DNA from: Lachnospiraceae bacterium
Lineage (GTDB): Bacteria; Bacillota; Clostridia; Lachnospirales; Lachnospiraceae
Length of the DNA: 64,000 nt
Direction: 5' to 3'
Assembly (NCBI GenBank): GCA_031280955.1
Contig: JAITGA010000015.1
Location: 9,334-73,333, forward strand
Position numbers and translations under genes: made by a program
Notes under the pieces: generated by a model
What the model was told of the DNA's origin: nothing
What the model saw: the letters and a program-made list of their open reading frames with translations, nothing else
Database searches by the model: none
Shown here: positions 1-64,000 of the stretch, one piece after another
Layout of the letters: each line of letters begins with the position of its first letter
Position numbering within the stretch: the stretch's first letter is position 1

Positions 1-53
1 AAACCACGCCCCTGATACCAGTCAGCGTTACTTACATAAGAAGCAGGAGCGAG

Positions 54-497
54 ATGAGAACCAATACTTTTATGGGCGAATTTAACCACACCGTTGATGT
101 CAAAGGCAGGCTGATTATACCTGTCAAATTTCGTGAGAGTTTGGGTGATGAATTCGTCATCTCCAAAGGACTTGACGGTTGCCTTTTTGTTCATGGCGAA
201 TCAGAATGGCAGATGTTTGTAGACAAGTTAATGGAATTGCCGTCATTAAAAGGTGATGCACGTCAGTTTAGGCGTTATTTTCTTGCGGGAGCGGAAACAG
301 TCACCATTGATAAGCAAGGGCGGATTTTGATTCCTGAGGCACTTCGTCATTTTGCCGGAATTGACAAGGAAGTAGTGGTGATTGGAGTAGGGACACGGCT
401 TGAAGTATGGAGCACAAGCAGCTGGGAGAGTGTCACTGAAAACATTGATGCCGAAGGTATTGCCGAACAGATGGCACTGTTGGGAATGGGACTTTGA
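54..497 (+). CDS. mraZ: Transcriptional regulator MraZ
   Basis: 147-aa ORF with two SpoVT/AbrB-like repeats (DVKGRLIIPVKFRE and DKQGRILIPEALR). It is the first gene of a dcw-type cluster. The true start may be the internal Met at 72 (MGEFNHT). Confidence 0.9.
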   Translation: MRTNTFMGEFNHTVDVKGRLIIPVKFRESLGDEFVISKGLDGCLFVHGESEWQMFVDKLMELPSLKGDARQFRRYFLAGAETVTIDKQGRILIPEALRHFAGIDKEVVVIGVGTRLEVWSTSSWESVTENIDAEGIAEQMALLGMGL

Positions 498-500
498 TAA

Positions 501-1445
501 ATGAGTTTTGTGCATATGCCGGTAATGCTCAATGAAGCAATAGTCGGACTTTCGATTAAGCCACAGGGCATATATATAGATGGGACAGTAGGCGGCGGCG
601 GTCATGCGCTTTTGATAGCAGAAAAGTTAGGAGAAAAAGGATTACTTATCGGTATAGACCGTGATCAGGAAGCGGTGGCAGTAGCCAAAGAGCGACTTAT
701 GCCATCCGAAGCCCAAACCCATGTATTACACGGTAATTACCGGGAAATGAAGCTTTTGCTCGCCGAAAACAGTATTAAAAGCTGTGATGGAATTTTACTG
801 GACCTCGGTGTTTCCTCACATCAGCTTGACCAAGCAAACCGTGGTTTTTCATATATTAGTGATGCCTCGCTCGATATGCGGATGGATCAACAACAAAAAA
901 AGAATGCCTGCGATATAGTCAATAACTATGGTGAAGCTGATTTACACCGTATTATCCGTGAATACGGAGAAGAGAGATTTGCCAAGCGGATAGCAAGGTT
1001 TATCGTAAGTGAGAGGAGTGCTGCGGCGATTACGACTACGGGTCGGCTGAGTGATATCGTAGCTAGTGCCATTCCCGCAAAGTTCCGTGCCGACGGCGGG
1101 CATCCCGCCAAACGTACCTTTCAGGCACTTAGGATAGAATGTAATGATGAGTTAAGGATTTTGGAGGAAACACTGGATGAGATGATTGACATCCTAAATC
1201 CCGGCGGACGTTTGGTTATCATCACTTTTCACTCGCTTGAAGACCGGATAGTAAAAGTGGCGTTTCGCAGGAATGAATATCCATGTATTTGCCCAGCTGA
1301 TTTTCCTGTATGCGGATGCGGCAAAACAAGCCGCGGTAAGGTCATCACTCGCAAACCGCTTACCCCGTCTCAAGCAGAGATGGAAAGCAACAAGCGAGCA
1401 AAAAGTGCAAAGCTAAGGGTTTTTGAACGCCATAATAATATCTAG
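501..1445 (+). CDS. rsmH: 16S rRNA (cytosine1402-N4)-methyltransferase RsmH/MraW
   Basis: HMPVMLNE start, SAM-binding GTVGGGGHA, DLGVSSHQLD motif, and conserved position after mraZ. Confidence 0.92.
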   Translation: MSFVHMPVMLNEAIVGLSIKPQGIYIDGTVGGGGHALLIAEKLGEKGLLIGIDRDQEAVAVAKERLMPSEAQTHVLHGNYREMKLLLAENSIKSCDGILLDLGVSSHQLDQANRGFSYISDASLDMRMDQQQKKNACDIVNNYGEADLHRIIREYGEERFAKRIARFIVSERSAAAITTTGRLSDIVASAIPAKFRADGGHPAKRTFQALRIECNDELRILEETLDEMIDILNPGGRLVIITFHSLEDRIVKVAFRRNEYPCICPADFPVCGCGKTSRGKVITRKPLTPSQAEMESNKRAKSAKLRVFERHNNI

Positions 1446-1458
1446 AAAAGGAGTTCGC

Positions 1459-1923
1459 ATGAACAGTCAAGGAAGACGAAATCCTTACCATGATGAAGTC
1501 ATCAGGGGTAATACGGTACGAAAACTGGAGCCGGCACCGCTCCCTATCAGAGAACGCCCAAACCCGAATGTTGATGCCTTAAGGCGCAAAAATCGGCGGC
1601 GTTCCCGGAGCATGAATTTTATCAATGTGTTGTTTCTGGTCAGTGCCCTAGTCGTGTCGAGTTTTGTCTTGACAATGTATATCGGCTTACAATCTGATAT
1701 TACCAATACCGTCAGAAATGTTGCCCGACTGGAGCGTGAACTCAACAACCTCCGCCTCATCAATGAGGAAAACCTAAGCAGAATTGTAAATGATGTGGAT
1801 TTGGAATATATCCGCCGCGTTGCCATTCAAGAGCTGGGGATGATATATGCAGTTGAAGGGCAAATCATCATGTTTGATGACAGTCACCGCGATTATGTAA
1901 GGCAAATCAACACGCTTCATTAA
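1459..1923 (+). CDS. ftsL: Cell division protein FtsL-like (single TM plus coiled coil)
   Basis: ATG at 1459 is preceded by AAAGGAG. Basic N-terminus, one hydrophobic helix (INVLFLVSALVVSSFVLTMYI), then a coiled-coil segment. Canonical position between rsmH and the class B PBP. Confidence 0.6.
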   Translation: MNSQGRRNPYHDEVIRGNTVRKLEPAPLPIRERPNPNVDALRRKNRRRSRSMNFINVLFLVSALVVSSFVLTMYIGLQSDITNTVRNVARLERELNNLRLINEENLSRIVNDVDLEYIRRVAIQELGMIYAVEGQIIMFDDSHRDYVRQINTLH

Positions 1924-1946
1924 AACGAGACATACCTCAGAGGGAG

Positions 1947-4178
1947 ATGACCACCACCTCTAAAAATGGGAGTTCTGACACTTTGAAAAAAGCCAATAGA
2001 CAAAAGCGAAGAAAAGACAAATATCAATTAAACATGAAACTGTCAATTTTGGTAGGCGTGGTTTTTGTGGCTTTTTTGGTACTGGCGATTCAACTTTACC
2101 TAATCACCCGTGACAGCGGCGACCAGTATCGCAGACAGGTACTTGCTCAGCAAAGGTATGACAGTACGATTATTCCGTATCGGCGCGGGGCAATTCTTGA
2201 TTCCCGGGGAACGACTCTGGCTGTCAGTGAAAAAGTCTACAATGTAATTCTTGATACCCGTGCCTTGCTTGACCGCAGGGACAATCTCGAACCTACCCTG
2301 GCGGCTCTTGATGCTCATTTCAACCTCGACATCGAGATGATAAGGACTTTCATCAGTAACAACCCCTCATCACAATACCATGTGCTTTTGCGACGACTCA
2401 CCTATGATGAAATTGCCGGATTTCGTGCTTTGCAAACCGACAGGGAAAATAATCCCAACATTCGTGGGATTTGGTTTGAAGAGGAATATCGCCGTTATTA
2501 CCCGAACGGTTCACTTGCCAGTCATATCATCGGCTTTACCACCAGCGATAATCAAGGTCTTTATGGGCTTGAACGTTCTTATAATGAAGTGCTTAGTGGT
2601 ACGTCGGGACGTGAGTATGGCTTTCTCAATAATGAATCGGAACTGGAACGGACGACGATCGCCGCTATTGACGGTAATAGTATCGTCACTACGATTGACT
2701 CTAATATCCAAGCGATTGCTGAGAAGTATCTGCGCAACTTCGATGAGGAATACCGTGACAATCACCGCGAGGGCAGTGGTGCACAAAATATAGGCGTGAT
2801 TATCATGGAGGTGAACACCGGTAATGTTCTGGCGATGGCAAACTATCCTCATTTTGACCTCAATGATATCAGAAACACGGATGCACTGATCGGAATGCAA
2901 ATGCTTGATGCTGACGGGACGAGAACATTGCCATCGACTGCCATCAATGCCGAGAACTTATTGACGATGCAAACAGACCAAATCAATATGAACCTCAATG
3001 CCTTATGGCGTAATTTTGCTATTAGTGATACTTTCGAGCCGGGTTCGGTCATCAAGCCCTTTACCGTAGCCGCAGGTATCGAAAGCGGCAGTATTACCGG
3101 TAATGAGCATTATCGCTGTGAGGGAAAACTGGATGTCGGCGATTTCACCATTCATTGCAACAATATTTACGGACACGGCGATGTGTCAGTAGGGCGGGGA
3201 GTGGAAATTTCCTGCAACGTGGCAATGATGCGGGTAGCGATGAACATCGGCAGGAATACCTATGTCGATTTTCAGCATATTTTCAACTTCGGTCTCCGTA
3301 CCAATATTGACCTCGAGGGGGAAGCGAGAACGGCGGCACTAGTATATAATCGCAGCAATATGCGGATTACGGAGCTGGCGACTTGTTCGTTCGGGCAGGG
3401 TTTTAACACCACGATGATTCAGGTAATTACCGCTTTTTGTTCGTTGATAAACGGCGGTAATTATTATGAACCCCGTTTGGTGAGGCAAATAGTCAGTCCG
3501 ACAGGGGCAACGGTGGCGAATATAGAACCCCGTCTGTTAAAGCAAACGATATCGCCGCTGACCTCTGATATAGTAAGGGCATACTGTGTCAGTGCTGTTG
3601 TCGGTGAAGAGGGAACGGGTCACAGCGCCCGCCCCTATGGATATATCATCGGCGGCAAGACAGGCACGGCAGAAATGATACCCCGTGACAAGACCAACTA
3701 TGTCCTTTCATTTATCGGCTTCGCTCCTGCTGATGATCCGCAGATAGCGATTTATGTTGTCGTTGACCGCCCCAATGTGAGACAACAGCATAGTGCCAGA
3801 TACGCTACGCAAATTGTGAAGAATATTTTGACTGAGGTACTGCCATATCTCAATATATATATGACTGAGGAACTGACAGAAGCACAGATGGCGGCTTTGG
3901 CGGAGTTGCAAAGAGAGATACTGTCACCGATTTTGAAACTAAATGATGATGAAGAGCCTGACGACGAAAATGGAGATATTGATGATACTCCCGCTCTGCC
4001 GCCGCACATTGAGGTCTGGCGTGACTTTCCCATTGATGCGGCGACAGGTTATGCCATCGACCCCAATACCGGGGAATATGTTGACCCTGTCACGGGAGCA
4101 ACGATCGGCGGTAGCTTCCAAAGTGTCGGCTTCGATGTTTTGCCACCGGTAGGCGGGATTGACGATGAACCGCCTTGA
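1947..4178 (+). CDS. Class B penicillin-binding protein (FtsI/PBP2B/SpoVD-type transpeptidase)
   Basis: N-terminal TM anchor and transpeptidase motifs SxxK (GSVIKPF), SxN (ISCN) and KTG (GKTGTA). Acidic, Pro-rich C-terminal tail. Confidence 0.9.
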   Translation: MTTTSKNGSSDTLKKANRQKRRKDKYQLNMKLSILVGVVFVAFLVLAIQLYLITRDSGDQYRRQVLAQQRYDSTIIPYRRGAILDSRGTTLAVSEKVYNVILDTRALLDRRDNLEPTLAALDAHFNLDIEMIRTFISNNPSSQYHVLLRRLTYDEIAGFRALQTDRENNPNIRGIWFEEEYRRYYPNGSLASHIIGFTTSDNQGLYGLERSYNEVLSGTSGREYGFLNNESELERTTIAAIDGNSIVTTIDSNIQAIAEKYLRNFDEEYRDNHREGSGAQNIGVIIMEVNTGNVLAMANYPHFDLNDIRNTDALIGMQMLDADGTRTLPSTAINAENLLTMQTDQINMNLNALWRNFAISDTFEPGSVIKPFTVAAGIESGSITGNEHYRCEGKLDVGDFTIHCNNIYGHGDVSVGRGVEISCNVAMMRVAMNIGRNTYVDFQHIFNFGLRTNIDLEGEARTAALVYNRSNMRITELATCSFGQGFNTTMIQVITAFCSLINGGNYYEPRLVRQIVSPTGATVANIEPRLLKQTISPLTSDIVRAYCVSAVVGEEGTGHSARPYGYIIGGKTGTAEMIPRDKTNYVLSFIGFAPADDPQIAIYVVVDRPNVRQQHSARYATQIVKNILTEVLPYLNIYMTEELTEAQMAALAELQREILSPILKLNDDEEPDDENGDIDDTPALPPHIEVWRDFPIDAATGYAIDPNTGEYVDPVTGATIGGSFQSVGFDVLPPVGGIDDEPP

Positions 4179-4213
4179 TACTTACAAAAATTAGATTACG
4201 ATAGGAGTTTTTG

Positions 4214-5194
4214 ATGCTCGAAACATTCATAAAACATGATATTGTCATACCCCTTTTTATCGCTTTTGCGATCGTGGCTATCAGCGGTGTGCCGATTATC
4301 CGTCTTTTGCAGCGGCTAAAAGCTCGGCAGACGGTACGTGAGGACGGTCCTGACAGTCACAAGGTGAAGACGGGAACACCGACAATGGGGGGGATTTTGA
4401 TACTCGCCGGGATAGTCGGGGCAGCTGTTTTCTTTATAAACGACTATCCACGGGTGATACCGATTATATTGACGATGTTGGGTTTTGGTATCATCGGGTT
4501 TTTGGATGATTATATCAAGGTCTCGAAGAAGCGTTCACTAGGACTGAGGGCATGGCACAAGATTACCGCTCAACTGTTGGTTACGGCGGTTTTTGCATTT
4601 TATTTAACCTATATACTTGAAGTATCGTTGGCAATGCGGCTGCCATTTACCGATGGTAAGGTTTTGGATTTCGGGGTTATGAATATTCCCATTTTGTTCT
4701 TGGTGACGATAGCCGTAATCAATGCCGCCAACCTAACAGACGGACTGGATGGGTTGCTCGGGAGCGTGACCTTGATGGTGGCAGTATTCTTCGTTGTTGC
4801 CGCACTTTTGCTGGAGGCGGGAATCGCACCGCTTGCCGCGGCTACGGTAGGAGCTCTTCTAGGATATTTGCTCTACAATTCATACCCGGCAAGGGTGATG
4901 ATGGGTGACACAGGTTCATTTGCTCTAGGTGGTTTCATCGTCGCCAGTGCTTATTTGACCCAGTTACAACTGTTCATCCCCATCATTGGGCTAGTCTATG
5001 TCCTCGAGGCTTTGTCAGTCGTCATTCAGGTAGGATACTTCAAAATGAGTGGCGGCAAAAGAGTTTTTAAGATGGCTCCGCTTCATCATCACTTTGAGCT
5101 TTGCGGATGGAAAGAAACCAAGATAGTAGCCGTGTTTTTGATTGCTACGGCACTTCTTTGTATTTTGGGTTTGACAGGACTGAGTAAATGGTAA
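4214..5194 (+). CDS. mraY: Phospho-N-acetylmuramoyl-pentapeptide transferase MraY
   Basis: Polytopic membrane protein with NLTDGLDGL, MGDTGS and APLHHHFE motifs. The track ORF starts at TTG 4211; ATG at 4214 is more likely. Confidence 0.94.
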   Translation: MLETFIKHDIVIPLFIAFAIVAISGVPIIRLLQRLKARQTVREDGPDSHKVKTGTPTMGGILILAGIVGAAVFFINDYPRVIPIILTMLGFGIIGFLDDYIKVSKKRSLGLRAWHKITAQLLVTAVFAFYLTYILEVSLAMRLPFTDGKVLDFGVMNIPILFLVTIAVINAANLTDGLDGLLGSVTLMVAVFFVVAALLLEAGIAPLAAATVGALLGYLLYNSYPARVMMGDTGSFALGGFIVASAYLTQLQLFIPIIGLVYVLEALSVVIQVGYFKMSGGKRVFKMAPLHHHFELCGWKETKIVAVFLIATALLCILGLTGLSKW

Positions 5195-5215
5195 AAAACT
5201 AAAGCAAGGAGAAAC

Positions 5216-6385
5216 ATGAGCAACCAGACTAAGCGAAAAGAAGTGAATATGTTTGACTTTAGCTTGTTGTTTATCGTCCTCTTTCTGCTTTGCTTTGGTT
5301 TGGTAATGATTTATTCAGTCAGCTCTTATGAAGCTTCGATGCGCTTCGGTGATGCGGCGTATTTCCTCAAAAGTCAGCTGCTGGCAACAGGGCTTGGACT
5401 GGTGCTAATGATTGTCATTGCCAATATAAAGTATCCGTTTTGGGAGAAATTTGCAACGTTGGCATTTGTTATTTCTCATGTTTTGGTGTTGCTGGTGCTT
5501 TCACCACTAGGGATTGAGCGTAATAATGCCAGACGTTGGCTTGACATCTTCGGCACATCCTTACAACCGGCAGAAGTCGCCAAGCTCGGTATTATTCTTT
5601 TCATGGCGAGTTTTATATGCAAAATCGGCACCAAAAATATTGGAACATTAAAAGGTTTTTTGACTGTACTGATTATGCCGCTACCGCTTTGTTTTATTGT
5701 CTGGCAAATTACTACTAACCTGAGTTCGGCAATAATCATCTTCGGTATCGTTTTGCTGATGCTCTTCGTTGCCAGTCCGAAATACAAGCATTTCATCGTT
5801 GCCGGGGTGGTGGGCATGGTAGTGGTCATGATAATTGTTTTCGTGATTATCAATGTGGCAGCTTCGGATAACTTAGGTTTTCGCAGTGAGCGGGTGTTGG
5901 CTTGGCTAGACCCGGAAGCCTATGCTCAGGGACGGGGCTTCCAAACCCTGCAAGCTCTTTATGCGATTGGTTCAGGCGGCTTCTTCGGAAAAGGCTTGGG
6001 ACAAAGTATGCAAAAGTTGGGATTTTTGCCCGAGGCACAAAATGACATGATTTTCTCGATTATTAGTGAAGAGTTGGGTTTGTTCGGGGCTATTGCCATT
6101 ATTTTGATGTTTATGTTGTTGGTATGGCGTTTCATGTATGTGGCAAGGGAGGCAGACCTCTTTGGGACATTGTTGGTAGTAGGGGTCATGGGTCATATCG
6201 TCATTCAGGTTATTATCAATATCGGCGTGGTAACTAATCTGATACCCAATACGGGGATAACCTTGCCTTTCATCAGTTATGGCGGTTCATCGGTCACGTT
6301 CCTTTTGATTGAGATTGGGCTGGTACTTAGTGTGGCGAAGTTTGGTAAGCAAATAGCAGTAGAAAAGGAGCAAAATGCGGTCTGA
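5216..6385 (+). CDS. ftsW: SEDS-family peptidoglycan glycosyltransferase FtsW/SpoVE
   Basis: Protein with about 10 TM helices, conserved PEAQNDMIFSIISEELGLFG and ITLPFISYGGSS motifs, in dcw context. Confidence 0.88.
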   Translation: MSNQTKRKEVNMFDFSLLFIVLFLLCFGLVMIYSVSSYEASMRFGDAAYFLKSQLLATGLGLVLMIVIANIKYPFWEKFATLAFVISHVLVLLVLSPLGIERNNARRWLDIFGTSLQPAEVAKLGIILFMASFICKIGTKNIGTLKGFLTVLIMPLPLCFIVWQITTNLSSAIIIFGIVLLMLFVASPKYKHFIVAGVVGMVVVMIIVFVIINVAASDNLGFRSERVLAWLDPEAYAQGRGFQTLQALYAIGSGGFFGKGLGQSMQKLGFLPEAQNDMIFSIISEELGLFGAIAIILMFMLLVWRFMYVAREADLFGTLLVVGVMGHIVIQVIINIGVVTNLIPNTGITLPFISYGGSSVTFLLIEIGLVLSVAKFGKQIAVEKEQNAV

Positions 6386-7166
6386 ACATGCGGCATGGGA
6401 TGCCGAGAGCGGGAATGAAAGGGATACAATAAGAAACTTTTTCCGGCAACGAAAGAGTCTGTTTGTGATTGCTCTTTCAATTATGATGTTTGGGTTCATC
6501 GCCTGGTCGGGATACCGTTATCTAATCGATAACTTTACCGTTACCAAAATCCATGTCCACGGCAATGTCCAATACGGCAACGATGAAATCATCGAAATGG
6601 TGATGCGGGGTCGATACGGCAACAACTCCCTTTTCCTTTCTTGGTGGTACAAGGATCGGAGCATAGATGACGTTCCTTTTATTGAAAAAATGGATGTCAC
6701 TATCTTGGAACGTGACACAATCAGAATCAATGTTTACGAAAAAGCGGTCGCCGGTTATGTGGAGTTCCTCGGTCACTACCTTTATTTTGACAAAGATGGG
6801 ATAATCGTGGAGACGGCTACTGAGCGGCGGGCGGAGATTCCCGAGGTGATTGGGCTGAGGTTTGATTATGCGGTCAAACACGCCCGGCTTCCGATAAGGG
6901 ACAACTCGATTTTTCAAACCATCCTTACGATAAGGCATTTGTCCGAGCAGTTCAACATTCCTGCCGACAGAATCTTCTTTGGTGACAGCAATGAAGTGAC
7001 CTTGCTGTTCGATGATATTCGTGTTGCCTTGGGTAATGAGGGGCGGATTGATGACAAAATCATGGCTTTGGAAAACATTCTCCCCAGTCTTATTGGCAGG
7101 AGGGGAATTTTGCGAATGGAGCATTATGATGAGTTTGCCTCGGAGGTAATTTTTGAATCTAGCTGA
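6375..7166 (+). CDS. ftsQ: Cell division protein FtsQ/DivIB (POTRA domain)
   Basis: Single TM helix followed by a POTRA-like segment (FTVTKIHVHGNVQYGNDEI). Lies between ftsW and ftsZ. Confidence 0.65.
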   Translation: MRSEHAAWDAESGNERDTIRNFFRQRKSLFVIALSIMMFGFIAWSGYRYLIDNFTVTKIHVHGNVQYGNDEIIEMVMRGRYGNNSLFLSWWYKDRSIDDVPFIEKMDVTILERDTIRINVYEKAVAGYVEFLGHYLYFDKDGIIVETATERRAEIPEVIGLRFDYAVKHARLPIRDNSIFQTILTIRHLSEQFNIPADRIFFGDSNEVTLLFDDIRVALGNEGRIDDKIMALENILPSLIGRRGILRMEHYDEFASEVIFESS

Positions 7167-7466
7167 ATAAAGTGAAAATTTTACTTTTTTCGTTAATTTT
7201 ATCAATTTAGATATTGCTATCTTTGCAAAATAATTATATGATGTATTAGTATTGCATGAACAGATAGAAAAGAGCAATATAAAGGTATCGAAAATACCTG
7301 ACAAACGATACTGTGACGGATAACGTTGCAGATGTTTGGATTAAGTAATTTTTGCAAAAAAAGTGGGTAAAATGTGATGAAATCCCCATTTAACCGACTG
7401 ATATGCAGAGAATAATAGAACAGGGTATTGCTGCAAAAAGATATCCATGACAGGGAGGGAAGTCTT

Positions 7467-8669
7467 TTGTTAGAGATAAGGTCAAATGATGTAGATGCCG
7501 CCGCCAAGATAATAGTCATTGGCATCGGTGGTGCAGGGAACAATGCCGTCAATAGAATGATAGATGAAAATATCAGCGGGGTGGAGTTTTTCGGGGTCAA
7601 CTCGGACAAACAGGCATTGCAGTTATGTAAGGCGGCACGGCTTTTGCAAATAGGGGAAAAGCTGACCAAGGGTCTCGGCTGTGGCGGACAACCTGAGGTA
7701 GGGCAACGAGCCGCCGAGGAGAGTCTGGAGGAAGTGACCCAGGCGATAAAAGGTGCAGACATGGTCTTCATCACCTGTGGAATGGGCGGAGGTACAGGTA
7801 CCGGCGCCGCTCCCGTGGTTGCCAAAATCGCCAAAGACATGGGTATCCTCACCGTCGGGGTTGTAACTAAGCCTTTCCGCTTTGAAGCCCGGACACGGAT
7901 GGTCAATGCCTTGACCGGAATTGACAAAATCAAGGATCATGTCGATACCCTGATTGTCATACCCAACGACAAGCTCCTCGAAATCGTAGACCGCCGCACG
8001 ACGATGCCTGATGCCCTAAAAAAAGCCGATGAAGTGTTGCAACAGTCGGTACAGGGAATCACCGACCTTATCAATGTCCCCGGTCTAATCAACCTTGACT
8101 TTGCCGATGTCCAGACAGTAATGAAAGACAAGGGCATCGCCCATATCGGCATCGGGGTCAGCAAGGGTGATGACAAAGCCAGCGAAGCGGTCAAAACCGC
8201 TGTTGAAAGTCCTCTACTGGAAACCACCATCACCGGCGCATCCAATGTCCTCATCAATATATCCGGTGATATTACTTTGTCAGAGGTATATGATGCCGCT
8301 GATTATGTGAAAGAACTGGCAGGAGACGATGTAAATGTCATCTTTGGTGCGACCTATAATGATGATATGACTGATACTTGTATGATTACCGTAATCGCCA
8401 CGGGGCTGGAAGACAAGGATGCCCCGCTGAGTAGAACGGTAGGTACGGGAGCATTTAAGCCCAGCGGTCCGGCGCGTTCGATTGTACCCGGTAACACCCA
8501 GCTACCCAAGAGTGTTGTTCCCGGTTTGACAGGACAACCACGTCCGGTAGGTACCCCTCGTCCCGTTGCTAGTATTAACCGCCCCGGCGATATCAAGAGC
8601 AATGTCGAGGAACGGACGATTAAAATACCTGAATTTTTGCAAAAGAATAACAAAGATGGAAGTAGTTAA
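7467..8669 (+). CDS. ftsZ: Cell division GTPase FtsZ
   Basis: [14 protein letters not shown], tubulin signature [11 protein letters not shown], and C-terminal IKIPEFLQ peptide. The likely start is TTG 7467, about 7 nt after GGGAGGGA; the track ORF opens at TTG 7428. Confidence 0.95.
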
Positions 8670-8759
8670 TGGAAGTTGTCCTGTGTTGACTTACATTAAC
8701 TCGTAGAATCTGTAAGTTCTTGATAGTCTTTTTGTGCCATTAACCTTTTCAAAGGATAA

Positions 8760-9236
8760 ATGCTTATGAACAAGGTAATGTATGTCATAATGGTGTTTCT
8801 GGCAGCAATGATGGTGATGCTGATTTTCATGCGTGCCAATAAACCGCCTGTCGAGCAGATAAACCATGAGGTAGTGGAAACGCTGAAGCGGACAGAGCGG
8901 GAAGTGATGTTCAATATCAATCCCGGTCCGATTGAAGAAGAGTATGATTACACTATCGTCATTCCTGAGGAGGAAGTGTTTGATTTAGGACCCGATATCA
9001 TCCCCCTTGACCTTATCATGTATGCGACCTCAGCTGTCAATGTCCGTGCCGGTGCCGGTACGGATTACGACCGGATAGGCAGTTTGGCGGCAGCACAGGA
9101 GGTAAAGGTAGTAGGACGAAATAGTGAAGTCAATTGGTATATGATAGAGTTTCGTGATGACTATGGTTTCGTCAGCGGTAGTTTTTTGAGTGAAGATGAC
9201 GGCAGAAGCCCCGACATTACCGATACGCCTGAATAA
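8760..9236 (+). CDS. Membrane-anchored SH3b-domain protein
   Basis: N-terminal hydrophobic helix and a C-terminal bacterial SH3-like segment (VNVRAGAGTDYDRIGSLAAAQEVKVVG...WYMIEF..YGFVSGSFL). Confidence 0.55.
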   Translation: MLMNKVMYVIMVFLAAMMVMLIFMRANKPPVEQINHEVVETLKRTEREVMFNINPGPIEEEYDYTIVIPEEEVFDLGPDIIPLDLIMYATSAVNVRAGAGTDYDRIGSLAAAQEVKVVGRNSEVNWYMIEFRDDYGFVSGSFLSEDDGRSPDITDTPE

Positions 9237-9264
9237 TCAAGTTCTTGTATGAAAATGGAGAAAA

Positions 9265-10104
9265 ATGCCTGAACTACCCGAAGTGGAAACTGTCCGCAGG
9301 ATGCTTGCCGCCAATATCAGCGGTTCACGTATTTTGCGGGTAGATGTTTTTTATGACAAAATCATCAGTACGGGGCAGGAGGCATTTGTCAATGCGGTAT
9401 CGGGACAAACTATCCATGCCATCAACCGGGTAGGGAAGTATTTGGTCTTTGTCCTTGATGATGTCGCTTTCATTTCCCACCTACGCATGGAGGGCAAATA
9501 TAACCTCATCGCCGCCGAGGTTGATGTGCCACTTACAAAGCATGAACATCTGGTTTTTCATTTGGCAGATGGACGTGAGCTTCGTTATCATGACACCCGC
9601 AAGTTTGGGCGGATGATGCTGACAGGGAAAGATGATTACCGTGATAGGAAGCCGCTTTCCACCCTCGCTCCAGAGCCAAGCGAAGCTACAGCGGAATATC
9701 TTTGGCTACGGGTGAGTAACAGTCGCCGTCCGTTAAAGTCGCTACTGTTGGATCAGACAGTACTGGCGGGTATCGGCAATATTTATGCCAATGAAATATG
9801 CTTGCGGGCTCGGGTTGATCCCCGCCAGATAGGAAATATGCTCACGGAGGAGATATGCGCTCGACTACTAACGGCGGCAACGACGGTATTGGCAGAAGCA
9901 GTCGCTGCCGGGGGGACGACGATTTCCAGTTTCAACAGCGGGGGAATAGATGGGCTTTTTCAAGCTCAGTTGTTGATATATGGGCAAAAGACATGTCAGG
10001 TATGTGGTGGTGAGGTGACAAGACTCACTATTGGTGGCAGAGGTACATATTTTTGCCATCATTGCCAAGCGGGGGAGGAAGAAGATGAGCAAAAATGTCA
10101 GTAA
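9265..10104 (+). CDS. mutM: Formamidopyrimidine-DNA glycosylase (Fpg/MutM)
   Basis: N-terminal MPELPEVETVRR, H2TH region, and C-terminal zinc finger CQVCGG...FCHHCQ. Confidence 0.9.
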   Translation: MPELPEVETVRRMLAANISGSRILRVDVFYDKIISTGQEAFVNAVSGQTIHAINRVGKYLVFVLDDVAFISHLRMEGKYNLIAAEVDVPLTKHEHLVFHLADGRELRYHDTRKFGRMMLTGKDDYRDRKPLSTLAPEPSEATAEYLWLRVSNSRRPLKSLLLDQTVLAGIGNIYANEICLRARVDPRQIGNMLTEEICARLLTAATTVLAEAVAAGGTTISSFNSGGIDGLFQAQLLIYGQKTCQVCGGEVTRLTIGGRGTYFCHHCQAGEEEDEQKCQ

Positions 10105-11074
10105 CAAGCTGAGGCTTCTATATTTACAAAAAATCCTCGAACAAGAAAGCGATGACAACCACCGCCTCACGAGATCACAGATCGAGACGAAGCTGGCACG
10201 TTACGGTGTCGATGCCGAACGCAAGACACTTTATAATGATATTGAAATGCTGCGGCTTTTCGGCGTGGAGGTGATAGGTGAGCCGTTAGGGAAAAGCTAT
10301 GTTTATTATATTGGCGGTCGCTTGTTTGAGTTGCCGGAGCTAAAGCTCTTGGTCGATGCCGTCCAAGCCTCCAAGTTCATTACGACCTCCAAATCCCGTA
10401 AACTCATCAAGAAGCTCACGGCTCTTACCAGTAAACATGAGGCCAAGCAGCTGGAACGTCAGGTTTTTGTTGTCAATCGTGCCAAGGTGGAGAATGAGAA
10501 AATTTACTATAGTGTCGATGCCCTTCACAATGCGATATCATCTGATGTCCGTGTGCGTTTTCAATATACCCAGTGGACGGTGGACAAGGAAATGAAAGTC
10601 AAAAAGGGTGGTGAATACTACGAGGTAAGTCCTTTTGCCTTGTTGTGGGATCATGAAAACTATTATTTGATCGCATATGAGGGTGGCGATGACAAAATCA
10701 AGCACTATCGAGTTGACAAAATCAAGGATATCAAACTGACTGCAACCGCCCGTAGTGGGTATGAAATCTTCAAAAAGCATGATATGCCGTCATATACCCG
10801 CAAGACCTTTGGGATGTTCCACGGTAACGAAGAAAATGTCGGGATATGTTTTCACGAAAGTCTGGCAGGGGTGGTCATCGACCGCTTCGGCAAGGATGTC
10901 AGACTGTCGAGAGCCGAGGAGGGTTATTATACTATTACTGTACCCATTGTCGTCAGTATGCAGTTCTTCGCTTGGGTAATCGGTATCGGTGCGGAAATGA
11001 AAATCGTCTCCCCCCCGCATGTTGTCACGATGATGAGGGATGCGCTGGCGGAGTTGACGAAGGTGTATGAGTAG
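10085..11074 (+). CDS. WYL-domain transcriptional regulator (wHTH-WYL-WCX type)
   Basis: ATG 10085 follows GGGGAGGAA. N-terminal HTH-like region and WYL core (YYLIAYEGGDDKIKHYRVDKIKDIKL). The 5' end overlaps the fpg stop by 20 nt. Confidence 0.8.
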   Translation: MSKNVSNKLRLLYLQKILEQESDDNHRLTRSQIETKLARYGVDAERKTLYNDIEMLRLFGVEVIGEPLGKSYVYYIGGRLFELPELKLLVDAVQASKFITTSKSRKLIKKLTALTSKHEAKQLERQVFVVNRAKVENEKIYYSVDALHNAISSDVRVRFQYTQWTVDKEMKVKKGGEYYEVSPFALLWDHENYYLIAYEGGDDKIKHYRVDKIKDIKLTATARSGYEIFKKHDMPSYTRKTFGMFHGNEENVGICFHESLAGVVIDRFGKDVRLSRAEEGYYTITVPIVVSMQFFAWVIGIGAEMKIVSPPHVVTMMRDALAELTKVYE

Positions 11075-11087
11075 TGAAGAGTGTCAA

Positions 11088-11129
11088 GGTTGAGTTGGCT
11101 AGGTTGAGTTCGGTTGAGTTGGCTGAGTT
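11088..11129 (+). repeat. Four closely spaced direct 9-mers GG(T/C)TGAGTT
   Basis: GGTTGAGTT at 11088, 11102 and 11112, and GGCTGAGTT at 11121. They sit immediately upstream of the -35 box of the SPFH operon promoter. Confidence 0.6.
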
Positions 11130-11140
11130 AAAAAAAGGGA

Positions 11141-11192
11141 TTGACACGGCAGCGGTTATCTGATATATTATTGATATCAATATGATATCAGA
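11141..11192 (+). promoter_or_regulatory. Sigma-A-type promoter (TTGACA-N17-TATATT) overlapped by a 34-bp near-perfect palindrome
   Basis: TTGACA at 11141-11146, a 17-nt spacer, TATATT at 11164-11169. The palindrome TCTGATATATTATTGATATCAATATGATATCAGA spans 11159-11192, with 2 mismatched pairs out of 17. Confidence 0.55.
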
Positions 11193-11257
11193 GAACAGTT
11201 AAGCAGCAAAGCTGCTAAGCAAATGCGGGACTCCCGCAACCTAAAAGGAGGAAGAGA

Positions 11258-12310
11258 ATGGAAAAGAAAGAAGCAACACCAGAAGCGAAAATAGTCACCG
11301 AGGAAGTGCAGGCTAAATATCTGTCGGGAATGCCATGTCTGCTCCTCAATCTTACTGTCATGTTGGGCTGTCTTGCCGTGTTCATTCTGGCGATCATGGC
11401 AACCGACGATGGCGCCAATCCGATGGCAATTACCCTCATTTGTGTTTCGGCACTTTATGCGTTTGTCATCGGGCCGATACTACTGGGCGGGCTAAAGATT
11501 CTCGCTCCCAATGAGGCATATGTGCTGACCATTTTTGGTAAATACTATGGCACGTTAAGGGGACCGGGCTTTTTCCAGGTCAACCCTTTTGCTACTCCTG
11601 TTGTTCCCGCATGTGATACGTCAGTATCAGGGGCTTCAGTTGGCGCATCAGGGGACAAAGTTAGTCTAAACTCAGCTGATATAGCTCTCAGTATCGCAGG
11701 TGGCAAAAAGAAAATATCCCTGAAAGCGATGACCCTCAGCAATGATATGCAAAAAATCAATGACCAACGGGGAAATCCGATTATCATCGGTATCGTTGTC
11801 ATATGGAAAGTCACCAATACTGCCCAAGCCATCTTCAATGTCGATAATTACAAAGAGTTTCTCTCCATTCAATGTGATGCGGCACTTAGGAATATTGTCC
11901 GTCTTTATCCATATGACAATGTCGGCAGTGAGAAGACTGAAGATTGCAACGAAGTGTCACTTCGCGGCAGCAGTGATGAAATAGCCTTGCGGTTACAGGA
12001 AGAGATACAGGCAAAGGTAGCCATAGCCGGTTTGGTAATCACCGAAGCCCGCATCACCAATCTCTCATACGCTCCCGAAATTGCGGCAGCGATGTTGCAA
12101 AGACAACAGGCTTCGGCAGTTGTTGATGCCCGCCACATGATAGTAGATGGTGCGGTCGGGATGGTGGAAATGGCACTTGCCCGCCTCAGCAAAGCGAACA
12201 TAGTCACTCTTGATGAGGAACGGAAAGCGGCGATGGTCTCCAACTTGTTGGTAGTCCTTTGTGGTAATCGCGATGCTCAGCCGGTGGTGAATAGCGGATC
12301 GCTTTACTAA
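11258..12310 (+). CDS. SPFH/Band-7 (stomatin/prohibitin-like) membrane protein
   Basis: Strong RBS AAAGGAGG. Two N-terminal hydrophobic helices, then an SPFH-like core (PNEAYVLTIFGKYYGTLRGPGFFQVNPF ... AAAMLQRQQASAVVDAR). Confidence 0.75.
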   Translation: MEKKEATPEAKIVTEEVQAKYLSGMPCLLLNLTVMLGCLAVFILAIMATDDGANPMAITLICVSALYAFVIGPILLGGLKILAPNEAYVLTIFGKYYGTLRGPGFFQVNPFATPVVPACDTSVSGASVGASGDKVSLNSADIALSIAGGKKKISLKAMTLSNDMQKINDQRGNPIIIGIVVIWKVTNTAQAIFNVDNYKEFLSIQCDAALRNIVRLYPYDNVGSEKTEDCNEVSLRGSSDEIALRLQEEIQAKVAIAGLVITEARITNLSYAPEIAAAMLQRQQASAVVDARHMIVDGAVGMVEMALARLSKANIVTLDEERKAAMVSNLLVVLCGNRDAQPVVNSGSLY

Positions 12311-12329
12311 GTAACAATTAGGAAATGCT

Positions 12330-12497
12330 ATGGATAAAGGTGAAGCAGAAAAAAAGCAAGTTCCGTTACGTTTGTCAAAGACGCTGTGGCAGGAGTTAAA
12401 TGCTTGGGCAGAGGATGATTTCCGCTCGCTAAATGGACAGATAGAGTTTTTACTTAGTGAAAGTGTAAAGAAACGAAAAAAAGGCGGGGAGAAATGA
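12330..12497 (+). CDS. Arc/MetJ-type ribbon-helix-helix small DNA-binding protein (55 aa; below the track cutoff)
   Basis: My translation is MDKGEAEKKQVPLRLSKTLWQELNAWAEDDFRSLNGQIEFLLSESVKKRKKGGEK. It shows the beta-strand/helix/helix pattern typical of Arc-like repressors (xPLRLxxxLxxxLxxxA...S.N..I..LL). Confidence 0.6.
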   Translation: MDKGEAEKKQVPLRLSKTLWQELNAWAEDDFRSLNGQIEFLLSESVKKRKKGGEK

Positions 12498-12500
12498 ACC

Positions 12501-13715
12501 ATGCCTGTCCCCGATGAAGTAATGAGCGAAAAGAACATCCTGCCCGGCAAACCCAACGCTTGGATTGCCATGAGTGGCGGCGTGGATAGCTCGGTAGCGG
12601 CGTATCTGACGAAGAAAGAGGGCTTTGACTGTACCGGGGTCATGATGAAGCTCTTTCGGACCAAAACAAATGAGGGTGGCAGGGAAACCGGCGGCTCTTG
12701 TTTGCATATCGCTTCGGACGGAACACAGGTTGCGGCAACTACGGAAGCAGTTTCAGCAGCAACTGATGTTGCTGCAGCTACTGCGACTGCAGTTTCCGTA
12801 GCTACTGCTACGGCAGTTGCTACACTTCTCGGAATTTCCTTTCGAGTTCTCGATTTAGTTACGGAATTTGATGAAGAGGTAATCACCCCATTTGTCACTG
12901 CCTACCAAAATGGCGAAACTCCCAATCCTTGTGTAGAATGTAATCGTGCTATCAAGTTTGGGAAGCTACTGGAACAAGCGACTCGGGAAAATGTGGATTA
13001 CTTGGTGACAGGACATTATGCCCGCATCGAATATGACAATCACAGAGGACGTTTTTTGTTAAAAAAGGCAGTGGATATTTCCAAAGACCAAAGCTACTTT
13101 CTTTATTCACTCACCCAGACCCAGCTAAAGAAGTTACGTTTCCCCCTTGGGGGATTGGAAAAAGACAAGGTAAGAGAAATCGCCGCTGCCGCAGGACTTG
13201 GCAATGCCTACAAGCGTGACAGTCAAGATATATGTTTTATTGCCGATGGTGATTATGGGAGCTTCATCAAAGAACGGACGAAAGAGGGGGAACAGGAAGC
13301 CGGACATGGTAATTTCATCGACATCGAGGGAAATATCCTCGGGCAGCATAAGGGGATATGTCATTATACCATCGGACAACGGCGTGGTCTGGGGCTGTCG
13401 CTTAAAAAACCACTCTATGTCCATTCCAAGAATATCGTTGATAACACCGTGACTCTTTGCGAAGAGGGTCTGCTTTATGAAAGGACTCTGATTGCCGATG
13501 ATTTCATCTGGAGCAGTATCGAAAAGCCAATCTCCCCGATTAGGGTAATGGCAAAAATCCGCCATACGAAAGCAGAACAGGCGGCAATCGTTACCGTGAC
13601 AGGAGCTGACACGGTCAAGGTCGTCTTTGATTTACCACAGCGGGCAATCGCCAAGGGACAGGCAGTTGTCCTATATGATGGCGATGTGGTGTTGGGAGGC
13701 GGGCGAATCAGGTAG
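12501..13715 (+). CDS. mnmA: tRNA-specific 2-thiouridylase MnmA (with a low-complexity insertion)
   Basis: PP-loop MSGGVDSSVAA, TPNPCVECNRAIKF and DQSYFLY motifs. An extra Ala/Thr/Val-rich segment is encoded at 12729-12824. Confidence 0.9.
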   Translation: MPVPDEVMSEKNILPGKPNAWIAMSGGVDSSVAAYLTKKEGFDCTGVMMKLFRTKTNEGGRETGGSCLHIASDGTQVAATTEAVSAATDVAAATATAVSVATATAVATLLGISFRVLDLVTEFDEEVITPFVTAYQNGETPNPCVECNRAIKFGKLLEQATRENVDYLVTGHYARIEYDNHRGRFLLKKAVDISKDQSYFLYSLTQTQLKKLRFPLGGLEKDKVREIAAAAGLGNAYKRDSQDICFIADGDYGSFIKERTKEGEQEAGHGNFIDIEGNILGQHKGICHYTIGQRRGLGLSLKKPLYVHSKNIVDNTVTLCEEGLLYERTLIADDFIWSSIEKPISPIRVMAKIRHTKAEQAAIVTVTGADTVKVVFDLPQRAIAKGQAVVLYDGDVVLGGGRIR

Positions 13716-13771
13716 GGGGAAATGATGTAAGGTGCTTGATTTTGACCATGATATCATAATATGATATGATG

Positions 13772-13803
13772 CCATTGAAGAAGACTTTTCAATGGTATTT
13801 TTT
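13772..13803 (+). terminator. Rho-independent terminator after mnmA
   Basis: Stem CCATTGAA/TTCAATGG, 8-nt loop, followed by TATTTTTT. Confidence 0.65.
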
Positions 13804-13831
13804 GTGGCGTGTATAATTTGAAGGAGAAAAT

Positions 13832-14536
13832 ATGGGTTATCAAGTCGCCATCGACGGGCCGGCGGGAGCAGGGAAAAGCACTATCGCTCGCTTGGTTGCC
13901 CGCCAAAAAGGTTTCGTCTACGTTGATACGGGAGCGATGTACAGGGCAGTTGCCCTTCATTTGTTGCGAAGCGGGATTACATCGGAAGAAGTGATTATGG
14001 AAGCGGAAGAGTCGGTGACAAACAAGGTTGCGGAAAAAGTAGCCGGATTTGCCGCCGCAACCGAGATTACCATCCGCTATCAAGAGGGTGAACAGATAGT
14101 CCTCCTCAATGGGGAAGAGGTAAATACCCTTATTCGTACCGAGGAAGTGGGACAGATGGCATCAGTTAGCAGCGCCAATCCGCAAGTCCGCGCCCACTTG
14201 CTTAATTTACAGCGACAGTTGGCTATGGAAAGCGATGTCGTCATGGATGGACGTGATATCGGTACTTGTATCTTACCCGATGCTGATGTCAAGATATTTT
14301 TGACAGCATCGGTCAATGTCCGTGCCAAACGCCGTCATTTGGAGCTTACCCAAAAAGGTGTCGCTTGTGATTTGGCAGAAATAGAGCATGATATTGAAAA
14401 ACGTGACCATCAGGATATTAATCGTGAACACTCACCGCTTCGCCGTGCTGATGATGCGGTGTTGGTCGATACTTCGGACATGAGCATCGAGGAAGCTGTA
14501 GCGGCAGTTATTGCTTGGATTCCAAAGCAGAGATGA
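13832..14536 (+). CDS. cmk: Cytidylate kinase
   Basis: P-loop IAIDGPAGAGKSTIAR and DTGAMYR. RBS GAAGGAG. Confidence 0.92.
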   Translation: MGYQVAIDGPAGAGKSTIARLVARQKGFVYVDTGAMYRAVALHLLRSGITSEEVIMEAEESVTNKVAEKVAGFAAATEITIRYQEGEQIVLLNGEEVNTLIRTEEVGQMASVSSANPQVRAHLLNLQRQLAMESDVVMDGRDIGTCILPDADVKIFLTASVNVRAKRRHLELTQKGVACDLAEIEHDIEKRDHQDINREHSPLRRADDAVLVDTSDMSIEEAVAAVIAWIPKQR

Positions 14537-14607
14537 CCTTGCTTTTTGATGGTAGGATTATTGGTCGGGGAAACTGAACTTCATGGGAGTTAGTAAATGA
14601 AAGGTTG

Positions 14608-15477
14608 ATGATGGGTGAAGTCCGGGAAGTGATTTTGGCTAAGAGTGCCGGTTTTTGTTTTGGGGTGAAGCGGGCGGTGGAGACAGTTTACCAACAAGTC
14701 GCTGCGGATACTTTTTTGCCGATTTATACATATGGACTCATTATTCACAACGCTGAAGTGACGAGAGACTTGGAAGAAAAAGGGGTGACGGTCATCAACA
14801 GCGAGGAGGAAATCAAGAAGCTGACGACAGGGACGGTCATTATTCGTGCCCATGGTGTTGCCCGCCATATTCATAGGCTGATAGAGCAGCAGGGACTGCG
14901 ATTGATCGATGCCACTTGTCCTTTTGTCCGCCGCATTCATCAAATTGCCGAAAAAGAAAGTCGAGCGGGGAAGACGATTATAATCATTGGCAGCAACGGT
15001 CATCCCGAGGTGGAGGGTATCATTGGTTGGTCGGATGGCGAAGCCGTGGTCGTGGAAACAGAGGCAGATGCAAGGGTTTTGGCAGAAAAAATAGATGAAA
15101 ACAGTTGTATAGTTTCACAGACTACTTGTAATTTTCGTAAATTTGAAGATATAGTTGATATTTTTTGCAAAAGGGATTACAATGGTTCTATTGTAAATAC
15201 AATCTGTAACGCGACTGTGGAAAGACAGATAGAAGCGGCACGGATTTCCGCCTTGGCAGATGCGATGATAGTAATAGGAGATACCAAGAGTTCAAACACG
15301 GCAAAGCTACATGAGATTTGCTTAAATGAGTGCGGGAACACCTATTTCGTCCAGACGAAGGCAGATTTACCGTCGGTATTGCCCACAGGCACTCTACGGA
15401 TAGGTATTACAGCGGGGGCTTCCACCCCGGACTATATTATTGAGGAGGTTCAAAACCATGTCAGACTTAACTTTTGA
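14608..15477 (+). CDS. ispH: 4-hydroxy-3-methylbut-2-enyl diphosphate reductase IspH/LytB
   Basis: SAGFCFGVKRAV, IIHNAEV, DATCPFV and TKSSNTAKL motifs. The track ORF opens at TTG 14605; ATG codons follow at 14608 and 14611. Confidence 0.92.
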   Translation: MMGEVREVILAKSAGFCFGVKRAVETVYQQVAADTFLPIYTYGLIIHNAEVTRDLEEKGVTVINSEEEIKKLTTGTVIIRAHGVARHIHRLIEQQGLRLIDATCPFVRRIHQIAEKESRAGKTIIIIGSNGHPEVEGIIGWSDGEAVVVETEADARVLAEKIDENSCIVSQTTCNFRKFEDIVDIFCKRDYNGSIVNTICNATVERQIEAARISALADAMIVIGDTKSSNTAKLHEICLNECGNTYFVQTKADLPSVLPTGTLRIGITAGASTPDYIIEEVQNHVRLNF

Positions 15478-16729
15478 ACAAATGCTGGAAGATAATTTCA
15501 AAACACTACAAACAGGAGAGGTGGTTGAAGGCACGATCATTGATGTCAAGCCGGATGAGGCTATTTTGAATATTGGCTACAAATCAGACGGTATCTTGAC
15601 AAAACATGAATATACAAATGAACACGGCGTAGATTTAACCAAGGTTCTCAATCTGGGTGACACGATGGAGGTAAAAGTCCTGAAGGTCAATGACAGCGAG
15701 GGACAGGTCATCCTGACATACAAGCGGTTGGCGGCAGATCGCGGCAACAAGCGGATAGAAGAAGCATACAACAACAAGGAGGTCATCACGGCAACTGTCA
15801 GTCAGGTGCTTGATGGCGGTCTTTGTGTTATTGTTGAAGATGTGAAGATATTCATCCCTGCGAGTCTGGTATCCAATACTTATGAAAAGAATCTGGGCAA
15901 ATATGCGGGAGAGGAAATCCAGTTCCTCATCACCGAGTACAATCCGAGACGGCGTAGGTATATCGGCGATCGCCGCCAGATACTGAATGCCGAACGTGCC
16001 AAATTGCAACAGGAACTCTTTGCCCGTATCGCAGTTGATGATGTCATAGAAGACGGAATAGTGAAAAATGTGACTGATTTCGGGGCATTTGTAGACATTG
16101 GCGGTGCTGATGGCCTGCTTCATATCTCAGAAATGTCTTGGGGTCGTGTCGAAAACCCACGTAAGCATGTGAAGTCCGGTGATGTGGTACGGGTCTTCAT
16201 CAAGGATATCAATGGACAAAAAATTGCCCTCAGCAGTAAGTTTCCCGATGCCAATCCTTGGAAAGATGCCACGGATATGTTTTCAATTGGCACGATTGTG
16301 ACCGGCAGGGTTGCCCGAATGACTGATTTCGGGGCTTTTGTTGAGCTAAAGCCGGGTGTGGATGCCTTACTCCATGTTTCCCAAATTGCCAGAGAGCATA
16401 TTGAAAAGCCATCTGATATTCTCAGGCTCAATGAGATAGTGACGGCAAAGGTAGTTGATTTCAACGAAAATGACCACAAAATCAGTTTGAGCATCAAAGC
16501 GCTCTTGCCGGCAGAGTCGCCGGATACCGATATAGTAGCCTCAACCGATGATGAAGTGACGGCTGATGTAGTTTCCGCAAACGATGATTCCGTTGTGACT
16601 GATGAAGTCATATCCGAAGAAGCAGCTACGGAAGAAGTCGCAGAAGAGGTCGCAGAAGCAGAATCAGCTGATGAGGTTGAGGGAGCGGATGAAGCTGTTG
16701 GTGATGATGAAGCTGTTGAAGGTGAATAG
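15458..16729 (+). CDS. rpsA: 30S ribosomal protein S1-like (four S1 domains, acidic tail)
   Basis: Repeated S1 OB-fold signatures (GIVKNVTDFGAFVDIG, GRVARMTDFGAFVEL). ATG 15458 follows GAGGAGG. It overlaps the ispH 3' end by 20 nt in another frame. Confidence 0.85.
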   Translation: MSDLTFEQMLEDNFKTLQTGEVVEGTIIDVKPDEAILNIGYKSDGILTKHEYTNEHGVDLTKVLNLGDTMEVKVLKVNDSEGQVILTYKRLAADRGNKRIEEAYNNKEVITATVSQVLDGGLCVIVEDVKIFIPASLVSNTYEKNLGKYAGEEIQFLITEYNPRRRRYIGDRRQILNAERAKLQQELFARIAVDDVIEDGIVKNVTDFGAFVDIGGADGLLHISEMSWGRVENPRKHVKSGDVVRVFIKDINGQKIALSSKFPDANPWKDATDMFSIGTIVTGRVARMTDFGAFVELKPGVDALLHVSQIAREHIEKPSDILRLNEIVTAKVVDFNENDHKISLSIKALLPAESPDTDIVASTDDEVTADVVSANDDSVVTDEVISEEAATEEVAEEVAEAESADEVEGADEAVGDDEAVEGE

Positions 16730-16739
16730 GTGACTAACT

Positions 16740-17513
16740 ATGACGTATGATTATGTATGGTTCAAAAAGGCTGTTTTCGATTTAACCAAGATTGATTTGA
16801 CTGCTTATAAAGAAAAGCAAATGAAGCGGCGGATTGATACTTTGATTGGCAAAAATCAGATTACCGGCTATGACAAGTATATCATTGAACTCAAGACCAA
16901 TAAGGATAAGTTCGAGGAATTTGTCAACTACCTGACCATCAATGTCTCGGAGTTTTATCGTAATCCGGGGCAGTGGGATATTCTGGACAAAGAGGTTTTC
17001 CCCCAGACTATTGAGAAATTCGGAAAAAACCTAAAGATATGGAGTGCCGCATGTTCCACGGGTGATGAACCGTACTCATTGGTTATGGCTCTTACTAAGC
17101 ATCTACCGCTCAATCAAATCCGGATTCATGCTACCGATATTGACAAACAGGTACTTGCCAAAGCCAAGGTTGGACTATATTCGGAAAAGAGTATCGCCGC
17201 CGTTCCGGCAGAGTTTAAGCGCAAATACTTTACCCAGATTGGTCCCTCGTACCAAATCTCCGAGGAAATCAAACGGCAGGTTGACTTCAAGCAACACAAT
17301 CTCTTGAAAGACGTATACCCGTCAGGCTGTCATTTGATAGTTTGTCGTAATGTATTGATTTACTTTACCGAGGAAGCGAAGGTGGAGATTTACAAAAAGT
17401 TCTATTCTGCTTTGGCATCAAGTGGAAATCTTTTCATTGGCAGTACCGAGCAGATAATTAACCACGCCGAAATCGGTTATAATCGGAAGAACTCGTTCTT
17501 CTACCAGAAATAA
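16740..17513 (+). CDS. cheR: CheR-type protein-glutamate O-methyltransferase
   Basis: CheR N-terminal helical region, then a SAM-MTase core (IWSAACSTGDEPYSL, IVCRNVLIYF). Confidence 0.8.
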   Translation: MTYDYVWFKKAVFDLTKIDLTAYKEKQMKRRIDTLIGKNQITGYDKYIIELKTNKDKFEEFVNYLTINVSEFYRNPGQWDILDKEVFPQTIEKFGKNLKIWSAACSTGDEPYSLVMALTKHLPLNQIRIHATDIDKQVLAKAKVGLYSEKSIAAVPAEFKRKYFTQIGPSYQISEEIKRQVDFKQHNLLKDVYPSGCHLIVCRNVLIYFTEEAKVEIYKKFYSALASSGNLFIGSTEQIINHAEIGYNRKNSFFYQK

Positions 17514-17564
17514 GTGGGTTAGCACTATTTTGACATAAAAACCCGTTATGAAAGGGTAACAAAG

Positions 17565-18899
17565 ATGACTTTGCGAACCTTTGTGGGGGGTGTTTTACCT
17601 CGCGATGGCAAGGATTTAACGAGTGAAAAACCGATAAAGTTCGTCTTACCGGGCAAGGAGTTGGTCTACCCCTTGTTGCAGCATGACGGTTCTCAAGCTG
17701 TACCTTATGTGGCAGTCGGCGACAAGGTCTTAACAGGCCAGTTGATTGCCGGTGGGGACGGCTTTTTTTCTTCTTGTATCTATGCAAGTGTATCGGGACA
17801 GGTGAGTGTTATAGGCGAACGCCGGATGGCAGACGGAGAGATGATTGCCGCTATTGTTGTTGAAAATGACGGTCTTTATGATGAAATCACCTATCAGACG
17901 ATGCCGCCGCCGGAGGAAATGACGGAAGCGGAGATTCATGAACGTATCCGTGATGCCGGGATAGTCGGTCTCGGCGGGAGCAAAATCCCTACTCATGTCA
18001 AGTTATCACTGGAAAACCCTGAACAGATAGCCTTTCTGATTATCAATGGCATCGAGTGTGAACCATATTTGACGGCAGATTTGCGGATACTTCTCGAGGA
18101 AAGCGAGCGGATAATCAGCGGAATCAATGTTTTACTCCGCCTTTTTCCTTATGCACATGGGATTATTTCCATCACTGATGACAAAGAGGAAGCAATCACG
18201 AAACTGATGGGACTGGTAGAACGGGAAGCGAAAATCAATGTCCGAGTGCTGAAAACGAAGTATCCGCAAGGCTCAGAGCGGCAGTTGGTTTTCTCCGTGA
18301 CGGGGCGTAAGCTGACAGGGATGATGTCGCCGCCCGATGTCGGCTGTCTGGTACTAAATGTTGAGACGATACTAAATATCAGTCGTGCCGTTATTGAGGG
18401 CAGGAACTTGATGTCACGGATAATAACAGTTTCCGGCGATGCGCTTTGTGAACCGCAAAATCTCTCCGTGCGTCTGGGGACTAGCTATCAAACCTTGATT
18501 GATGAAGCCGGAGGTTTAATTGATGAAAAAGACGGTAGCGATGGCAAAAAAGGAAAAAACAGGGAAGTAAAAATGATAGCGGGCGGGCCGATGCGCGGGG
18601 AAATCATCGTTGCTGTTGATACCCCTGTGACCAAGGAGACTGCGGGCTTTTTGTGCTTATATAAAGATGAAGAAGCAGATGTGGAGGCAGCTTGCATCAA
18701 GTGCCGTAAGTGTATATCTGTTTGCCCTGAACGGTTGCAACCGCTTAGATTGGCCACTTTAGCCGAAAAAGGCGACAGGAAATCTTTTTTGGCATATGAT
18801 GGCATGTGTTGTAATGGCTGTGGCTGTTGCAGTTATATTTGTCCTGCCAAGCGGCACATTACTCAAAGAATCAAGGCTTTTATGAAAGGAATCACATGA
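17565..18899 (+). CDS. rnfC: Rnf electron-transport complex subunit C
   Basis: FVGGVLP N-terminus, GIECEPYLTAD, and two CxxCxxCxxxCP ferredoxin motifs (CIKCRKCISVCP, CNGCGCCSYICP). Confidence 0.85.
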   Translation: MTLRTFVGGVLPRDGKDLTSEKPIKFVLPGKELVYPLLQHDGSQAVPYVAVGDKVLTGQLIAGGDGFFSSCIYASVSGQVSVIGERRMADGEMIAAIVVENDGLYDEITYQTMPPPEEMTEAEIHERIRDAGIVGLGGSKIPTHVKLSLENPEQIAFLIINGIECEPYLTADLRILLEESERIISGINVLLRLFPYAHGIISITDDKEEAITKLMGLVEREAKINVRVLKTKYPQGSERQLVFSVTGRKLTGMMSPPDVGCLVLNVETILNISRAVIEGRNLMSRIITVSGDALCEPQNLSVRLGTSYQTLIDEAGGLIDEKDGSDGKKGKNREVKMIAGGPMRGEIIVAVDTPVTKETAGFLCLYKDEEADVEAACIKCRKCISVCPERLQPLRLATLAEKGDRKSFLAYDGMCCNGCGCCSYICPAKRHITQRIKAFMKGIT

Positions 18900-19828
18900 A
18901 GCTTCCAATGACGGCTTCACAAGCACCACACATACGAGCACCCAAAAGTACTGCCGGTATCATGACAGCGGTAATAATCGCTTTGCTTCCGGCTGCCGGT
19001 TTTGGGATTTATTATTTCGGGCTTAACGCACTTTATTTGATACTTGCGACAGTAGCCACGGCGGTAATAGCAGAGTATCTGGCGTGTTTGATTGGCAAAA
19101 AAAAGGTGACAACCGGAGATTATTCGGCAGTTGTAACCGGGTTGATACTGGCACTATGTCTGCCACCGGATATGCCGATATGGATAGGGGTGGCGGGAGC
19201 GGCATTTGCTATTCTCGTAGTCAAAATCCCTTTTGGCGGCTTAGGACGAAATATCGTGAATCCGGCGGCGGCGGCGCGGTGCTTTTTGCTACTTTCGTTT
19301 GCGCCGATGATGATTGCCCGCCAAAATACTGTATTGGCAACTTCAATTTTGACGGCGGGTGAAGAAGGTGATATTGCTGTCAGTTTACTTGACCTGATTT
19401 TCGGTCATCTGGGAGGAATGATAGGGGAAACGTCAATGTTGGCACTGGCGGCAGGAGTGGTATTCCTAGTGCTGCTGGGAGTGGTGGATTTGCGGATACC
19501 CGGTGTTTATATCCTTTCTTTTCTGGGCTTTATCGTTTTGTTTACCAAAAATACCGATCCTGTCTATCTGGTTGCCCATCTGATAGGTGGGGGTTTGCTT
19601 TTGGGTGCATTTTTCATGGCAACAGATTTTGTAACGAGACCGTTAAGTGTAGCAGGTCAATTGATATATGGCTTGTTACTGGGCTTTTTGACAGCAGTAT
19701 TTAGGTTTTACGGGTCGGGAATGGAAGGGGTCGTCTTTGCGATTATCATTGTCAATTTCCTGACACCGCTTATTGACAAGTGCATTAGTGGATATCGGCC
19801 ACAAAAGGTAAAAAATGATGAAACGTGA
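18896..19828 (+). CDS. rnfD: Rnf complex subunit D
   Basis: Polytopic membrane protein with FGGLGRNIVNPAAAAR and GETSMLALAAG. ATG 18896 overlaps the rnfC stop (ATGA). Confidence 0.85.
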   Translation: MKLPMTASQAPHIRAPKSTAGIMTAVIIALLPAAGFGIYYFGLNALYLILATVATAVIAEYLACLIGKKKVTTGDYSAVVTGLILALCLPPDMPIWIGVAGAAFAILVVKIPFGGLGRNIVNPAAAARCFLLLSFAPMMIARQNTVLATSILTAGEEGDIAVSLLDLIFGHLGGMIGETSMLALAAGVVFLVLLGVVDLRIPGVYILSFLGFIVLFTKNTDPVYLVAHLIGGGLLLGAFFMATDFVTRPLSVAGQLIYGLLLGFLTAVFRFYGSGMEGVVFAIIIVNFLTPLIDKCISGYRPQKVKNDET

Positions 19829-21458
19829 GAATGCGGACAATAGAGCAACTCTTTCATTGTTGAAAGAAACGCTGATAAAGGGTGTCTGGCGGGAGAATCC
19901 GGTCTGGGTGTTGTTACTGGGTCTTTGTCCGGCATTGGCGGTGACGACTACAGTAGCAGGCGGGGCAATAATGGGGGTGCTGACATTATTGATTTTGACA
20001 TTGTCGAATCTCTTTTGGTCACTCCTTAACGAGAAAATCCCGCTTCGTTTTCGTTTTGTCAGCAGGGTGGCTCTGGTCGCTTTGTTGGTAACTGTTGCCG
20101 AATTTTTGGTAACTAGCTTTTTGCCATTTTGGGACAAAGCCCTTGGCATTTACCTACCTTTGATTGCGGTCAATTGCCTGATTAGCATCAGAAGCGAGCA
20201 AGTAGCGGAAAGAAAGCTTTTGCCATCAGTCTTTGACGGACTGGGGATGGGACTGGGTTTTTTGGTAGCATTGGTAGTGATGGGGGTTATTAGGGAACTG
20301 CTGGGAGCGGGAGAGTTACTGGGGTTGAGGATTATTCCCGGCGGATACGAGGTGGCTCTTTTTGCTTTGCCCCCCGGAGCTTTCTTCGTGTTGGCGTTTT
20401 TGATAGTTTTGATGAAAAAGTTGGAAAAAGTCGTAGCTTTGTTACCACGTAAGCAGGTGACGAATCGTGATAAAGTAAGGAAGAAAGTGGAGAAGGAAAG
20501 GGCAGAAATTTCTGCAAAAACAGCAGAAATGTCTGCAGAAATTTCTGCAAAAACAGCAGAAGTATCTGTAGATACATCTGCTGAAATGTCTGCTGAAGTA
20601 TCTGCTGAAACGGCATTTGAAATATCTGTTGAAACATCTGCAGATGTATCTGCAGAATCAGTAGAAGTAGTAACTGTCAAGAAACTAGCGAAGAAGAAAA
20701 AGGAAAAAGCAAAGAGGAAGACGAAAAAAGCGAAAGTTTCAGAGACGAAAACCCCTGATGTTTTGGTGGAAAGTGAAGAAACAGAGGTTGAGGAAGAGAC
20801 TTTTGATGATATAGATATTGAGGATTTGATTAGCGATGATAAGGATGTTGCCAAGACCGCAAAGGGTGAAATGATTACCGAAAGTGACGGAAAAGATGAT
20901 GTAATTGAGGTGGTAGAAGCAAAAGAAGCTGCCAAGCTTGAAATAGGAAAAGCAAAAAAGAAGAAGGCAAAAAAAGAAGTGGAAGTAAAGGAAGTGAGTG
21001 AAGAGATTACAGAAGAGGTAACTATTGAAGAAGCAGGTGGAGCTGAGCTAAAAAAAGTTAAGGCGAAAACAGGTAAGGGAAAAGCAGTAAAAGATGAAGC
21101 AAAAGATGAAGCAAAAGAAGAAGCAAAAGAAGAGACAAAAGAAGAGACAAAAGAAGAGACAAAAGAAGAAACAAAAGAAGAAACAAAAGAAGAAACAAAA
21201 GAAGAAATAAAAGAAGAGGTTGTTGAGATAAAAGAAAGCAAAAAGCCTGCGAGGAATGAAAAAGCGGATGAAGCAGAGACTCTGACTGCGGATAAAACAG
21301 CGACCGCCAATGAAGCGGAAACAACGGCTACACCTAAAAAGAGGGGACGGCCTAAGGGGTCAGGGAAGAAAACAAGTGAGATAAAAGATGTGACAAATAT
21401 AGAAGAAAAAGTGAGCAATAACAAAAATAACGATGAGGGAGGTGGGGTAATTGAATGA
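19815..21458 (+). CDS. rnfE: Rnf complex subunit E fused to a low-complexity Lys/Glu-rich C-terminal extension of about 330 aa
   Basis: The N-terminal roughly 215 aa are a typical RnfE/NqrD core (NPVWVLLLGLCPALAVT, YLPLIAVNC). The rest is repeats, (AE[IMV]S)n and (KEETK)n, plus a TPKKRGRPKGSGKK motif. Confidence 0.8.
   Translation: MMKRENADNRATLSLLKETLIKGVWRENPVWVLLLGLCPALAVTTTVAGGAIMGVLTLLILTLSNLFWSLLNEKIPLRFRFVSRVALVALLVTVAEFLVTSFLPFWDKALGIYLPLIAVNCLISIRSEQVAERKLLPSVFDGLGMGLGFLVALVVMGVIRELLGAGELLGLRIIPGGYEVALFALPPGAFFVLAFLIVLMKKLEKVVALLPRKQVTNRDKVRKKVEKERAEISAKTAEMSAEISAKTAEVSVDTSAEMSAEVSAETAFEISVETSADVSAESVEVVTVKKLAKKKKEKAKRKTKKAKVSETKTPDVLVESEETEVEEETFDDIDIEDLISDDKDVAKTAKGEMITESDGKDDVIEVVEAKEAAKLEIGKAKKKKAKKEVEVKEVSEEITEEVTIEEAGGAELKKVKAKTGKGKAVKDEAKDEAKEEAKEETKEETKEETKEETKEETKEETKEEIKEEVVEIKESKKPARNEKADEAETLTADKTATANEAETTATPKKRGRPKGSGKKTSEIKDVTNIEEKVSNNKNNDEGGGVIE
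20502..20660 (+). repeat. Imperfect 12-nt-periodic coding repeat (GCWGAARTDTCT)n
   Basis: Read directly from the sequence. It encodes AEISAKTAEMSAEISAKTAEVSVDTSAEMSAEVSAE... inside the rnfE tail. Confidence 0.8.
21089..21217 (+). repeat. 15-nt tandem coding repeat (about 8-9 units)
   Basis: AAAGAAGARACAAAA-type units encode KDEAKDEAKEEAKEETKEETKEETKEETKEETKEETKEEIKEE. Confidence 0.85.
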
Positions 21459-22032
21459 AAATATACTCTTAATTATTTTGACAACAGCCCTAATCAACAA
21501 CATCGTTTTGGGACAGTTCCTGGGTATATCCACTTTCATGGGAGCGTCAACATCAATCAAAACCGCAGGAATAATGGGAGGAACGATGATAGTCATCATC
21601 ACCCTTACGGCGGCGGTGACGGGTGCGATTTTTGAGTTTGTTCTGCAACCATTGGGGATAGTGTTCCTTTCGACCTTTATTTTCATAGCTATTATAGTCG
21701 GAATCGTGAAAGCTCTTTCTTTACTGGTAAAGCAATATGCAAAGAAACATGTTCATATCGTCGAGATGTATTGGCCGATACTGGCTCTTAATTGTGCGAT
21801 ACTGGGTGTGACAGTTATCAATGCCCGCATGGGAAACGGCGTATTGACCAGTACGGTCAATGGATTGGCGGCGGCGGTGGGATTTTCAGTTGTTATCATC
21901 ATTTTTGCCGCCGTTCGTGAACGGATTACCCACGATGATATTCCCCTTTCGTTCCGGGGGATGCCGATTCTCTTGCTAACCGCCGGATTGATGGCGATGG
22001 CGTTTTATGGTTTTTCCGTATTGCTTTTTTAA
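21451..22032 (+). CDS. rnfA: Rnf complex subunit A
   Basis: Six-TM protein with NNIVLGQFLGIS, typical of RnfA/NqrE. It overlaps the rnfE stop by 8 nt. Confidence 0.85.
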   Translation: MNENILLIILTTALINNIVLGQFLGISTFMGASTSIKTAGIMGGTMIVIITLTAAVTGAIFEFVLQPLGIVFLSTFIFIAIIVGIVKALSLLVKQYAKKHVHIVEMYWPILALNCAILGVTVINARMGNGVLTSTVNGLAAAVGFSVVIIIFAAVRERITHDDIPLSFRGMPILLLTAGLMAMAFYGFSVLLF

Positions 22033-22070
22033 TCCAATATGAATCATGACAGTAGCGAAGTATTCTTGTT

Positions 22071-23210
22071 TTGACAGGGGAAGGCAGGTTATTAGTGAAA
22101 CTACCTGATGAATCAGGATATGGCGGTGAATATGGGAAAAGACCCGTGATTATTTATTCGTTGGCAGGGGTTTCATTTGTAGTACTATTGATTTTGATAA
22201 TAGTGGTTACACAAAATACGAATACAAGCAGCCGTGCCAATGAGCAAAATGAGCGTAATCCAGGAACAATAGATAGTAATACCGATGTCAATATTGACAT
22301 AAATGACCCGGCAAATGACAGCGGCGTACGAGTCGATGACCTTGATTTTTGGGATATGTATCCGGAAAAAGATGATTCGGCTTTGGGACTTGATGATGTC
22401 GTACCACAAGTACCTGATGATGACCCGCGTCCTCCGCTTGGTCCGTCCGAGGATGGTCGGCACACCTTGATTGAGCGCAGGAACGGCACTTCGGAGTGGG
22501 TGATGATCAATCCCTATATCACTCGCAATACCTATGACCCGCTCGGTTTTGTCCTGCGGCGGGAGCGGATGGGTTATTATGAAAATGACAGGCAGGTATC
22601 ATTTATGGGGGTGGACTTGTCTCGTCATGATGGTAATGCTGATTTTGCTCGCATGAAAAGTGATGGGGTTTATTTTGTCCTGTTGCGGTTGGGGGCGAGA
22701 GGTTATGAAACAGGACAGCTCACCGTAGATGATAACTTCCTAAGCAACCTAAATAGTGCCCTTGAAAGTGGATTACATGTCGGGATTAGCTTCTTTTCTC
22801 AAGCTGTAACCAGAGAGGAAGCAATTGAGGAAGCAACGCTTATCATTGAAACGGTTGCCGACAAAAAAATCACTTATCCGGTCGTTTTTCATATGGACTA
22901 TATTGCCTACGGCGCATCACGCATTGACCGGCTCACTCGTGCCGAAAAGACGGAAATAACCGACGCTTTCTGTAATTTCGTCAGCGGTGCAGGGTATGTG
23001 CCAATGATATATGGTACGAAGGAATGGTTGATTGAGCAGATTGATTTGGCACGGCTTTTGAGCTATGACATTTGGTTATCGCAATCAAGGGATTTGCCGG
23101 ATTATCCTTACAAATTTCAGATTTGGCAGTACTCACATAATGGTACGGTTTCGGGGGTAAATGGCAATGTCAACATGAATATCAGCTTCGTTGATTATAG
23201 TGCTCGCTGA
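22071..23210 (+). CDS. Membrane-anchored GH25 muramidase (lysozyme)
   Basis: TM helix IIYSLAGVSFVVLLILIIVV, then a GH25 core (GVDLSRHDGNADF..DGVYFVLLRLGARG...VGISFFSQA...IWQYSHNGTVSGVNGNVNMNI). The start is uncertain: TTG 22071 or GTG 22095. Confidence 0.78.
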   Translation: MTGEGRLLVKLPDESGYGGEYGKRPVIIYSLAGVSFVVLLILIIVVTQNTNTSSRANEQNERNPGTIDSNTDVNIDINDPANDSGVRVDDLDFWDMYPEKDDSALGLDDVVPQVPDDDPRPPLGPSEDGRHTLIERRNGTSEWVMINPYITRNTYDPLGFVLRRERMGYYENDRQVSFMGVDLSRHDGNADFARMKSDGVYFVLLRLGARGYETGQLTVDDNFLSNLNSALESGLHVGISFFSQAVTREEAIEEATLIIETVADKKITYPVVFHMDYIAYGASRIDRLTRAEKTEITDAFCNFVSGAGYVPMIYGTKEWLIEQIDLARLLSYDIWLSQSRDLPDYPYKFQIWQYSHNGTVSGVNGNVNMNISFVDYSAR

Positions 23211-23277
23211 GGTATTGTTCGCCTAATTAAACTTTGTCAAAAGATTTGCGAGGAAGTGTACAGGGAGCGTTTGATTT

Positions 23278-24087
23278 CTATGGGGTGACTTTTGGCGGTA
23301 CATATGCAGTAATTTTCGGTGAAACGGCTATTTTGGAGTAAATCTCGGCATAGGTCTTGCCGGAGATATTCTCGATATAATTTGGAACAAATTGCTTGGT
23401 GACTCCGGCTTTTTTGACGATATCAACAGCTTTGTTGTAAGCGATGGCGGCCTCAACTTCACTTTCATAAGTTCCGACGGTGTAATTGCCGACAATATGA
23501 AGCTTGACCCGAAAGCGATGCTTCCCCCGCTTGGTAACTCGCAATACCCCGTTGAAACGATTGATTATTTCGATATTTTCATAGCGAAAATCATATTCAT
23601 CCCCATTCATGAAACGATAATCACGGTCTTTTACGGCATAGTTTTTGATGCCATAACGATTGAGGATATTGATTTGCATACCAAAATCACAGATGAAATA
23701 ATGACCACCCCGCTTCATTATCGCCCGTGAAGAGTAAAAAAACAAATCTTCGGCATCAAATTTGAGGATAATCCCTGGAGCGAGATGGTACTCAAAGAAT
23801 TTTTGCTTTATCATAATGGGCGTGTTGAAATATAACCCGCTTTCACGGAAGTTGAGCAAGACCACCCATTTACTATAAGGTAGAACACGATGTGATGTAT
23901 AATCATGCAACGTGATTTCCTTATCCCTGACTATCATTTTGGCTTCCAGATATGCGGCATGAGCCATGAGCATTGTCGCAAAACTGCCCAAGCTGATGTG
24001 CTTGCGCTTGACAGTAATAGAAGAGCGGTAGTGCAGCTCCTTGTTCTTTTTTCGTTGCGGATAAACGCCCGGTAATCTTGTTTCCAT
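23278..24087 (-). CDS. Protein with two AP2/ERF-like DNA-binding domains
   Basis: N-terminal LPGVYPQRKKNKELHYRSSITVKRKHISLGSFATMLMAHAAYLEA and C-terminal FRVKLHIVGNYTVGTYESEVEAAIAYNKAVD resemble bacterial AP2 domains. The start is taken at METRLPG (24087); the track ORF extends to 24123. Confidence 0.5.
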   Translation of the reverse strand: METRLPGVYPQRKKNKELHYRSSITVKRKHISLGSFATMLMAHAAYLEAKMIVRDKEITLHDYTSHRVLPYSKWVVLLNFRESGLYFNTPIMIKQKFFEYHLAPGIILKFDAEDLFFYSSRAIMKRGGHYFICDFGMQINILNRYGIKNYAVKDRDYRFMNGDEYDFRYENIEIINRFNGVLRVTKRGKHRFRVKLHIVGNYTVGTYESEVEAAIAYNKAVDIVKKAGVTKQFVPNYIENISGKTYAEIYSKIAVSPKITAYVPPKVTP

Positions 24088-24135
24088 AATGTAATTATAC
24101 ATCAGGCAAAGGGGTGATGGCAACAGCGAGCATAA

Positions 24136-24253
24136 CCTTTACTGAGGTCGGAAGAATGACACGCTTTTTTGTCATTCTTCGCACTAAGAACCTTGCAAAG
24201 CAAGGTTCGTGTGCTCTCATTGCGAGGCGGCTTTACACGCCGAAGCAATCCAT
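24136..24253 (+). repeat. Structured interspersed repeat, copy A (about 115 bp)
   Basis: Near-identical to 61248-61360 in the same orientation. Internal hairpins GAAGAATGAC/GTCATTCTTC and AACCTTGC/GCAAGGTT. It ends with the TCATTGCGAGG...CGAAGCAATCCAT module. Confidence 0.85.
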
Positions 24254-24335
24254 AGCAAAATTTATTACGCAATTTTTTTGCGCAAATTACAACTGTGCTT
24301 GCCAAAATAATTGAATCATGGTAAAGTGAAATTCG

Positions 24336-24419
24336 GCCGGCGTGTCGGAATGGCAGACGAGGCAGACTCAAAATCTGTTGTGGTTCACCCACGTGCGGGT
24401 TCAAGTCCCGCTGCCGGCA
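24336..24419 (+). tRNA. tRNA-Leu (anticodon CAA)
   Basis: Folded by hand. Acceptor GCCGGCG/TGCCGGC, D arm, anticodon stem GCAGA/TCTGT with loop CTCAAAA, long variable arm (GTGG-TTCA-CCAC), T arm GCGGG-TTCAAGT-CCCGC, discriminator A. No encoded CCA. Confidence 0.9.
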
Positions 24420-24424
24420 GAAGG

Positions 24425-24450
24425 AAAAGTCCGATTTCGGACTTTTTTCT
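24425..24450 (+). terminator. Rho-independent terminator after tRNA-Leu
   Basis: Stem AAAAGTCCG/CGGACTTTT with loop ATTT, followed by a T-run. Confidence 0.7.
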
Positions 24451-24525
24451 TTGGAAAGCTAGTTCCAAGCTTTTCCAAATTTTTGTAGAGTTTTTGTGAT
24501 TGGTAATGGATAGGTTTTCTCAATT

Positions 24526-24554
24526 TTGACAGAATAAGCTCTATAATGTATAAT
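24526..24554 (+). promoter_or_regulatory. Consensus sigma-A promoter TTGACA-N17-TATAAT for the TA pair
   Basis: TTGACA at 24526-24531 and TATAAT at 24549-24554, with a 17-nt spacer, about 40 nt upstream of the antitoxin ATG. Confidence 0.6.
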
Positions 24555-24593
24555 TTACATTAATCAGGTTTATTTTGAATCGAGGTGTAAATT

Positions 24594-24761
24594 ATGAGTA
24601 CAGTAGTAAAAAACGATCATTTTAAAATGTTAGAAAAGAATCAAGCAGAGGTCAGACAACTTGTCTTAGAAGGCATAAAGCAGGTTCAAGAAGGGAAAAT
24701 ATATGACTTCAATGAAGCTTGTGATAGATTAGTGGAAAAATACGAAAATGCAAAAGAATAA
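24594..24761 (+). CDS. Putative type II antitoxin (55 aa; below the track cutoff)
   Basis: My translation is MSTVVKNDHFKMLEKNQAEVRQLVLEGIKQVQEGKIYDFNEACDRLVEKYENAKE. RBS GAGGTG. It overlaps the downstream RelE/ParE toxin start by 14 nt. Confidence 0.55.
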   Translation: MSTVVKNDHFKMLEKNQAEVRQLVLEGIKQVQEGKIYDFNEACDRLVEKYENAKE

Positions 24762-25050
24762 TGTATATATCTCTGATATTGCAAAACAAGATTTAGCTGA
24801 TGCTAGTGACTATATTGCCTATAAATTAAAGAATCCCATCGCCGCTATTAATACAGTAGAAGGGATTCGTAAACATACCAACACCTTAAGTGCTTTCCCC
24901 GAACGAAATGAATTGGACGATGATCCAGTCCTTGCAAACATTGGGATTCGCGCTGATTACTATAAAAACTATAAAATCTATTATATGATTGAAGAAAATA
25001 TTGTATTCGTTGTGCGAATTTTACATATGCTTGTTGATAGCCGCTTTTAG
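24748..25050 (+). CDS. RelE/ParE-family type II toxin
   Basis: 100 aa. ISDIAKQDLADASDYIAYKL ... YKIYYMIEENIVFVVRILHMLVD is the typical ParE/RelE fold signature. Confidence 0.78.
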   Translation: MQKNNVYISDIAKQDLADASDYIAYKLKNPIAAINTVEGIRKHTNTLSAFPERNELDDDPVLANIGIRADYYKNYKIYYMIEENIVFVVRILHMLVDSRF

Positions 25051-25106
25051 CTGTTTGAAACTTTTGGCTTAAATAAATGATAGTTTTGTTCAAAGAGGAG
25101 GATATC

Positions 25107-25655
25107 ATGTTTGGATTCAACAAGAAAAAGAAAATCAAAGAAGAAACTCCAGAAGAAAAGTTCTTTCGTGAAAATTACGATGATTTGTTCCTGCCACCGT
25201 CAGCGTTTGATGGTTATGAGATAGCTGATGATAGTAAAGAAAAGTTAACCGCTATTTTCGATATACTAACAAATGGTTTGGCAGATAAAGAAGAGATTAG
25301 TTTTGAAAGTAGATATGAGTTTGTTGATAGCTTAGTATCAATAAACTTTTTAACAAGTGACTTTGAGCAGCAGTATACTTTAACGGAGATAGTGAGTGAA
25401 CTGAATGGAGTTGCCAGAAATTTAAACTACAAAATCGAATTGTCAGAAGAAGATGTCATGCAAATAGATGATGATATCAAGAAGCAGGCAAGAGAGTATT
25501 TTACTTATATAACTCATCACGACTTAAATGTATGTTCAAAATTGTTAGAACAGCAAGGTTATGAGTTGTTTCAGGTATTCCTGGACTGTGGTGGTCTGAC
25601 GATGTCAATATTACCAAAAGAGAGAATTGAGGATTTGAAGAAATATACGAAGTAG
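25107..25655 (+). CDS. Acidic hypothetical protein
   Basis: ATG 25107 follows AAAGAGGAGGA. 182 aa with no recognisable motif; coding-like composition. Confidence 0.45.
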   Translation: MFGFNKKKKIKEETPEEKFFRENYDDLFLPPSAFDGYEIADDSKEKLTAIFDILTNGLADKEEISFESRYEFVDSLVSINFLTSDFEQQYTLTEIVSELNGVARNLNYKIELSEEDVMQIDDDIKKQAREYFTYITHHDLNVCSKLLEQQGYELFQVFLDCGGLTMSILPKERIEDLKKYTK

Positions 25656-25714
25656 TTGTTTGAGGACAGGAGACAGATGAACCGTCTCCTTGTCTTCCTG
25701 AGTAAGGTATTGGA

Positions 25715-26147
25715 TTTCACATTGGGGACGTAGTTTCGGTTTTATCAGAAGAGGACTTCTTCAAATGCTGCTCCATGCCACGCAACCGTGAACTTATGCG
25801 TGTATTCCGGGATATAGAGCTTGCGGAGCAAATCGGTTCAGGCATGAGCCGGATACTCAAGCTTATGACCGTTCAATCTTTGAACTTTCGCCAAGTTTTA
25901 CAGTTGTTACGTTTCTTTTTGAGGAAGCTTTATTTCGCAGAATAGCTTGATAATTGGCAAGATAATTGACAAGATAAATTCTGTACTTGATACATTAAAA
26001 TACAATCCGAAAGCGACTATCCCCGATTTGATTGAAGTTACTGGTAAAGGTCAGCGCACAATATCACGTGAATTGAAAGAACACCAAGATGCGGAACTGC
26101 TACGGTGCGAGGGTTCACGAAAAACCGGATATTGGGTAGTGGAGTAA
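25715..26147 (+). pseudogene. Decayed 3' remnant of an AlbA_2/HATPase_c_4-type putative regulator with a C-terminal wHTH
   Basis: ...PRNRELMRVFRDIELAEQIGSGMSRIL continues only after a frameshift (AYDRSIFELSPSFTVVTFLFEE). It then hits a stop, followed by an HTH tail ORF (25947-26147, ...TGKGQRTISRELKEHQDAELLRCEGSRKTGYWVVE). No N-terminal part is present. Confidence 0.45.
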
Positions 26148-26403
26148 AAAATTATGAATATGACTGCGCCGTAATGAAATGGTATAGATTTCCAGTAAAG
26201 GATTTTTCCGAAGCAGATTGTGTGGCGACGTTGATGGCGATGTATCAAGAACTAACGATGTAATTCTAAAGGCTCTCTGCAAGCAAAGAAAAATGGAAAG
26301 AATAGAACTGGAAAACTATTACCACACACCCTCTCCCCCCCATTTATTCTTATAGCGTTTCCGTGTCTATGAGGTGATCGTCAGCAAGGTACAGGAATAA
26401 GCT

Positions 26404-26607
26404 ATCGGTACGGGTTACAACATGATGAAAGACGAGTATATCGACATGATTACCGCCGGAATTCTCGACCCTGCCAAAGTTATCCGCTGCGCACTGTAAG
26501 ATACTACCAGCGTCACCTCAACTTTCCTCACTACCGAATCTGTGGTTGCCAACATCAAGGAAGAAGTACCGCCTATGCCGGGCGGAGGCATGGGAGGAAT
26601 GATGTAA
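26404..26607 (+). pseudogene. groEL: Orphan 3' fragment of groEL (chaperonin C-terminus) with an internal stop
   Basis: It translates to [65 protein letters not shown]. The GGM tail and DP.KV.R.AL motif are diagnostic. About 90% of the gene is missing. Confidence 0.8.
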
Positions 26608-26632
26608 CATCACTCCAAAAGTTGTAAAAGTG

Positions 26633-26664
26633 AAACCCCCATGGGAAATCCTGAGGGGGTTTTT
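26633..26664. terminator. Bidirectional hairpin terminator
   Basis: Stem AAACCCCC/GGGGGTTT with a 14-nt loop and a T-run on the + strand. It lies between the groEL fragment and the 3' end of dinD. Confidence 0.55.
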
Positions 26665-26685
26665 GAGTGAAGGTATAAGAGTTTA

Positions 26686-27549
26686 TTATTCGTCCAGCAT
26701 CAGGGGCTTTTTCTTCGCTTTTCGTTTCAAAGCTGCGATTTGTTCACGCTCCACCTGTGATATACCCTTTTCCGGTACAGGTAAATTTTCTGGCATAGTC
26801 CCACCCAAATCCTTGATGGTCTGGCGGACCCTTTTGCCGACAGTATAGTGCGTAGTGACTGCTGCTTGCGCTCCTTGTATGTTTTCGCGTTTTAGTTTGC
26901 TCTCGGTTTGTGTAATTCGGAATAAATTTGCCGCAAGCTCTTCGCTTCCCATAAAATCAAGAATTTTCTCTTTTGGCTTCAACCCTTTTTTCGTATGTAT
27001 GTCATCAACATCAAGACCACCGTATAATCCTTTGTATCCGGCGTTTTGAAAAATTGCATATTCTGCATTCGTTATCAGTCCGGCATTGCGGGCAGCTTCG
27101 GCAAGCATCTGATTCCATTGCTTGATATTGCCGCGCACAACGAGCCGTTTGTTATCTTCATCAAGTTGATTAAAGTAATCTGCGACTTCTTGGCGTCGCG
27201 TTTGTATAGCAAAATAAGTTTGACCGAATGCGATGACTTCTTTACGCGGATCACCGTTTTGAACAACAAGGTAACAAGCATAACGGGAAAGTTCATAATC
27301 TATGACGCACCTGTTAGTTCCGCTTCCTATCTCGACCATTTTGTTGACCTCAACAAAATGGTCTTCCATGTCGAAACCACTGTTTTTACAGGAAAGCCTC
27401 GCCTTATCAAGAACCTTTGAAAAATTACGCCATTCGGTATAATCTAATTCAACGGATAGTTCACGAGCCAGCCAGTATTCACCGCCGTCATCGCGAATGT
27501 GCTTAATGTCTTCGAATCGCTTGTATTCTTTAGCTCTTAGTTCACTCAT
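26686..27549 (-). CDS. dinD: DNA damage-inducible protein D (DinD)-like
   Basis: FEDIKHIRDDGGEYWLARELSVELDYTEWRNF..VLDKARLSCKNSG ... DYELSRYACYLVVQNGDPRKEVIAFGQTYFAIQTRRQE matches the DinD family pattern as I recall it. Confidence 0.75.
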   Translation of the reverse strand: MSELRAKEYKRFEDIKHIRDDGGEYWLARELSVELDYTEWRNFSKVLDKARLSCKNSGFDMEDHFVEVNKMVEIGSGTNRCVIDYELSRYACYLVVQNGDPRKEVIAFGQTYFAIQTRRQEVADYFNQLDEDNKRLVVRGNIKQWNQMLAEAARNAGLITNAEYAIFQNAGYKGLYGGLDVDDIHTKKGLKPKEKILDFMGSEELAANLFRITQTESKLKRENIQGAQAAVTTHYTVGKRVRQTIKDLGGTMPENLPVPEKGISQVEREQIAALKRKAKKKPLMLDE

Positions 27550-27758
27550 AGCAGTCCCTCCGATAACTTATCCATTGGTTTACGACCGGGCTTATATTTG
27601 CCCGTGCGTGTTGGTTTCGGTGTATTTTCAGGTATTGCCCACGCATTGCCAAATTTCGACGAACCCTCTATTTTGCCATTCTGACAAAGCAACTGCACCT
27701 GACGCACCGATACATTCCAACGTTCCGCCATTTCCTCGGCTTTCACATATCCATTCAT
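27546..27758 (-). CDS. Excisionase/MerR-like helix-turn-helix protein
   Basis: 70 aa. AEEMAERWNVSVRQVQLLCQNGKIEG..KFGNAWAIP is a typical HTH_17-like motif. It overlaps the dinD start by 4 nt (operon). Confidence 0.65.
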   Translation of the reverse strand: MNGYVKAEEMAERWNVSVRQVQLLCQNGKIEGSSKFGNAWAIPENTPKPTRTGKYKPGRKPMDKLSEGLL

Positions 27759-27796
27759 CGCAGACCTCCATCGTAAGATATACGGCTTCTATATAC

Positions 27797-27825
27797 ATTA
27801 TATTCGTTTTCTCGCAGAATTGCAA
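27797..27825 (-). promoter_or_regulatory. Sigma-A promoter TTGCAA-N17-TATAAT (minus strand) for the HTH-dinD operon
   Basis: On the minus strand, TTGCAA lies at 27825-27820 and TATAAT at 27802-27797, with a 17-nt spacer. Confidence 0.5.
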
Positions 27826-27910
27826 GCGAAAAATCGAAAATCTGTAAAATTTGTAAATTAATAAGCATAGCAGATTGCACACTCTATTCATTATAATGTT
27901 AGTTATTGGT

Positions 27911-28546
27911 TTATTTTTCTTGTAAACCTCTCTTTTCAAAATAATCTTTATGGTTTTCAAAATGATAAATATATCGTGAAATAAATGCTTTATCAGTTGA
28001 AAGAATCGGCATCCTATTAGTTCCTTGCTTGTTATATGCCACACTATTTTCCAATAGAAAATCCGTCAATAAAGCTCTATCATCGCAAATAATGTACCAA
28101 AAATCAGAAATTCTATCATATTCTACAATCGTTAGTTTTTTTATGTTCGGTGATTTTGACCATTCTTTTTTTAACGTTTCTCTTTCTGTATCAAAAAAAT
28201 CATCATGTAACTCATGATTTTTTGGTAATTTTCTCAGCATAATTATACACTCATCAATAGACAAATTCATATTATTGATAAAGTGTTGTGCCTTAGTGCT
28301 TGAGTTGGTAGCATAAATCCTTAACAAATTAATATGTCTCTTCCCATTAATAGATTCAATTTTCTCAAATAGGTTTGAATAGGCATCATTTACTTCATTA
28401 ATGATTTCAACTGCAGTTGTTATGCTTGATTTGTTTTTGTGTGTATTCATAATTTTGTTGATAATCCAATGAACAAATTGGATTGCTAGAAATAATCCCA
28501 CTCCGCTAAAAAGCCATTCTTTGTTATCTGATAACCATGTAACCAT
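27911..28546 (-). CDS. Hypothetical N-terminally membrane-anchored protein
   Basis: 211 aa. One TM helix (WLFSGVGLFLAIQFVHWII). The remainder has no motif I can name. AT-rich, and co-oriented downstream of the kinase gene. Confidence 0.45.
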   Translation of the reverse strand: MVTWLSDNKEWLFSGVGLFLAIQFVHWIINKIMNTHKNKSSITTAVEIINEVNDAYSNLFEKIESINGKRHINLLRIYATNSSTKAQHFINNMNLSIDECIIMLRKLPKNHELHDDFFDTERETLKKEWSKSPNIKKLTIVEYDRISDFWYIICDDRALLTDFLLENSVAYNKQGTNRMPILSTDKAFISRYIYHFENHKDYFEKRGLQEK

Positions 28547-28792
28547 AAACTAGCCTCCTCTGATACGTGTTTTACTATCGTGATTGTCATCTATATTTTT
28601 CTTGTTCCATAATTCCCATTTGTATAATTGCTCTGTTACTAAATAGTGCGTAACTCCGGCTTGTCTTCTTCAGAGATTTTTTTCTACGCTGGTCGCAATA
28701 ACTGTTATTCTTGTAAAATATTCGCACCAATAATCTTTACATTTTTCCATATTCATTTTCCCTCGCTATAAAATGTCGTTTATTTAGTAATA

Positions 28793-31393
28793 TTAAAGCT
28801 GCTCAATAGTAATATTGAAGTTCCTAATAAAAAATCCATCAGATTCAATACCGCTATAAAAGACAACAGCAGATTGATTAGCGCTTAGTTCTTGCGACAC
28901 CATATACACATTATTGATATACACATCTGCAATTTTATCTTTTACATATATTTTTACAGTTGTGAAATCTTCCAGTTCTGTATTAAATATTGAAATCGGA
29001 GCTTTTGAAATAGTCGTTCCATTTCTATATAACTCAAATTGTAAATCTCTTGAACCAAAGGCTTTGGCATATTTAATATGCGGGTCGAAACGAAGGCCCA
29101 AATGGTCTGTACTGGCAATTCCAAAAGCATCTCCAAATTCATTGTCCGCATTGGTACCTAAGCATATTGTTACTAACTTCGAACGATAATTTCCTCTTTG
29201 TTTTACTTCAAACTCGACTATAAAATCGGAATAACCCTTCGGCATTATATTGAGAGCTAAATATCCTTTTTCAACTAACAAACCGTTACTACCATCAAAT
29301 TCTAGTTTACCCGACGATGACCAATTTCTTAATGGCGTCCCGCTCGTAAAACTCTCATTTAATCCTAAATATGCACTCACATCACAAACAGCCATTTCTG
29401 TTCCATCCTCAAGAGATAGAATGATCGTAGTTTTACCAGCAACTTTTGCTTCTACTTTCCCATTATTATCTACTGTAGCTATTGATGTATTATTTGACCT
29501 CCATACCAAGCTAACATTCTTAACTCCTTCAATGTTTGTGTTATATTTCAATTGCTCTGACTCCCCAATTGCAAGGTTTAGAGAATTTACATCAAGAGTA
29601 ACTTCAAATATGCTTAACAGCACACTCATAAACTTTGCAATTTCAAGATTGATTTCTTGTTCAAAAACAGGATAACCTTTTAACAAGTCTTTTAGCTCAG
29701 TTATTCCATTATCATAATCGTTTGATTCTTCTGTGTTTGTATTAATTTCAGAAATACGTGTCATTACATATTCTTTGTCCTTTGTATACATTATCTCGGT
29801 ATATTGTGTAAGAAGCGAAAGAAATTCATTGTCTACTGGTATTAGACTAAGAGCTAAGTTTAATCGGTTGATTATTTCCCCATATGCCTCTTTTGCTTCC
29901 AGTTCAGAAATAGAAGTGAGTATGTCATTTCTGTATAGCTCAATTGACTCATCTAGCTTCGACTGGGCGTTTAGATAATCATCATCCCTGTTAATAACTT
30001 TTCTTAGTTCATCTATCGCTAACATATAGTTCCTATTTGCCATAGCCTGTAAACCATTTTGATATGCCTTGTTAGAGCTTTCTAAATCGACATCTACAGA
30101 AGGTGTAGTAATTGCATCAGATAATATGTTTGCAATTGGATCATTATGATTTCCACCCGGCATAATCGATCTTAGAGCAAAAAACCCAGCCACTATAACT
30201 ATTATCGCAATAGCTACAGCTATTATAGGTTTATTTGATCTATTAGTTGATTTTAGTAGCAAAGCAGATTTTTGATTACTTACTGGAGTCATCACACTCG
30301 GCCTTGGGGTAGAACCTGGTGGCTTGATAGTCGTTTGTGTCAAAGAGGATTTTGGCCTAAATAATTGCGAAAACCTGTTATCCACTTCACACCACGGACA
30401 AGCCGATAACATCTTATAGTATTGGTGGTAAGAAACATTTTTACAGTTCTTTAGTTCATTACGTAAATTTCTTAATGCGTGATGCCAATCTACTGGAGTG
30501 GGGCGACTACTTGGGCTGAAATGACCGTCAATAAATGCCTGCTCAAATAAGTCCTGTATCTCTTTTGGCAAGATTGAAATCTCCGGTGCGTATGCCGGTA
30601 TTTTTATGTTCGGAAAACTCTGCATGAACGGAAATTCGCCTTTAATAATGTTGTCAGACGGCTGCGGAGCTACTACAGATGATTGGCTTGGAATTATTGC
30701 ACAAGCAAATGGATGGACACCATTTATAAGTAGTTGAAAAATATGAATTGATAAAGCAAAACCATCCGTATCTTGCGAAAAGGTTGGCAGCTTTGCTGTA
30801 GCTAAAGTACTGCCTCCACGCATTTTCACTTGGATTTCTCCCGGTAGATATTCAGGGATACCAACATCGCAGCGATAAGTATCATTGCCATCTTTGATAT
30901 GATAAGAATCGGTATCTAAAAAGCAAATATGCCCGGTATTTGGATTTACACTTATGTTTTTCGGATTAAAGTCACCGCATATATGTCCTGCATTATGAAC
31001 AGAATCTAACACTGCACAAAGATTTTCTGCGATAATAATGCGATTTTCCCATGTCATGTGAGGATATTTTGCAGACGAGCCATATTCATAAATGACATTC
31101 AAATCCTCACTAATATCCATCTTAGGCATAATAAAGCCAACAAACTGCCCGCTTTCATAAAGGACATCTTGTGGCCAAGCAATCTGTGACAAAACACTTT
31201 TGTCTGGTGGAAAATCAACCATCCTCACAAGTTTTTTTTCTTTCTCGAGGCTTGTCTTTCCGGGCAGATAAATTTTTGCTATCAACTTCGATTGCCCAAT
31301 AACATCAAAAATTTCGCCTTCACCACCTGTTGCAATTGGTTTTGTTGCTAGTTCGTATAATAATCCACCTTTACCTTTACACTTCATTGTCAT
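28793..31393 (-). CDS. Membrane Ser/Thr protein kinase (YegI/TerY-P-type) with Zn-ribbon-like element, TM helix, extracytoplasmic helical repeats, Big_2 and lectin/DUF1080-like jelly-roll
   Basis: Numbering follows the 866-aa ORF. Gly-loop ATGGEGEIF, Lys in LIAKIY (K40), catalytic loop HICGDFNPKN (D141/N146), LDTDS in the DFG position, and IPEYLPGE. CKNVSYHQYYKMLSACPWCE, then TM helix at aa 388-407. Big_2-like region at aa ~598-672 (LAIGESEQLKY...WRSNNTSIATVDNNGKVEAKVAGKTTII). C-terminal beta-rich region at aa ~680-866. M3 (31387) has better RBS spacing. Confidence 0.85.
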   Translation of the reverse strand: MTMKCKGKGGLLYELATKPIATGGEGEIFDVIGQSKLIAKIYLPGKTSLEKEKKLVRMVDFPPDKSVLSQIAWPQDVLYESGQFVGFIMPKMDISEDLNVIYEYGSSAKYPHMTWENRIIIAENLCAVLDSVHNAGHICGDFNPKNISVNPNTGHICFLDTDSYHIKDGNDTYRCDVGIPEYLPGEIQVKMRGGSTLATAKLPTFSQDTDGFALSIHIFQLLINGVHPFACAIIPSQSSVVAPQPSDNIIKGEFPFMQSFPNIKIPAYAPEISILPKEIQDLFEQAFIDGHFSPSSRPTPVDWHHALRNLRNELKNCKNVSYHQYYKMLSACPWCEVDNRFSQLFRPKSSLTQTTIKPPGSTPRPSVMTPVSNQKSALLLKSTNRSNKPIIAVAIAIIVIVAGFFALRSIMPGGNHNDPIANILSDAITTPSVDVDLESSNKAYQNGLQAMANRNYMLAIDELRKVINRDDDYLNAQSKLDESIELYRNDILTSISELEAKEAYGEIINRLNLALSLIPVDNEFLSLLTQYTEIMYTKDKEYVMTRISEINTNTEESNDYDNGITELKDLLKGYPVFEQEINLEIAKFMSVLLSIFEVTLDVNSLNLAIGESEQLKYNTNIEGVKNVSLVWRSNNTSIATVDNNGKVEAKVAGKTTIILSLEDGTEMAVCDVSAYLGLNESFTSGTPLRNWSSSGKLEFDGSNGLLVEKGYLALNIMPKGYSDFIVEFEVKQRGNYRSKLVTICLGTNADNEFGDAFGIASTDHLGLRFDPHIKYAKAFGSRDLQFELYRNGTTISKAPISIFNTELEDFTTVKIYVKDKIADVYINNVYMVSQELSANQSAVVFYSGIESDGFFIRNFNITIEQL

Positions 31394-31487
31394 ACCTCCA
31401 TATTTGCTTGAATTAAACTTCTAGTTTGGTTATTTATGAATAATGATTTCACCTCTTGTTACCTCGATATTAACTACCTTGCTCCCA

Positions 31488-32510
31488 TCATATAAAGTTT
31501 ATCTCAAAAACCAATTGGCTTTGATTGCAACTTATATCAAATACTGGATTACATCTATATAAAAACCAGTATTGTTCTTTCGCAATAGTGGCTACCTTAT
31601 CTATTATCCCTTCCAAATCATTTACATTTTTCACTTTTGCAATGATATTTTTCTTTCCATGCATTAAGCAGTTTTCTATTATTTTGCCGAGCTGTGTTGA
31701 GTTGTATGCCACCAATGAATTAATTGACATGAAATCATTGCCGACAGTCGTACAAACAGGGATATCATTAATAATCAAATGATCTTTTTTAATATCTTCG
31801 TCTGTAAGGTTAAAATAATCATACCGATTTGTCTTGTTCGTTAAAGTCATGTCAAAAGTAACATCCAAATGATACGCATTTCCATCAACAAAAACAATAT
31901 TCCATGCGTGTCTGTCGTTCTCTGTATTACCAAGCGGATCGGTTGCTTTTCCAAATACAACGATGCTCTTCATCCCAAGATAGTCAAGCGATAGTTTTAC
32001 AAATTTCGCAATGCCCTCACAAACGGCAGTTTTATTAAGAACCAATCCGAGTACGGAGCTTGAATAATTTCCAAACGAATAATCATATTTAAAGTTGTTC
32101 AAGCAATAATCGTGTACATATATCTCCTTATCTATATCGCTTCTTGATTTAATACCATCAAATGCAGTCAAATACTTAAGTATTTCAACTTCTATTTGCT
32201 TAACATCTTTCCGTTTATACTTGTATTCAGGCTGTATTATGATTTTGCTTTTGTATAGGTCATTTACATAGCTGAAAGATGACACATAAAATAGCAAGGG
32301 GCTATCAAGCAAAACACTTTCAAAGACCATGAAAATCTCATTCACCGGCCGCATGGGTAATTCAATTTCAATATTAAAGCTTTTAATACCCGATGCTAAT
32401 CTTTTATATACTGTTTTTTGAATATCATCTAAACAGTCATAATAGTACTGGCCTGTGTATAGGGGAGTTCTTAGTAAATTATGTAATCCTTGTTTTAATA
32501 ACATCATCAA
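31488..32510 (-). CDS. Transglutaminase-like (papain-fold Cys-His-Asp) protein, cytoplasmic
   Basis: Putative triad in the canonical order and context: TAVCEGIAKF (C164), DRHAWNIVFV (H201), YHLDVTFD (D216). No signal peptide is evident. Confidence 0.78.
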   Translation of the reverse strand: MMMLLKQGLHNLLRTPLYTGQYYYDCLDDIQKTVYKRLASGIKSFNIEIELPMRPVNEIFMVFESVLLDSPLLFYVSSFSYVNDLYKSKIIIQPEYKYKRKDVKQIEVEILKYLTAFDGIKSRSDIDKEIYVHDYCLNNFKYDYSFGNYSSSVLGLVLNKTAVCEGIAKFVKLSLDYLGMKSIVVFGKATDPLGNTENDRHAWNIVFVDGNAYHLDVTFDMTLTNKTNRYDYFNLTDEDIKKDHLIINDIPVCTTVGNDFMSINSLVAYNSTQLGKIIENCLMHGKKNIIAKVKNVNDLEGIIDKVATIAKEQYWFLYRCNPVFDISCNQSQLVFEINFI

Positions 32511-32527
32511 GCATCACTAGCCTCCGA

Positions 32528-33442
32528 CTAAGGTTTGGTATCATGTGAGAGTTCCGAATCTGCATCAGCCGTAGTGAAATTTCCTTCATCTTTATACAAG
32601 TGGGGATATGCCTTTTTGTTCCATTCCATTTGCAAGGTATCCCAATCTGGTTCTATGTAGTAGCTATCTTCTTTTAACTCAGGTAAAACTTTATCATTAA
32701 TTAGAACGATTATAGATTTATCATCGGTTATCGAAGCACATCCTTCACCATTAAGGAACTTTTCTCTTTCTTTACCTACTAACTCAATTGTTTCGGGTGA
32801 TGCACCCATGACATTATTATCCATAAAATACCTTATCAATGGAACGTATATTTCAACTGGTTGCCCTTTCAAAAGATATGGAAAAAATACATCATAAACT
32901 CCGTCAGTAGCAAGTAAAACGCTGGTAAAGTTACCTTCTGCCTTATTAATTATCCAGGTATCTTTTCCAGCCCTCAAAGGGATAACATATACATTTTCTT
33001 TTTTTTGTGGTTCCGTGATTTTCATGTAATCACCATCACTAGAAAGACCAACAATCCCACCATCACCGCTATGCCCGTAAGCAACATTTTTGCCATCATA
33101 AATTACAAGCGATAATGTGGTGTCATATTCAATTATTAAGTTACCGTCTGAAAGGGAACGTTTGTCAATTTCTTGCTCCGCATAACTAAAAGCTTTTTGA
33201 ATTATATGTAACAAGTCAGGAGCATCACTTACGGACATTATTTCTTCGCTGCAAACGCGGACAGAAGTTTCGACAGCAATGGACGAAGCAATATCAGAAT
33301 ACTTACAGCTTCCTACACCATCAGCCACAGCAGCTATTACAGTTCCATTTTCTAACCGCTCTGTTTTAATTGAATCTTGATTGCCAACTACTTTTTCCAT
33401 ATGCGAAGAGCCAATTGATGTATAATCATAAAAAAGAACCAT
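32528..33442 (-). CDS. PP2C-family Ser/Thr phosphatase
   Basis: GNQDS, AAVADGVGS, GHSGDGGI, LLATDGVYDVF and TDDKSIIVL motifs. The start is taken at MVLFYDY (RBS GGGAAGGGAGG); the track ORF extends to 33472. Confidence 0.85.
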   Translation of the reverse strand: MVLFYDYTSIGSSHMEKVVGNQDSIKTERLENGTVIAAVADGVGSCKYSDIASSIAVETSVRVCSEEIMSVSDAPDLLHIIQKAFSYAEQEIDKRSLSDGNLIIEYDTTLSLVIYDGKNVAYGHSGDGGIVGLSSDGDYMKITEPQKKENVYVIPLRAGKDTWIINKAEGNFTSVLLATDGVYDVFFPYLLKGQPVEIYVPLIRYFMDNNVMGASPETIELVGKEREKFLNGEGCASITDDKSIIVLINDKVLPELKEDSYYIEPDWDTLQMEWNKKAYPHLYKDEGNFTTADADSELSHDTKP

Positions 33443-33478
33443 GTAACCTGACCTCCCTTCCCAAACATACATAGATTC

Positions 33479-34198
33479 CTACCAATCACTTGTATCCTGC
33501 GGGTCAATTTTCTTAACTTCTTCCGGCAAGCGTGGCAATGCAGGCTTCTCGCCGACACGGCTTACAGAAATAACCTTCATACTTTCAGCAATCCACCGAA
33601 GAACTGGCGCAAAGTCAAAATCGCCAAGCTCCATGATGCGCGGATTTTCGCCTTGATGCATTGTAAGCTTTACTAATGTATTTTTATCGTAGCCAGGAAC
33701 TCCTAATGCCAAAAATCTTAGTTTACCTTGTGATCCTTTGGATTCTTCTAACTCAATCCGCTCTCTGGCACTCTCTATATCATCATTTCCATCAGGCAAG
33801 CCATCGGTAATCATGAATAACCAAGGTATGTAAACAGGCGTTCCCAATTCATTATAGAATCTGTTACGTTCTTTAAGCTGGTCAATAGCTAAGTGGATGC
33901 CTTTACTCATGGCGGTTGTGCCATCAACAGTAAGCGTTATTGGTTCCATTTGCGATATTGGTGTAAACGGAACAACTACTTTTGCCTCGCTGTTAAATGA
34001 AACAATGCAAATATCAAGACATTTTTGCACCATTTCATCGGAAGCAAGATGCTTGCGAAAATCCTTGATAGCTTGATTAAGGTTGTCAATCGCTTCGCCT
34101 TCCATTGAATATGATGTGTCTACTAAAAGAACGCAAGCCATGTGTGCACCTCCAGGATTTGCAATTTTTGGTGTACCAAAAGTTTCTTGTGATATCAT
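33479..34198 (-). CDS. von Willebrand factor A (TerY-like) domain protein
   Basis: Intact MIDAS: DTSYS (D27-x-S-x-S), GTTAMSKG and MITDGLPDG. Strong RBS GGGAGG. No signal peptide. Confidence 0.85.
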   Translation of the reverse strand: MISQETFGTPKIANPGGAHMACVLLVDTSYSMEGEAIDNLNQAIKDFRKHLASDEMVQKCLDICIVSFNSEAKVVVPFTPISQMEPITLTVDGTTAMSKGIHLAIDQLKERNRFYNELGTPVYIPWLFMITDGLPDGNDDIESARERIELEESKGSQGKLRFLALGVPGYDKNTLVKLTMHQGENPRIMELGDFDFAPVLRWIAESMKVISVSRVGEKPALPRLPEEVKKIDPQDTSDW

Positions 34199-34263
34199 TG
34201 TTTTCCTCCCTTTTTTTGTTAGTATGATATATTAGACATGTTTAAAATCATATTACTCATAGT

Positions 34264-34434
34264 TTAGCGTTCAATATTGTAGTCGCCGCGTTCATATGCT
34301 TCATAATTACCGCAATTCTTATAGTTATAATGATCTTTGCAGTAGTAATCCCTATCTCTACCATCTTTATATGTGTTATGATGCTCTGGTGTTACCCTGC
34401 AATATGAGTTAGTATAATCATAAACTGGACACAT
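34264..34434 (-). CDS. Cys/Tyr-rich micro-protein (56 aa; below the track cutoff)
   Basis: My translation is MCPVYDYTNSYCRVTPEHHNTYKDGRDRDYYCKDHYNYKNCGNYEAYERGDYNIER. AAGGAGG lies 9 nt upstream of the ATG. It is the first ORF of the co-oriented string. Confidence 0.45.
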   Translation of the reverse strand: MCPVYDYTNSYCRVTPEHHNTYKDGRDRDYYCKDHYNYKNCGNYEAYERGDYNIER

Positions 34435-34480
34435 GATGACTCGCCTCCTTTCTCATAAAGATCTTAGCTTTAGTCAAGCA

Positions 34481-34504
34481 TATCAAAAGGTATACCTTTT
34501 GATA
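34481..34504. promoter_or_regulatory. Perfect 24-bp palindrome TATCAAAAGGTATACCTTTTGATA (hix/res-like site 1)
   Basis: Read directly from the sequence. The half-site TATCAAAAGG resembles the TTATCAAAAACC half-site of Hin/Gin-family sites (from memory). Confidence 0.7.
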
Positions 34505-34584
34505 ATAATTCTCTGGGATGTTAAAATTTCGATTTAAGGTTGCTTTCACTCCCAAAATAGTTTAAAATAGGAAATAGTTTGAGG

Positions 34585-34610
34585 CTATCAAAAGGTATAC
34601 CTTTTGGTAG
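34585..34610. promoter_or_regulatory. 26-bp palindrome CTATCAAAAGGTATACCTTTTGGTAG (site 2, one mismatched pair)
   Basis: It has the same 20-bp core as site 1, about 105 bp away, and abuts the recombinase stop codon (34612-34614). Confidence 0.7.
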
Positions 34611-34611
34611 C

Positions 34612-35193
34612 CTACTTTTTGCCTTTCAATAGCCGCCATTCTCGTAAACGCCTGTAAAACGTGGCTTCTTTCAATCCTGTTTGCGTTAAAATATCCGAAA
34701 TTGATATATTTCCATGCTCCCATTGATTAACCAAAGAATCAAAATTTTCGGGGAGCTTTTTGGTGGGGCGGCCAAGATGCACACCCCGTGCTCGTGCCGC
34801 CGCAATACCTTCTCGCTGACGTTGTAAGAGATATTCTCTTTCCAATTCTGATACCGCTCCAAATACCGTCAACATAAACTTGCCAGTAGGTGTAGACGTG
34901 TTGATATTCTCTTTTTGACTTATAAATTTCACATTTTTTGCAGTTAGTTTATCTATCAAAACCAATAAATCCCGCGTGTTTCTGGCAAAACGACTTACCG
35001 ATTCAACTATAATAGTATCGCCGCTTTTTGCAGTAGTCATGAGTTTTTGAAGTTCTGGACGTGCCATATTTTTTCCGCTTAACTTGTCGGTAAAAATATT
35101 TTCCAACGGGATTTTCAGCTCGGCCATTGCTATGATTTGTCTATCTGTGCATTGTTCGGTACAGCTAACGCGAATATACGCAAATATTGCCAT
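34612..35193 (-). CDS. Small serine recombinase (resolvase/invertase family)
   Basis: 193 aa. Catalytic YIRVSCTEQ (Ser10), VESVSRFARN, E-helix, GRPTK hinge and a C-terminal HTH (ISISDILTQTGLKEATFYRRL). Confidence 0.9.
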   Translation of the reverse strand: MAIFAYIRVSCTEQCTDRQIIAMAELKIPLENIFTDKLSGKNMARPELQKLMTTAKSGDTIIVESVSRFARNTRDLLVLIDKLTAKNVKFISQKENINTSTPTGKFMLTVFGAVSELEREYLLQRQREGIAAARARGVHLGRPTKKLPENFDSLVNQWEHGNISISDILTQTGLKEATFYRRLREWRLLKGKK

Positions 35194-35491
35194 ATTTCAC
35201 CATTCTTTCTACACGAACTTCGTGTTTTTGGTTATAAGTCAGTATCTTCAAACTACCATTCAAACTAAATCATGGCATACTTTATATTTCTATACCATTG
35301 GTTTAATGTTAGCAAGGATAAAAAATCGTATTTCAAACTATTACCCCCCACCCCCTCCAAAGAAATATTTTGCATTTTCCCCTTTTACCAGTTATAATCA
35401 ATGAGAAAGTTGGAGAAGCGATATTTGGTTGTCACTATGGACTTTTACTTATTGTGGATAATTAGTTACTAAACGAAAGTGGAGGAAATCT

Positions 35492-35851
35492 ATGAAAGCT
35501 TCTGCGGTAAACACACATATGGGTAGTATCCAAATTGATACTGAGGTAATTGCCCAGTATGCCGGTGCGGTCGCCAATGAGTGTTTTGGCATCGTCGGTA
35601 TGGCGGGCATCAATATGCGTGATGGTTTTGTGAAACTACTCAAACGCGAAAGTATGACGCGGGGGATTCATGTTGGTGTAGTCAACAACAAGTTAATCCT
35701 CGACTTTCACGTGATTGTTTCATATGGTGTCAGTATTCTCACCGTCTCCGAGAACTTGGTCAGTAATGTGAAATATCGGGTTGAGGAATTTACCGGTCTT
35801 AGCGTTGCGAAAATCAATATTTTCGTCGAGGGCGTAAGGGTGATTGATTAG
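35492..35851 (+). CDS. Asp23/Gls24-family (alkaline shock) protein, YloU-like
   Basis: 119 aa. IAQYAGAVANECFGIVGM... has the typical Asp23 fold pattern. It precedes the DAK2 gene, as with yloU-yloV. Confidence 0.85.
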   Translation: MKASAVNTHMGSIQIDTEVIAQYAGAVANECFGIVGMAGINMRDGFVKLLKRESMTRGIHVGVVNNKLILDFHVIVSYGVSILTVSENLVSNVKYRVEEFTGLSVAKINIFVEGVRVID

Positions 35852-35864
35852 GAAGGAGTTGTCA

Positions 35865-37532
35865 GTGTCATTATCAACGGAAATCAAAACAATAGACCAC
35901 GCCCTGCTTGCCAAAATGTTGATAGGTGGGGCAAAGAGATTGGAAGCAAATAAAGAATGGATAAATGAGTTAAATGTGTTCCCTGTTCCTGATGGCGATA
36001 CGGGTACTAACATGACGCTAACGATTATGGCGGCGGCACGTGAACTTGCCTCACTTGATGATAGCGACATGGCTTCGGTCTGCAAGGTGATATCATCGGG
36101 TTCACTACGGGGAGCAAGAGGCAATTCGGGGGTAATCCTTTCCCAACTATTACGGGGGGTGACGCATATCTTGCGCCACTACGATGAAGTAGATGCTGCC
36201 ATCCTTGCCACGGCAATGGAAAAAGGGGTAGAAACTGCCTACAAAGCGGTCATGAAGCCCAAAGAGGGGACGATGCTGACGGTAGCCAGGGGTGCGGCGG
36301 AAAAAGCCCGTCTTTTGGTTGATGATGGTGTTACCGACCTGGCTTTCTTCTTTGATGAAGTCATCAAATATAGTGATGAGGTGTTGGAAAAAACTCCCGA
36401 TCTTTTGCCGGTGTTAAAAGAAGCGGGAGTCGTTGACTCAGGTGGTCAAGGAGTGGTTGAGATTATGAAAGGCGCATATGATATCCTCTTGGGCAAAGAA
36501 GTAGATTTGAGCATTACTTCCAAATCTGCGGGGGGCAAGAAGAAACAGGATGCGGTGATGGATATGAACATCAAGTTTGGTTATTGCACGGAATTTATTA
36601 TCATGCTGACGAGGCATTTTAACATCAAACAGGAGCTGGACTTCAAGAAGTTCCTTGAGACAGTAGGAGATTCTATCGTCGTCGTAACTGATGATGATGT
36701 GGTCAAAATCCATGTCCATACCAATGACCCCGGGATAGTGATTCAATATTCACTCAAATACGGAGCTCTTGCCAATATCAAGATTGATAATATGCGCTTG
36801 GAGCATCAAGAAACTTTGGTGAGTGAAAAAGAGGTAAGAGAAGCCGCTGCCATTACCGCCGATCAACCCCGCAAGGATGTGGGTTTCGTGGCAGTATCAT
36901 CAGGGGTGGGAATCAACGAAATCTTCACGGGATTGGGTGTGGATTACTTGATAATCGGCGGACAAACGATGAATCCCAGTACCGAAGACATCTTGAATGC
37001 CATCAGCCGTGTCAATGCCGACCATATCTTCATTCTTCCCAACAACAAGAATATCATCTTGGCAGCTAATCAAGCAGCAACCCTTACCGAGGACAAAAAT
37101 ATCATCGTCCTGCCGACGAAAACCATCCCTCAGGGAATCACAGCAGTCATCAACTTTGTTCCCAACATGGAAATCACAGAAAATACAGCCTGTATGATTG
37201 AAGAGTTGGGGCGGGTGAAGACCGGACAGGTAACATATGCGGTGCGTGACAGCGTTATCGACGGGTTGGAGATTAATGAAGGCGATTATATGGGAATCGG
37301 TGACGAGGGGATTAACGCTACCGGTCGTGATGTTGCCGAAGTCGCTTTTGCGATGATTGTGGCGATGGCTGATGAAAATAATGAGTTAATTAGTATATAT
37401 TATGGTGAGGAGATAAGCGATGAAGCGGCGAAAGAGCTAAAGAAGCGGGTTCAGGACGAATACCAAAACCATGATGTGGAACTGCAATATGGCGGTCAAC
37501 CGATATATTACTATATCGTTTCTGTTGAGTAA
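35865..37532 (+). CDS. DAK2-domain fusion protein YloV-like
   Basis: LNVFPVPDGDTGTNM Dak2 motif, plus a C-terminal DegV/DhaL-associated region. GTG 35865 follows AGGAAGGAG; the track ORF opens at 35844. Confidence 0.85.
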   Translation: MSLSTEIKTIDHALLAKMLIGGAKRLEANKEWINELNVFPVPDGDTGTNMTLTIMAAARELASLDDSDMASVCKVISSGSLRGARGNSGVILSQLLRGVTHILRHYDEVDAAILATAMEKGVETAYKAVMKPKEGTMLTVARGAAEKARLLVDDGVTDLAFFFDEVIKYSDEVLEKTPDLLPVLKEAGVVDSGGQGVVEIMKGAYDILLGKEVDLSITSKSAGGKKKQDAVMDMNIKFGYCTEFIIMLTRHFNIKQELDFKKFLETVGDSIVVVTDDDVVKIHVHTNDPGIVIQYSLKYGALANIKIDNMRLEHQETLVSEKEVREAAAITADQPRKDVGFVAVSSGVGINEIFTGLGVDYLIIGGQTMNPSTEDILNAISRVNADHIFILPNNKNIILAANQAATLTEDKNIIVLPTKTIPQGITAVINFVPNMEITENTACMIEELGRVKTGQVTYAVRDSVIDGLEINEGDYMGIGDEGINATGRDVAEVAFAMIVAMADENNELISIYYGEEISDEAAKELKKRVQDEYQNHDVELQYGGQPIYYYIVSVE

Positions 37533-37590
37533 GGGGAAAACCGTCCCCTGTCCTCCATGAATCTTAAAGAACGACCAATCACTACATCCA

Positions 37591-37618
37591 AAAAGAAGCG
37601 GCATCGCCGCTTCTTTTA
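37591..37618. terminator. Bidirectional rho-independent terminator
   Basis: AAAA-GAAGCGGC-ATC-GCCGCTTC-TTTT, between the convergent yloV-like and hydA genes. Confidence 0.75.
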
Positions 37619-37658
37619 TCGTTTAATCCATTCACACAAATTGATGACGTAACCCGCC

Positions 37659-39428
37659 TCAAATCTCCGGTTTCCGTACACATTTGCTCCGTGCTTGATA
37701 ATGCGTGTGCAAAACTTCATGTGCCTTTTGGCTGCCGGGAGAGCCGAGGTACTCACTATAAAGCTCTTTGATCAGCGGATTCTCATGACTCTTGCGGACG
37801 GGTTTATCCTTGTCGTTGGCGTAAAGTCCGGCGGCACGTTTACTCCACAAATCGGTAAAATTACGGGTCGCTGCCGCATGGGTCGGCTGACCGCCGCCAC
37901 AGACACAACCACCGGGACATGCCATAACTTCTACGAACTGTACATCCATCTCGCCGTTTTTGATGGCAGTGAGGAGTTTGTGAGCATTGGCAGTACCGCT
38001 GGCAACAGCAACGCAGACATCCATCGCCCCGATCTTGTAAGTAGCTGTTTTTATTCCTTTTGAACCGCGGACTTCCTCGTAATCGACTTTTTCTAGCGGT
38101 TCACCCAATATGGTTTCAGCGGCAGTCCGTAGTGCTGCCTCCATTACCCCGCCCGATGTGCCAAAGATTACCCCGGCACCGCTGCCGGTTGCGGCAAGAC
38201 TGTCAAACTCTTCATCAGGAAGTTCATTAAACAAAATTCCTGCCTTGGCAATCATCCGTGCCAGCTCACGAGTGGTAATAGCAGCATCAACATCTCTGAT
38301 ACCCTCACCGGCTGCTGATTGTCCCTCACGGGTTATCTCAAACTTCTTCGCCGTACAGGGGATGACAGAGACGAAGAAGATGTCCTTGGGGTCAAGTCCC
38401 AGCTTGGCGGCATAATGGGTCTTGTAAATAGCACCAAACATCTGCTGTGGTGATTTGCATGATGACAGATTTTCGATGAATTCGGGGAAGAAATGTTCGC
38501 AGTATTTCACCCATCCCGGTGAACAGGAGGTGATAAGCGGCAACTTCCCGCCGTTTTGGATGCGTTCGACCAACTCAGCGGCTTCTTCCATAATCGTCAT
38601 GTCGGCAGAAAAATCCATATCATACACACCGTCAAAACCGAGTCTTCTTAGTGAAGCCGCCAGTTTGCCCTCCACAAATGTTCCCGGCTCATTGCCAAAA
38701 CATTCACCGAGAGTGACCCGAATCGAGGGTGCGGCGCATACGGCAACGTGTTTCGTGGGATCGGCTATCGCTTGCCAGACAGCCTCGGTATCGTCTTTTT
38801 CATAAAGTGCGCCAACGGGACACACAACGATACATTGCCCGCAAGCGATACAAGGAACATCACCGAGTTTGACACCAAAGGAACAACCGATACTGATGTC
38901 AAAACCACGGTTGTTGGGACCGATGACTGAGATCCCCTGCATATCATTACAAGCGGCGACACAGCGACGGCAAGCGATACACTTGTTGTTGTCACGGACG
39001 ATGGCTGCGTCTTCGTTTTCAACGGGAACACCGGCAGAAAGCCGTCCGGTGAAATGGTGTTCATCCTCAACCCCATAATCAGCGGAGAGTATCCGCAGTT
39101 CGCAATCAAGATTGCGGATGCAGGAAAGGCAATCCTTTTGGTGGTCGGAGAGGATAAGCTCCAGATTTGCCTTGCGGGCGGCGCGGACAGCAGGGGTATT
39201 AGTGAAGATTTCCATCCCCTCATGTATCGGTTGCACACAGGCGGCAGGCATCGCCCGCGCCCCTTTCACATCAACCAGACAAACCCGGCAAGCACCAATG
39301 GCATTGATTTCCTTTAGATAACAAAGGGTAGGTATTTCTATCGCCGCTGTCCGGCAGGCTTCGAGGATGGTCGCATCCCGATCTGCTTCGTACTCACGGT
39401 TATTGATTTTGATTTTTACTTTGTCCAT
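37659..39428 (-). CDS. hydA: [FeFe]-hydrogenase catalytic subunit (HydA/HndD type)
   Basis: N-terminal 2Fe-2S and ferredoxin-like Cys clusters. H-cluster motifs TSCSPGW, IPCTAKKFE and VEVMACPGGCVCGGG. Confidence 0.92.
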   Translation of the reverse strand: MDKVKIKINNREYEADRDATILEACRTAAIEIPTLCYLKEINAIGACRVCLVDVKGARAMPAACVQPIHEGMEIFTNTPAVRAARKANLELILSDHQKDCLSCIRNLDCELRILSADYGVEDEHHFTGRLSAGVPVENEDAAIVRDNNKCIACRRCVAACNDMQGISVIGPNNRGFDISIGCSFGVKLGDVPCIACGQCIVVCPVGALYEKDDTEAVWQAIADPTKHVAVCAAPSIRVTLGECFGNEPGTFVEGKLAASLRRLGFDGVYDMDFSADMTIMEEAAELVERIQNGGKLPLITSCSPGWVKYCEHFFPEFIENLSSCKSPQQMFGAIYKTHYAAKLGLDPKDIFFVSVIPCTAKKFEITREGQSAAGEGIRDVDAAITTRELARMIAKAGILFNELPDEEFDSLAATGSGAGVIFGTSGGVMEAALRTAAETILGEPLEKVDYEEVRGSKGIKTATYKIGAMDVCVAVASGTANAHKLLTAIKNGEMDVQFVEVMACPGGCVCGGGQPTHAAATRNFTDLWSKRAAGLYANDKDKPVRKSHENPLIKELYSEYLGSPGSQKAHEVLHTHYQARSKCVRKPEI

Positions 39429-39500
39429 GTTTTTCTCCTGTATATTGTAAATGCTCCTTTAGTCAAAAGCCTTGCTGATAGAAACTAAGCAAAACCGGGT

Positions 39501-41369
39501 CTATACCTTGTCAATGGCAGCGAATTTGCATATATCGTAACAAATCCCGCACTTCACACATTTCTCCTGATGGATGACGTGAAGCTCTTTCACCTCGCCG
39601 GTAATGGCATCGGTCGGGCATTTGCGCTTACATAAGGTACAACCCTTACATTTGTCATTGATGACAAACTCGAGGAGTGCTTTACAAACCCCGGCGGCAC
39701 ATTTTTTGTCATTGATATGCTCTTCATACTCATGACGGAAATAGCGTATCGTCGAAAGGATGGGATTGGGGGCAGTATTGCCTAGTCCGCAAAGAGCGGT
39801 GGCTTTGATGTGATTGCCCAAATCAACCAATTCTTCGATATCGCTGGGGACACCTTGACCGTTGGTGATGCGTTCGAGGATTTCCAGCATCCGCATTGTT
39901 CCGATACGGCAAGGGGAACACTTTCCGCATGATTCCTCGACAGTGAAGTCAAGGAAGTATTTGGCAATATCAATCATGCAGGAATCTTCGTCCATGATAA
40001 TCATTCCCCCTGAACCCATCATTGAGCCGATGGCGAGGAGATTGTCAAAGTCGATGGGGGTATCAATCAGGCTGGCAGGAATACAACCGCCGGAAGGGCC
40101 TCCGGTTTGTGCCGCCTTGAATGTCTTGCCGTTGGGGATACCGCCGCCAACTTTCTCGACAACATCACGCAGGGTAGCACCCATCGGTACTTCCACCAAG
40201 CCGACATTCTTTATCTTGCCGCCGAGGGCAAAGACCTTCGTACCCTTGGATTTTTCCGTACCCATAGTACCGTACCAAGCGGCTCCGTGGAGGATAATCT
40301 GGGGGATGGTGGCAAAAGTTTCCACATTGTTGAGAACAGTCGGTTGCCCGAAGAGTCCTTTGACAGCAGGGAATGGCGGGCGGGGGCGCGGTTCACCCCT
40401 TTTGCCCTCGATGGAAGCGAGGAGGGCAGTTTCTTCACCACAGACAAATGCGCCTGCGCCAAGGCGGACATGGATATCGAAGTTGAAACCGGTGCCAAAG
40501 ATATCAGCACCCAGAAGTCCATGTTGCCTTGCTTCGTTTAGAGCAATTTCAAAACGATTGACGGCAATGGGGTACTCGGCACGGACATATACATAACCTT
40601 CATCTGCGCCAATCGCATATCCGGCAATCGCCATTGCTTCGATGACAGCATGGGGGTCGCCCTCAAGAATCGAGCGATCCATGAAAGCACCGGGATCACC
40701 TTCGTCAGCATTACAGCAAACATACTTTTTGTCACTTTCGACGGCTGCCGCAAATGACCATTTCATGCCGGTACTGAAACCGCCGCCACCCCTGCCGCGA
40801 AGACCTGAGGCTTTGAGTTCCTCGATTACATCGGCGGGCTTCATTTCCGTAAGGGATTTTGCCAATGCCATGTAACCGTCACGACCGATATACTCCTCGA
40901 TACACTCAGGGTCGATTACGCCGCAGTTACGAAGCGATATCTTGTGTTGATATTTGAAAAAATCAGTTTCCCGATAAGGAACCATCTTTCCGTCAATGAT
41001 GGCTTCGTGATAAACCTTTCTCAGTACCGGTTCATCATTCATCAGATGGGAAGTGACGATTTCTTCAATGTCATCTACCTCTACCAACTCATAAAAAACA
41101 GCATCGGGGTAAACGATGATGAGCGGGCCTAAGGCGCAAAGTCCGTGACAACCGCTGACGATGACGGTGGTTTTTTCGTCCAGTCCATGAGCGGTGATTG
41201 AAGCACGTAGTGCTTTCAGGATGGCATCACATCCGGACGAATGGCAACCGGTCCCGCCACAGACGAGAACATGGCGATATCCCGGTTCGGCTTTACCTTC
41301 CGGTGTCCGTAAAGCGATGAAATCCTTCATTTTTTCGTGAATGGCTTTTAGTTCGTTTACGTTTTTCAT
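39501..41369 (-). CDS. hydB: NuoF-like NAD(P)H-binding flavoprotein subunit of a bifurcating hydrogenase (HydB/HndC)
   Basis: GRGGGGFSTGMKW, FMN/NADH site, ESCGKCSPCRIG, and C-terminal 2x[4Fe-4S] CxxCxxCxxxCP motifs. Confidence 0.9.
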   Translation of the reverse strand: MKNVNELKAIHEKMKDFIALRTPEGKAEPGYRHVLVCGGTGCHSSGCDAILKALRASITAHGLDEKTTVIVSGCHGLCALGPLIIVYPDAVFYELVEVDDIEEIVTSHLMNDEPVLRKVYHEAIIDGKMVPYRETDFFKYQHKISLRNCGVIDPECIEEYIGRDGYMALAKSLTEMKPADVIEELKASGLRGRGGGGFSTGMKWSFAAAVESDKKYVCCNADEGDPGAFMDRSILEGDPHAVIEAMAIAGYAIGADEGYVYVRAEYPIAVNRFEIALNEARQHGLLGADIFGTGFNFDIHVRLGAGAFVCGEETALLASIEGKRGEPRPRPPFPAVKGLFGQPTVLNNVETFATIPQIILHGAAWYGTMGTEKSKGTKVFALGGKIKNVGLVEVPMGATLRDVVEKVGGGIPNGKTFKAAQTGGPSGGCIPASLIDTPIDFDNLLAIGSMMGSGGMIIMDEDSCMIDIAKYFLDFTVEESCGKCSPCRIGTMRMLEILERITNGQGVPSDIEELVDLGNHIKATALCGLGNTAPNPILSTIRYFRHEYEEHINDKKCAAGVCKALLEFVINDKCKGCTLCKRKCPTDAITGEVKELHVIHQEKCVKCGICYDICKFAAIDKV

Positions 41370-41380
41370 ATGCTTTTCCT

Positions 41381-41881
41381 TTACTCCATGTATTTTTTCA
41401 TCATACCATCAACAGCTTCCGGTTTTTCCACTCGTCCGTAGACATCTTCATTGACCAAAAAGACGGGAGCGAGTCCGCAAGCACCGATACAGCGGGTGGC
41501 ATCGAGGGAAAACTTGCCGTCATCGCCGACTTCGCCGGGGTCAACCTTGATAATAGCGGCAAGACGGTCAAGAATCGCTCCTGCCCCCTTGACATAACAA
41601 GCAGTCCCCATACAGACAGAAACGGCATACTCACCCTTGGGATTGAGGACAAACTGGGAATAAAATGAGACTATCCCATAAATCTCTGACATCGAGATTC
41701 CCGTACCGTCGCTGATTATCTGCTGAACTTCAATCGGCAGATAGCCATAAATAGCTTGCGCTTTTTGCAGTATCGGCATAATCGCGCCGGGAGTGCCGCA
41801 ATGCTCGGCAATCAAAGCATGTAGCTGTTTTTCTTGCTCAGCCGTTCCTTGGAAAGGTACGGTGGTCATTTTCTTTTTCAT
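41381..41881 (-). CDS. hydC: NuoE-like [2Fe-2S] subunit (HydC/HndA)
   Basis: Thioredoxin-like 2Fe-2S pattern: VCMGTACYVKG ... RCIGACGLAPV. Confidence 0.9.
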   Translation of the reverse strand: MKKKMTTVPFQGTAEQEKQLHALIAEHCGTPGAIMPILQKAQAIYGYLPIEVQQIISDGTGISMSEIYGIVSFYSQFVLNPKGEYAVSVCMGTACYVKGAGAILDRLAAIIKVDPGEVGDDGKFSLDATRCIGACGLAPVFLVNEDVYGRVEKPEAVDGMMKKYME

Positions 41882-41965
41882 CTGACTAATCCTTTCTATT
41901 TTTGTTACTTTAAAACTTATGTCTGCTGCTTGGTGAATATTACTCAGGTCAATAGGTGGGGTTTG

Positions 41966-43402
41966 TCAAAAAACCGGTCTTTCCTCGCCTATTTCCTGTA
42001 CTTTCAACATATTAGTCGTTCCCGATTGCCCCACAGGAACACCGGCAGTGATGACAACCAAATCGCCGTTTCTGATATAACCGCCATTTTTGGCAGCCCC
42101 GATTGCCCCCATGAAGATGTCGATACCTTTTGACTCTTCCCTGGTGAGCAAAGGGAACACTCCCCATTCGAGTTTCATCTGATGGACGACCACGGGATCG
42201 GGTGAACCGACGATGAGCGGACATGCAGGACGGAACTTAGAAACATTACAGGCAGTGTCGCCGGATTTGGAAACGATGAGGATCGCTTTCACATCCAAAT
42301 CATGTGCCGTGGTCACGGTGGCATGGGAGATGGCATTGGTGATCGAGGTGGCAGGTTTATAAAGGGTGGTCTGGAAACGTTCTACATAGTCGATGTCATT
42401 TTCCGCCCGTTGGGCAATCTTTGCCATCGTTCGCACCGCATCAACAGGGAACTTGCCTACAGAGGTTTCTGCGGAAAGCATGATGGCACTCGTGCCGTCA
42501 TAAATGGCATTGGCGACATCGGAGGTCTCGGCTCTGGTGGGACGGGGATTATTTACCATTGATTCCAGCATTTGTGTGGCAGTAATGACGTTTTTGCCCG
42601 CCTGGTAAGCTTTTTTGATCAGCTCCTTTTGGATACCGGGGAGGTCTTCGAACTCCAGTTCGACACCCAAATCACCCCTTGCCACCATCAGCCCCGCCGA
42701 TACTTTGAGGATGGCATCGGTATTCCTCACCCCTTCGGCGTTCTCGATTTTGGCAATAATCCGCAGATGATCGCCGTTCATGCGATGGAGTTCTTCACGC
42801 AAAAGACGAATATCATCCTCACAGCGGACGAATGAAGCGGCGAGAAAGTGAAAGCCGTTTTCGGAGATGAAGCGTAAATCAGCACGGTCTTGAGCACTGA
42901 TATAAGGCATATTGAGACTGACCCCGGGGACATTGACACTCTTGCGGTCACGGATAATCCCTCCATTGACTACTCTGGTCAATATGTCAGTTTTGGAGCA
43001 ATTCTCCACGGTTAGTTCAATCAGCCCGTCATCGAGGAGTATTCGGTTGCCGGGGCGAATATCTTTAATCATGCCCGCATATGTGATACTTGCTCTTTCG
43101 GCAGTCCCGACGATATCATCGGAAGTAAGGGTAAAGGAGCTGCCGTCAGTAAGCTGTGCTTTCCCACCCGCGAAAAGACCAAGTCGCACTTCCGGTCCCC
43201 TAGTATCAGCCAACAGGGCAACTGTAACCCCCATTTCTTCGCTAATAGCCTTGATATCAGCGATTTTTTCCTTTTTTTCCTCATGGTTTCCATGGGAAAA
43301 ATTGAATCTGGCAACATCCATGCCTGCTGCAATCATTGCCCGTAGTACATTGGGGTCATCGTTCGCAGGGCCAAGAGTACAGACAATTTTAGTTTTTCTC
43401 AT
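41966..43402 (-). CDS. pyk: Pyruvate kinase
   Basis: MRKTKIVCTLGPA, ARFNFSHG, IIAKIENAEG and MVARGDLGVE. Confidence 0.94.
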   Translation of the reverse strand: MRKTKIVCTLGPANDDPNVLRAMIAAGMDVARFNFSHGNHEEKKEKIADIKAISEEMGVTVALLADTRGPEVRLGLFAGGKAQLTDGSSFTLTSDDIVGTAERASITYAGMIKDIRPGNRILLDDGLIELTVENCSKTDILTRVVNGGIIRDRKSVNVPGVSLNMPYISAQDRADLRFISENGFHFLAASFVRCEDDIRLLREELHRMNGDHLRIIAKIENAEGVRNTDAILKVSAGLMVARGDLGVELEFEDLPGIQKELIKKAYQAGKNVITATQMLESMVNNPRPTRAETSDVANAIYDGTSAIMLSAETSVGKFPVDAVRTMAKIAQRAENDIDYVERFQTTLYKPATSITNAISHATVTTAHDLDVKAILIVSKSGDTACNVSKFRPACPLIVGSPDPVVVHQMKLEWGVFPLLTREESKGIDIFMGAIGAAKNGGYIRNGDLVVITAGVPVGQSGTTNMLKVQEIGEERPVF

Positions 43403-43535
43403 TATGCATCCTCTTTTGTTTGTGATGGGTAAGCTCGTTCACATTGTAACACGGGAAAGAGGAAAAGTGCAAGGTGAAAACGTTAAAAAAAGCCCTCGAC
43501 TTTCACCCTGTCTGCAACCATGCTATACTATCCCT

Positions 43536-45662
43536 ATGAAGATAGACACAGACATCAGGCAAGTAAAGGGTATCGGGGACAAAACAGCAGCTTTGCTGGC
43601 GAAAGTGGGGATAGTGACCGCAGGGGACGCGCTTAGCTATTTTCCCCGTTATTATGAGCGTTTCACAGGAGCGGAGTCGCTGGAATCACTTCTTTTTCGT
43701 TTGCCTGCGGGTAGTAGTGAGTTGGCAGTATTTGCGGGAACGGTGGTGGGACTTCCACAGCAAAAAAAGGTGCGCAAGCTCACAATCACGAAGGTGACGG
43801 TTACAGATGGAAGCGGTAGTGCTCATCTTACCTTTTTTAACATGCCATATTTGAAGCAAATGTTAAAGCCGGAAAAAGACTTCATTTTTCGGGGAAATGT
43901 AACCGTAAAGGGGGGGAGTATCTACTGTGACCAACCCAAGATATATAAGGAAGCTGATTTTGCCCCGCTTATAGATAGCTTGCAGCCTCGCTATCCTCTT
44001 ACTGCCGGGCTTACTAGCAATACCGTTACCAAGTTGGTCAAAAATATTCTCTCGCAGTATCATTTTCCGCCTGACTTTTTGCCGTCTGCTATCAAGCGTG
44101 AATATAGTCTCAGCGACCGTGAGACAGCAATCAGAGATATCCATTTCCCTGCCGACATGGCACAAATGCTGGCAGCAAGACGGCGGTTGGTGTTTGATGA
44201 GTTTCTCCTCTTTATCATTACCGTTCGCCGTTTGCGAGCGGCGAGCCAAAATGTCGTAAGCAAAAAGGTGATGTTGGAGGTAGGCGACACCAAACATTTG
44301 CTGGAATCGTTGCCTTACTCGCTGACAGCGGCGCAGGAGCGGGTATGGGAGGAAATCAAAATTGACTTGTCCGGTCAATGGGTGATGCACCGCCTCATTC
44401 AGGGAGATGTCGGCTCAGGGAAGACGATTATTGCCGTCCTCGCACTTTTGATGTGTGTTGCCAATGGTTATCAGGGGGCAATGATGGCTCCGACAGAGGT
44501 ACTGGCTGCCCAACACTATCAATATATCAAGGAACTAATCGAAAAATATAAGCTTCCTTTCAAGCCTTTACTTTTGACCGGTTCACTCACCCAAGCAGAG
44601 AAGCGTGAGCGATGGCGGCAAATCGCCACCGCCGAAGTGAACCTCATCATCGGAACTCATGCCTTGATTACTGAAAAAGTAGAATATGCCAACCTCGCTC
44701 TCGTCATTACTGATGAACAACACCGCTTCGGGGTGCGAGAACGTGCCGCTTTCATGAAAAAAGGTACAGATACCCATGTCCTCGTGATGAGTGCGACTCC
44801 CATCCCGCGAACATTGGCAATCATTATCTACGGTGATTTGAGTCTTTCTGTCCTTGATGAGCTACCCGCTAACCGTCTGCCGATCAAGAACTGTGTGGTT
44901 GACCCTTCTTATCAAAAAACAGCATACAAGTTTATCGAAAGGGAGATAGCTACAGGACATCAGGCATTTGTCGTCTGCCCGCTGGCGATGGAGGGGGAAC
45001 TGGATGGGGTCGAAAATGTCATCGACTATACACAGAAACTAAAGTCCGAACTGGCGGAGCATATTCGGATAGCGGCTCTTCACGGGCAAATGAAAGCGGC
45101 GGAAAAAGATCGCATTATGACTGATTTTGCCGCCGGAAATATTGATTTACTAGTGGCAACAACAGTAATCGAGGTCGGAATCAATGTTCCCAATGCGACG
45201 GTGATGATGGTGGAAAATGCTGAGCGGTTTGGATTGGCACAGCTGCATCAGTTGCGGGGCAGAATCGGTCGTGGTAATGCACAATCATACACTATTTTTG
45301 TCAGCAAGGAAATGGGTGAAAATGCCAACGAAAGATTGAAAGTATTGGCAGAGTCAAATGACGGCTTCCATATCGCAGCCGAGGATATGCGGTTGCGAGG
45401 CCCGGGGGATATGTTTGGTACTCATCAAAGCGGGGCGCTTAGCTTTCTGCTTGCCGATATCTATACTGATGCCCGTGTGCTTGAAGAGGCGGCTCTTTGT
45501 GCGGAGAGGATTCTTTCCGACACGGCAGGAATATCTGCTGAGGAAATAGAAAAGCTCTTCTGTTATATAGAAGAAACACCAGCAGACCAAAGCAGTTCAG
45601 CAACAGAAAATCGGTCGCATAATTCACAGGTAATGAAAGCGGTTGACTTTCACAGCATCTGA
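43536..45662 (+). CDS. recG: ATP-dependent DNA helicase RecG
   Basis: IRQVKGIGDKTAALLAKVGI N-terminus, wedge domain, and helicase motifs GDVGSGKT, DEQHRFGV, SATPIPRT and QLRGRIGRG. The track ORF (from 42912) has a spurious 208-codon 5' extension antisense to pyk. Confidence 0.9.
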   Translation: MKIDTDIRQVKGIGDKTAALLAKVGIVTAGDALSYFPRYYERFTGAESLESLLFRLPAGSSELAVFAGTVVGLPQQKKVRKLTITKVTVTDGSGSAHLTFFNMPYLKQMLKPEKDFIFRGNVTVKGGSIYCDQPKIYKEADFAPLIDSLQPRYPLTAGLTSNTVTKLVKNILSQYHFPPDFLPSAIKREYSLSDRETAIRDIHFPADMAQMLAARRRLVFDEFLLFIITVRRLRAASQNVVSKKVMLEVGDTKHLLESLPYSLTAAQERVWEEIKIDLSGQWVMHRLIQGDVGSGKTIIAVLALLMCVANGYQGAMMAPTEVLAAQHYQYIKELIEKYKLPFKPLLLTGSLTQAEKRERWRQIATAEVNLIIGTHALITEKVEYANLALVITDEQHRFGVRERAAFMKKGTDTHVLVMSATPIPRTLAIIIYGDLSLSVLDELPANRLPIKNCVVDPSYQKTAYKFIEREIATGHQAFVVCPLAMEGELDGVENVIDYTQKLKSELAEHIRIAALHGQMKAAEKDRIMTDFAAGNIDLLVATTVIEVGINVPNATVMMVENAERFGLAQLHQLRGRIGRGNAQSYTIFVSKEMGENANERLKVLAESNDGFHIAAEDMRLRGPGDMFGTHQSGALSFLLADIYTDARVLEEAALCAERILSDTAGISAEEIEKLFCYIEETPADQSSSATENRSHNSQVMKAVDFHSI

Positions 45663-45826
45663 AAGTAAAATGTCTGATAGGAATGAGCAAACATCAAGTT
45701 ATACTAAGTTCGTGTAGTACCTCACTAAGTATAACTTATGATGTTAGGTTTCCACAAAGTAATCCAATTTGTTAAGCAAAGACACCAAAGCGGCTTTGTC
45801 CGCAATCAAACTAAAGGAGAGCCCAA

Positions 45827-46696
45827 ATGAAAAAAGTAGCGGTAGTTACTGATTCCAACAGCGGTATTACCCAATCACAGGGTAAGGAGTTGGGGATTTA
45901 TGTTGTGCCAATGCCCTTCATGGTCGATGGCGAGACCTATTATGAAGATATTTCCATGAGTCAGGAAGAGTTTTACACGAAGCTATTGTCAGGTACAGAT
46001 GTCATCACCAGTCAGCCGTCACTTGACCATCTTTCCCAGTTGTGGGAAGAGATTCTTTGTAATTATGATGAAATAATCCATATTCCTATGAGTTCCGGGT
46101 TATCCAGTTCCTGCGAGAGTGCGACGGTTTTGGCAAGAGGCTACAGCGGCAGGGTAGAGGTTGCCAACAATCTGCGTATTTCCGTGGTACAGCGACAATC
46201 GACCCTCGATGCAATTAAGTTGGCAGCAGCCGGCAAGAGTGCGCTGGAGATTAAGACGATACTCGAAGAAGACTGCTTCAATTGCAGTATCTATATCATG
46301 CTCGATACCCTTTATTATCTAAAAAAAGGCGGGCGGATTACCCCGGCGGCGGCGATGCTTGGTTCAGTCCTTAAAATCAAGCCGGTTTTGCAAATCCAAG
46401 GTGATAAGCTAGACGCTTTTGCCAAGGCGAGATCAATTAGCCAAGGCAAGACCCTGATGTTAAATGCCATCAAAAGTGACCTCCAAAACCGCTTCGGTGG
46501 AGCGACAGTCGAGAATGTCCGCCTGCATATCGCCCATACAATGAATCTGGAAGCAGCACTTTCATTAAAGCAGGAAATGGAAGTCATTTATCCCGGGATT
46601 CCTATTTATGTAGATTGTCTCTCGCTAAGCGTTGCCTGTCATATCGGACCGGGTGCGCTGGCTATTGCTTGCAGCCGCAACTTGAAGGTATCATAA
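45827..46696 (+). CDS. DegV-family fatty-acid-binding protein
   Basis: VAVVTDSNSGI start and a typical DegV length and pattern (SSGLSSSCESA, YLKKGGRI). Confidence 0.88.
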   Translation: MKKVAVVTDSNSGITQSQGKELGIYVVPMPFMVDGETYYEDISMSQEEFYTKLLSGTDVITSQPSLDHLSQLWEEILCNYDEIIHIPMSSGLSSSCESATVLARGYSGRVEVANNLRISVVQRQSTLDAIKLAAAGKSALEIKTILEEDCFNCSIYIMLDTLYYLKKGGRITPAAAMLGSVLKIKPVLQIQGDKLDAFAKARSISQGKTLMLNAIKSDLQNRFGGATVENVRLHIAHTMNLEAALSLKQEMEVIYPGIPIYVDCLSLSVACHIGPGALAIACSRNLKVS

Positions 46697-48639
46697 TGCC
46701 GACACCGCCCAATACCTATGATGCTTCCAGTATCACCGTACTGGAGGGACTCGAAGCGGTACGCAAGTTGCCGGGGATGTACATCGGCAGTGTCTCCGCC
46801 AAGGGACTCAACCATTTAATCTATGAAATCGTCGATAATGCTGTTGATGAGCATATCGCCGGTTTCTGTACCTTGATAAAAGTCACCCTTGAAGCCGATG
46901 GTTCGGCGACGATAGAAGACAATGGCCGCGGGATTCCGGTAGGGATGCACGAAAAAGGAGTCAGTGCCGAGCGACTTGTCTTTACTACCCTTCATTCAGG
47001 CGGCAAGTTTGACGATAGTGTCTACAAAACCAGCGGCGGCTTACATGGGGTGGGTTCAGCAGTGGTCAACGCCTTGTCAGCGTACCTGAGCGTCAATGTC
47101 CACTACGGCGGACAAGTTTATCAGGATCGCTATGAGCGGGGAAATCCTACCATTACGCTCACGGACGGATTATTGCCTGTGATCGGCAAAACCAAGAAAA
47201 CAGGGACTATCATCAACTTTTTGCCTGATCCGGAAATCTTTGAAAAAACTCGTTTTCGTGAAGATGACATCAAGAGCCGCATCCATGAAACCGCATATCT
47301 CAATCCCAACTTGACCCTAGTGTTTACTGATATGCGTGGTGAGACAATTGAAAGCCACACTTATCATGAACCGGAGGGCATCACCGGTTTCATCAAAGAC
47401 CTCAACAAAGCCAAAGAAACGGTATCTGACATCATCGCTTTTCGGGGCGAAAATGAGGGTATCATCGTCGAAGCGGCGTTCCAGTTCGTCAATGAGTTTC
47501 ATGAAAATGTCCTCGGTTTTTGTAATAATATCTATAATTCTGAGGGTGGAACCCATTTGACCGGGTTCAAGACCACCTTTACCAATATCATCAATAATTA
47601 TGCGCGTGAGTTGGGTATCTTGAAGGAAAAAGATACCAATTTCACCGGAACTGATATCAGAAGCGGGATGACAGCGGTGATTTCCCTCAAACACCCCGAC
47701 CCCCGCTTCGAGGGACAGACGAAGACGAAGCTCGACAATCAAGATGCCGCCAAGGCAGTTGGCAAAATCACTAGTGAGGAGCTGGGCAGGTATTTTGACC
47801 GTAATGTTGAGACGCTGCGGAAAGTAATCGAATGTGCGGAAAGAGCTGCCAAAATCCGCAAAAATGAGCAAAAATCAAAAGCAAATCTACTGACGAAACA
47901 GAGGTTTTCCTTTGATTCCAACGGCAAATTGGCTAATTGTGAATCCCGTGACCCCGGCAAATGTGAACTCTTCATCGTCGAGGGTGATTCCGCAGGTGGC
48001 AGCGCAAAAACGGCGAGGGATCGGAACTTTCAAGCTATATTGCCGATACGGGGCAAAATTCTTAATGTCGAAAAAGCCAGTATCGACAAGGTACTCGATA
48101 ACGCCGAAATCAAAACGATGATCAATGTCTTCGGTTGTGGTTTTTCCGAGGGTTATGGAAATGACTTCGATATCAGCAAGCTAAGGTACGGTAAAATAAT
48201 CATCATGACCGATGCCGATGTGGACGGTCTGCATATTTCTACCTTGCTCCTGACGCTATTTTACCGTTTTATGTCACAACTCATCTTCGAGGGGCATATT
48301 TATTTGGCGATGCCGCCGCTTTATAAGGCTATCCCCAACAAGCAAGGAGCAGAGGGGATGGGCAAAGAGGAATACCTGCTTGATGATGCGGCTCTGGCAA
48401 GGTATCGCAAACAGCAAAAAGGCGGTTTCACGTTACAGCGTTTTAAGGGCTTGGGGGAAATGGATGCTGAGCAGCTCTGGGAGACAACCCTAGACCCCTC
48501 CACCCGGCAGCTCAAATTGGTAGAAATAGAGGATGCGAGGATGGCATCCGAGGTCACGCAAATGCTGATGGGAACTGACGTTCCCCCACGCAAGGAATTT
48601 ATTTACAAGCACGCAAGCGAAGCCAAACTGGATGTATAA
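46696..48639 (+). CDS. Type IIA topoisomerase subunit B (ParE/GyrB family; context suggests topo IV)
   Basis: GHKL ATPase (LEGLEAVRKLPGMYIGS, GGLHGVG), Toprim EGDSAGGSAK, and PIRGKILNVEKA. ATG 46696 overlaps the degV stop (TAATG). Confidence 0.88.
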   Translation: MPTPPNTYDASSITVLEGLEAVRKLPGMYIGSVSAKGLNHLIYEIVDNAVDEHIAGFCTLIKVTLEADGSATIEDNGRGIPVGMHEKGVSAERLVFTTLHSGGKFDDSVYKTSGGLHGVGSAVVNALSAYLSVNVHYGGQVYQDRYERGNPTITLTDGLLPVIGKTKKTGTIINFLPDPEIFEKTRFREDDIKSRIHETAYLNPNLTLVFTDMRGETIESHTYHEPEGITGFIKDLNKAKETVSDIIAFRGENEGIIVEAAFQFVNEFHENVLGFCNNIYNSEGGTHLTGFKTTFTNIINNYARELGILKEKDTNFTGTDIRSGMTAVISLKHPDPRFEGQTKTKLDNQDAAKAVGKITSEELGRYFDRNVETLRKVIECAERAAKIRKNEQKSKANLLTKQRFSFDSNGKLANCESRDPGKCELFIVEGDSAGGSAKTARDRNFQAILPIRGKILNVEKASIDKVLDNAEIKTMINVFGCGFSEGYGNDFDISKLRYGKIIIMTDADVDGLHISTLLLTLFYRFMSQLIFEGHIYLAMPPLYKAIPNKQGAEGMGKEEYLLDDAALARYRKQQKGGFTLQRFKGLGEMDAEQLWETTLDPSTRQLKLVEIEDARMASEVTQMLMGTDVPPRKEFIYKHASEAKLDV

Positions 48640-48648
48640 GGAAAGCGG

Positions 48649-50886
48649 ATGAACGAACGGGTAATCAAAACCGAGTATTCGGAAATAATGCAAAAGTCGT
48701 TTCTCGATTATGCGATGAGCGTAATTGTGGCACGGGCTTTGCCCGATGTGCGTGATGGGCTGAAGCCGGTTCAGCGGCGGGTACTTTACGATATGTACGA
48801 GCTAGGCATCAGATATGACCGCCCTTACCGTAAATGCGCCCGCATCGTCGGCGATACGATGGGTAAATATCACCCCCACGGTGATTCTTCGATATATGAG
48901 GCTTTGGTCTTGCTGACCCAGGATTTCAAGAAAGGTCTGCCTTTGATAGACGGACACGGCAACTTCGGCAATATCGAGGGTGACGGGGCGGCGGCGATGC
49001 GCTATACGGAAGCACGTCTGGAAAAAGTGACCCAGGAATATTTTCTCGCTGATTTGGACAAAGACATCGTCGATTTTGCCGCCAACTTCGATGAAACGGA
49101 GCGAGAACCTACGGTTTTGCCGGTGCGTTTCCCCAATCTCTTAGTAGGCGGGAGCGAGGGAATCGCCGTCGGAATGGCTACCAGCATCCCCCCTCACAAT
49201 CTCGCTGAGGTGTGCGATGCGACCAAAGCCTATATGCGAAACAACGATATTACCACTGCTGAACTGATGCAATATGTAAAAGGCCCTGATTTTCCCACAG
49301 GCGGGGTCATTACCAATCAGGATGATTTGTTGGAGATATACGAAAGCGGACACGGGCGCATCAGAGTCCGTGGTACGAGTGAGGTCAAAAAAGGAAAAGC
49401 CGGCAAGATAAATCTCGTCGTCAATGAGATACCTTACCCGATGATAGGGATGGGAATCGGACGTTTCCTGTCTGAGGTGGCGGCTCTTTATGAAGCGAAG
49501 CTGGCAACGGATATCGTTGATATTTCCAATCAGTCAGGTAGAGATGGTATACGGATAGTTATTGAACTGAAAAAGGAAGCCGATATCGAGGCTCTTCTTA
49601 ATTTGCTCTACAAGAAAACCCGCCTCGCTGATACTTTTGCCGTCAATATGCTGGCAATCAATGATGGGCGTCCCGAGACGATGGGGTTAAAAAACATCAT
49701 TGCTCAAAATGTAGAGTTCCAGTTTGAAATCACCAAGCGAAAATACACCACCTTACTGGAAAAGGAACGGGAAAAGAAAGAAATCCAAGAGGGGCTTATC
49801 AAGGCATGTAATGTCATCGACCTGATAATAGAGATACTACGTGGTTCAAAAGACCGGGCGATGGCAAAGGCATGTCTGACAGCAGGCAAAATCGAGGGTA
49901 TCAAGTTTCGTTCCAAGGAGTCCAAGGTAATGGCGGCAGAGCTTATGTTTACGGAGCGGCAGGCAAACGCCATCCTCGAAATGCGGCTATATCGCTTGAT
50001 TGGACTGGAAATCGAAGCCTTGATTGATGAACACGAAAATACGATTGCCAATATCTTCCGCTATGAAGATATTCTCGAACGCAAGGAATCAATGTCACAG
50101 GTGATCATCAATGATTTGGACGAAATCAAGGCTAAGTTCGGTCGCCCGCGGCGGACACGGATTGAGAACATCATCGAAACCGCATACAAAAAGCCCGAGG
50201 TAGCGGAGATGGATTTGGTTTTCTTGATTGACCGCTTCGGATATGTCCGTACTATTGACGAAAGCACATATGAGCGGAACAAGGAAGCGGCAGATCAAGA
50301 ACATGTCTTTGTCGGTACATGCAAGAACACCGGCAGACTTTGTCTTTTTGGCAGTACGGGACTGCTCCATACCGTCAAGGTAAGCGATATTCCCTTGGGA
50401 AAACTACGGGATAAAGGGATACCGCTTGATAATATCAGCAATTATGACTCGCAAAACGAAACCCTGCTCCTTGCCGCCAGTCAAAACCAAGTAGCCCTTT
50501 GTCAGCTGATTTTCGTGTCGCAGATGTCACTTATGAAACTCGTAGACGGTAGTGAGTTTGATGTCAGCAAGCGACTGGTGACAGCGACTAAGTTACTGGC
50601 AGGAGACCAAGTTCTTTCGGTTTCACTACTCGAAAGACAGCGTGACATAGTCTTGCAAACGAAAAACGGCTTCTTCCTGCGCTTTTCGATTGAGGAAATC
50701 GCCGAAAAGAAAAAAGGAGCGGCAGGAGTAAGAGGGATGAAACTAGCTGCGGGTGACTCGCTCCATGCGGTGCATTTCCTTACTGCGGGGGTTGAGTCGA
50801 TGGCGGCGAGTAATGACAAAAAAGTAGATTTGGGGAAACTACGCTTGGGCAGACGTGATACCAAGGGAACGAAGGTCAGGACATGA
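48649..50886 (+). CDS. Type IIA topoisomerase subunit A (ParC/GyrA family; no obvious GyrA-box)
   Basis: RALPDVRDGLKPVQRR, AAMRYTE (catalytic Tyr). At 745 aa it is shorter than a typical GyrA, and no QRRGGKG-like GyrA box was seen. Confidence 0.88.
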   Translation: MNERVIKTEYSEIMQKSFLDYAMSVIVARALPDVRDGLKPVQRRVLYDMYELGIRYDRPYRKCARIVGDTMGKYHPHGDSSIYEALVLLTQDFKKGLPLIDGHGNFGNIEGDGAAAMRYTEARLEKVTQEYFLADLDKDIVDFAANFDETEREPTVLPVRFPNLLVGGSEGIAVGMATSIPPHNLAEVCDATKAYMRNNDITTAELMQYVKGPDFPTGGVITNQDDLLEIYESGHGRIRVRGTSEVKKGKAGKINLVVNEIPYPMIGMGIGRFLSEVAALYEAKLATDIVDISNQSGRDGIRIVIELKKEADIEALLNLLYKKTRLADTFAVNMLAINDGRPETMGLKNIIAQNVEFQFEITKRKYTTLLEKEREKKEIQEGLIKACNVIDLIIEILRGSKDRAMAKACLTAGKIEGIKFRSKESKVMAAELMFTERQANAILEMRLYRLIGLEIEALIDEHENTIANIFRYEDILERKESMSQVIINDLDEIKAKFGRPRRTRIENIIETAYKKPEVAEMDLVFLIDRFGYVRTIDESTYERNKEAADQEHVFVGTCKNTGRLCLFGSTGLLHTVKVSDIPLGKLRDKGIPLDNISNYDSQNETLLLAASQNQVALCQLIFVSQMSLMKLVDGSEFDVSKRLVTATKLLAGDQVLSVSLLERQRDIVLQTKNGFFLRFSIEEIAEKKKGAAGVRGMKLAAGDSLHAVHFLTAGVESMAASNDKKVDLGKLRLGRRDTKGTKVRT

Positions 50887-51452
50887 GGGTTATCGCCGGA
50901 AGCTGTGGCAGTTTGCCGCTAAAGACACCGCCCGGATATAAAACCCGTCCAACCAGCGACCGGGTGAAAGAAACTCTTTTTAACATTATCAATCCCTTGA
51001 TTGCCGATAGTGTCGTCCTTGATTTGTTTGCCGGGAGCGGCAGTTTGGGAATCGAGGCACTAAGCCGTGGAGCAAGATTTGCATATTTCGTGGAAAAAAG
51101 CGGTGAAGCTTGCCGAACTATCAATGAAAACCTCGAGTTTACCGGACTTTTCCCTTATGCAAAAGTAATCCGCCGTGACGTAGCCGCCGCCATTCCTTTA
51201 CTGGCTAAGCCTGAACAAGCAGAAAGTACGGTGAAATTCGATATAGTTTTCATCGATCCGCCGTATCAAGGCGGTTATGAGAAAAAGGTACTTTCTCTCC
51301 TTATCGGGCAAACATATATCAGCAATGAAAGCCTGATTATTCTGGAAGTAAAAAACGATAACGTAAGCCGTAAGTTTTTGCCCCATGGTTTCGTGGTGGA
51401 GCGGGAAATGAATTACGGCAGCAGCCAACACTTATTTATTAGAAAAGGATAA
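50883..51452 (+). CDS. rsmD: 16S rRNA (guanine966-N2)-methyltransferase RsmD
   Basis: [32 protein letters not shown] and DPPY. Confidence 0.87.
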
Positions 51453-51457
51453 GACGA

Positions 51458-51946
51458 ATGGAAAAAATAAATGTCGCCATCTACCCCGGCAGCTTTGACC
51501 CTTTGACCCTCGGACACATGGATGTGATTAAGCGGGCAGCCAGTATGTGTAGCACCTTACTGGTGGGGGTTCTCAATAATAAAGAAAAATCTCCGTTGTT
51601 TTCTATTGATGAACGTGTTAAAATATTGGAAGAAGCAACAAAGGATATGGCAGGAGTCCGTGTCAGTTCTTTTGATGGGTTGTTGGTGCATTTTGCCAAA
51701 GCAAGCGGTGCCCATGTGATTATCAGGGGTCTGCGAGCGATTACCGATTTTGACTATGAGTTACAAATCGCCCAGACCAACCGAATTTTGTCAAACGGCG
51801 AAATAGACACGGTTTTTTTGGCTACCAGTTTGGAATTTGCCTACCTAAGCTCATCAAGTGTTCGGGAGATTGCAAGTTTTGGCGGCGATATCAGCAAATG
51901 TGTTCTTCCTTTTGTCGCCGAACAGATTTATGCGAAGTACGAGTAG
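51458..51946 (+). CDS. coaD: Phosphopantetheine adenylyltransferase
   Basis: [16 protein letters not shown], and a size of 162 aa. Confidence 0.94.
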
Positions 51947-51998
51947 CAGCAGAAGGCTTCACTAAGGTGTGGTAATATTCATTGGCAGGAGGGAGTTC

Positions 51999-52616
51999 AT
52001 GAGCAGTAGGATTGAACAGATAATTGACGAAATCGAGACTTATATCGAAAGATGCAAGTATCAGCCGCTTTCGAGTACGAAGATAATCGTCGTCAAGGAA
52101 GAAATAGATGAACTTATTCGTGAGCTACGGATGAAAACGCCGGATGAGATCAAGCGTTATCAGAAAATCATCACCAACAAAGAAGCGATTTTGAACGAAG
52201 CAAAGCGCAAAGCTCAGGAATTGGTCGAGGCGGCAACGATTCAGACCAATGAACTAATCAATGAACATGAAATCATGCAACAGGCTTACGCACAGGCAAA
52301 TGAAGTCGTCGATTTGGCAACTCGTCAGGCACAGGAAATCCTCGATACCGCAACCATCGAAGCCAATGACTACCGTGGAGCAGCGATGCAGTATACCGAT
52401 GAGATATTGGCGAATATGGAGATTTTGGTTGGCAGGATTACCCAGACGGCACAAACCCATTGCGAGAGCTTCATGAATCAAATGAATATGTATGGTGACG
52501 AAATCGCCGGCAATCGGATGCAGCTATTCCCGCCCGAAGCGGAGCTTGTCGAAGAGAGTATCGAAGTGGTGAATATTGAAGCAAATGACAAAGACGTAGG
52601 GATATCGGTTATGTAA
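51999..52616 (+). CDS. Coiled-coil protein of unknown function
   Basis: ATG 51999 follows AGGAGGGA. Heptad-rich, Gln/Glu/Ala-rich sequence with no catalytic motif. Confidence 0.45.
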   Translation: MSSRIEQIIDEIETYIERCKYQPLSSTKIIVVKEEIDELIRELRMKTPDEIKRYQKIITNKEAILNEAKRKAQELVEAATIQTNELINEHEIMQQAYAQANEVVDLATRQAQEILDTATIEANDYRGAAMQYTDEILANMEILVGRITQTAQTHCESFMNQMNMYGDEIAGNRMQLFPPEAELVEESIEVVNIEANDKDVGISVM

Positions 52617-52632
52617 TATCTTCGGAGTTGGT

Positions 52633-54021
52633 ATGGAAAGCAAGGGATTTTTCGTAAAGAAACCTGATTTACTCCATTTGAAGACGCAAAAGTTGCCAGG
52701 AGGATTCCTGGCTGCTTTTTTGCTACTGCTGGTTTTCCTCTTCATGGTAGTGGTTATCGCAGGAAAAACTGCGGCAGTAGCGACATCGCTTCCTGCTGCT
52801 CCTTTTGTAGTCGTCATTGATCCCGGTCACGGCGGTGAAAATCTGGGAGCAAGATACGGTGATTTGGTCGAAAAAGAAATGAATTTGATCGTGGCACAGG
52901 CGATGAGAGAGGAGCTGGAAAAATACGAGGGCGTGATCGTTTATCTCACCCGTGAGGACTCCGATACTGATATCAGTCTAAGCGAGCGGGCGGAGTTTGC
53001 CGCCTCCGTGGGAGCGGATTACCTTTTTTCCCTCCACTTCAATATGTCAGAGGGGCAAATTCTCTTCGGTGCTGAGGTTTGGGTGTCGGCATTTGATGAA
53101 TACTATGCACGTGGTCATGCTTTTGGACAAATCCAGATGGCTCTACTAAGTGAAATGGGACTCTTTGACCGTGGTATCAAAACCCGGCTAAGTGACCGTG
53201 ATGATGATTTTTATGGAATCATCCGCCAAAGCCGCTTGCAGGGTGTGGTCGGGATTTTGATTGAGTATTGTCATCTTGACCATGTGAATGACTATCCTTT
53301 TTATCATTATGGAGCTTTTCAATGGCGGGGATTTGGCCGCCTTAGTGCAACGGCGGTAGCTCAGTATTTACAACTTAGTTCAGTAGCATTGGGTGTGGAT
53401 TATTCGGATTTTGCCGTTCCTTTAGTGGAAGTACCCGGCGAGATCGTGAGACCGATACTCACCCCCCCCGATGTCTGCCGCTTGGAGCTTTTGGAAATTG
53501 ATGAAAAATCACGGACGGCAGTATTTCGTTTGACGGCTGCCGATGCTCATGCCCCGCTGTTTTATTACGGTTTCAGCTTTGATGGCGGTGAAGACCTGGC
53601 TACATATGAGGTATTGGAGGTCTTCCCCCCCGGAGAAAGTGAGCTAATCGTCGCAGTGATACTTCCTGAGGGGCGGGACTTAAAGGTAGCGGCGATGGTC
53701 ATCAACTCCTTTGACCGCAAGACGGTGAGTAATATCATCGAAGTTGCCGCTTTGGAAGTAATGGAAGAAGAACTCTTGACGATGGCGGACGATGAGGCGG
53801 ATATCGTGGCAGAAGAAGCAGATAACGGGGAGATAATAGAGATATCTCTGGCGGAGCAGACACAGACATTGATGGAAAACCATACCAATCTCATTAACAC
53901 CGACACTTTCGATGCGTATAGTTGGCTTATCGCCGGGATTTTGAGCCTCAAACTACTGGTACTCATTATCTTGATATCACGGGTACTCATCATGATGAGA
54001 CGGCGAGGTAAACGGCAATAA
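52633..54021 (+). CDS. N-acetylmuramoyl-L-alanine amidase (Amidase_3) with N- and C-terminal hydrophobic helices
   Basis: VVIDPGHGGEN.GA, EKEMNL..A and ADYLFSLHFN motifs. TM helix near each end. Confidence 0.8.
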   Translation: MESKGFFVKKPDLLHLKTQKLPGGFLAAFLLLLVFLFMVVVIAGKTAAVATSLPAAPFVVVIDPGHGGENLGARYGDLVEKEMNLIVAQAMREELEKYEGVIVYLTREDSDTDISLSERAEFAASVGADYLFSLHFNMSEGQILFGAEVWVSAFDEYYARGHAFGQIQMALLSEMGLFDRGIKTRLSDRDDDFYGIIRQSRLQGVVGILIEYCHLDHVNDYPFYHYGAFQWRGFGRLSATAVAQYLQLSSVALGVDYSDFAVPLVEVPGEIVRPILTPPDVCRLELLEIDEKSRTAVFRLTAADAHAPLFYYGFSFDGGEDLATYEVLEVFPPGESELIVAVILPEGRDLKVAAMVINSFDRKTVSNIIEVAALEVMEEELLTMADDEADIVAEEADNGEIIEISLAEQTQTLMENHTNLINTDTFDAYSWLIAGILSLKLLVLIILISRVLIMMRRRGKRQ

Positions 54022-54055
54022 TTGGCAAATGATGTGGGGGTAATAAGGAGCAAAA

Positions 54056-54727
54056 ATGAAAGAACTAGATAAGAAAAACATCATAAACGATATCGATGCC
54101 CTGCTCTTTGATTTGGATGGGACATTGGTTGATTCGATGTGGGTATGGAAAGAGATAGACTTCGAGTATTTGAAGCAATATGGGGCAACACCACCGGAAA
54201 ATATCGAGCAAATAATCGAGGGAATGAGTTTCACGGAAACGGCGACTTACTTCAAGGAGGTGTTTGCCCTCCCTGAGGATGTAGAGACGATCAAGGATGA
54301 ATGGAATCGACTGGCATGGGAGAAGTATACCACTCAGGTGCCAATGAAGCCGGGGGTGATGGAACTTTTACATTATGCTCGTGACAAAGGACTCAAAATG
54401 GGAATAGCCACCAGTAACTCGATCGAACTGGTAGAGCAGATTGTCACCGTCCATGATTTGAAGCAGTTTTTCCCCGTCATCATGACTTCATGCGAGGTTG
54501 AGAGAGGAAAACCGGCTCCCGATATTTATTTGGCGGTGGCAGCGGCTTTGAAGGTTGCCCCGGCACGGTGTCTTGTCTTTGAAGATATCGTTCCCGGGAT
54601 AGAGGCGGGCAAAAGTGCGGGGATGCGTGTCTGTGCTGTCGAGGATGCCTATTCAGCGGCAACTCGTGAGGAAAAACAACGACTGGCAGATTACTATATC
54701 ATGCACTATAATGAAATAGCCCTTTGA
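54056..54727 (+). CDS. HAD-superfamily hydrolase (beta-phosphoglucomutase-like subfamily)
   Basis: LLFDLDGTLVDS, TSNS, and KPAPDIY...FEDIVPGIEAGKSAGM. Confidence 0.8.
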   Translation: MKELDKKNIINDIDALLFDLDGTLVDSMWVWKEIDFEYLKQYGATPPENIEQIIEGMSFTETATYFKEVFALPEDVETIKDEWNRLAWEKYTTQVPMKPGVMELLHYARDKGLKMGIATSNSIELVEQIVTVHDLKQFFPVIMTSCEVERGKPAPDIYLAVAAALKVAPARCLVFEDIVPGIEAGKSAGMRVCAVEDAYSAATREEKQRLADYYIMHYNEIAL

Positions 54728-54740
54728 TGAAGATTTATAG

Positions 54741-55796
54741 ATGATGGAGAGGATCGCGGTGCATCGACACACCATCACCGACTATGAAGCCGGACAGCGG
54801 CTCGACAAGTTCCTGCGTAAGCTTTTACCGATGGCGGGAGATGGCTTCATATACAAGATGCTGCGGAAGAAGAACATTACCCTCAATGGAAAAAGGGTGA
54901 CGGGCAGGGAAATTATCAGAACCGATGATGAAGTGGTTTTTTTCATTGCCATCTCGACCCTTGACAGCTTCCAAAAATCGGTTTCAACTACTAGCTATGT
55001 TGAAGCATATGAAAAGCTTGAATCACCAAGGCTGTTATATGAAGACAAAGATATCCTCATTGTTGACAAGCCATCAGGGGTGTTGAGTCAAAAGGCAAAA
55101 GCGGACGATATCTCCCTCGGTGAATGGTTGATTGGATATTTGCTTAATAGCGGCGGGATAGACGAAACTTCGTTGTCAACATTTCGTCCCGCAGTACTGC
55201 ATCGTCTCGACCGCAATACCGGCGGGGTGGTCATCTGCGGGAAAACACTTTTTGGCAGTCAGGAGGTCAGCCGTCTTTTGCGGGAGCGATTGCTGAGGAG
55301 GTTTTATCTGCTGATCGTGAATGGGGCTTTATCTGAACCGGGAGAGCTTCGGGGTTACTGGGAAAAGGACTCCAAAAGAAACAAGTCAGCGATAAAACTA
55401 CTGACTAAGGATGACTCGCAAGCGAAAGCAGATGGCGGAGGAAACGATGAAGCCAACCTCGTCCTGACCAGATATCGGCCGCTCAAGGTAAGCAAAGGAG
55501 CGGGACGCGGCAGGCAATTGACACTGGTGGAAGCAGAATTGGTAAGCGGCAAATGTCATCAGATTCGTGCCCAGTTCGCCGCCTTTGGTTATCCCTTAAT
55601 CGGCGATTACAAATATGGCGATTTTGCCATCAATGACATATACAAACATACGTTCGGCATTGAGAGTCAGCTGATGTATGCCGCTCGTGTCGCTTTTCCC
55701 CCGCCGGCGGCTTGTCAGCTAGAAGACTTGGCAGGAAAAGAAATAAAGGCAGAGTGGCAGCCGCAGTTTGAGCTATTTTTCCGAGAGATATCTTGA
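54741..55796 (+). CDS. RluA/RluC-family pseudouridine synthase with an S4-like N-terminus
   Basis: RLDKFLRKL (S4) and the catalytic HRLDRNTGGVV motif. Confidence 0.85.
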   Translation: MMERIAVHRHTITDYEAGQRLDKFLRKLLPMAGDGFIYKMLRKKNITLNGKRVTGREIIRTDDEVVFFIAISTLDSFQKSVSTTSYVEAYEKLESPRLLYEDKDILIVDKPSGVLSQKAKADDISLGEWLIGYLLNSGGIDETSLSTFRPAVLHRLDRNTGGVVICGKTLFGSQEVSRLLRERLLRRFYLLIVNGALSEPGELRGYWEKDSKRNKSAIKLLTKDDSQAKADGGGNDEANLVLTRYRPLKVSKGAGRGRQLTLVEAELVSGKCHQIRAQFAAFGYPLIGDYKYGDFAINDIYKHTFGIESQLMYAARVAFPPPAACQLEDLAGKEIKAEWQPQFELFFREIS

Positions 55797-55834
55797 TTAA
55801 CAGAAGCAATTCGTTTCTATTTAGAAAGGGAGAT

Positions 55835-56383
55835 ATGGCGACTTGGAAGTCAAGGGGGCTACGCGGCTCTACCCTTGAGGAAATGATTAACCGCAGTAAT
55901 GAAAAGTACATGCAAAACGGACTGGCTTTGATACAAAAGATACCGACCTCGATTACCCCGATCGAAATTGACAAAGACAGCCGTTATATCACCAAGGCTT
56001 ACTTTGAAAAGAAGAGTACGGTTGATTATATCGGAGCGGTACAGGGGATACCGGTTTGCTTTGAGGCCAAGGAATGTACTCGTGATAGTTTTAGGCTAAG
56101 CAACATCCATGCTCACCAGATGGATTTCATGAGGAAGTTTGAGGAGCAAGGCGGCGTTTCTTTTGTCCTGATCCTGTTCGTCACCCGCAACACGGTGATG
56201 TACCTGCCATTTGCGAAGCTGAGTGGATTTTGGGAGCGAATGCAGACAGGGGGACGCAAGAGCTTTGACTTCGGCGAGTTGGATAGTGATTATGTTTTAC
56301 CATCCAAGCAAGGGATTATCGTCCCCTATTTAGATATGCTCAACAAAGATTTGCAGGAGCGAGGCCAAGAAAAGGAAAGGTGA
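55835..56383 (+). CDS. recU: Holliday junction resolvase RecU
   Basis: GSTLEEMINRSNEKYMQNGLALIQKIPT ... DYIGAVQGIPVCFEAKE ... HQMDFM. ATG 55835 follows AAAGGGAG. Confidence 0.85.
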   Translation: MATWKSRGLRGSTLEEMINRSNEKYMQNGLALIQKIPTSITPIEIDKDSRYITKAYFEKKSTVDYIGAVQGIPVCFEAKECTRDSFRLSNIHAHQMDFMRKFEEQGGVSFVLILFVTRNTVMYLPFAKLSGFWERMQTGGRKSFDFGELDSDYVLPSKQGIIVPYLDMLNKDLQERGQEKER

Positions 56384-57505
56384 ATGATGAAACTACTGCA
56401 CACTCCCGAGGGGGTAAGGGATATATACGGAAATGAATATGCACGGAAGCTGTGGGTTGAGGGAGTTATCAAAAAGCAACTAAACAGCTACGGTTACATG
56501 GATATAATGACACCGACATTTGAGTATTTTGACGTTTTTGCCCGCGAAATAGGGACAACACCGTCGAAAGACCTCTTCAAGATGATCGATGGTGACGGTA
56601 ATACCCTCGTACTTCGTCCCGACTTCACCCCCGGGGTGGCAAGATGTGCGGCAAAATATTTTGGCGATACGGATACCCCGCTTCGTTTTTGCTATCATGG
56701 TAATACTTACACCAATACTTCGAGCCTGCAAGGAAAGCTAAAGGAAGTAACGCAAATGGGCGTAGAACTTATTGGTGACGACAGCATCCATGCCGAGGCG
56801 GAAACGATAGCCCTCGCTATTGAGGCTTTGTTGGCAGCAGGGCTTTTGGAGTTTCAAATCAGTATCGGCGAAGTCGAATATTTCAAAGGTATTTGCGAAG
56901 CCGCCGGAATAGATGCACAGATGGAAGCGAAACTCAGAGACCTTATTTCGGAAAAGAACATCTTCGGTGTCGAGGAGGTACTGTTGGAAGCGGGTGCAGA
57001 TGACAAAAGCCGTGAACAATTGCTCCGTATTACCGATCTGTTGGGAACGCAGGAGATACTGGCGCAAGCTAGTGAGGAGGCGGGTAATCAGCGTTCACAA
57101 GCGGCGGTTTTGCGGCTATGCGAGCTTTATAAGGTACTGGGTGAGTATGGGGTGGACAAATATGTGGCGTTTGACCTGGGAATGTTAAGCCACTATAATT
57201 ACTATACAGGGATTATCTTTAAGTGCTATGCCTACGGTGTCGGTGATGTGATTGCCAAGGGGGGGCGTTATGATAATCTGTTGGAGCAATTCGGAGAAAA
57301 AAAGGCGGCAGTTGGCTTCGCTTTCACGATTGATGCCTTGATGGCGGCTCTATATCGGCAGCGGGTATTGATCAAAGAAACAGCGACAGACACGGTGGAA
57401 TACAGTCATGATTTCGCTGACCAACTAAATGCCGTGAAAGAACGCCGCCGGGCAGGGGAGCAAGTGGCACTCAATCCTGGCAAGGCTACGGAAGACCAAA
57501 GGTGA
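56384..57505 (+). CDS. hisZ: ATP phosphoribosyltransferase regulatory subunit HisZ
   Basis: HisRS-like class II fold (LRPDFTPGVAR, GGRYDNL) without an anticodon domain, directly upstream of a short-form hisG. Confidence 0.85.
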   Translation: MMKLLHTPEGVRDIYGNEYARKLWVEGVIKKQLNSYGYMDIMTPTFEYFDVFAREIGTTPSKDLFKMIDGDGNTLVLRPDFTPGVARCAAKYFGDTDTPLRFCYHGNTYTNTSSLQGKLKEVTQMGVELIGDDSIHAEAETIALAIEALLAAGLLEFQISIGEVEYFKGICEAAGIDAQMEAKLRDLISEKNIFGVEEVLLEAGADDKSREQLLRITDLLGTQEILAQASEEAGNQRSQAAVLRLCELYKVLGEYGVDKYVAFDLGMLSHYNYYTGIIFKCYAYGVGDVIAKGGRYDNLLEQFGEKKAAVGFAFTIDALMAALYRQRVLIKETATDTVEYSHDFADQLNAVKERRRAGEQVALNPGKATEDQR

Positions 57506-57509
57506 TGGT

Positions 57510-58151
57510 ATGAATAAGCGATTTTTGACATTTGCCCTTGCCAAAGGTAGGATGGCGTATACGGCAATGGATTTGCTCGAAAAAGCGGGGATTCATTGTG
57601 AGGAAATGCGAGACCGCAATTCACGCAAGCTGGTCTTCGTAAATGAAGAGCTGGGGCTTAGATTTTTCCTTGCCAAAAGTCCTGACGTGCCGACTTATGT
57701 AGAATATGGGGCAGCTGATTTCGGTATCGTCGGTAAGGATATCCTGATGGAGGAAGGGCGGCGTGTTTATGAGGTTTTAGACCTTGATTTTGGCAAATGC
57801 GCAATGTGTGTTTGCGGATTACCGAGTGCCAAGGAGCTACTTTGCCATCATGAGTTCATCCGTGTTGGTACGAAGTACCCCCATATCGCCAAGGATTATT
57901 TCTTTAACAAAAAGCACCAAACCGTCGATATCATCAAGCTCAATGGTTCGGTGGAGCTGGGGCCCTTGGTGGAGTTGGCGGATGTCATCGTTGATCTCGT
58001 TGAGACCGGTTCAACCCTTAGGGACAATGGCTTGGTGATTTTGGAAGAGATATGTCAGGTATCGGCACGACTCATCGTCAATCAAGTCAGTATGCAGATG
58101 AATTCGGAGCGAATCAAGCAGATTATTAGTGCCATGAAGGAGGCATTATGA
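57510..58151 (+). CDS. hisG: ATP phosphoribosyltransferase (short form)
   Basis: LTFALAKGR, DVPTYVEYGAADFGIVGKD and LVETGSTLRDNGL. Confidence 0.9.
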   Translation: MNKRFLTFALAKGRMAYTAMDLLEKAGIHCEEMRDRNSRKLVFVNEELGLRFFLAKSPDVPTYVEYGAADFGIVGKDILMEEGRRVYEVLDLDFGKCAMCVCGLPSAKELLCHHEFIRVGTKYPHIAKDYFFNKKHQTVDIIKLNGSVELGPLVELADVIVDLVETGSTLRDNGLVILEEICQVSARLIVNQVSMQMNSERIKQIISAMKEAL

Positions 58152-59449
58152 GAATAGTGGTTTTGGATAAGGTGAACCAAGAAAATATTTTGACCAACTT
58201 GTTGGAACGTGGGGTTATGCAGTTTTCCGAACACGAAAAGACAGTCGCAGAAATCGTCACCGCAGTAAAAAATGACGGCGATACGGCTTTGTTCCATTTT
58301 TCACAGAAATTCGACCGCTTCAGTTTGGAGGCGGATAATATCCGTGTGACCGCAATCGAAATAGCCGCTGCTTATGAGTGGGTGGATGATGGTTTCGTCA
58401 AAGCAATGAAACGTGCCGCCGCTAATATCGGGGATTTTCACCAAAAACAAAAGCAAAACAGTTGGTTTGACATCAAAGATGATGGCTCTGTCCTCGGTCA
58501 GCGGGTGACAGCACTTGATAGTGTCGGTGTATACGCTCCCGGGGGAACGGCGGCTTATATGTCGAGTGTCCTGATGAATGTAATTCCGGCGAAGGTGGCA
58601 GGGGTGAAGAGGATAGTCCTGGCGACTCCCCCTGACCAAGAGGGTAATATCGCTGCGGGGATATTAGTTGCCGCTGATATCGCCGGAGTCGATGAGATAT
58701 ATAAGGTCGGCGGGGCGCAAGCGATAGCGGCATTGGCATATGGGACACAAAGTATTCCCAAGGTTGACAAAATCACAGGACCGGGCAATATTTTCGTCAC
58801 CCTTGCCAAAAAAGCAGTATATGGTGTAGTCGGTATCGATTCTTTGGCAGGACCGAGTGAGATTTTGATCATCGCTGATGAAACTGCCAATCCGGTCTAC
58901 ATTGCCGCCGATTTGCTCTCACAAGCAGAACATGATGAGCTTGCGAGTGCGGTTTTGGTCACTGTCAGTCGGCGGTTGGCAGAGGCGGTATCCCTTGAAG
59001 TGGCAAAGCAGATGGAAGAACTGCCGCGAAAAGCGATCGCTGCGGCATCACTTGCCCGCTATGGTTATATTTTATTGGTAAGTGACCTTGATGAAGCGGC
59101 GGTTATTGCCAATGATATTGCCGCTGAACACGTAGAAATATTGACTGCTGACCCATTTATGTTGATGGCAAAGATACGTCATGCCGGAGCTATTTTTCTC
59201 GGTGAACATTCACCGGAACCGCTCGGGGATTATTTTGCCGGAACCAATCATGTCCTGCCAACCAATGGCACGGCACGTTTCAGTTCGGGACTTGGAGTTG
59301 ATGATTTTTGTAAAAAGACGAGTATCATCAGTTACACGGCGGCTGCCTTGCGCCGTGATAGTGATGAGATAATGGCAATTGCCGGCGAAGAGGGTCTTCA
59401 TGCCCATGCCAATGCGATTAAGGTACGTGAAGAAGTAAATCAAGGTTAG
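58148..59449 (+). CDS. hisD: Histidinol dehydrogenase
   Basis: GVYAPGGTAAY.SSVLM, QAEHDE, and position in the his operon. Confidence 0.93.
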   Translation: MRIVVLDKVNQENILTNLLERGVMQFSEHEKTVAEIVTAVKNDGDTALFHFSQKFDRFSLEADNIRVTAIEIAAAYEWVDDGFVKAMKRAAANIGDFHQKQKQNSWFDIKDDGSVLGQRVTALDSVGVYAPGGTAAYMSSVLMNVIPAKVAGVKRIVLATPPDQEGNIAAGILVAADIAGVDEIYKVGGAQAIAALAYGTQSIPKVDKITGPGNIFVTLAKKAVYGVVGIDSLAGPSEILIIADETANPVYIAADLLSQAEHDELASAVLVTVSRRLAEAVSLEVAKQMEELPRKAIAAASLARYGYILLVSDLDEAAVIANDIAAEHVEILTADPFMLMAKIRHAGAIFLGEHSPEPLGDYFAGTNHVLPTNGTARFSSGLGVDDFCKKTSIISYTAAALRRDSDEIMAIAGEEGLHAHANAIKVREEVNQG

Positions 59450-59480
59450 GCAATCCAAGATTAAAGAAAAGGAGAATTAC

Positions 59481-60068
59481 ATGGAAAGAATAGCAAGAAT
59501 TGAAAGAAAAACTAAGGAGACGGATATAGTCATCACCGTGAATCTCGATGGCAGCGGCAAGGCGAACGTGAGTTCGGGGATTGGCTTTTTTGACCATATG
59601 CTGGAGGGACTGGCAAAGCATGGATTCTTGGATATAGAATTAACCGTGAAAGGCGACCTCTCGGTTGACGGACATCACAGCGTCGAAGATACAGGGATAG
59701 TCCTCGGTGAGGCGATACGAACGGCTTTGGGAGCAAAGAAAGGCATCAAGCGTTATGGGCAGTTCATCCTGCCGATGGATGAGGCACTTGCCCTTTGTGC
59801 TGTGGATTTGGGTGGTCGTCCGTATCTGGGCTTTGACGTGACTTTTGGCGGCGATAGTGTCGGCGAGATGAAAACAGAACTGGTGCGTGAGTTTTTTTAT
59901 GCTGTTTCCTATGCCGCAGGCATGAATCTCCACATCAAATTACTGTCAGGACAAAACGACCATCATATCATCGAAGCAGTTTTCAAGGCTTTTGCCAAAG
60001 CACTATCTGAAGCTTCTGCATATGACCTGCGAGTGGATGGAGTGCTTAGCACCAAGGGGGTTATTTGA
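59481..60068 (+). CDS. hisB: Imidazoleglycerol-phosphate dehydratase
   Basis: RKTKETDI, GIGFFDHML and DGHHSVEDTGIVLG. Confidence 0.93.
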   Translation: MERIARIERKTKETDIVITVNLDGSGKANVSSGIGFFDHMLEGLAKHGFLDIELTVKGDLSVDGHHSVEDTGIVLGEAIRTALGAKKGIKRYGQFILPMDEALALCAVDLGGRPYLGFDVTFGGDSVGEMKTELVREFFYAVSYAAGMNLHIKLLSGQNDHHIIEAVFKAFAKALSEASAYDLRVDGVLSTKGVI

Positions 60069-60727
60069 TGACCAATAATGATAATATGAGTACCAAGGCG
60101 ATCAGCTTTGCCGAACTTGCAAAAAACGCTGACGGTCTCGTTCCTGTCATCGTCCAGGATGCTATCCACGACACGGTTTTGATGCTTGCGTATATGAATG
60201 AAGCGGCATATGAACAGACGCTGGCGAGCGGGCAGATGACGTATTTTAGCCGTAGCCGGGGGACGATATGGACTAAGGGTGAGACCAGTGGTCATTTCCA
60301 GACCCTTATTTCCCTTGCCGTGGATTGTGACGGCGATACCCTATTGGCACGAGTGAGCCAAACCGGGGTTGCTTGCCATACCGGGGAAATGAGTTGTTTT
60401 TTCAAGGAAATAGTCGCTGAGAAGGGGGAGGGTAACAAAAACCCTGCCGCTATTTTTGCGATGGTCATGGAAATCATCGCCGAACGCAGACGAAACCCCA
60501 AGGAGGGTTCTTATACCAATTATCTGTTTGATAAAGGTATCGACAAAATTCTCAAAAAGTTGGGCGAGGAAGCTACCGAAATCGTTATCGCTGCTAAGAA
60601 TGATGTTAAGAATGATACGGTTGCCGAGATTGGCGATTATCTATATCACTTGATGGTACTGATGACGGAAGCAGGGATTGGTTGGGATGATGTCACGGCA
60701 GAACTAAAGAAGCGGTACGAGAACTAG
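60065..60727 (+). CDS. hisI: Bifunctional phosphoribosyl-AMP cyclohydrolase / phosphoribosyl-ATP pyrophosphatase
   Basis: The HisI part has LVPVIVQD...WTKGETSGH...DCDGDTLL..V.Q.G.ACHTG. The HisE part has SYTNYLFDKGIDKILKKLGEEATE. Confidence 0.9.
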   Translation: MMTNNDNMSTKAISFAELAKNADGLVPVIVQDAIHDTVLMLAYMNEAAYEQTLASGQMTYFSRSRGTIWTKGETSGHFQTLISLAVDCDGDTLLARVSQTGVACHTGEMSCFFKEIVAEKGEGNKNPAAIFAMVMEIIAERRRNPKEGSYTNYLFDKGIDKILKKLGEEATEIVIAAKNDVKNDTVAEIGDYLYHLMVLMTEAGIGWDDVTAELKKRYEN

Positions 60728-61224
60728 AAATCAACATCTTCTCCTTGCAAGATGGCGGCGATATAGCGGAGGCGCAGATTGACCCGCTGATAATAATCGT
60801 TTGCAGTTTCGCCTAGCTCATCATCATAAAATTCTCCGGCGAAAGCTTCACCGAAGAGTCTTAGCACATCTTCCATGAACTCACTTGCCTCTAATGCCAG
60901 TTCATGTATGCCTTGATATTCTGACGGCACGTCAATCACTGCCAGTTGGGAAATCAAGGTGGCAATTCCATTCAAATAGTTAAGCAAATCATCGACGGCA
61001 GTATCAGACTGAGGGTCAATGGCATTGATGGCTTCATCGTAGAAGTGTATCTGCTTTAGATACTCATCCATGTTTTGTTGGAACAACGTGAGAGCATTGT
61101 TACGTGAACAACCACTCAGACAGAAGATGAAGAGTAGCGACAAAAGAATAGTCTTCCCTAAGATCTTTACCCGGGGGTTTGCTCCTGTTTGCGGGGATAT
61201 ATGTAAATGCTGGTTTGTGTTCAT
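60724..61224 (-). CDS. Putative lipoprotein of unknown function
   Basis: Signal peptide with lipobox LSGC (LLFIFCLSGCSRNN). It is convergent with hisIE and overlaps its end by 4 nt. Confidence 0.55.
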   Translation of the reverse strand: MNTNQHLHISPQTGANPRVKILGKTILLSLLFIFCLSGCSRNNALTLFQQNMDEYLKQIHFYDEAINAIDPQSDTAVDDLLNYLNGIATLISQLAVIDVPSEYQGIHELALEASEFMEDVLRLFGEAFAGEFYDDELGETANDYYQRVNLRLRYIAAILQGEDVDF

Positions 61225-61247
61225 TCGTGTGTATTCTCCATGTTAAA

Positions 61248-61360
61248 CCTTTACCGAAACCGGAAGAATGACACGCTCTTTTGTCATTCTTCGCACTAAG
61301 ACTTTGCAAAGCAAAGTCGTGTGCTGTCGTTGCGAGGCGGTTTACGCCGAAGCAATCCAT
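61248..61360 (+). repeat. Structured interspersed repeat, copy B
   Basis: It aligns by eye with 24136-24253, with a few substitutions and indels, the same hairpins and the same orientation. It lies between the lipoprotein gene start and metH. Confidence 0.85.
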
Positions 61361-61419
61361 CTGACTGATGGTAACATATTTATTCGCTTTTGACAAGTAA
61401 CCTATGCTATAATCAGCTT

Positions 61420-64000
61420 ATGACTAAGCAGGAATTTCAGAAACTGGCAAGTGAAAAAATACTAATACTCGATGGCGCAACCGGAGTACATCTCTCACGA
61501 GCAGGGATGCCAAAGGGGGCTTGTCCTGAGCGGTGGGTGATGGACAACAGCGAAGTCATCCTCGCTTTGCAAAATGCCTATGTCGAGGCAGGAAGCATGA
61601 TTCTTTATGCTCCCACTTTTTCTGCCAATCGTATCAAACTGGCAGAATATGGGTATGAATCGCAGATAAAGGAACTCAATCACGGATTGGTAAAACTGGC
61701 GAAGGAAGCTGCCGCCGGAAGAGCTTTGGTTGCCGGTGACTTGACGATGACGGGACAGATTCTTTACCCAAGCGGGGATTTGGATTTTGATGAACTAGTC
61801 GATGTATACAAAGAGCAAATCTCGTTGTTGGCGGCTGCCGGAGCAGATTTACTGGTGGTGGAAACGATGACGAGTTTGCAGGAAACCCGTGCCGCCTTGA
61901 TAGCCGCTGCGGAGGTATGTGATTTGCCGATGATGGCAACGCTTACTTTTGAGGCAAATGGGAGGACATTATTTGGTTCTGATGCGACCACAGCTGCGGT
62001 GGTGCTTTCGAGTCTGGGAGCGGCGGCAATCGGTGTCAATTGCTCAACCGGTCCGGAAGCGATGGCAACAATCGTTCGTGATATGGCAGCGGTGACACAT
62101 TTACCCCTGATAGCCAAACCCAATGCGGGACTACCATCGTTAAATGAAAAAGGGGAAACTGTCTACAACCTACCTGCGGATAGTTTTGCTGTTGATTTCC
62201 AACCGCTCATTACTGCAGGGGCGAGTATTATCGGCGGTTGTTGTGGTACTGACCCTACATATATTGCGAACTTGAAGCAAAAATACGGCAAGATGAAGCC
62301 GGAAATCAGGGAAATGACACAAATCCGTCATTTATCAACGGAACGGAAGACATTCTCGTTTGCAGCGGAGAACTTTGTTTCCGCAGAAACTCCTGCTTTG
62401 GTTGGTGTAACTGCTGCTGCCAACACTTCTACTTATAATGATATTCCCCTTATAATCGTCGGTGAAAGAATCAATCCTACCGGAAAGGCAAAACTGCGAG
62501 AAAAGCTGAAAGCAGGAGATTTGGATATTATCTATGATATCGCTGCCGTTCAAGAAGAAGCGGGAGCGCAGATACTCGATGTCAATCTGGGGATGGAGGG
62601 AATTGATGAAGTGGCTTTAATGAAAGAAGCAGTCAGCTTTTTGCCGCTTTACACGAGTTTGCCGTTGGCAATAGATTCAAGCCGTCCCGAAGTAATCGAG
62701 ACTGCACTACGCCATTATCCGGGACGGGCACTGATCAACTCAATCACCTTGGAAAAAGCCAAATACGACCATATTCTACCCTTGGCAAAGAAGTATGGAG
62801 CGATGTTTATCCTTTTACCCCTATCAGATCAAGGTCTGCCTGCCGACATCAGCGAAAAAATAGCAATTATCGAGAAAATTACTGCTAATGCCAGCGAAAT
62901 AGGGATACCCAAACGGGATATCATCGTTGATGCCTTGGTAACGACCATTGCCACTAATGCGAACGCTGCAAAGGAAGCTCTGGCAACGATAAAATATTGC
63001 AAAGAGCATGGGTATCTCACGATATGCGGGCTGTCGAATATCTCCTTTGGACTGCCGGAGCGGGCGAAGATAAACAGTACTTTCCTACAGATGGCAAGTG
63101 AAGCGGGACTGACGATGGCAATAGCCAATCCCGAACAAGAGCTTAGGGAATATGATGAATTGGCAGCAGAACTGCTTTGCGGGGTAGCAGGTGCGGATTT
63201 ACGCTTCATTGACCGAGCGAGTCAATCAGCTGATGTGTCCACAGTAACAACGACAGCCGACACCTCGTCATCAGCCGACACCTCGTCATCAGCCGACGCC
63301 TCGTCATCAGCCGACGCCTCGTCATCAGCCGACACCTCGTCATCAGCCGACACCTCGTCATCAGCCGACGCCTCGTCATCAGCTGACACCTCGTCATTGC
63401 GAGCAAAGCGAAGCAATCCAACTGATAAAGATAACAACACTACCCCCAACAACACCCAACACCTGGACAATGTCAAACTGGGGGTGCTGCGGGGACAGCG
63501 TGAGCAGATAACCCAGTTGGTAATGACAGCACTAGATAATGGTACACACGCTGCCGCTTTACTCAATGATTACTTGATGCCGGCGATTATCGATGTTGGC
63601 GAACTCTATGACAACGGTACATATTTCCTGCCGCAATTGATAGCAGGGGCGGAGACAATGAAGACGGCACTTTTATACTTGAAGCCATTTCTGCAAGATG
63701 AAGCTGAGAGCGATGACAAACACCCCATGAAACCCAAAGAGACGATAGTTATCGCTACCGTTGCCGGAGATATTCATGACATCGGCAAGAACTTGGTCGC
63801 CTTGATGCTTGCCAATCATGGTTACAATGTCATTGATTTGGGCAAAGATGTTGCCACCGAGGAAATTATCGCCGTTGCCAAAAAGGAAGAGGCGGCATTT
63901 ATCGCCCTTTCGGCTTTGATGACAACAACAATGCCGGAAATGAAAAACGTTGTCGCCGCCGTCAAAGCCGAATCAATGAACACCAGAGTACTCATCGGCG
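61420..64000 (+). CDS. metH: Cobalamin-dependent methionine synthase (MetH-type; 5' part, runs off the window)
   Basis: I checked the frame by hand as open at the start (61420 onward) and continuously from 62281 to the window end. Hcy-binding domain (KILILDGATGVHL...), pterin-binding domain (GERINPTGKA, DVNLG, GLSNISFGLPER), B12 cap, and the DxHxxG motif (GDIHDIGKN). It is absent from the ORF track because no stop lies inside the window. Confidence 0.88.
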   Translation, partial: MTKQEFQKLASEKILILDGATGVHLSRAGMPKGACPERWVMDNSEVILALQNAYVEAGSMILYAPTFSANRIKLAEYGYESQIKELNHGLVKLAKEAAAGRALVAGDLTMTGQILYPSGDLDFDELVDVYKEQISLLAAAGADLLVVETMTSLQETRAALIAAAEVCDLPMMATLTFEANGRTLFGSDATTAAVVLSSLGAAAIGVNCSTGPEAMATIVRDMAAVTHLPLIAKPNAGLPSLNEKGETVYNLPADSFAVDFQPLITAGASIIGGCCGTDPTYIANLKQKYGKMKPEIREMTQIRHLSTERKTFSFAAENFVSAETPALVGVTAAANTSTYNDIPLIIVGERINPTGKAKLREKLKAGDLDIIYDIAAVQEEAGAQILDVNLGMEGIDEVALMKEAVSFLPLYTSLPLAIDSSRPEVIETALRHYPGRALINSITLEKAKYDHILPLAKKYGAMFILLPLSDQGLPADISEKIAIIEKITANASEIGIPKRDIIVDALVTTIATNANAAKEALATIKYCKEHGYLTICGLSNISFGLPERAKINSTFLQMASEAGLTMAIANPEQELREYDELAAELLCGVAGADLRFIDRASQSADVSTVTTTADTSSSADTSSSADASSSADASSSADTSSSADTSSSADASSSADTSSLRAKRSNPTDKDNNTTPNNTQHLDNVKLGVLRGQREQITQLVMTALDNGTHAAALLNDYLMPAIIDVGELYDNGTYFLPQLIAGAETMKTALLYLKPFLQDEAESDDKHPMKPKETIVIATVAGDIHDIGKNLVALMLANHGYNVIDLGKDVATEEIIAVAKKEEAAFIALSALMTTTMPEMKNVVAAVKAESMNTRVLIG
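63256..63393 (+). repeat. 18-bp tandem repeat array (about 7.7 units, TCATCAGCCGACRCCTCG) in frame within metH
   Basis: Read directly from the sequence. It encodes (SSSAD[TA])n in the linker between the pterin-binding and B12-cap domains. Confidence 0.9.
63394..63420 (+). repeat. Short copy of the TCATTGCGAG...GAAGCAATCCA repeat module, inside the metH reading frame
   Basis: TCATTGCGAGCAAAGCGAAGCAATCCA matches the 3' module of repeat copies A and B in the same orientation. It is translated as SLRAKRSNP. Confidence 0.75.

Follow-up and report, generated by a model that had tools for sequence, protein, structure and literature searches.

A five-gene operon in a termite-gut Lachnospiraceae genome as a recurrent variant of the YegL/PphC/YegI triad with a transglutaminase-fold partner

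Introduction

The experimentally validated versions of the TerY-P defence system are described as bearing an OB-fold on their kinase (PMC10542128). The E. coli kinase YegI, whose own motifs have been described, and the phosphatase PphC are without a known defence phenotype (bioRxiv 10.1101/819920). The window analysed in this work, a stretch of 64,000 nt, includes a genomic island of a termite-gut Lachnospiraceae bacterium that bears a five-gene minus-strand operon, assigned to TerY-P by a first-pass annotation. The homology of its vWA, PP2C and kinase genes to such a triad was upheld, but membership of the experimentally validated defence system needs revision. Up to E = 10, the proteins of the window matched no PADLOC model named TerY, a comparison that says nothing either way, since of E. 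coli YegL, PphC and YegI the TerY model matches YegL alone, at E = 0.032. The vWA protein, the PP2C, the transglutaminase-fold (TG) protein and the micro-protein of the operon matched none of the PADLOC or other defence models. Judged from sequence comparison, the operon appears to belong to a recurrent variant of the TerY-P triad, undescribed in the literature searched.

Results

An intact YegL/PphC/YegI-type triad in a low-GC island

All five co-oriented ORFs described by the annotation are present on the minus strand: a micro-protein ORF (34264..34434; 56 aa, with 4 Cys and 11 Tyr), a cytoplasmic YegL-like vWA protein (33479..34198; 239 aa), a PphC-like PP2C Ser/Thr phosphatase (32528..33472; 314 aa), a cytoplasmic TglA-like TG protein (31488..32510; 340 aa) and a YegI-like membrane receptor kinase (28793..31393; 866 aa). 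They are separated by 65, 6, 17 and 94 nt; the second gap had been given as 36 nt, which needs the PP2C to start at the internal Met11, while the other three values were correct. A strong ribosome-binding site, AAGGAGG, precedes the micro-protein gene. By hydropathy scan, the kinase has 1 hydrophobic segment (about residues 385-403) and the micro-protein, vWA, PP2C and TG proteins have 0. The island has a GC content of 0.33-0.40 against about 0.47 and encodes ParE and DinD (8e-126, with PDC-S13 as its PADLOC match), in agreement with the AT-rich island carrying a toxin-antitoxin module and dinD that had been reported.

The vWA protein matches VWA (7e-7) and VWA_2 (5e-7) in Pfam, bears the JGI label 'YegL' and is 35% identical to E. 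coli YegL (E = 6e-32). Its full MIDAS (D27, S29, S31, T95, D132) is invariant across homologues, as are the PP2C metal motifs D33, D51-G52, D190-G191 and D250-D251, so that both sites are intact as claimed; the phosphatase itself matches PP2C_2 at 2.5e-25 and E. coli PphC at E = 6e-7. The kinase call stood in spite of the window's kinase domain having no Pfam match, since it is backed by homology to E. coli YegI (30% identity across 346 aa, E = 6e-47, CPWC motif included), by PDB kinase matches at 1e-4 and by homologues that reach the Pkinase gathering score. This YegI-type Ser/Thr kinase domain (residues 1-340; 30374..31393, minus strand) shows GxGxxG, K40, the catalytic loop GDFNPKN and DTD replacing DFG, together with a zinc-ribbon-like motif, C-x-H-x-CPWC; G23, G24, G26, K40, D141, N143, D160 and D162 are invariant across homologues. 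Its resemblance to the kinase domains of lanthionine synthetases is weak (NCBIfam 1.8e-5, 23 bits vs a cut-off of 650). The vWA, PP2C and kinase genes of the window are thus genuinely homologous to yegL-pphC-yegI of E. coli, the kinship that had been proposed.

The single transmembrane segment (kinase residues 385-405, approximately; 30179..30232, minus strand; hydropathy scan) is preceded by basic residues, and by the positive-inside rule the predicted topology is N-in/C-out. An extracytoplasmic domain is supported as claimed, and it is variable across the family: kinase paralogues have Big_2, NPCBM, fn3, DUF6273, TPR or no ectodomain at all, in some cases as tandem arrays. Of the Big_2 plus lectin-like ectodomain proposed earlier, the Big_2 Ig-like domain was recovered (residues 598-671; 29381..29602, minus strand; Pfam 3.8e-12), but the lectin-like part was unconfirmed, as the C-terminal region of ~190 aa (28796..29377, minus strand) has 3keto-disac_hyd (formerly DUF1080) as its sole, sub-threshold match (E = 0.052) and no sequence match in the PDB.

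The transglutaminase-fold gene is a recurrent partner of the triad

The protein encoded between phosphatase and kinase matches Transglut_core in Pfam (1.7e-6) and has a further profile match at 1.3e-14, and the triad Cys164-His201-Asp216, reported as intact, is invariant in 34 sequences. Its AlphaFold2 model (pLDDT 91.8) has as best Foldseek match 9crn, the crystal structure of S. pyogenes TglA (E = 2e-19, TM 0.83), and the match spans the full length. In a neighbour-joining tree, TG homologues fall into two clades: a housekeeping clade with rpsI, truA and ecf genes as neighbours and a module-associated clade, of which the window's TG is a member. In the latter, two or more of the triad genes (vWA, PP2C, kinase) lie within 7 kb for 22 of the 40 members, and a further 8 adjoin a TraG-like ATPase pair, the rest being mostly on short contigs. 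No fewer than 9 other genomes, under the labels Treponema, Clostridia and Bacteroides, show the gene order vWA-PP2C-TG-kinase (loci L007, L014, L015, L016, L027, L032, L034, L050 and L068). The annotation had asked whether TG-like genes recur inside such triads, and they do. The TG gene is accordingly no chance insertion but a conserved partner of these triads, specific to one clade.

The closest TG relatives adjoin a TrwB/TraG/HerA-type ATPase and its degenerate paralogue, genes that the window is without. Fuller relatives have a TraG/VirD4-like ATPase, the degenerate paralogue and a second four-cysteine protein of 60 aa in addition, and an extended cassette can be recognized in which TG, a 422-aa protein, the 60-aa protein and the TraG-like ATPase co-occur. 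Some of these loci include a GHH nuclease toxin (Tox-GHH) with a SUKH immunity protein, and the neighbours of relatives comprise SIR2-TPR, CBASS SMODS/SLATT, AbiC, HepT/NTase and integrases; an Amidase_2 gene adjoins a paralogue in the family. Integrases or recombinases are present at many related loci. Viral contigs are essentially free of the module, and inspection of the loci showed no relaxase, T4SS channel or replication genes. Without ATPases, the four-gene form occurs in at least 5 further genomes (L007, L027, L032, L034, L068), and the window operon, as its gene content indicates, is a pared-down version of a larger system that recurs elsewhere.

The micro-protein is a conserved four-cysteine family

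The 56-aa ORF had been taken for a leader peptide, a reading that we reject. Twenty homologues (E = 1e-29 to 2e-15), most of exactly 56 aa, share the pattern MCP..C[RK]VTP..C..CGNYEA..RGDYxxER, with M1, C2, P3, C12, V14, T15, P16, C32, C41, N43, Y44, D51, Y52 and R56 invariant; a 61-aa subtype is without the RGD motif. In metagenomes we found 157 relatives, nearly all in contig series matching termite-gut MAGs, and the protein matches nothing in Pfam, NCBIfam or PADLOC. A YegI-like kinase is the commonest neighbour of the family: of the 32 loci left after de-duplication that have 2.5 kb or more on each side, 14 have such a kinase within 5 kb and 8 a recombinase, while a TG gene is that close in 6 only. 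The structural model is of low confidence (pLDDT 56). Conservation of this kind identifies a stand-alone four-cysteine protein family, found, to judge by its neighbourhoods, in many operon contexts.

A serine recombinase and two palindromic sites lie upstream of the operon

The adjoining serine recombinase and paired palindromes of the annotation were both found. The recombinase (34612..35193, minus strand; 193 aa; Pfam Resolvase 3.2e-39) consists of a catalytic domain and a C-terminal HTH, has a size in the Hin/Gin/resolvase range and gives sub-threshold matches only in NCBIfam, including the Mpi invertase family (8e-19). The recombinase-proximal 24-bp palindrome (34586..34609; TACCAAAAGGTA followed by TACCTTTTGATA) reaches 32 bp in its extended form (34582-34613), which takes in part of the recombinase stop codon; the operon-proximal one (34481..34504; TATCAAAAGGTA followed by TACCTTTTGATA) is perfect and precedes the start codon of the micro-protein by 46 nt. 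The two sites are identical in geometry. The 24-bp motif occurs in these two places only within the window, with 0 expected by chance. The 105-bp site spacing is short for inversion. Between the sites, a candidate invertible segment of 81 nt (34505..34585) has promoter-like elements in both directions, each taking its TTGATA -35 from a palindrome: TTGATA-16-TATTTT on the minus strand (34591..34564), toward the operon, and TTGATA-17-TAAAAT with a TG extension on the plus strand (34499..34527), toward the recombinase; both are consensus matches only, and the frequency of such matches across the region is not above chance.

Homologous small serine recombinases occupy the same position upstream of micro-protein genes at five loci (L095, L128, L142, L152, L157). 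In the last four, two sites of ~24 bp share a 12+12 geometry, the first site is directly next to the stop codon of the recombinase, and the cores are mutually reverse-complementary (TCTA/TAGA, GTGTAC/GTACAC, TAAA/TTTA) or nearly so (CAAA/TTTA). Loci with tyrosine recombinases of 190-206 aa (FimB/E-sized) show inverted repeats of 24-39 nt around 107-253 nt, upstream of the first gene. Since the window's own cores are TATA and symmetric, the relative orientation of its two sites is unreadable. Duplicate contigs showed none of the candidate switches in flipped form, nor did a metagenome scan reveal the window's flipped junction. With the site pairs of related loci in view, the recombinase, which had been described as an adjacent gene, is probably part of the system's control beyond being a mere neighbour, and the operon probably sits behind an invertible DNA switch flipped by it.

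Discussion

We give a probability of roughly 45% to the reading that the operon, with its five genes, is a reduced version of a recurrent signalling system of the conflict type, built on the YegL/PphC/YegI triad, with a switch and a TG output. The triad homology, the recurrence of TG, the extended cassette, the conservation of the micro-protein, the switch-like sites, the variable sensors and the conflict context lead us to this reading.

Among small serine recombinases of this size are resolvases whose res sites also serve as operators (Tn3/γδ, Sin, β). The palindromes may accordingly be res subsites or operators, with the recombinase HTH resolving element multimers or repressing the operon, whose expression would then be repressor-controlled instead of phase-variable. 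The recombinase size, the mere 105 bp between sites, their symmetric cores and the failure to find a flipped copy all suit this alternative, which we nevertheless hold to be somewhat doubtful: res subsites vary in spacing, while the four related site pairs keep one geometry, their asymmetric cores are reverse-complementary as expected of inversion sites, and unrelated tyrosine recombinases show classical inverted repeats in the same position at sister loci. On the function of the module, it is unlikely, though worth weighing, that we are dealing with envelope or cell-surface homeostasis, in which a PrkC/PrpC-style receptor kinase and phosphatase sense wall or glycan fragments and regulate cytoplasmic targets, TG and vWA being regulated factors of the housekeeping type. 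Ectodomains of glycan- or surface-binding types (Big_2, NPCBM, fn3), the Amidase_2 gene beside a paralogue, E. coli YegI and PphC with no known defence role and the large paralogous TG clade in core-gene neighbourhoods speak for homeostasis, but the module's own TG clade is separate from that one, the module occurs patchily, in co-resident gut taxa whose labels span different phyla, it lies in a low-GC island with toxin-antitoxin genes and recombinases, its relatives have CBASS, SIR2, AbiC and toxin-immunity genes around them, and phase-variable control is more usual for surface or conflict functions than for core homeostasis.

That the genes belong to an integrative mobile element, as cargo or as machinery for transfer, exclusion or maintenance, with TG and triad serving the TraG/VirD4-like ATPase as a DNA or protein translocase, is suggested by the ATPase pair beside the closest TG relatives and by the integrases or recombinases at many loci; because the ATPase genes are missing here, the operon could be what is left of a decayed system, with no function of its own. 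The catalytic or binding residues of its vWA, PP2C, TG and kinase are all intact, however, the ATPase-less form recurs, and the loci inspected had no transfer or replication genes of the kinds named above, which makes this account quite improbable. Least probable is a RiPP-like cluster, with the micro-protein as precursor, the kinase phosphorylating its Thr/Ser and the papain-fold TG as leader peptidase. A small Cys/Thr-containing peptide gene does head an operon with a kinase, one weakly similar to lanthionine synthetase kinase domains, and a cysteine-protease-fold enzyme, but lyase, cyclase, radical-SAM and exporter genes are all absent, and the micro-protein is conserved over its whole length, unlike a leader with a variable core, has four invariant Cys typical of a folded zinc-binding protein and stands beside many unrelated neighbours, seldom with TG.

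If the operon is a conflict-type signalling system, the recombinase would invert the ~105-bp segment between the palindromes and swap the promoter facing the operon, and therefore operon expression is proposed to be phase-variable. Once expressed, the single-pass kinase would sense a cue outside the cytoplasm, from phage, a competitor or envelope glycan, via its Big_2-containing ectodomain and autophosphorylate, and kinase and PP2C would determine how cytoplasmic partners are phosphorylated. The vWA MIDAS protein may be an adaptor dependent on phospho- or acidic ligands, and the micro-protein a zinc-bound kinase substrate or adaptor, with the invariant Thr15-Pro16 and a conserved, structurally unconfident tail as candidate contacts. 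As the output, the TG enzyme would cleave, cross-link or deamidate cellular or invader proteins, leading to growth arrest or interference. Fuller relatives would operate the same core plus a TraG/VirD4-like ATPase pair and sometimes a GHH toxin with SUKH, and the function of the family may be defence or conflict signalling with TG as its effector.

The operon carries a triad homologous to YegL, PphC, and YegI

We found the five co-oriented minus-strand genes reported by the first-pass annotation exactly at 28793-34434, encoding a micro-protein, a vWA protein, a PP2C phosphatase, a transglutaminase-fold protein (TG), and a kinase. Three of the reported gaps (65, 17, and 94 nt) were reproduced, while the vWA-PP2C gap is 6 nt, as the 36 nt given earlier holds solely with a PP2C start at Met11. 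Strong Shine-Dalgarno sequences lie ahead of both the micro-ORF and the vWA gene, and the vWA protein corresponds to NCBI MDR2546719.1, with the JGI name "YegL". Pfam supported the calls of VWA/VWA_2, PP2C_2, Transglut_core, and Big_2 (kinase residues 598-671). The catalytic domain of the window's kinase, run alone, gave no Pfam match even at E ≤ 10; several kinase homologues pass the Pkinase gathering score.

The vWA, PP2C, and kinase genes had been equated with the E. coli triad yegL-pphC-yegI. The yegI-yegL region of E. coli K-12 was retrieved and its proteins were compared directly with those of the window, giving 35% identity between vWA and YegL (E = 6e-32), 23% between PP2C and PphC (E = 6e-7), and 30% over 346 aa between kinase residues 14-340 and YegI (E = 6e-47), the CPWC motif included. 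Adjacency, domains, and homology of all three proteins bear out the assignment. In alignments with module homologues, the vWA MIDAS (D27, S29, S31, T95, D132) and the metal motifs of PP2C, both described before as intact, are invariant; in the kinase, G23, G24, G26, K40, D141, N143, D160, D162, and C317 are. A zinc-ribbon-like motif, C317...H...C332-P-W-C335, aligns with the CPWC of YegI, suggesting a C-terminal zinc ribbon on the kinase domain, as in the published description of the triad (PMC10542128). The "TerY-P" phosphorylation triad goes back to a comparative-genomic definition (Anantharaman, Iyer & Aravind 2012; summary in PMC10542128), and the window and YegL-PphC-YegI share a stand-alone MIDAS vWA protein, a PP2C, and a zinc-ribbon Ser/Thr kinase encoded side by side. 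YegI, an active Mn/Mg-dependent Ser/Thr kinase, has VGDxxQxS and DSD motifs (bioRxiv 10.1101/819920); the window kinase reads G-D-F-N-P-K-N in its catalytic loop and D-T-D where DFG would stand, so that the unusual G-D loop and D-[ST]-D are common to both.

The two kinases differ in topology. YegI is reported to be two-pass and to lack an extracytoplasmic sensor (bioRxiv 10.1101/819920), whereas the window kinase is single-pass with an ectodomain of ~460 aa. A hydropathy scan found one membrane segment in it (~residues 385-403) and none in vWA, PP2C, TG, or the micro-protein, which fits a predicted cytoplasmic kinase domain and an external C-terminal half of ~460 aa. Past the zinc-ribbon motif, the protein consists of the membrane segment, a helical region, Big_2, and a domain without a confirmed family. 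The last 190 aa had been called lectin-like; they gave a sub-threshold 3keto-disac_hyd/DUF1080 match (E = 0.052) and no relatives in a PDB search by sequence, and we therefore treat this call as unconfirmed. The window's operon further differs from the E. coli triad in having a TG gene between phosphatase and kinase, a four-cysteine micro-protein heading the operon, and a recombinase with paired sites upstream.

Anti-phage defence by TerY-P (Gao et al. 2020, cited in PMC10542128) shares with the window the vWA, PP2C, and Ser/Thr kinase logic and a seat in variable genomic islands. In the validated versions, as described in the same source, the kinase is fused to an OB-fold, whereas the window kinase has a zinc ribbon, membrane segment, and ectodomain, and the window variant adds two conserved genes, TG and the micro-protein. 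The PADLOC search of the module proteins returned no model named TerY at E ≤ 10. Of YegL, PphC, and YegI, only YegL matched TerY, at E = 0.032, so that the models are narrow and this negative is uninformative. The earlier TerY-P label thus stands for membership in the comparative-genomics triad, whereas neither PADLOC nor the kinase architecture gave support for membership in the validated system.

A TglA-like transglutaminase-fold gene is a clade-specific partner of the triad

TG (31488-32510, minus strand) scored 28.7 bits against Transglut_core (cut-off 23), and its Cys-His-Asp triad was confirmed as intact, C164, H201, and D216 being invariant in 34 sequences. A search at E ≤ 1e-3 returned 413 homologues. 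With each species represented by one genome, a second scan gave 503 relatives, the best 79 loci of which were analysed, with neighbour families called by HMMs. The order vWA-PP2C-TG-kinase recurs in nine of these related loci (L007, from Treponema; L014; L015; L016, from Murdochiella massiliensis; L027; L032; L034; L050; L068), and the same four genes occur in other orders in L004/L008, L009, L011, L019, L022, L033, and L039.

By neighbour joining, the TG family splits cleanly into two clades. Of the 40 members of the module clade, 22 are accompanied by two or more triad genes within 7 kb and a further 8 by a TraG-like ATPase; the remainder lie mostly on short contigs. Members of the second clade never neighbour the triad or a TraG-like ATPase, and sit beside rpsI, truA, and ecf transporter genes. 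The TG gene, which the first-pass annotation had described as wedged into the triad, is thus a recurrent partner of it in one clade. This second, housekeeping clade is a large paralogous group (L021, L024, L026, L035, L070, L072, and similar loci, with TG at ~10000-11000) from Lacrimispora, Oscillospiraceae, and related taxa; its neighbourhood of rpsI, truA, and EcfA/EcfT genes is conserved and contains no kinase, vWA, or PP2C genes.

The AlphaFold2 model of TG (pLDDT 91.8) aligned over its full length with the crystal structure of S. pyogenes TglA, 9crn (Foldseek E = 2.3e-19, TM 0.83, 361 columns), and a TG profile matched TglA by sequence at E = 1.3e-14. The predicted fold is TglA-like throughout, with an N-terminal helical domain and a TG core in common, at only 14% identity in the Foldseek alignment. 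The PDB title of 9crn is "transglutaminase-like domain-containing protein"; our searches found no papers on S. pyogenes TglA or 9crn, nor on the biochemistry of the TG subfamily.

The micro-protein belongs to a conserved four-cysteine family

The first gene of the operon (34264-34434) encodes a 56-aa four-cysteine protein, previously regarded as a leader micro-ORF. Instead, it represents a real, conserved protein family found in many contexts. A 56-aa ORF of L087, 43% identical to that of the window, heads a micro-Zn-ribbon-vWA-PP2C-TG-...-kinase operon. A profile search gave 20 homologues with E-values from 1e-29 to 2e-15; almost all have a length of precisely 56 aa, and M1, C2, P3, C12, V14, T15, P16, C32, C41, N43, Y44, D51, Y52, and R56 are invariant. 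A metagenome scan gave 157 relatives, 80 unique in sequence, falling into a subtype of 56 aa ending RGDYKIER and one of 61 aa ending SGSNYKGK, both with CP-x8-C-..TP..-C-..-CGNYEA. Most of the listed contigs bear JGI prefixes (Ga0099364, Ga0123356) that are also found in titles of MAGs from the TG scan and that, judging from the naming of the MAGs, we take to denote termite-gut samples. The family matched nothing in Pfam, NCBIfam, or PADLOC; in the NCBI annotation of this Lachnospiraceae MAG the protein is apparently uncalled, and an exact-sequence look-up returned JGI and Logan entries alone.

The micro-protein gene lies after a TraG-like ATPase, before vWA-PP2C-TG, or before a GrpE-HSP70-HSP70/vWA operon. 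After de-duplication, 32 loci had 2.5 kb or more of sequence on each side; in these, neighbours within 5 kb included a YegI-like kinase in 14, an XRE-type HTH protein in 9, a recombinase in 8, TG in 6, and vWA and HSP70 in 4 each. We infer that the micro-protein may be a zinc-binding mini-protein acting as substrate or adaptor of YegI-type kinases. Its AlphaFold2 model (pLDDT 56, with the conserved C-terminal tail below 50) is unreliable and was for that reason left out of the fold search. Docking of its RGD motif into the vWA MIDAS was considered and downgraded, as the 61-aa subtype has no RGD and vWA is near in only 4 of the 32 loci.

The HSP70 operon lies in L093 (8775-18565; = L094, L120), where a tyrosine recombinase with inverted repeats is found upstream. 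It encodes the micro-protein first, then GrpE, HSP70, a fusion of HSP70 and vWA, two proteins of unknown kind, and an ABC ATPase. The yegI gene of E. coli adjoins yegD, itself of the HSP70 family, a hint that YegI kinases, vWA proteins, and HSP70 may be more widely connected.

The window holds a reduced cassette at the margin of a low-GC island

The TG proteins nearest to that of the window (55-59% identity) belong to a fuller cassette of TG, a ~422-aa weakly TraG-like protein, a ~60-aa four-cysteine protein, a variable gene, and a ~438-aa TrwB/TraG/HerA-type ATPase; vWA-PP2C and between one and three YegI-like kinases frequently adjoin it. On this ground the window is taken, from its gene content, to hold a reduced form of the cassette; the ATPase-less four-gene form also occurs in L007, L027, L032, L034, and L068. 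The ~60-aa proteins (c60 family, C-x3-WC-x8-10-C-x2-C...VILK.R; L086 10154-10336, L088 10302-10484, L089 6039-6215, L001 10317-10502, L087 10297-10494) make up a second conserved micro-protein family with no Pfam match on record. Their gene always follows that of the 422-aa TraG-like paralogue and precedes the next one of the cassette, and it is missing from the window.

In human, mouse, and rabbit gut Clostridia (L014 275-5797, L015 1565-6952, L016, L050), the genes ahead of the module encode an integrase, an HTH protein of XRE type, a SUKH-1 immunity protein, a nuclease of the Tox-GHH (HNH/EndoVII) kind, and two TraG-like ATPases, and those behind it encode DUF5685 and a membrane protein of the DedA/VTT type, an arrangement that looks like a complete integrative element. 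Elsewhere, two or three YegI-like kinase paralogues stand in tandem (L087 10509-17011; L091 8570-13687; L030 1877-6196), sharing the catalytic domain while the ectodomain is absent, DUF6273, NPCBM, fn3, or YfiO/TPR-like. Such arrays look like a diversifying receptor repertoire.

In the window, a low-GC island (~23.3 to ~35.4 kb; GC 0.33-0.40 versus ~0.47) has the module at its edge and is flanked by Rnf/GH25 genes on one side and Asp23/FakA genes on the other; no boundary repeats of 10 nt or longer were found between ~23.2 and ~35.4 kb. The toxin gene and dinD placed here by the first-pass annotation were both located, together with an HTH_17 protein. The ParE-family toxin region (24748-25050, plus strand) is accompanied by ORFs of 281, 100, and 192 aa without Pfam match (23278-24404, minus; 25077-25655, plus), and no antitoxin was identified. 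The DinD homologue (26686-27549, minus) matches NCBIfam PRK11525 (8e-126) and the PADLOC candidate PDC-S13 (1.9e-115) and has a Bro-N domain; its start shares 4 nt with the stop of a 70-aa HTH_17/excisionase-like ORF (27546-27758). Downstream of the kinase by 246 nt lies orf211 (27911-28546, minus; 211 aa, one N-terminal membrane segment), with a weak PADLOC PDC-M43A match (7e-4) and nothing else. It was rejected as a sixth component, with no homologue in any related locus. Its layout, an N-terminal membrane segment plus ~200 aa, is that of the genes between micro-protein and vWA in L091 and L097, which are unrelated in sequence.

A recombinase and paired sites form a putative switch upstream of the operon

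The serine recombinase and paired palindromic sites reported next to the operon are both present. The recombinase gene (34612-35193, minus strand) adjoins a short stretch delimited by two matching 24-bp sites, TATCAAAAGGTA followed directly by TACCTTTTGATA. They occupy 34481-34504 and 34586-34609, in the interval from the stop codon of the recombinase to the start codon of the micro-protein, and the motif occurs nowhere else in the window. NCBIfam invertase models matched the recombinase below threshold only. The recombinase-proximal palindrome reaches 32 bp (34582-34613) and, since a plus-strand T-run follows, also has the score of a hairpin resembling an intrinsic terminator for transcription that would enter the recombinase gene in antisense.

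The layout recurs in four serine- and five tyrosine-recombinase sister loci. L128, L142, L152, and L157 have homologous serine recombinases and two ~24-bp sites each in identical geometry, the first abutting the recombinase stop codon and the second 122-214 nt further. Their cores are reverse-complementary (TCTA/TAGA, GTGTAC/GTACAC, TAAA/TTTA, and nearly CAAA/TTTA), exactly so in L142, L157, and L152 and nearly so in L128; the window's cores (TATA) are symmetric, so that their orientation is unreadable. In the tyrosine-recombinase loci (190-206 aa; L087, L093/L120, L004, L114, L144), inverted repeats of 24-39 nt flank 107-253 nt in the equivalent position. L093 carries a second copy of the 206-aa tyrosine recombinase (~2355-2975) with its own adjacent repeat-bounded segment (L120 1297-1518), 77% identical to the first, and thus appears to have two switches.

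Invertible switches such as E. coli fimS with FimB/FimE, those of the Bacteroides Mpi-type serine invertases, and Hin/Gin with hix/gix place a small recombinase next to a short stretch of DNA that has inverted sites at its ends and directly precedes the regulated operon; the window's locus resembles them in the position of the recombinase and in the paired sites. The recombinase sizes (serine type, 193 aa; tyrosine type, 190-206 aa) fit such systems, and the window half-site TATCAAAAGG is similar to the hix/gix half-site, TTATCAAAAACC. Compared with typical invertons, the window segment is shorter (~105 bp), with inversion a proposal from site comparison, and no enhancer or Fis site was identified at it. 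Each palindrome supplies a TTGATA -35 box to an inward-facing promoter-like element, of which the weaker now faces the operon; these elements are consensus matches whose total in the region is not above that of shuffles. Inversion of the segment would make the two elements trade places relative to the operon.

We estimate the probability of phase variation by this putative recombinase switch at roughly 0.55. The case is a comparative one, as no flipped copies were found: duplicate contigs all share one orientation, and the window's flipped junction, GGCTACCAAAAGGTATACCTTTTGATAATAATTCTCTGG, is absent from metagenome contigs, assemblies being a weak test. The palindromes could instead be res sites of a resolvase or operator sites, which we consider possible but doubtful. 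The asymmetric, reverse-complementary cores of the sister sites make these inversion-site-like and unlike res subsites, and their identical geometry speaks in the same direction.

Proposed function

The best reading of the module is a phase-variable switch of receptor kinase, phosphatase, and vWA protein with a conflict or defence role, in which the TglA-like cysteine enzyme would be the output and the micro-protein a partner of the kinase. The location in the island, with TA and candidate defence genes in the window, provides the context, as do the SIR2-TPR, CBASS, AbiC, HepT, and toxin-immunity genes around relatives, the variable and tandemly duplicated kinase ectodomains, the spread over differently labelled phyla among co-resident gut taxa, and the scarcity of relatives on viral contigs.

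Signalling in envelope homeostasis is an alternative that we regard as rather unlikely. PrkC/PknB-type kinases with PrpC/PstP resemble the window system in that they cross the membrane once, bind ligands through an extracytoplasmic domain, and have a PP2C next to them; the window kinase differs from them in its divergent YegI-type catalytic domain, without Pfam Pkinase match or PASTA, in the linked vWA, TG, and micro-protein genes, and in its island site instead of a conserved division/cell-wall locus. That the genes serve, or are remnants of, a mobile element appears improbable. A phage or plasmid origin was rejected: IMG/VR viral contigs held no micro-protein relatives and one TG relative, phage records gave weak matches to a TglA fragment and the kinase domain and nothing else, and plasmid records weak matches to TG and TglA only. 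A RiPP cluster seems very improbable and was set aside.

The conflict reading can be extended into a proposal that, with all its steps, we advance only tentatively: the window may hold the minimal form of a previously unrecognised phase-variable immune or conflict family sensing outside the cell. Arrays of YegI-type receptor kinases with diversifying ectodomains would detect phage or competitors at the cell surface and signal through the PP2C/vWA switch and a zinc-binding micro-protein, as dedicated kinase substrate or adaptor, to the TglA-like enzyme; fuller versions would add a TraG-like translocase and a nuclease toxin, and invertons would turn the entire system on or off.

The triad itself is already known and widespread, and one form has been shown to give phage defence. 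New relative to the literature found are its clade-specific TglA-like partner, the four-cysteine micro-protein family, and the putative recombinase switches; the 2012 Ter paper (PMC4104200), which may mention TG-linked triads, lies outside this comparison. We found no paper pairing TerY-P with a transglutaminase. Neither the CoCoNuT papers nor the YegI preprint identifies the triad's input, substrates, or output. For these, the variant supplies candidates, namely an extracytoplasmic input domain, a small dedicated substrate or adaptor, and TG as a single enzymatic output, which makes the logic of the triad testable with a five-gene construct.

In summary, the 56-aa protein defines a new small-protein family, and the link to the module puts the solved TglA fold, for which we found no published function, into a genomic context. 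If the inverton reading is true, the module would be a further example, in gut Clostridia, of conflict systems under phase variation, with convergence through serine and tyrosine recombinases. If the wider proposal holds as well, innate immunity through receptor kinases would have a bacterial analogue in this family.

Follow-up and report, generated by a model that had tools for sequence, protein, structure and literature searches.

The window (the whole stretch of 64,000 nucleotides that was analysed) carries on its reverse strand an operon in the order Cys-rich small ORF, vWA gene, PP2C gene, transglutaminase-like gene and, as the last gene, a kinase gene. The features of the operon and of its surroundings are the following:

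24336..24419 (+), tRNA-Leu(CAA), left edge of a low-GC island (ARAGORN and Rfam)
28793..31393 (-), receptor-type YegI-family Ser/Thr kinase gene (866-aa ORF; NCBI MDR2546716.1 identical)
28796..29380 (-), C-terminal concanavalin-A-like (lectin/glucanase fold) beta-sandwich, aa 672-866 (AF2, Foldseek)
29381..29602 (-), Big_2 bacterial Ig-like domain, aa 598-671 (Pfam PF02368; PDB matches of Big_2 type)
29618..30172 (-), predicted extracytoplasmic helical TPR-like stalk, aa 408-592 (weak TPR-clan matches; orthologue matches)
30173..30232 (-), single transmembrane helix, core I390-L407 (hydropathy peak 2.95)
30233..30388 (-), low-complexity juxtamembrane linker, aa 336-387 (composition)
30389..30445 (-), C317-x5-H323-x8-C332-x2-C335 zinc-ribbon-like element, C-terminal to the kinase domain (conservation, YegI alignment)
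30458..31393 (-), atypical, predicted cytoplasmic protein-kinase domain, aa 1-312 (AF2, Foldseek, profile, hhalign, invariant residues)
31488..32510 (-), transglutaminase-like (papain-fold Cys-His-Asp) protein without signal peptide (Pfam Transglut_core, E 1.7e-6)
32528..33472 (-), PP2C-type Ser/Thr phosphatase, PphC counterpart (Pfam PP2C_2, E 2.5e-25)
33479..34198 (-), TerY/YegL-like stand-alone vWA protein (Pfam VWA/VWA_2, E about 5e-7)
34264..34434 (-), 56-aa Cys-rich ORF with a strong RBS, first gene of the operon (conserved sequence)
34481..34609 (no strand), pair of 24-bp palindromes TATCAAAAGGTATACCTTTTGATA at 34481-34504 and 34586-34609 (repeat and pattern searches)
34612..35193 (-), small serine recombinase of the resolvase/invertase family, 193 aa (Pfam Resolvase, E 3e-39)

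Residue numbers throughout refer to the 866-aa ORF of the kinase gene. A GGAGG box is placed 7 nt ahead of its second ATG (31387) and 1 nt ahead of the first, and MDR2546716.1 is an 864-aa product in NCBI, so that the true start is probably M3 (ATG 31387), giving 864 aa, and the residue numbers used in an earlier sequence-only reading of this DNA are likely 2 higher than those of the real protein. The features described in that reading are all present in the sequence where it had placed them, and the computational checks that it proposed turned out in its favour. Chance is ruled out, because more than 200 homologues were retrieved, with a best E of 1e-290.

The kinase domain escapes Pfam Pkinase, which gave zero matches to the protein even at E<=10. 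Its assignment as a protein kinase is based instead on a phmmer search of the PDB (DMPK/MRCK, E 5e-4), on the family profile searched against the PDB (E 1e-5), on an AF2 model (pLDDT 90.9) and on the Foldseek matches of this model to CaMKII/PhK/Aurora (E about 1e-10, TM 0.55-0.68). The motifs are a Gly-loop G23-G-E-G-E27, K40, E52, the catalytic loop H137-I-C-G-D141-F-N-P-K-N146 and L159-D-T-D-S163; the Gly-loop, K40, the catalytic loop and the last segment are invariant across six close homologues, and K40, E52, D141, N146 and D160 are invariant, the catalytic positions being kept likewise in 25 diverse homologues. Where HRDxxPxN and DFG would be expected, the family has xGDxNPKN and D-T-D, respectively, and the His-Arg of HRD and the Phe-Gly of DFG are substituted. 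More specifically, hhalign of a 25-sequence family profile against E. coli YegI gave a probability of 100% and E 5.4e-44 across 303 aligned columns, those of the zinc ribbon among them, and the resemblance to YegI proposed from the letters is thus one of homology, within YegI/COG4248. The non-canonical catalytic loop proposed at the same time is borne out by CGD141FNPKN146, D160-T-D162 and the retained K40, which are the YegI/COG4248 motifs. YegI itself is an active, Mn-preferring, membrane-bound kinase with the motifs VGDxxQxS, DSD, K39 and D141; it autophosphorylates, and its DSD is essential (bioRxiv 10.1101/819920). S163 of the kinase described here aligns with S162 of YegI, a residue that YegI requires for autophosphorylation. 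The divergent motifs are family traits that leave YegI active, and autophosphorylation is predicted from the invariant catalytic residues together with the YegI biochemistry.

The kinase domain is followed by a CHCC motif, which occurs at the equivalent position in 117 of 120 homologues and was aligned by hhalign with C..H..CPWC of YegI. This is the C-x5-H-x8-C-x2-C element noticed earlier, now located at C317-C335; it is the zinc-ribbon-like C-terminal element of YegI/COG4248 and a putative metal site. The linker after it is indeed rich in S/T/P, which make up 40% of aa 336-387, and at least one transmembrane helix follows the ribbon in 119 of the 120 homologues. We judged the topology by a hydropathy scan and by flanking charges, with four K/R on the N-side of the helix and one R on its C-side. 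Since basic residues cluster N-terminal to the helix, the sequence features favour an N-in/C-out topology. The proposal of one helix with the C-terminus outside agrees with the single helix, the positive-inside flanks and the extracytoplasmic domain types across the family.

The predicted outer part starts with a helical stalk, for which TPR-like repeats had been suggested. The query's own matches are weak and sub-threshold in Pfam (TPR_Slam, E 0.025; YfiO, E 0.065), but the orthologous stalk regions (P0002-P0004) match TPR_6 (E 8.5e-7), YfiO (E 1.7e-5) and TPR_Slam (E 2e-6), exceeding the cut-offs of the first two (29.7 bits against 26.3 for TPR_6; 25.1 bits against 25 for YfiO). The Ig-like domain was correctly recognised as Big_2 (PF02368, E 3.8e-12, 46.4 bits against a gathering cut-off of 22.8). 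The C-terminal domain, which had been read as a jelly-roll resembling DUF1080/LamG, is modelled by AF2 as a beta-sandwich (pLDDT 86.4), and Foldseek of the PDB returned Emp47p, VIP36, ERGIC-53, legume lectins and CBM66 (probability 1.00, E 1e-6 to 1e-5, TM 0.54-0.66); matches in BFVD are ConA-like phage tail proteins. The fold is therefore a ConA-like lectin fold, whereas membership of DUF1080/LamG falls below the Pfam thresholds: the domain missed the gathering threshold of DUF1080/3keto-disac_hyd (PF06439) with 14.0 bits against 26.8 (E 0.051), and its best relative in that comparison (P0128) reached 19.4 bits. The domain belongs to a rare sequence family with only 16 matches among 1.84 billion representatives, and elsewhere it is found in proteins that have a signal peptide and carry Cu_amine_oxidN1, Flg_new or LRR domains, which likewise favours its location outside the cell. 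From the fold we infer that it may bind carbohydrate; ConA-like folds are also used for protein binding and catalysis.

Comparison with relatives gives identities of 71-92% for the kinase module and of just 21-52% for everything C-terminal to the zinc ribbon, which is the pattern expected for one signalling module with many sensors. The ectodomain types found in the family are LRR/BspA, FN3, NPCBM, RCC1, SH3, Flg_new, Glug, TPR and Ank, all of them extracytoplasmic in kind. A single transmembrane helix together with 150 aa or more of ectodomain (median 545 aa) is present in 65 of the 120 homologues, and relatives often occur as tandem paralogues. Many family members have polytopic membrane ends without any ectodomain; in the cultured carriers that we found (Murdochiella, Eubacterium uniforme) the C-terminus is polytopic and lacks a large ectodomain, and a tractable model for the variant described here did not emerge.

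The other genes of the operon were characterized in the same way. The vWA protein has an intact MIDAS DxSxS (D-T-S-Y-S) and is 35% identical to E. coli YegL (E 6e-32), and the phosphatase matches E. coli PphC with E 6e-7 (BLASTP). The transglutaminase-like gene, between the PP2C and kinase genes, shows C...H...D motifs in its translation and has counterparts at the equivalent position in eight related loci (L001-L004, L008, L012, L013 and L017). Counterparts of the Cys-rich ORF, also at the equivalent position, are 80% identical in L004 and 43% in L001-L003, and in a second assembly of this locus (L131) the ORF is annotated as a gene. The adjacency of vWA, PP2C and kinase genes is found here, in most of 46 genome loci and in most metagenome loci with enough flank. 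By its gene content, the operon is of the TerY-P kind (stand-alone vWA, PP2C and kinase). The TerY-P triad consists of vWA, PP2C and STK-zinc ribbon (Anantharaman, Iyer & Aravind 2012, as summarised in PMC11090510); one variant is among the antiphage systems tested by Gao et al. 2020, stand-alone antiphage systems and a tight linkage to CoCoNuT/McrBC are reported for TerY-P-like triads, and the tested kinases are cytoplasmic with an OB fold (PMC11090510). In PADLOC the vWA, PP2C and transglutaminase-like proteins all went unmatched, even at E<=10, and the kinase had only weak generic kinase matches (MkoA and PD-T4-6, E>=1.7e-4). The operon lies on an island of about 24.4-35.4 kb with a GC content of 0.33-0.38 against about 0.47 outside, together with ParE and a PADLOC candidate, PDC-S13 (E 1e-115). 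Genes beside the relatives include MNT/HEPN, AAA_21, SLFN_AlbA_2, CHAT and a DUF1016 nuclease.

Upstream of the operon, the stop codon of the serine recombinase is 2 nt off the first palindrome. In the PDB the recombinase matches gamma-delta resolvase (E 1e-28) and Gin invertase (E 5e-26), being as close to resolvases as to invertases. The palindrome pair, for which repeat and pattern searches give 0 expected by chance, has a half-site TATCAAAA that we take to resemble a hix half-site. The 81 bp between the palindromes contain promoter-like hexamers in both directions in a promoter scan, with the inward -10 boxes stronger than the outward ones. A recombinase beside two palindromic sites that bracket a promoter-like segment is the structural arrangement of an inverton. 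The pair was also found in 49 metagenome stretches, and a similar recombinase lies about 30 bp from the palindrome in 13 metagenome loci. In two of the stretches, L082 and L095, the segment between the homologous pair has opposite orientations, and this natural inversion suggests phase variation. At the locus itself the inverted form of segment 34505-34585 was not seen, the window and L131, which are two independent assemblies, being identical. We regard the pair with its inner segment as a candidate for an invertible promoter or a recombinase site, with a res/six-type resolution site as a possible alternative. One palindrome-pair locus lies ahead of a gene for a 1046-aa cell-surface-type protein, and in a related operon the corresponding place is taken by a tyrosine recombinase and a 28-nt inverted repeat.

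A kinase with a lectin-type ectodomain ends a vWA-phosphatase-kinase operon, and the locus thus represents a receptor-like variant of a known, poorly understood signalling module. We consider it reasonably probable, as one explanation of the whole locus, that the protein is a type-II single-pass YegI/COG4248 receptor kinase, the kinase arm of a TerY-P system, that it senses from outside to inside and that its operon is switched by the recombinase. Most likely, the protein senses a surface or glycan ligand outside the cell and feeds this signal into a kinase/PP2C/vWA switch. The distal lectin-fold/Ig module would bind an extracellular ligand, most plausibly a glycan or surface structure, and binding would alter the oligomeric state of the kinase, which would autophosphorylate within the D-T-D-S163 segment and then phosphorylate the co-encoded vWA and/or transglutaminase-like protein, until the PP2C would reset the switch. 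Expression of the whole operon would probably be switched by the serine recombinase acting on the hix-like palindromes around the 81-bp promoter-bearing segment.

Three other explanations were weighed. The system could be an anti-phage or anti-mobile-element defence of the TerY-P kind, in which the variable ectodomains detect phage particles or the receptor-binding proteins of phages at the cell surface, or else envelope damage, and the switch triggers an effector, such as the transglutaminase-like peptidase; this overlaps with outside-in sensing and specifies its ligand and purpose. The antiphage TerY-P-like systems and the CoCoNuT/McrBC linkage (PMC11090510), the mobile low-GC island with ParE and the PDC-S13 candidate, and the MNT/HEPN, AAA_21, SLFN_AlbA_2, CHAT and DUF1016 nuclease genes near relatives all speak for it, as do the tandem, fast-diversifying paralogues that form the sensors and an invertible-promoter control, which would curb the cost of an immune module. 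We nevertheless hold it to be rather unlikely, given that PADLOC left the vWA, PP2C and transglutaminase-like proteins unmatched and the kinase with weak, generic matches, that the tested TerY-P kinases are cytoplasmic with an OB fold (PMC11090510), that no nuclease or other obvious toxic effector is found within the window's operon, and that no phage sequence similarity was found.

A mainly adhesive role appears improbable. Here the protein would be a surface adhesin or binding protein that shows its stalk, Ig and lectin-fold module on a membrane anchor and whose kinase controls its own display or the attachment response (inside-out), rather than reporting a soluble signal. BspA-type LRR, Big_2, FN3, Flg_new, NPCBM and SH3 are indeed domains that adhesins and glycan-binding surface proteins typically carry, surface adhesins are typically phase-variable, and one palindrome pair precedes the cell-surface-type protein gene; however, catalytic residues, zinc ribbon and vWA/PP2C linkage are conserved far more than the ectodomains, which points to signalling as the selected function, and many members of the family are polytopic and have no ectodomain at all. 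It would be more surprising still, and we think very improbable, if the protein were a pseudokinase or scaffold that merely tethers the vWA and PP2C proteins at the membrane. The blindness of Pfam Pkinase to the domain and the replaced HRD His-Arg and DFG Phe-Gly could be taken in this sense, but K40, E52, D141, N146 and D160 are invariant, the operon also encodes a dedicated PP2C, and the motifs of YegI are even more divergent, yet YegI autophosphorylates and needs its DSD to do so (10.1101/819920).

Beyond the sequence-only reading, the analysis adds the TerY-P operon, its position on a mobile island, the exchange of ectodomains throughout the family and the upstream recombinase with its paired palindromes. 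TerY-P/YegI triads are widespread and one variant protects against phage. The kinase described here places a recognisable ligand-binding module (Ig and lectin fold) outside the cell, and its relatives swap this module with the switch nearly unchanged; an external, swappable module makes the question of TerY-P input directly testable by ectodomain binding screens. A broader reading, which we regard as doubtful, is that these loci are mobile, sometimes phase-variable surveillance cassettes of gut and termite-gut Clostridia and of acquirers, combining a YegI-type kinase/PP2C/vWA switch with swapped sensors. If so, an array of fast-swapped lectin, LRR, Ig and NPCBM sensors would amount in bacteria to what receptor-like-kinase immunity is in plants, and phages, competitors or host glycans would be sensed outside and converted into an intracellular response via the vWA and transglutaminase-like proteins. 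Receptor kinases distinct from the PASTA kinases may form a large repertoire in gut Clostridia that has so far escaped study, and serine-recombinase invertons with paired hix-like palindromes may be a compact class of their own, frequent in gut metagenomes.

Several known systems resemble parts of the locus. As in the Hin/Gin switches, a small serine recombinase adjoins two palindromic sites of 12+2+12 geometry, and a homologous palindrome pair brackets a segment found in both orientations; the sites here differ in lying 105 bp apart, in being perfect palindromes with a symmetric AT centre and in having a -35-like hexamer inside the site, with no enhancer identified and no inversion observed at the locus itself. 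The PASTA kinases (PknB, PrkC, Stk1) share with our protein an N-terminal cytoplasmic kinase, a juxtamembrane linker, one transmembrane helix, C-terminal extracellular ligand-binding repeats and a partner PP2C gene. They carry the canonical Hanks motifs HRD and DFG as well as muropeptide-binding PASTA repeats, their genes belong to the chromosomal core, in contrast to the island-borne gene described here, and to our knowledge they have no vWA partner. Pfam finds neither PASTA nor Pkinase in our protein, which places it apart from the PASTA kinases, and the suggestion of a PASTA-like topology with a different sensor is well founded in that the overall topology is shared while PASTA repeats are absent. 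With TerY-P our operon shares a TerY-like vWA, a PP2C and an STK with C-terminal zinc ribbon in a single operon on mobile islands; the described TerY-P kinases are cytoplasmic (ribbon or OB fold) and tied to DNA/RNA-processing systems, whereas a transmembrane helix and a variable extracellular module follow the ribbon here and no PADLOC model matches.

YegI (b2070) is homologous in kinase and ribbon, with K, the catalytic D and D-[ST]-D-S at equivalent positions, and is likewise membrane-bound and encoded with a PP2C (PphC) and a vWA protein (YegL). It differs in having two transmembrane helices with both termini in the cytoplasm (10.1101/819920) and no ectodomain, against one helix and about 460 extracytoplasmic residues here; in having Q and S where our protein keeps the canonical P144 and N146; and in an operon to which ours adds the transglutaminase-like gene and the 56-aa Cys-rich ORF. 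Finally, and as an analogy only, the plant L-type lectin/LRR receptor-like kinases have the reverse polarity (in our protein the kinase comes at the N-terminus and the ectodomain at the C-terminus), ectodomains without detectable sequence homology and a kinase of another clade, unlike the bacterial vWA/PP2C operon described here, but they too combine a lectin-fold or LRR ectodomain, one transmembrane helix and a Ser/Thr kinase, in large families whose kinase is conserved and whose ectodomains have diversified, with members frequently arrayed in tandem.

The receptor-type kinase is encoded by the last gene of a minus-strand operon with the following members, the final line giving a domain within the kinase:

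34264-34434, minus strand: 56-aa Cys-rich ORF (MCPVYDYTNSYC...), first in the operon, strong RBS
33479-34198, minus strand: stand-alone vWA gene, DxSxS MIDAS intact, 35% identity to E. coli YegL (E 6e-32)
32528-33472, minus strand: PP2C phosphatase gene, related to E. coli PphC (E 6e-7)
31488-32510, minus strand: transglutaminase-like gene, C, H and D motifs present
28793-31393, minus strand: receptor-type kinase gene, ORF of 866 aa
aa 598-671 of the kinase: Big_2 domain (Pfam E 3.8e-12; score 46.4 bits, cut-off 22.8)

The identical protein is recorded at NCBI with 864 aa (MDR2546716.1, [quoted passage not shown]), and a GGAGG box precedes the second ATG (31387) by 7 nt and the first by 1 nt. 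Because of this spacing and the length of the NCBI product, the true start is probably M3; the 866-aa numbering of the sequence-only reading is kept here. Every kinase motif named in that reading was found in the protein, namely G23-G-E-G-E27, K40, H137-I-C-G-D141-F-N-P-K-N146 and L159-D-T-D-S163. Searches of Pfam (even at E<=10) and NCBIfam gave no Pkinase match for the kinase part, a weak similarity to the LanL kinase domain being the only one, and its identity was therefore rested on profile, structure and YegI comparisons. The kinase domain is established by four independent results: phmmer against the PDB aligned aa 118-229 with DMPK/MRCK (E 5e-4), with HICGDFNPKN opposite HRDIKPDN and LDTDS opposite ADFGS; a 25-sequence family profile matched AGC kinases and TTK (E 1e-5 to 1e-4), the TTK match covering positions 8-247; AlphaFold2 on the 25-sequence family alignment gave a kinase domain with pLDDT 90.9 and pTM 0.91; and Foldseek with this model returned protein kinases only (CaMKII, phosphorylase kinase and Aurora B, E~1e-10, TM 0.55-0.68). 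The catalytic residues K40, E52, D141, N146 and D160 are unchanged across 25 diverse homologues.

Alignment with E. coli YegI by hhalign (probability 100%, E 5.4e-44, 303 columns) was decisive at the level of sequence and places the protein in the YegI/COG4248 kinase family, bearing out the earlier proposal of a YegI-like kinase. The alignment pairs GHVVGDVNQNS with GHICGDFNPKN and LIDSDSF with FLDTDSY (YegI first), together with the C...H...CPWC element. YegI has VGDxxQxS and DSD where the canonical motifs would stand, loses activity when DSD is changed to DFG or DSG, needs S162 for autophosphorylation and prefers Mn2+ (10.1101/819920); S163 of our protein is aligned with this serine. Since YegI is active with its divergent motifs, the non-canonical catalytic loop is, by analogy, a family trait compatible with activity. 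Compared with YegI, our protein is nearer the canonical loop, having kept P144 and N146.

The kinase domain is followed, as had been listed, by a zinc-ribbon element (C317-x5-H323-x8-C332-x2-C335), a linker with 40% S/T/P (aa 336-387), a single hydrophobic helix (I390-L407) and ~460 residues beyond. Among the 120 best homologues, the CHCC motif is in the same position in 117 and is followed by at least one TM segment in 119; fusion to a C-terminal zinc ribbon is described for TerY-P kinases in the summary given by PMC11090510. The helix is closely preceded by four K/R residues and followed by one R, and no signal peptide is present, which favours an N-in/C-out topology, a call made by a hydropathy/charge heuristic, not a dedicated predictor, and strengthened by the kinds of domain at the C-terminus. 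For YegI, an inner-membrane location with two TM helices and cytoplasmic N- and C-termini is reported (10.1101/819920).

In the ectodomain, the Big_2 Ig-like domain recognised from the sequence is secure on its Pfam score. TPR-like helical repeats had also been proposed: the helical region aa 408-592 has only weak matches in the protein itself (TPR_Slam E 0.025, YfiO E 0.065), and the orthologous regions of three homologues (P0002-P0004) match TPR_6 (8.5e-7), YfiO (1.7e-5, over 190 residues) and TPR_Slam (2e-6), so that "TPR-like" appears a reasonable description. The C-terminal domain had been read as a beta-jelly-roll resembling DUF1080/LamG; the fold stood and the Pfam family membership did not, the last 195 residues scoring 14 bits (E 0.051) against DUF1080/3keto-disac_hyd, below the cut-off of 26.8. 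The AlphaFold2 model, which covers aa 672-866 only and leaves the helical stalk outside, is all beta with pLDDT 86.4. Foldseek assigned it to the concanavalin-A-like superfamily (probability 1.00, E 1e-6 to 1e-5, TM 0.54-0.66), with matches to Emp47p, VIP36, ERGIC-53, legume lectins, CBM66, the Aap lectin domain and calreticulin, and a viral structure library added ConA-like domains of phage tail proteins. As modelled, the domain has a ConA-like fold and lies outside Pfam DUF1080 or LamG.

This tip is rare. Its sequence profile gave no match in the PDB, even at E<=10, and a word-index homologue search returned nothing, missing the query's own protein too. When 1.84 billion representatives were searched exhaustively with HMMER, 16 proteins passed E<=1e-3, all with identity <=39% and two of them spurious repeat giants; the true relatives are small, signal-peptide-bearing proteins with Cu_amine_oxidN1, Flg_new or LRR domains. 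Among full-length homologues, those nearest to our protein (P0002-P0005, 52-54% overall identity) have the kinase, TM helix, stalk and Big_2 in common with our protein and end in NPCBM-type domains, with no lectin-fold tip; on this comparison the lectin-fold tip is a swapped-in module. One of the relatives, a metagenome protein of 382 aa (P0124), starts with a zinc-ribbon-like ...C...H...CPLC and finishes in the same ConA-like domain, and probably represents part of another YegI-type kinase with such a sensor.

The same pattern extends to the 120 best homologues, which have only the first ~345-400 residues in common. Identity is 71-92% between kinase modules vs 21-52%, or no relationship, past the zinc ribbon. 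The C-terminal domains include BspA-type LRR, LRR_8, FN3, Big_2, NPCBM, RCC1, ankyrin, TPR, SH3_3, FGE-sulfatase, Flg_new, Glug, DUF6273 and MORN, among others. A simple hydropathy count over the 120 gives 65 with a single TM helix and at least 150 residues after it (median 545), the remainder being mostly polytopic. One conserved signalling module combined with many interchangeable outside domains looks like a sensor family under diversifying pressure. We found no paper describing the receptor-like branch, in a literature search whose limited reach makes this weak evidence.

The genetic context was considered with respect to the TerY-P triad of vWA, PP2C and STK-zinc ribbon (Anantharaman et al. 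2012, as summarised in PMC11090510 and PMC4978471). All sequence-level defining features that we looked for are present in the operon, which we accordingly classify, at that level, as a TerY-P triad. The vWA and PP2C genes adjoin the kinase in nearly all sufficiently flanked loci (46 genome loci plus metagenome loci), from Lachnospiraceae, other Clostridia, Treponema, Murdochiella, Eubacterium uniforme, Anaerolineae, Blastocatellia, Heliomicrobium, a cyanobacterium and a haloarchaeon. Eight compared loci (L001-L004, L008, L012, L013 and L017) have the transglutaminase-like gene at the corresponding place, and the 56-aa ORF has counterparts in the same position in L004 (80% identity) and L001-L003 (43% identity). 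Several contigs carry two to three kinase paralogues in tandem behind a single vWA-PP2C-transglutaminase set, together with genes for a 422-aa protein, a Cys-rich protein of 58-65 aa and a VirD4/TraG-like ATPase; the elements concerned have relaxase or integrase genes, or the set lies beside MNT/HEPN, AAA_21 and SLFN_AlbA_2 genes. In L001 (5800-16167) and L004 (5467-17791) the two to three tandem paralogues differ in their ectodomains, the conserved accessory protein has 421-422 aa, and the ATPase is a 437-aa VirD4/TraG/DUF87-type protein. The relatives' accessory genes (422-aa protein, 58-65-aa Cys-rich protein and ATPase) are not in the window, whose operon is, by gene content, a minimal version of theirs.

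The operon lies within a low-GC stretch (~24.4-35.4 kb, GC 0.33-0.38 vs ~0.47 outside), which starts at a tRNA gene and also carries:

24336-24419: tRNA-Leu(CAA), at the start of the island
24748-25050: ParE toxin
25077-25655: unassigned 192-aa ORF
26686-27549: Bro-N protein, match to PADLOC candidate PDC-S13 (1e-115)
27911-28546: unassigned 211-aa ORF, N-terminus hydrophobic by eye

The tRNA was the sole match of an Rfam scan, and phage and plasmid collections contained no near-identical DNA to the window. The only boundary candidate found was an imperfect direct repeat of 24 nt (26313-26336 / 35335-35358), which is too weak to be taken for att sites. Short plus-strand ORFs at 25775-26147 resemble, by eye, C-terminal pieces of an AlbA_2/HATPase_c_4-type (Schlafen-like) regulator and are probably a decayed gene of this kind; L004 has an intact one near its related operon. 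Beside the tRNA, a 281-aa ORF (23278-24123, minus strand) shows by eye two stretches like AP2-type DNA-binding repeats, with no Pfam match at E<=0.01.

Directly upstream of the operon we found a putative recombination element:

34481-34504: perfect 24-bp palindrome, TATCAAAAGGTATACCTTTTGATA, just before the 56-aa ORF and 105 bp from the other copy
34586-34609: palindrome copy with one mismatch, adjoining the recombinase gene
34612-35193: serine recombinase gene, 193 aa, its stop 2 nt from the palindrome

The chance expectation for such palindrome copies is none. With one flanking base per side they have the 12+2+12 geometry of hix/gix sites, and the half-site TATCAAAA looks similar to the Hin half-site. 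The recombinase matches gamma-delta resolvase (1e-28) and Gin invertase (5e-26) about equally well, and a res/six-type site is a possible reading of the palindromes. TTGATA terminates each palindrome, and from either side a -10-like box follows 16-17 nt into the 81-bp segment; of these boxes the better (TAAAAT with TG, 10/12) is directed away from the operon in the present assembly, and after inversion it would face into the operon.

Exact copies of the palindrome were found in 78 metagenome stretches (L052-L129), whose sources include termite gut and human gut, with a second copy 105-170 bp off in 49 and a similar recombinase ~30 bp away in 13. Two stretches whose flanks are homologous, L082 and L095, carry their 131-bp inner segment in opposite orientations (88% identity), and this comparison shows that the palindrome-pair element class inverts in nature. 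Across the pairs, -10 matches were 3.2 of 6 inward vs 1.6 outward. These elements look like a compact class of serine-recombinase inverton with the -35 hexamer within the recombination site. For the window's own 81-bp segment the flipped orientation was not seen, the only other contig (L131) having the same one (two assemblies), and no other record of the exact recombinase protein was found. At the same position, the TerY-P operons of L001-L003 have a second, unrelated recombinase:

1317-2291 of L001 (also L002 and L003): recombinase and inverted-repeat region, repeat arms 1920-1947 / 2201-2228

Here a 191-aa tyrosine recombinase accompanies a 28-nt inverted repeat that brackets 253 bp directly upstream of the small Cys-rich ORF, with a -35-like hexamer in one arm and terminator-like hairpins inside; the three segments have identical orientation. 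Near other TerY-P loci only a weak recombinase match was found (L006), and since most loci are without one, the switch is not general in the family. Phase-variable expression of the window operon is a well-founded hypothesis, not a finding.

Taken together, the initial observation is real and its interpretation as a receptor-like kinase is supported. The analysis establishes the family membership, the folds of the kinase, Big_2 and C-terminal domains, the layout of the operon, the conserved catalytic and MIDAS residues and the modular variation of the ectodomains; the mechanism built on them is inferred. In the outside-in mechanism that we favour, the protein would sit N-in/C-out, and its distal lectin-fold/Ig module would bind a ligand outside the cell, a glycan or surface structure being the most plausible. 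Binding would alter the oligomeric state, the kinase would autophosphorylate around S163 and then phosphorylate the vWA and/or transglutaminase-like proteins, and the PP2C would reset the system. We consider this chain, from ligand binding to PP2C reset, moderately probable as a whole. The main rival, which overlaps with it, is a defence/conflict system, with sensors that monitor the cell surface to detect phage or competitors. A TerY-P variant with an OB-fold kinase has been reported as an antiphage system (Gao et al. 2020, as given in PMC11090510); the PADLOC models include no TerY-P-type match for the operon, and its vWA, PP2C and transglutaminase-like proteins were unmatched. We hold this rival to be rather unlikely.

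Below it we rank an adhesin-first reading, against which stands a kinase module conserved much more strongly than the ectodomains, and which seems unlikely to us. The pseudokinase reading, with the divergent loop on one side and the activity of YegI on the other, ranks lower still, and we judge it very improbable. The PASTA-type receptor kinases are alike in topology, in agreement with the comparison drawn from the sequence alone; our protein is not one of them, being without Hanks motifs and without PASTA repeats, its sensor being of another kind. Plant lectin and LRR receptor kinases have an analogous architecture, with the polarity reversed in our protein. What is new here is that a known module of obscure function has a receptor-like branch which swaps its ectodomains and may be controlled by an invertible promoter.

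What the first reader, a model, noticed from the sequence alone, without database searches (positions are those of the whole stretch)
31488..32510. Cytoplasmic transglutaminase-like Cys-His-Asp enzyme embedded between phosphatase and kinase
The triad context (AVCEGIA ... DRHAWNIV ... YHLDVTFD) is the classical transglutaminase-core/papain-like arrangement. The N-terminal ~150 aa are an uncharacterised helical region. No secretion signal is visible, so its substrates should be intracellular. The co-encoded vWA protein or the kinase juxtamembrane linker are obvious candidates. Pairing of vWA with a transglutaminase recalls eukaryotic cross-linking systems, but I know of no described bacterial TerY-P variant containing one.
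Basis: partly seen in the sequence, partly recalled or inferred. Interest (0 to 1): 0.6.

Follow-up and report, generated by a model that had tools for sequence, protein, structure and literature searches.

The report
Transglutaminase-fold enzyme inside kinase-phosphatase-vWA cassette
A real and very probably active cytoplasmic cysteine enzyme of the transglutaminase fold sits inside a mobile, phase-variable vWA/phosphatase/kinase operon; its subfamily travels with such operons across several bacterial phyla, which makes it an apparently undescribed fourth part of a poorly understood signalling or defence switch.

Summary
Window 31488-32510 (-) encodes a 340-aa protein that passes Pfam's Transglut_core cut-off. 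It has no signal peptide, and its Cys164-His201-Asp216 triad is invariant in all relatives examined. The AlphaFold model (pLDDT 89) matches Streptococcus pyogenes TglA (PDB 9CRN) over its whole length. The TglA relative I could read is a lipoprotein; this protein is cytoplasmic.

The gene lies in a tight operon: micro-protein, vWA, PP2C, TGase, membrane kinase. The operon sits on an AT-rich island behind a serine invertase and a small invertible segment. The three flanking proteins are homologues of E. coli YegL, PphC and YegI, a triad of the TerY-P type.

The link to the triad is not chance:
- In the TGase clade that holds the window protein, 20 of 23 well-flanked loci carry the triad, in seven gene orders and several phyla. 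In the sister clade, 0 of 57 do.
- Natural fusions exist: TGase-vWA, and TGase-Mrr nuclease within a triad operon.
- The TGase is nevertheless looser than the triad genes. It has been swapped between triad lineages and also pairs with TrwB-like ATPases.

Best reading: a thiol peptidase or transamidase that works with the vWA protein as the processing or output arm of a phospho-gated conflict module. I rate it a new variant of a known kind, of moderate interest. The chemistry and the substrate remain inferred.

The parts
31488..32510 (-). TGase-like (TglA-like) cytoplasmic Cys-His-Asp enzyme, 340 aa: the finding itself
   Evidence: ORF. Pfam PF01841 E 1.7e-6, above cut-off. AF2 pLDDT 89.3, pTM 0.87. 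Foldseek 9crn TglA E 1.2e-18, TMq 0.84. Triad invariant. No signal peptide.
32528..33472 (-). PP2C-type Ser/Thr phosphatase, 314 aa; its stop lies 17-23 nt before the TGase start
   Evidence: Pfam PP2C_2 E 2.5e-25. BLASTP to E. coli PphC 23% identity, E 6e-7. Spacing.
33479..34198 (-). Cytoplasmic vWA protein with an intact MIDAS motif (DTSYS), YegL/TerY-like, 239 aa
   Evidence: Pfam VWA_2/VWA E ~5e-7. BLASTP to E. coli YegL 35% identity, E 6e-32. phrog_28389 E 2e-29.
28793..31393 (-). Membrane Ser/Thr kinase of the YegI type, 866 aa: cytoplasmic kinase domain (~1-340, ending in CPWC), TM helix ~389-407, outside part with a Big_2 domain
   Evidence: BLASTP to E. coli YegI 30% identity over 346 aa, E 6e-47. 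Big_2 E 3.8e-12. TM hydropathy 2.95. GGAGG RBS before the ATG at 31393.
34264..34434 (-). 56-aa four-Cys, Tyr-rich micro-protein that heads the operon (CPx8CRVT...CGNYxxY); an occasional companion of this TGase clade
   Evidence: ORF with an AGGAGG RBS. Homologues exist only next to clade-A TGase genes: L255 (same genome, 9 nt upstream of the second TGase copy), L083 and L007; HMM E 1e-18 to 2e-32.
34481..34609 (.). Two 24-nt palindromic sites (TATCAAAAGGTATACCTTTTGATA) flanking an 81-bp segment with promoter-like sites: a probable invertible promoter for the operon
   Evidence: Inverted repeats 96% complementary. The best promoter-like site, 34499-34527 on the + strand, faces away from the operon in this assembly. 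Related cassettes L083 and L003 have comparable inverted repeats beside a tyrosine recombinase.
34612..35193 (-). Small serine recombinase (invertase/resolvase type), 193 aa
   Evidence: Pfam Resolvase E 3.2e-39. NCBIfam Mpi-family invertase model at E 8e-19, below its cut-off.

Best explanation
The gene encodes a catalytically competent, cytoplasmic thiol enzyme of the transglutaminase/papain-like fold, with the three-domain architecture of TglA. It is a dedicated but modular fourth component of a YegL/PphC/YegI-type (TerY-P-like) vWA-phosphatase-kinase switch. That switch is carried on a horizontally acquired island and is probably turned on and off by an invertible promoter.

Proposed mechanism (inferred, not shown):
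- The membrane kinase senses a signal at the cell envelope.
- The kinase and the PP2C set the phosphorylation state of the complex.
- The vWA protein binds or assembles with the TGase.
- The TGase then cuts a protein amide bond (peptidase or isopeptidase), or less probably forms one.
- This processes or activates the output of a conflict or defence response.

Shown here: the gene and its fold, the conserved triad, the cytoplasmic location, operon packing, the clade-specific association with the triad in many gene orders, and natural TGase-vWA and TGase-nuclease fusions.

Inferred: the chemistry, the substrate, the direction of signal flow and the biological role.
For: Fold and active site.
Cytoplasmic location.
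Operon packing: gaps of 17-94 nt, own RBSs and no internal terminator on the minus strand.
Association with the triad:
- 20/23 clade-A loci against 0/57 clade-B loci carry at least 2 triad genes; Fisher p 5e-16; seven gene orders.
- The nearest cassette, L083, shares all parts: vWA 86%, kinase 73%, PP2C 63%, TGase 56% identity, plus the micro-protein.
- In many loci the PP2C stop overlaps the TGase start.
Fusions:
- TGase-vWA, with triad and MIDAS both intact, followed by a PP2C gene (L257).
- TGase-Mrr_cat nuclease as the last gene of a kinase-vWA-PP2C operon (L258).
Conflict or mobile context:
- AT-rich island.
- Absent from 200 sister genera.
- Neighbours elsewhere include GHH nuclease/SUKH pairs, integrases, SMODS+SLATT and TrwB-like ATPases.
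Precedent: Kaur et al. 2020 (PMC7159879) list a TGase-like thiol peptidase among the peptidase domains fused to vWA in vWA-MoxR conflict systems.
Against: There is no experimental datum for any member of this subfamily.
The TGase is less tightly bound to the triad than the triad genes are to each other:
- Mantel r is 0.43-0.50 for the TGase against the triad genes, versus 0.94 among the triad genes.
- 3 of 23 well-flanked clade-A loci lack the triad.
- The closest single homologues (L009, L001, L081/82) sit beside TrwB/TraG-like ATPase genes instead.
So the enzyme can work without the triad.
PADLOC has no model matching the TGase, vWA or PP2C, so a defence role is not established.
Peptidase and transamidase chemistry cannot be told apart from sequence; the HxW and Cys motifs are common to both.
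The Fisher test ignores shared ancestry among loci.
Confidence: 0.6

Rival explanations
1. It is a true transglutaminase (transamidase). Once the kinase is triggered it covalently cross-links proteins through Gln-Lys isopeptide bonds. Targets could be the vWA protein, the Ser/Thr/Pro/Gln/Lys-rich juxtamembrane linker of the kinase, or invader proteins, which would freeze a signalling complex or immobilise a target.
For: The fold and the Cys-His-Asp triad with the conserved HxW motif are those of transglutaminases. Pairing of vWA and TGase recurs, and fusions exist. In the Esr pathway of Actinomycetes a transglutaminase (EsrD) is proposed to attach a sensor protein covalently (PMC13622651). The kinase linker (residues ~340-388) is rich in Gln, Lys, Ser and Thr.
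Against: From general knowledge rather than anything tested here, most bacterial PF01841 proteins studied so far act as, or are predicted to be, peptidases, isopeptidases or deamidases. The structural neighbours after TglA include a 'putative cysteine protease' as well as a TGase. EsrD is proposed to link a cell-surface protein, whereas this protein is cytoplasmic. No feature specific to cross-linking could be tested here.
Confidence: 0.2
2. The enzyme's real partner is the small four-Cys micro-protein, or another small Zn-ribbon protein. It matures, cleaves or modifies that protein, and the triad is only a frequent neighbour.
For: Homologues of the 56-aa micro-protein were found only beside clade-A TGase genes. 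In the second copy in the same genome the micro-protein gene ends 9 nt before the TGase gene, with no triad in between. Other cassettes carry small Zn-ribbon ORFs in the same position.
Against: The micro-protein was detectable in only 4 of about 60 clade-A loci, so it cannot be the general substrate. It looks like a metal-binding mini-domain, comparable to the Zn ribbon fused to classical TerY-P kinases (PMC10542128), rather than a precursor peptide.
Confidence: 0.07
3. The TGase gene is independent mobile-element cargo that lands next to triads only because both live on the same islands. It would have no functional tie to the kinase, phosphatase or vWA proteins.
For: Weaker co-evolution with the triad. 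It occurs beside TraG/TrwB-like ATPase genes without a triad. It lies on an AT-rich island alongside other accessory genes.
Against: It is inserted inside the operon, between PP2C and kinase, with gaps of 17-94 nt. The association is kept through seven gene orders. Start and stop codons overlap with PP2C in many loci. The TGase-vWA fusion sits next to a PP2C gene, and the TGase-Mrr fusion ends a triad operon.
Confidence: 0.07
4. It is a non-catalytic scaffold with a transglutaminase fold, like yeast Cyk3 or menin, that only bridges the vWA protein and other partners.
For: Menin chains appear among weak structural matches. JGI annotations name relatives 'cytokinesis protein 3'.
Against: Cys164, His201 and Asp216 are 100% conserved across two deep clades, which is not expected of a scaffold. 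The menin matches have TM ~0.3 and rmsd 17-20 A.
Confidence: 0.05

Closest known systems
Streptococcus pyogenes TglA (PDB 9CRN, 'transglutaminase-like domain-containing protein')
   Same: It is the only solved structure that matches over the whole length: Foldseek E 1.2e-18, TMq 0.84, 360 aligned columns. It is also the only PDB hit by sequence (E 3e-4). The Cys, His and Asp motifs align: vCeG/vCnG, HAWN/HAWN, lDVT/vDVT. It shares the N-terminal alpha/beta domain, the TGase core and the C-terminal alpha/beta domain.
   Different: Only 14% identity. The TglA homologue I could fetch (S. didelphis, 62% identical to TglA over the stretch used as query) has a lipoprotein signal (LIALTAC) and sits between pgi and a regulator gene, with no triad. 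It is therefore extracellular, whereas the window protein is cytoplasmic. I found no publication on TglA's function.
E. coli YegL - PphC (YegK) - YegI triad, the archetype of the TerY-P phosphorylation triad (Anantharaman, Iyer and Aravind 2012, cited from memory and via PMC10542128)
   Same: The window's vWA, PP2C and kinase are homologues, at E 6e-32, 6e-7 and 6e-47, including the CPWC motif that ends the kinase domain. The gene order vWA-PP2C-X-kinase is the same.
   Different: In E. coli the slot between the phosphatase and kinase genes holds yegJ (DUF2314, opposite strand), not a TGase gene. The window kinase has its own Big_2-containing outside part after the TM helix. The window operon sits on a mobile island behind an invertase.
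TerY-P anti-phage system (Gao et al. 2020, as summarised in PMC10542128)
   Same: A three-part vWA, PP2C, Ser/Thr kinase module that acts as a stand-alone defence system.
   Different: No PADLOC-DB v2 model matched the window's vWA, PP2C or TGase proteins, and the kinase gave only weak hits to MkoA and PD-T4-6. The described kinases carry an OB fold or a Zn ribbon, not a TM helix plus ectodomain. No TGase is described.
VMAP proteins of vWA-MoxR ternary conflict systems (Kaur, Burroughs, Iyer, Aravind 2020, PMC7159879)
   Same: A peptidase domain, rarely of the TGase-like thiol peptidase superfamily, is joined to a vWA domain in predicted conflict systems. The natural TGase-vWA fusion P0139 has this architecture, and the window encodes the same two domains as neighbouring genes.
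   Different: There is no MoxR AAA+ ATPase here. The regulator is a kinase/PP2C pair instead.
Esr epibiont-sensing pathway of Actinomycetes (bioRxiv 2026, PMC13622651)
   Same: It combines a vWA protein, Ser/Thr kinases, a phosphatase and a transglutaminase (EsrD) in one threat-sensing gene cluster.
   Different: Esr also needs MoxR, FHA proteins and a giant surface protein, EsrA. EsrD is proposed to anchor EsrA at the cell surface. None of these parts is present in the window, and the window TGase is cytoplasmic.

Membership tests
Transglutaminase-core superfamily (Pfam PF01841, papain-like thiol enzymes) | Profile match above the curated cut-off | tested here: met
   28.7 bits against a cut-off of 23, E 1.7e-6, residues 122-212.
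Transglutaminase-core superfamily (Pfam PF01841, papain-like thiol enzymes) | Cys-His-Asp catalytic triad in the canonical order, conserved in orthologues | tested here: met
   C164, H201 and D216 align with the triad motifs of 9crn. They are invariant in 32 and in 61+98 sequences.
Transglutaminase-core superfamily (Pfam PF01841, papain-like thiol enzymes) | Enzymatic activity (peptidase, transamidase or deamidase) | not testable with these tools
   Needs a biochemical assay.
TglA-like three-domain TGase proteins (PDB 9CRN) | Same fold over the full length | tested here: met
   Foldseek TMq 0.84, TMt 0.79, E 1.2e-18, on a model with pLDDT 89.
TglA-like three-domain TGase proteins (PDB 9CRN) | Exported lipoprotein (signal peptide with lipobox) | tested here: not met
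   The TglA homologue in S. didelphis has MKKSYIYFFTVCFSLIALTAC. The window protein has N-terminal hydropathy 0.33 and no lipobox. The NCBIfam lipoprotein model MAG6410_fam_LP scores 69 bits against a cut-off of 450.
TerY-P / YegL-PphC-YegI phosphorylation triad (the operon that holds the gene) | Adjacent genes for a stand-alone vWA protein, a PP2C phosphatase and a Ser/Thr kinase | tested here: met
   Pfam VWA and PP2C_2. Kinase, vWA and PP2C are homologous to E. coli YegI, YegL and PphC.
TerY-P / YegL-PphC-YegI phosphorylation triad (the operon that holds the gene) | Kinase fused at its C-terminus to a Zn ribbon or an OB fold (as described in PMC10542128) | tested here: not met
   The kinase continues into a TM helix and a Big_2-containing outside part. 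A separate four-Cys micro-protein gene heads the operon instead.
TerY-P anti-phage system of Gao et al. 2020 | Match to defence-system profile models | tested here: not met
   PADLOC-DB v2 gave no hit for the vWA, PP2C or TGase proteins, and only weak kinase hits to MkoA and PD-T4-6. I did not verify that this library holds TerY-P models, so the result is weak.
TerY-P anti-phage system of Gao et al. 2020 | Protection against phage | not testable with these tools
   Needs plaque assays.
vWA-MoxR (VMAP) ternary conflict systems | MoxR AAA+ ATPase gene next to the vWA protein gene | tested here: not met
   None of the seven island proteins scanned has a MoxR/AAA domain.
Esr pathway | MoxR, FHA protein and giant surface sensor EsrA in the cluster | tested here: not met
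   None found among the ORFs of the island.

The most novel reading that the evidence does not exclude
The TGase and the vWA protein form a split 'peptidase-vWA' death or defence switch. It would be the same logic as the caspase- or trypsin-bearing VMAP proteins, but gated by reversible Ser/Thr phosphorylation instead of a MoxR ATPase. The switch would be wired to an outside-facing receptor kinase and to phase variation. When the receptor detects an attack at the envelope, the TGase would proteolytically (or by cross-linking) activate interchangeable effectors, such as an Mrr-type nuclease or TrwB-like ATPase machines. This would be a bacterial receptor-kinase-to-protease immune pathway not described so far.
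Probability: 0.2. Interest if true: 0.8.

Novelty: new variant of a known kind. Interest (0 to 1): 0.55.

Why it matters
The vWA/PP2C/kinase triad (E. coli YegL-PphC-YegI, TerY-P) is widespread and has been reported as anti-phage. As far as I could find, its output is not established: no substrate and no effector chemistry.

A subfamily of cassettes with a built-in, clearly catalytic enzyme offers a direct experimental handle:
- one point mutation (C164A);
- candidate partners supported by natural fusions (vWA, Mrr nuclease);
- a natural ON/OFF switch.

It also extends the pairing of a peptidase-like domain with a vWA domain, so far predicted only for MoxR-type conflict systems, to phosphorylation-gated ones. 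Finally, it shows that TglA-fold enzymes exist in a cytoplasmic form.

Tried and rejected
- PADLOC scan: nothing for the TGase, vWA or PP2C proteins.
- PHROGs: only a weak TGase hit.
- Phage and plasmid record collections: only distant hits, at most 36% identity, mostly secreted or S-layer TGase proteins or unannotated gut phage contigs.
- IMG/VR: 2 loci, both at 31-33% identity, the level of the sister clade; their clade was not checked.
- BFVD fold library: no full-length viral match. The family is therefore not typically phage- or plasmid-borne.
- Is the 421-aa protein that often follows the TGase a diverged kinase? No. HHalign probability is 0.1%, and its model has the TrwB/VirD4 coupling-protein fold.
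- Is the micro-protein a universal partner? No. It was found in only 4 loci.
- Domain fusions inside the fetched loci: none. They appeared only in the exhaustive library search.
- Literature on S. pyogenes TglA/9CRN: nothing found.
- The founding TerY-P paper (PMC4104200): not held.
- Housekeeping role: rejected, because the gene is absent from 200 sister genera.

Full report
**What is there.**
- Window 31488-32510 (minus strand) is a 340-aa ORF. A GGAGG ribosome-binding site lies 10-16 nt upstream of a TTG-ATG-ATG start cluster.
- It is one gene in a tightly packed minus-strand row:
  - serine recombinase, 34612-35193;
  - a 56-aa four-Cys micro-protein, 34264-34434;
  - vWA protein, 33479-34198;
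  - PP2C phosphatase, 32528-33472;
  - the TGase-like gene;
  - an 866-aa membrane kinase, 28793-31393.
- From the vWA gene to the kinase gene the gaps are 6, 17-23 and 94 nt, and 65 nt separate the micro-protein gene from the vWA gene. No terminator-like site lies on the minus strand inside the row.
- The row sits in an AT-rich stretch (GC 0.33-0.38 against 0.45-0.50 around it). The host is a Lachnospiraceae-like Clostridia genome, judged from the flanking yloV gene, whose best matches are mostly Lachnospiraceae at 65% identity or less.

**The protein.**
- Pfam Transglut_core matches above its curated cut-off (E 1.7e-6).
C164, H201 and D216 are invariant in 32 aligned homologues, and 100% conserved in 61 members of its own clade and in the 98-member sister clade.
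- An AlphaFold2 model built on that alignment is confident (pLDDT 89.3, pTM 0.87).
- The only full-length structural match in the PDB is S. pyogenes TglA, 9CRN (E 1.2e-18, TMq 0.84). Other TGases and 'putative cysteine proteases' match the core only. 9CRN is also the only hit by sequence, with the catalytic motifs aligned.
- The TglA homologue I could fetch (S. didelphis) is a lipoprotein with no triad nearby.
- The window protein and its clade have no hydrophobic N-terminus: hydropathy 0.33, against 2.12 for that lipoprotein signal.
- So this is a cytoplasmic version of a fold whose solved representative is probably exported.
- The family is small: 155 clusters (at 50% identity) at E <= 1e-30 among 1.84 billion representatives.

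**Is the link to the phosphatase and kinase real?**
- I fetched 165 loci from genomes and metagenomes. I searched their ORFs with iterated profiles seeded from the window's vWA, PP2C and kinase proteins.
- A maximum-likelihood tree splits the homologues into two deep clades with 100/100 support.
- The clade that holds the window protein contains every triad-linked locus. Among loci with at least 4 kb on both sides, 20 of 23 carry at least two triad genes within the flanking DNA fetched (up to 8 kb a side). In the sister clade, which is stand-alone in Clostridia with heterogeneous neighbours, the count is 0 of 57 (Fisher p 5e-16).
- The test ignores relatedness. However, the association survives seven gene orders and is seen in records assigned to Fibrobacterota, Spirochaetota, Cloacimonadota, Bacteroidota and Bacillota. 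MAG binning of mobile DNA is not fully reliable.
- In many loci the PP2C stop overlaps the TGase start.
- Within the host's family, none of 200 other genera has a clade-A copy; the best match is 35% identity. The gene is therefore acquired cargo, not housekeeping.

**Fusions.**
- The exhaustive library search turned up two natural fusions, and I confirmed both on their contigs.
- P0139 is a TGase (triad intact) fused to a vWA domain (MIDAS intact), followed by a PP2C gene (L257).
- P0257 is a TGase fused to an Mrr-type restriction-endonuclease domain. It is the last gene of a Pkinase-vWA-PP2C operon (L258).
- The first fusion argues for physical cooperation of the TGase and vWA proteins. The second places the TGase protein at the effector end of a triad operon and points to nucleic-acid conflict.

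**The TGase is modular.**
- Pairwise distances of vWA, PP2C and kinase across 18 complete cassettes correlate at r = 0.94. TGase distances correlate with them at only r = 0.43-0.50, which is still significant. The TGase has been exchanged between triad lineages or evolves differently.
- Its most frequent immediate neighbour is not a triad gene. It is a 421-aa membrane-anchored protein, present in 20 loci directly downstream. That protein has no Pfam match, and its model has the TrwB/VirD4 coupling-protein fold.
- This neighbour is often accompanied by a soluble TraG/TrwB-like ATPase (13 loci).
- Gut Bacillota MAGs and a gut metagenome contig share a long operon: SUKH - GHH nuclease - TraG-like - 421-aa protein - vWA(-vWA) - PP2C - TGase - (VTT membrane protein) - kinase.
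- The closest single homologues (57%, 53%) lie beside the TraG-like gene with no triad in reach.
- The window's own genome has a second clade-A copy (45% identity) on a 5-kb contig: micro-protein - TGase - 421-aa protein - Cys-rich 61-aa ORF - Zn-ribbon protein.

**The surrounding switch.**
- The window's triad is of the E. coli YegL/PphC/YegI type: E 6e-32, 6e-7 and 6e-47, with the same gene order and the shared CPWC motif.
- In E. coli the slot occupied here by the TGase gene holds yegJ on the other strand.
- PADLOC models do not match the vWA, PP2C or TGase proteins.
- Between the recombinase gene and the micro-protein gene, two 24-nt palindromes flank an 81-bp segment carrying promoter-like sites.
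- Related cassettes L083 and L003 have 28-39-nt inverted repeats next to a small tyrosine recombinase in the same place. Phase-variable expression therefore seems to recur with unrelated recombinases. That fits a costly or conflict-related function.

**Mechanism.**
- I commit to the following reading. The protein is an active thiol enzyme that works with the vWA protein as the processing or output arm of the phospho-switch, most probably by cutting a protein amide bond. The receptor-like kinase and the PP2C gate it.
- The nearest conceptual precedent is the peptidase-vWA architecture of VMAP proteins in vWA-MoxR conflict systems, where a TGase-like thiol peptidase is listed as a rare variant (PMC7159879).
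- A second, looser precedent is the Esr pathway, where a transglutaminase accompanies vWA, kinases and a phosphatase but is proposed to anchor a cell-surface protein (PMC13622651).
- True cross-linking chemistry is the main rival (0.2). A role limited to the micro-protein, an unrelated hitchhiker and a silent scaffold are less likely, for the reasons given under the rivals.
- Nothing about substrate, chemistry or phenotype is shown.

**Novelty.**
- I found no paper that joins TerY-P or YegI-type triads with a transglutaminase-like protein. The 2012 founding paper could not be read.
- Notes from this scan record similar 'triad plus TGase-like protein' cassettes with other add-ons in several other genomes. 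They agree with my census but are unchecked AI notes, not independent evidence.
- I class the finding as a new variant of a known kind, with moderate interest (0.55). It is not a new principle, but it is a recurrent, catalytic and easily testable addition to a module whose output I could not find described.

Noticed in passing
G000 contig C17 = L255:1639-4160 (same genome, outside the window): A second clade-A TGase copy (45% identity) is directly preceded by a homologue of the 56-aa four-Cys micro-protein. It is followed by a 423-aa TrwB-fold membrane protein, a Cys-rich 61-aa ORF and a Zn-ribbon protein. No triad lies on this 5-kb contig.
   Followed up: partly
window 34264-34434 (-); L083:4520-4690; L007:~7105-7260; L255:1639-1809: A small protein family with the pattern CPx8C[RK][VL]T...C...C[GA]NY was found only beside clade-A TGase genes, in 4 loci. 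It is probably a metal-binding mini-domain, possibly a free-standing counterpart of the Zn ribbon fused to classical TerY-P kinases.
   Followed up: partly
L080:8009-9286, L080:9973-11286 and 19 other loci: A pair of TrwB/VirD4-like proteins accompanies the TGase in many loci. One is a 421-aa membrane-anchored protein with no Pfam match and a seemingly degenerate P-loop. The other is a ~440-aa soluble TraG-like ATPase. GHH-nuclease and SUKH genes often lie upstream.
   Followed up: partly
L257:1446-3383 and L258:6001-7416: Two natural fusions occur inside triad operons: TGase-vWA, and TGase-Mrr_cat restriction-endonuclease domain.
   Followed up: yes
window 34481-34609; L083:4149-4457; L003:7690-7874: Invertible-promoter-like inverted repeats lie upstream of TGase/triad cassettes. 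In the window they sit beside a serine invertase; in two relatives they sit beside a 191-aa tyrosine recombinase. In the window assembly the best promoter-like site faces away from the operon.
   Followed up: partly
window 26686-27549 (-): A DinD-like (Bro-N) protein matches the PADLOC candidate-defence family PDC-S13 at E 2e-115 and the NCBIfam DinD model above its cut-off. It lies on the same island, downstream of the kinase operon.
   Followed up: no
window 27911-28546 (-): A 211-aa protein with one N-terminal TM helix lies about 250 nt downstream of the kinase gene. No homologue turned up in the first 79 related loci, the only ones searched for it, so it is probably not part of the cassette.
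   Followed up: partly
L081:427-2336: SLATT and SMODS/AGS-C genes (CBASS-like) lie about 5 kb upstream of a TraG-like/TGase pair on a termite-gut contig. A kinase and a vWA gene lie about 5 kb downstream.
   Followed up: no
L256 (E. coli K-12 2147674-2153128): In E. coli the YegL-PphC-YegI triad is flanked by yegD, an Hsp70-family gene. Another note of this scan describes a triad plus TGase-like cassette with a private Hsp70-GrpE pair.
   Followed up: no
clade-B loci, e.g. L136:4986-6797, L128:1244-2962: The sister clade of cytoplasmic TGase-like proteins in Clostridia is stand-alone. In about 13 loci it lies downstream of large proteins that may be prophage structural proteins (my impression only; no profile search was run on them).
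   Followed up: no
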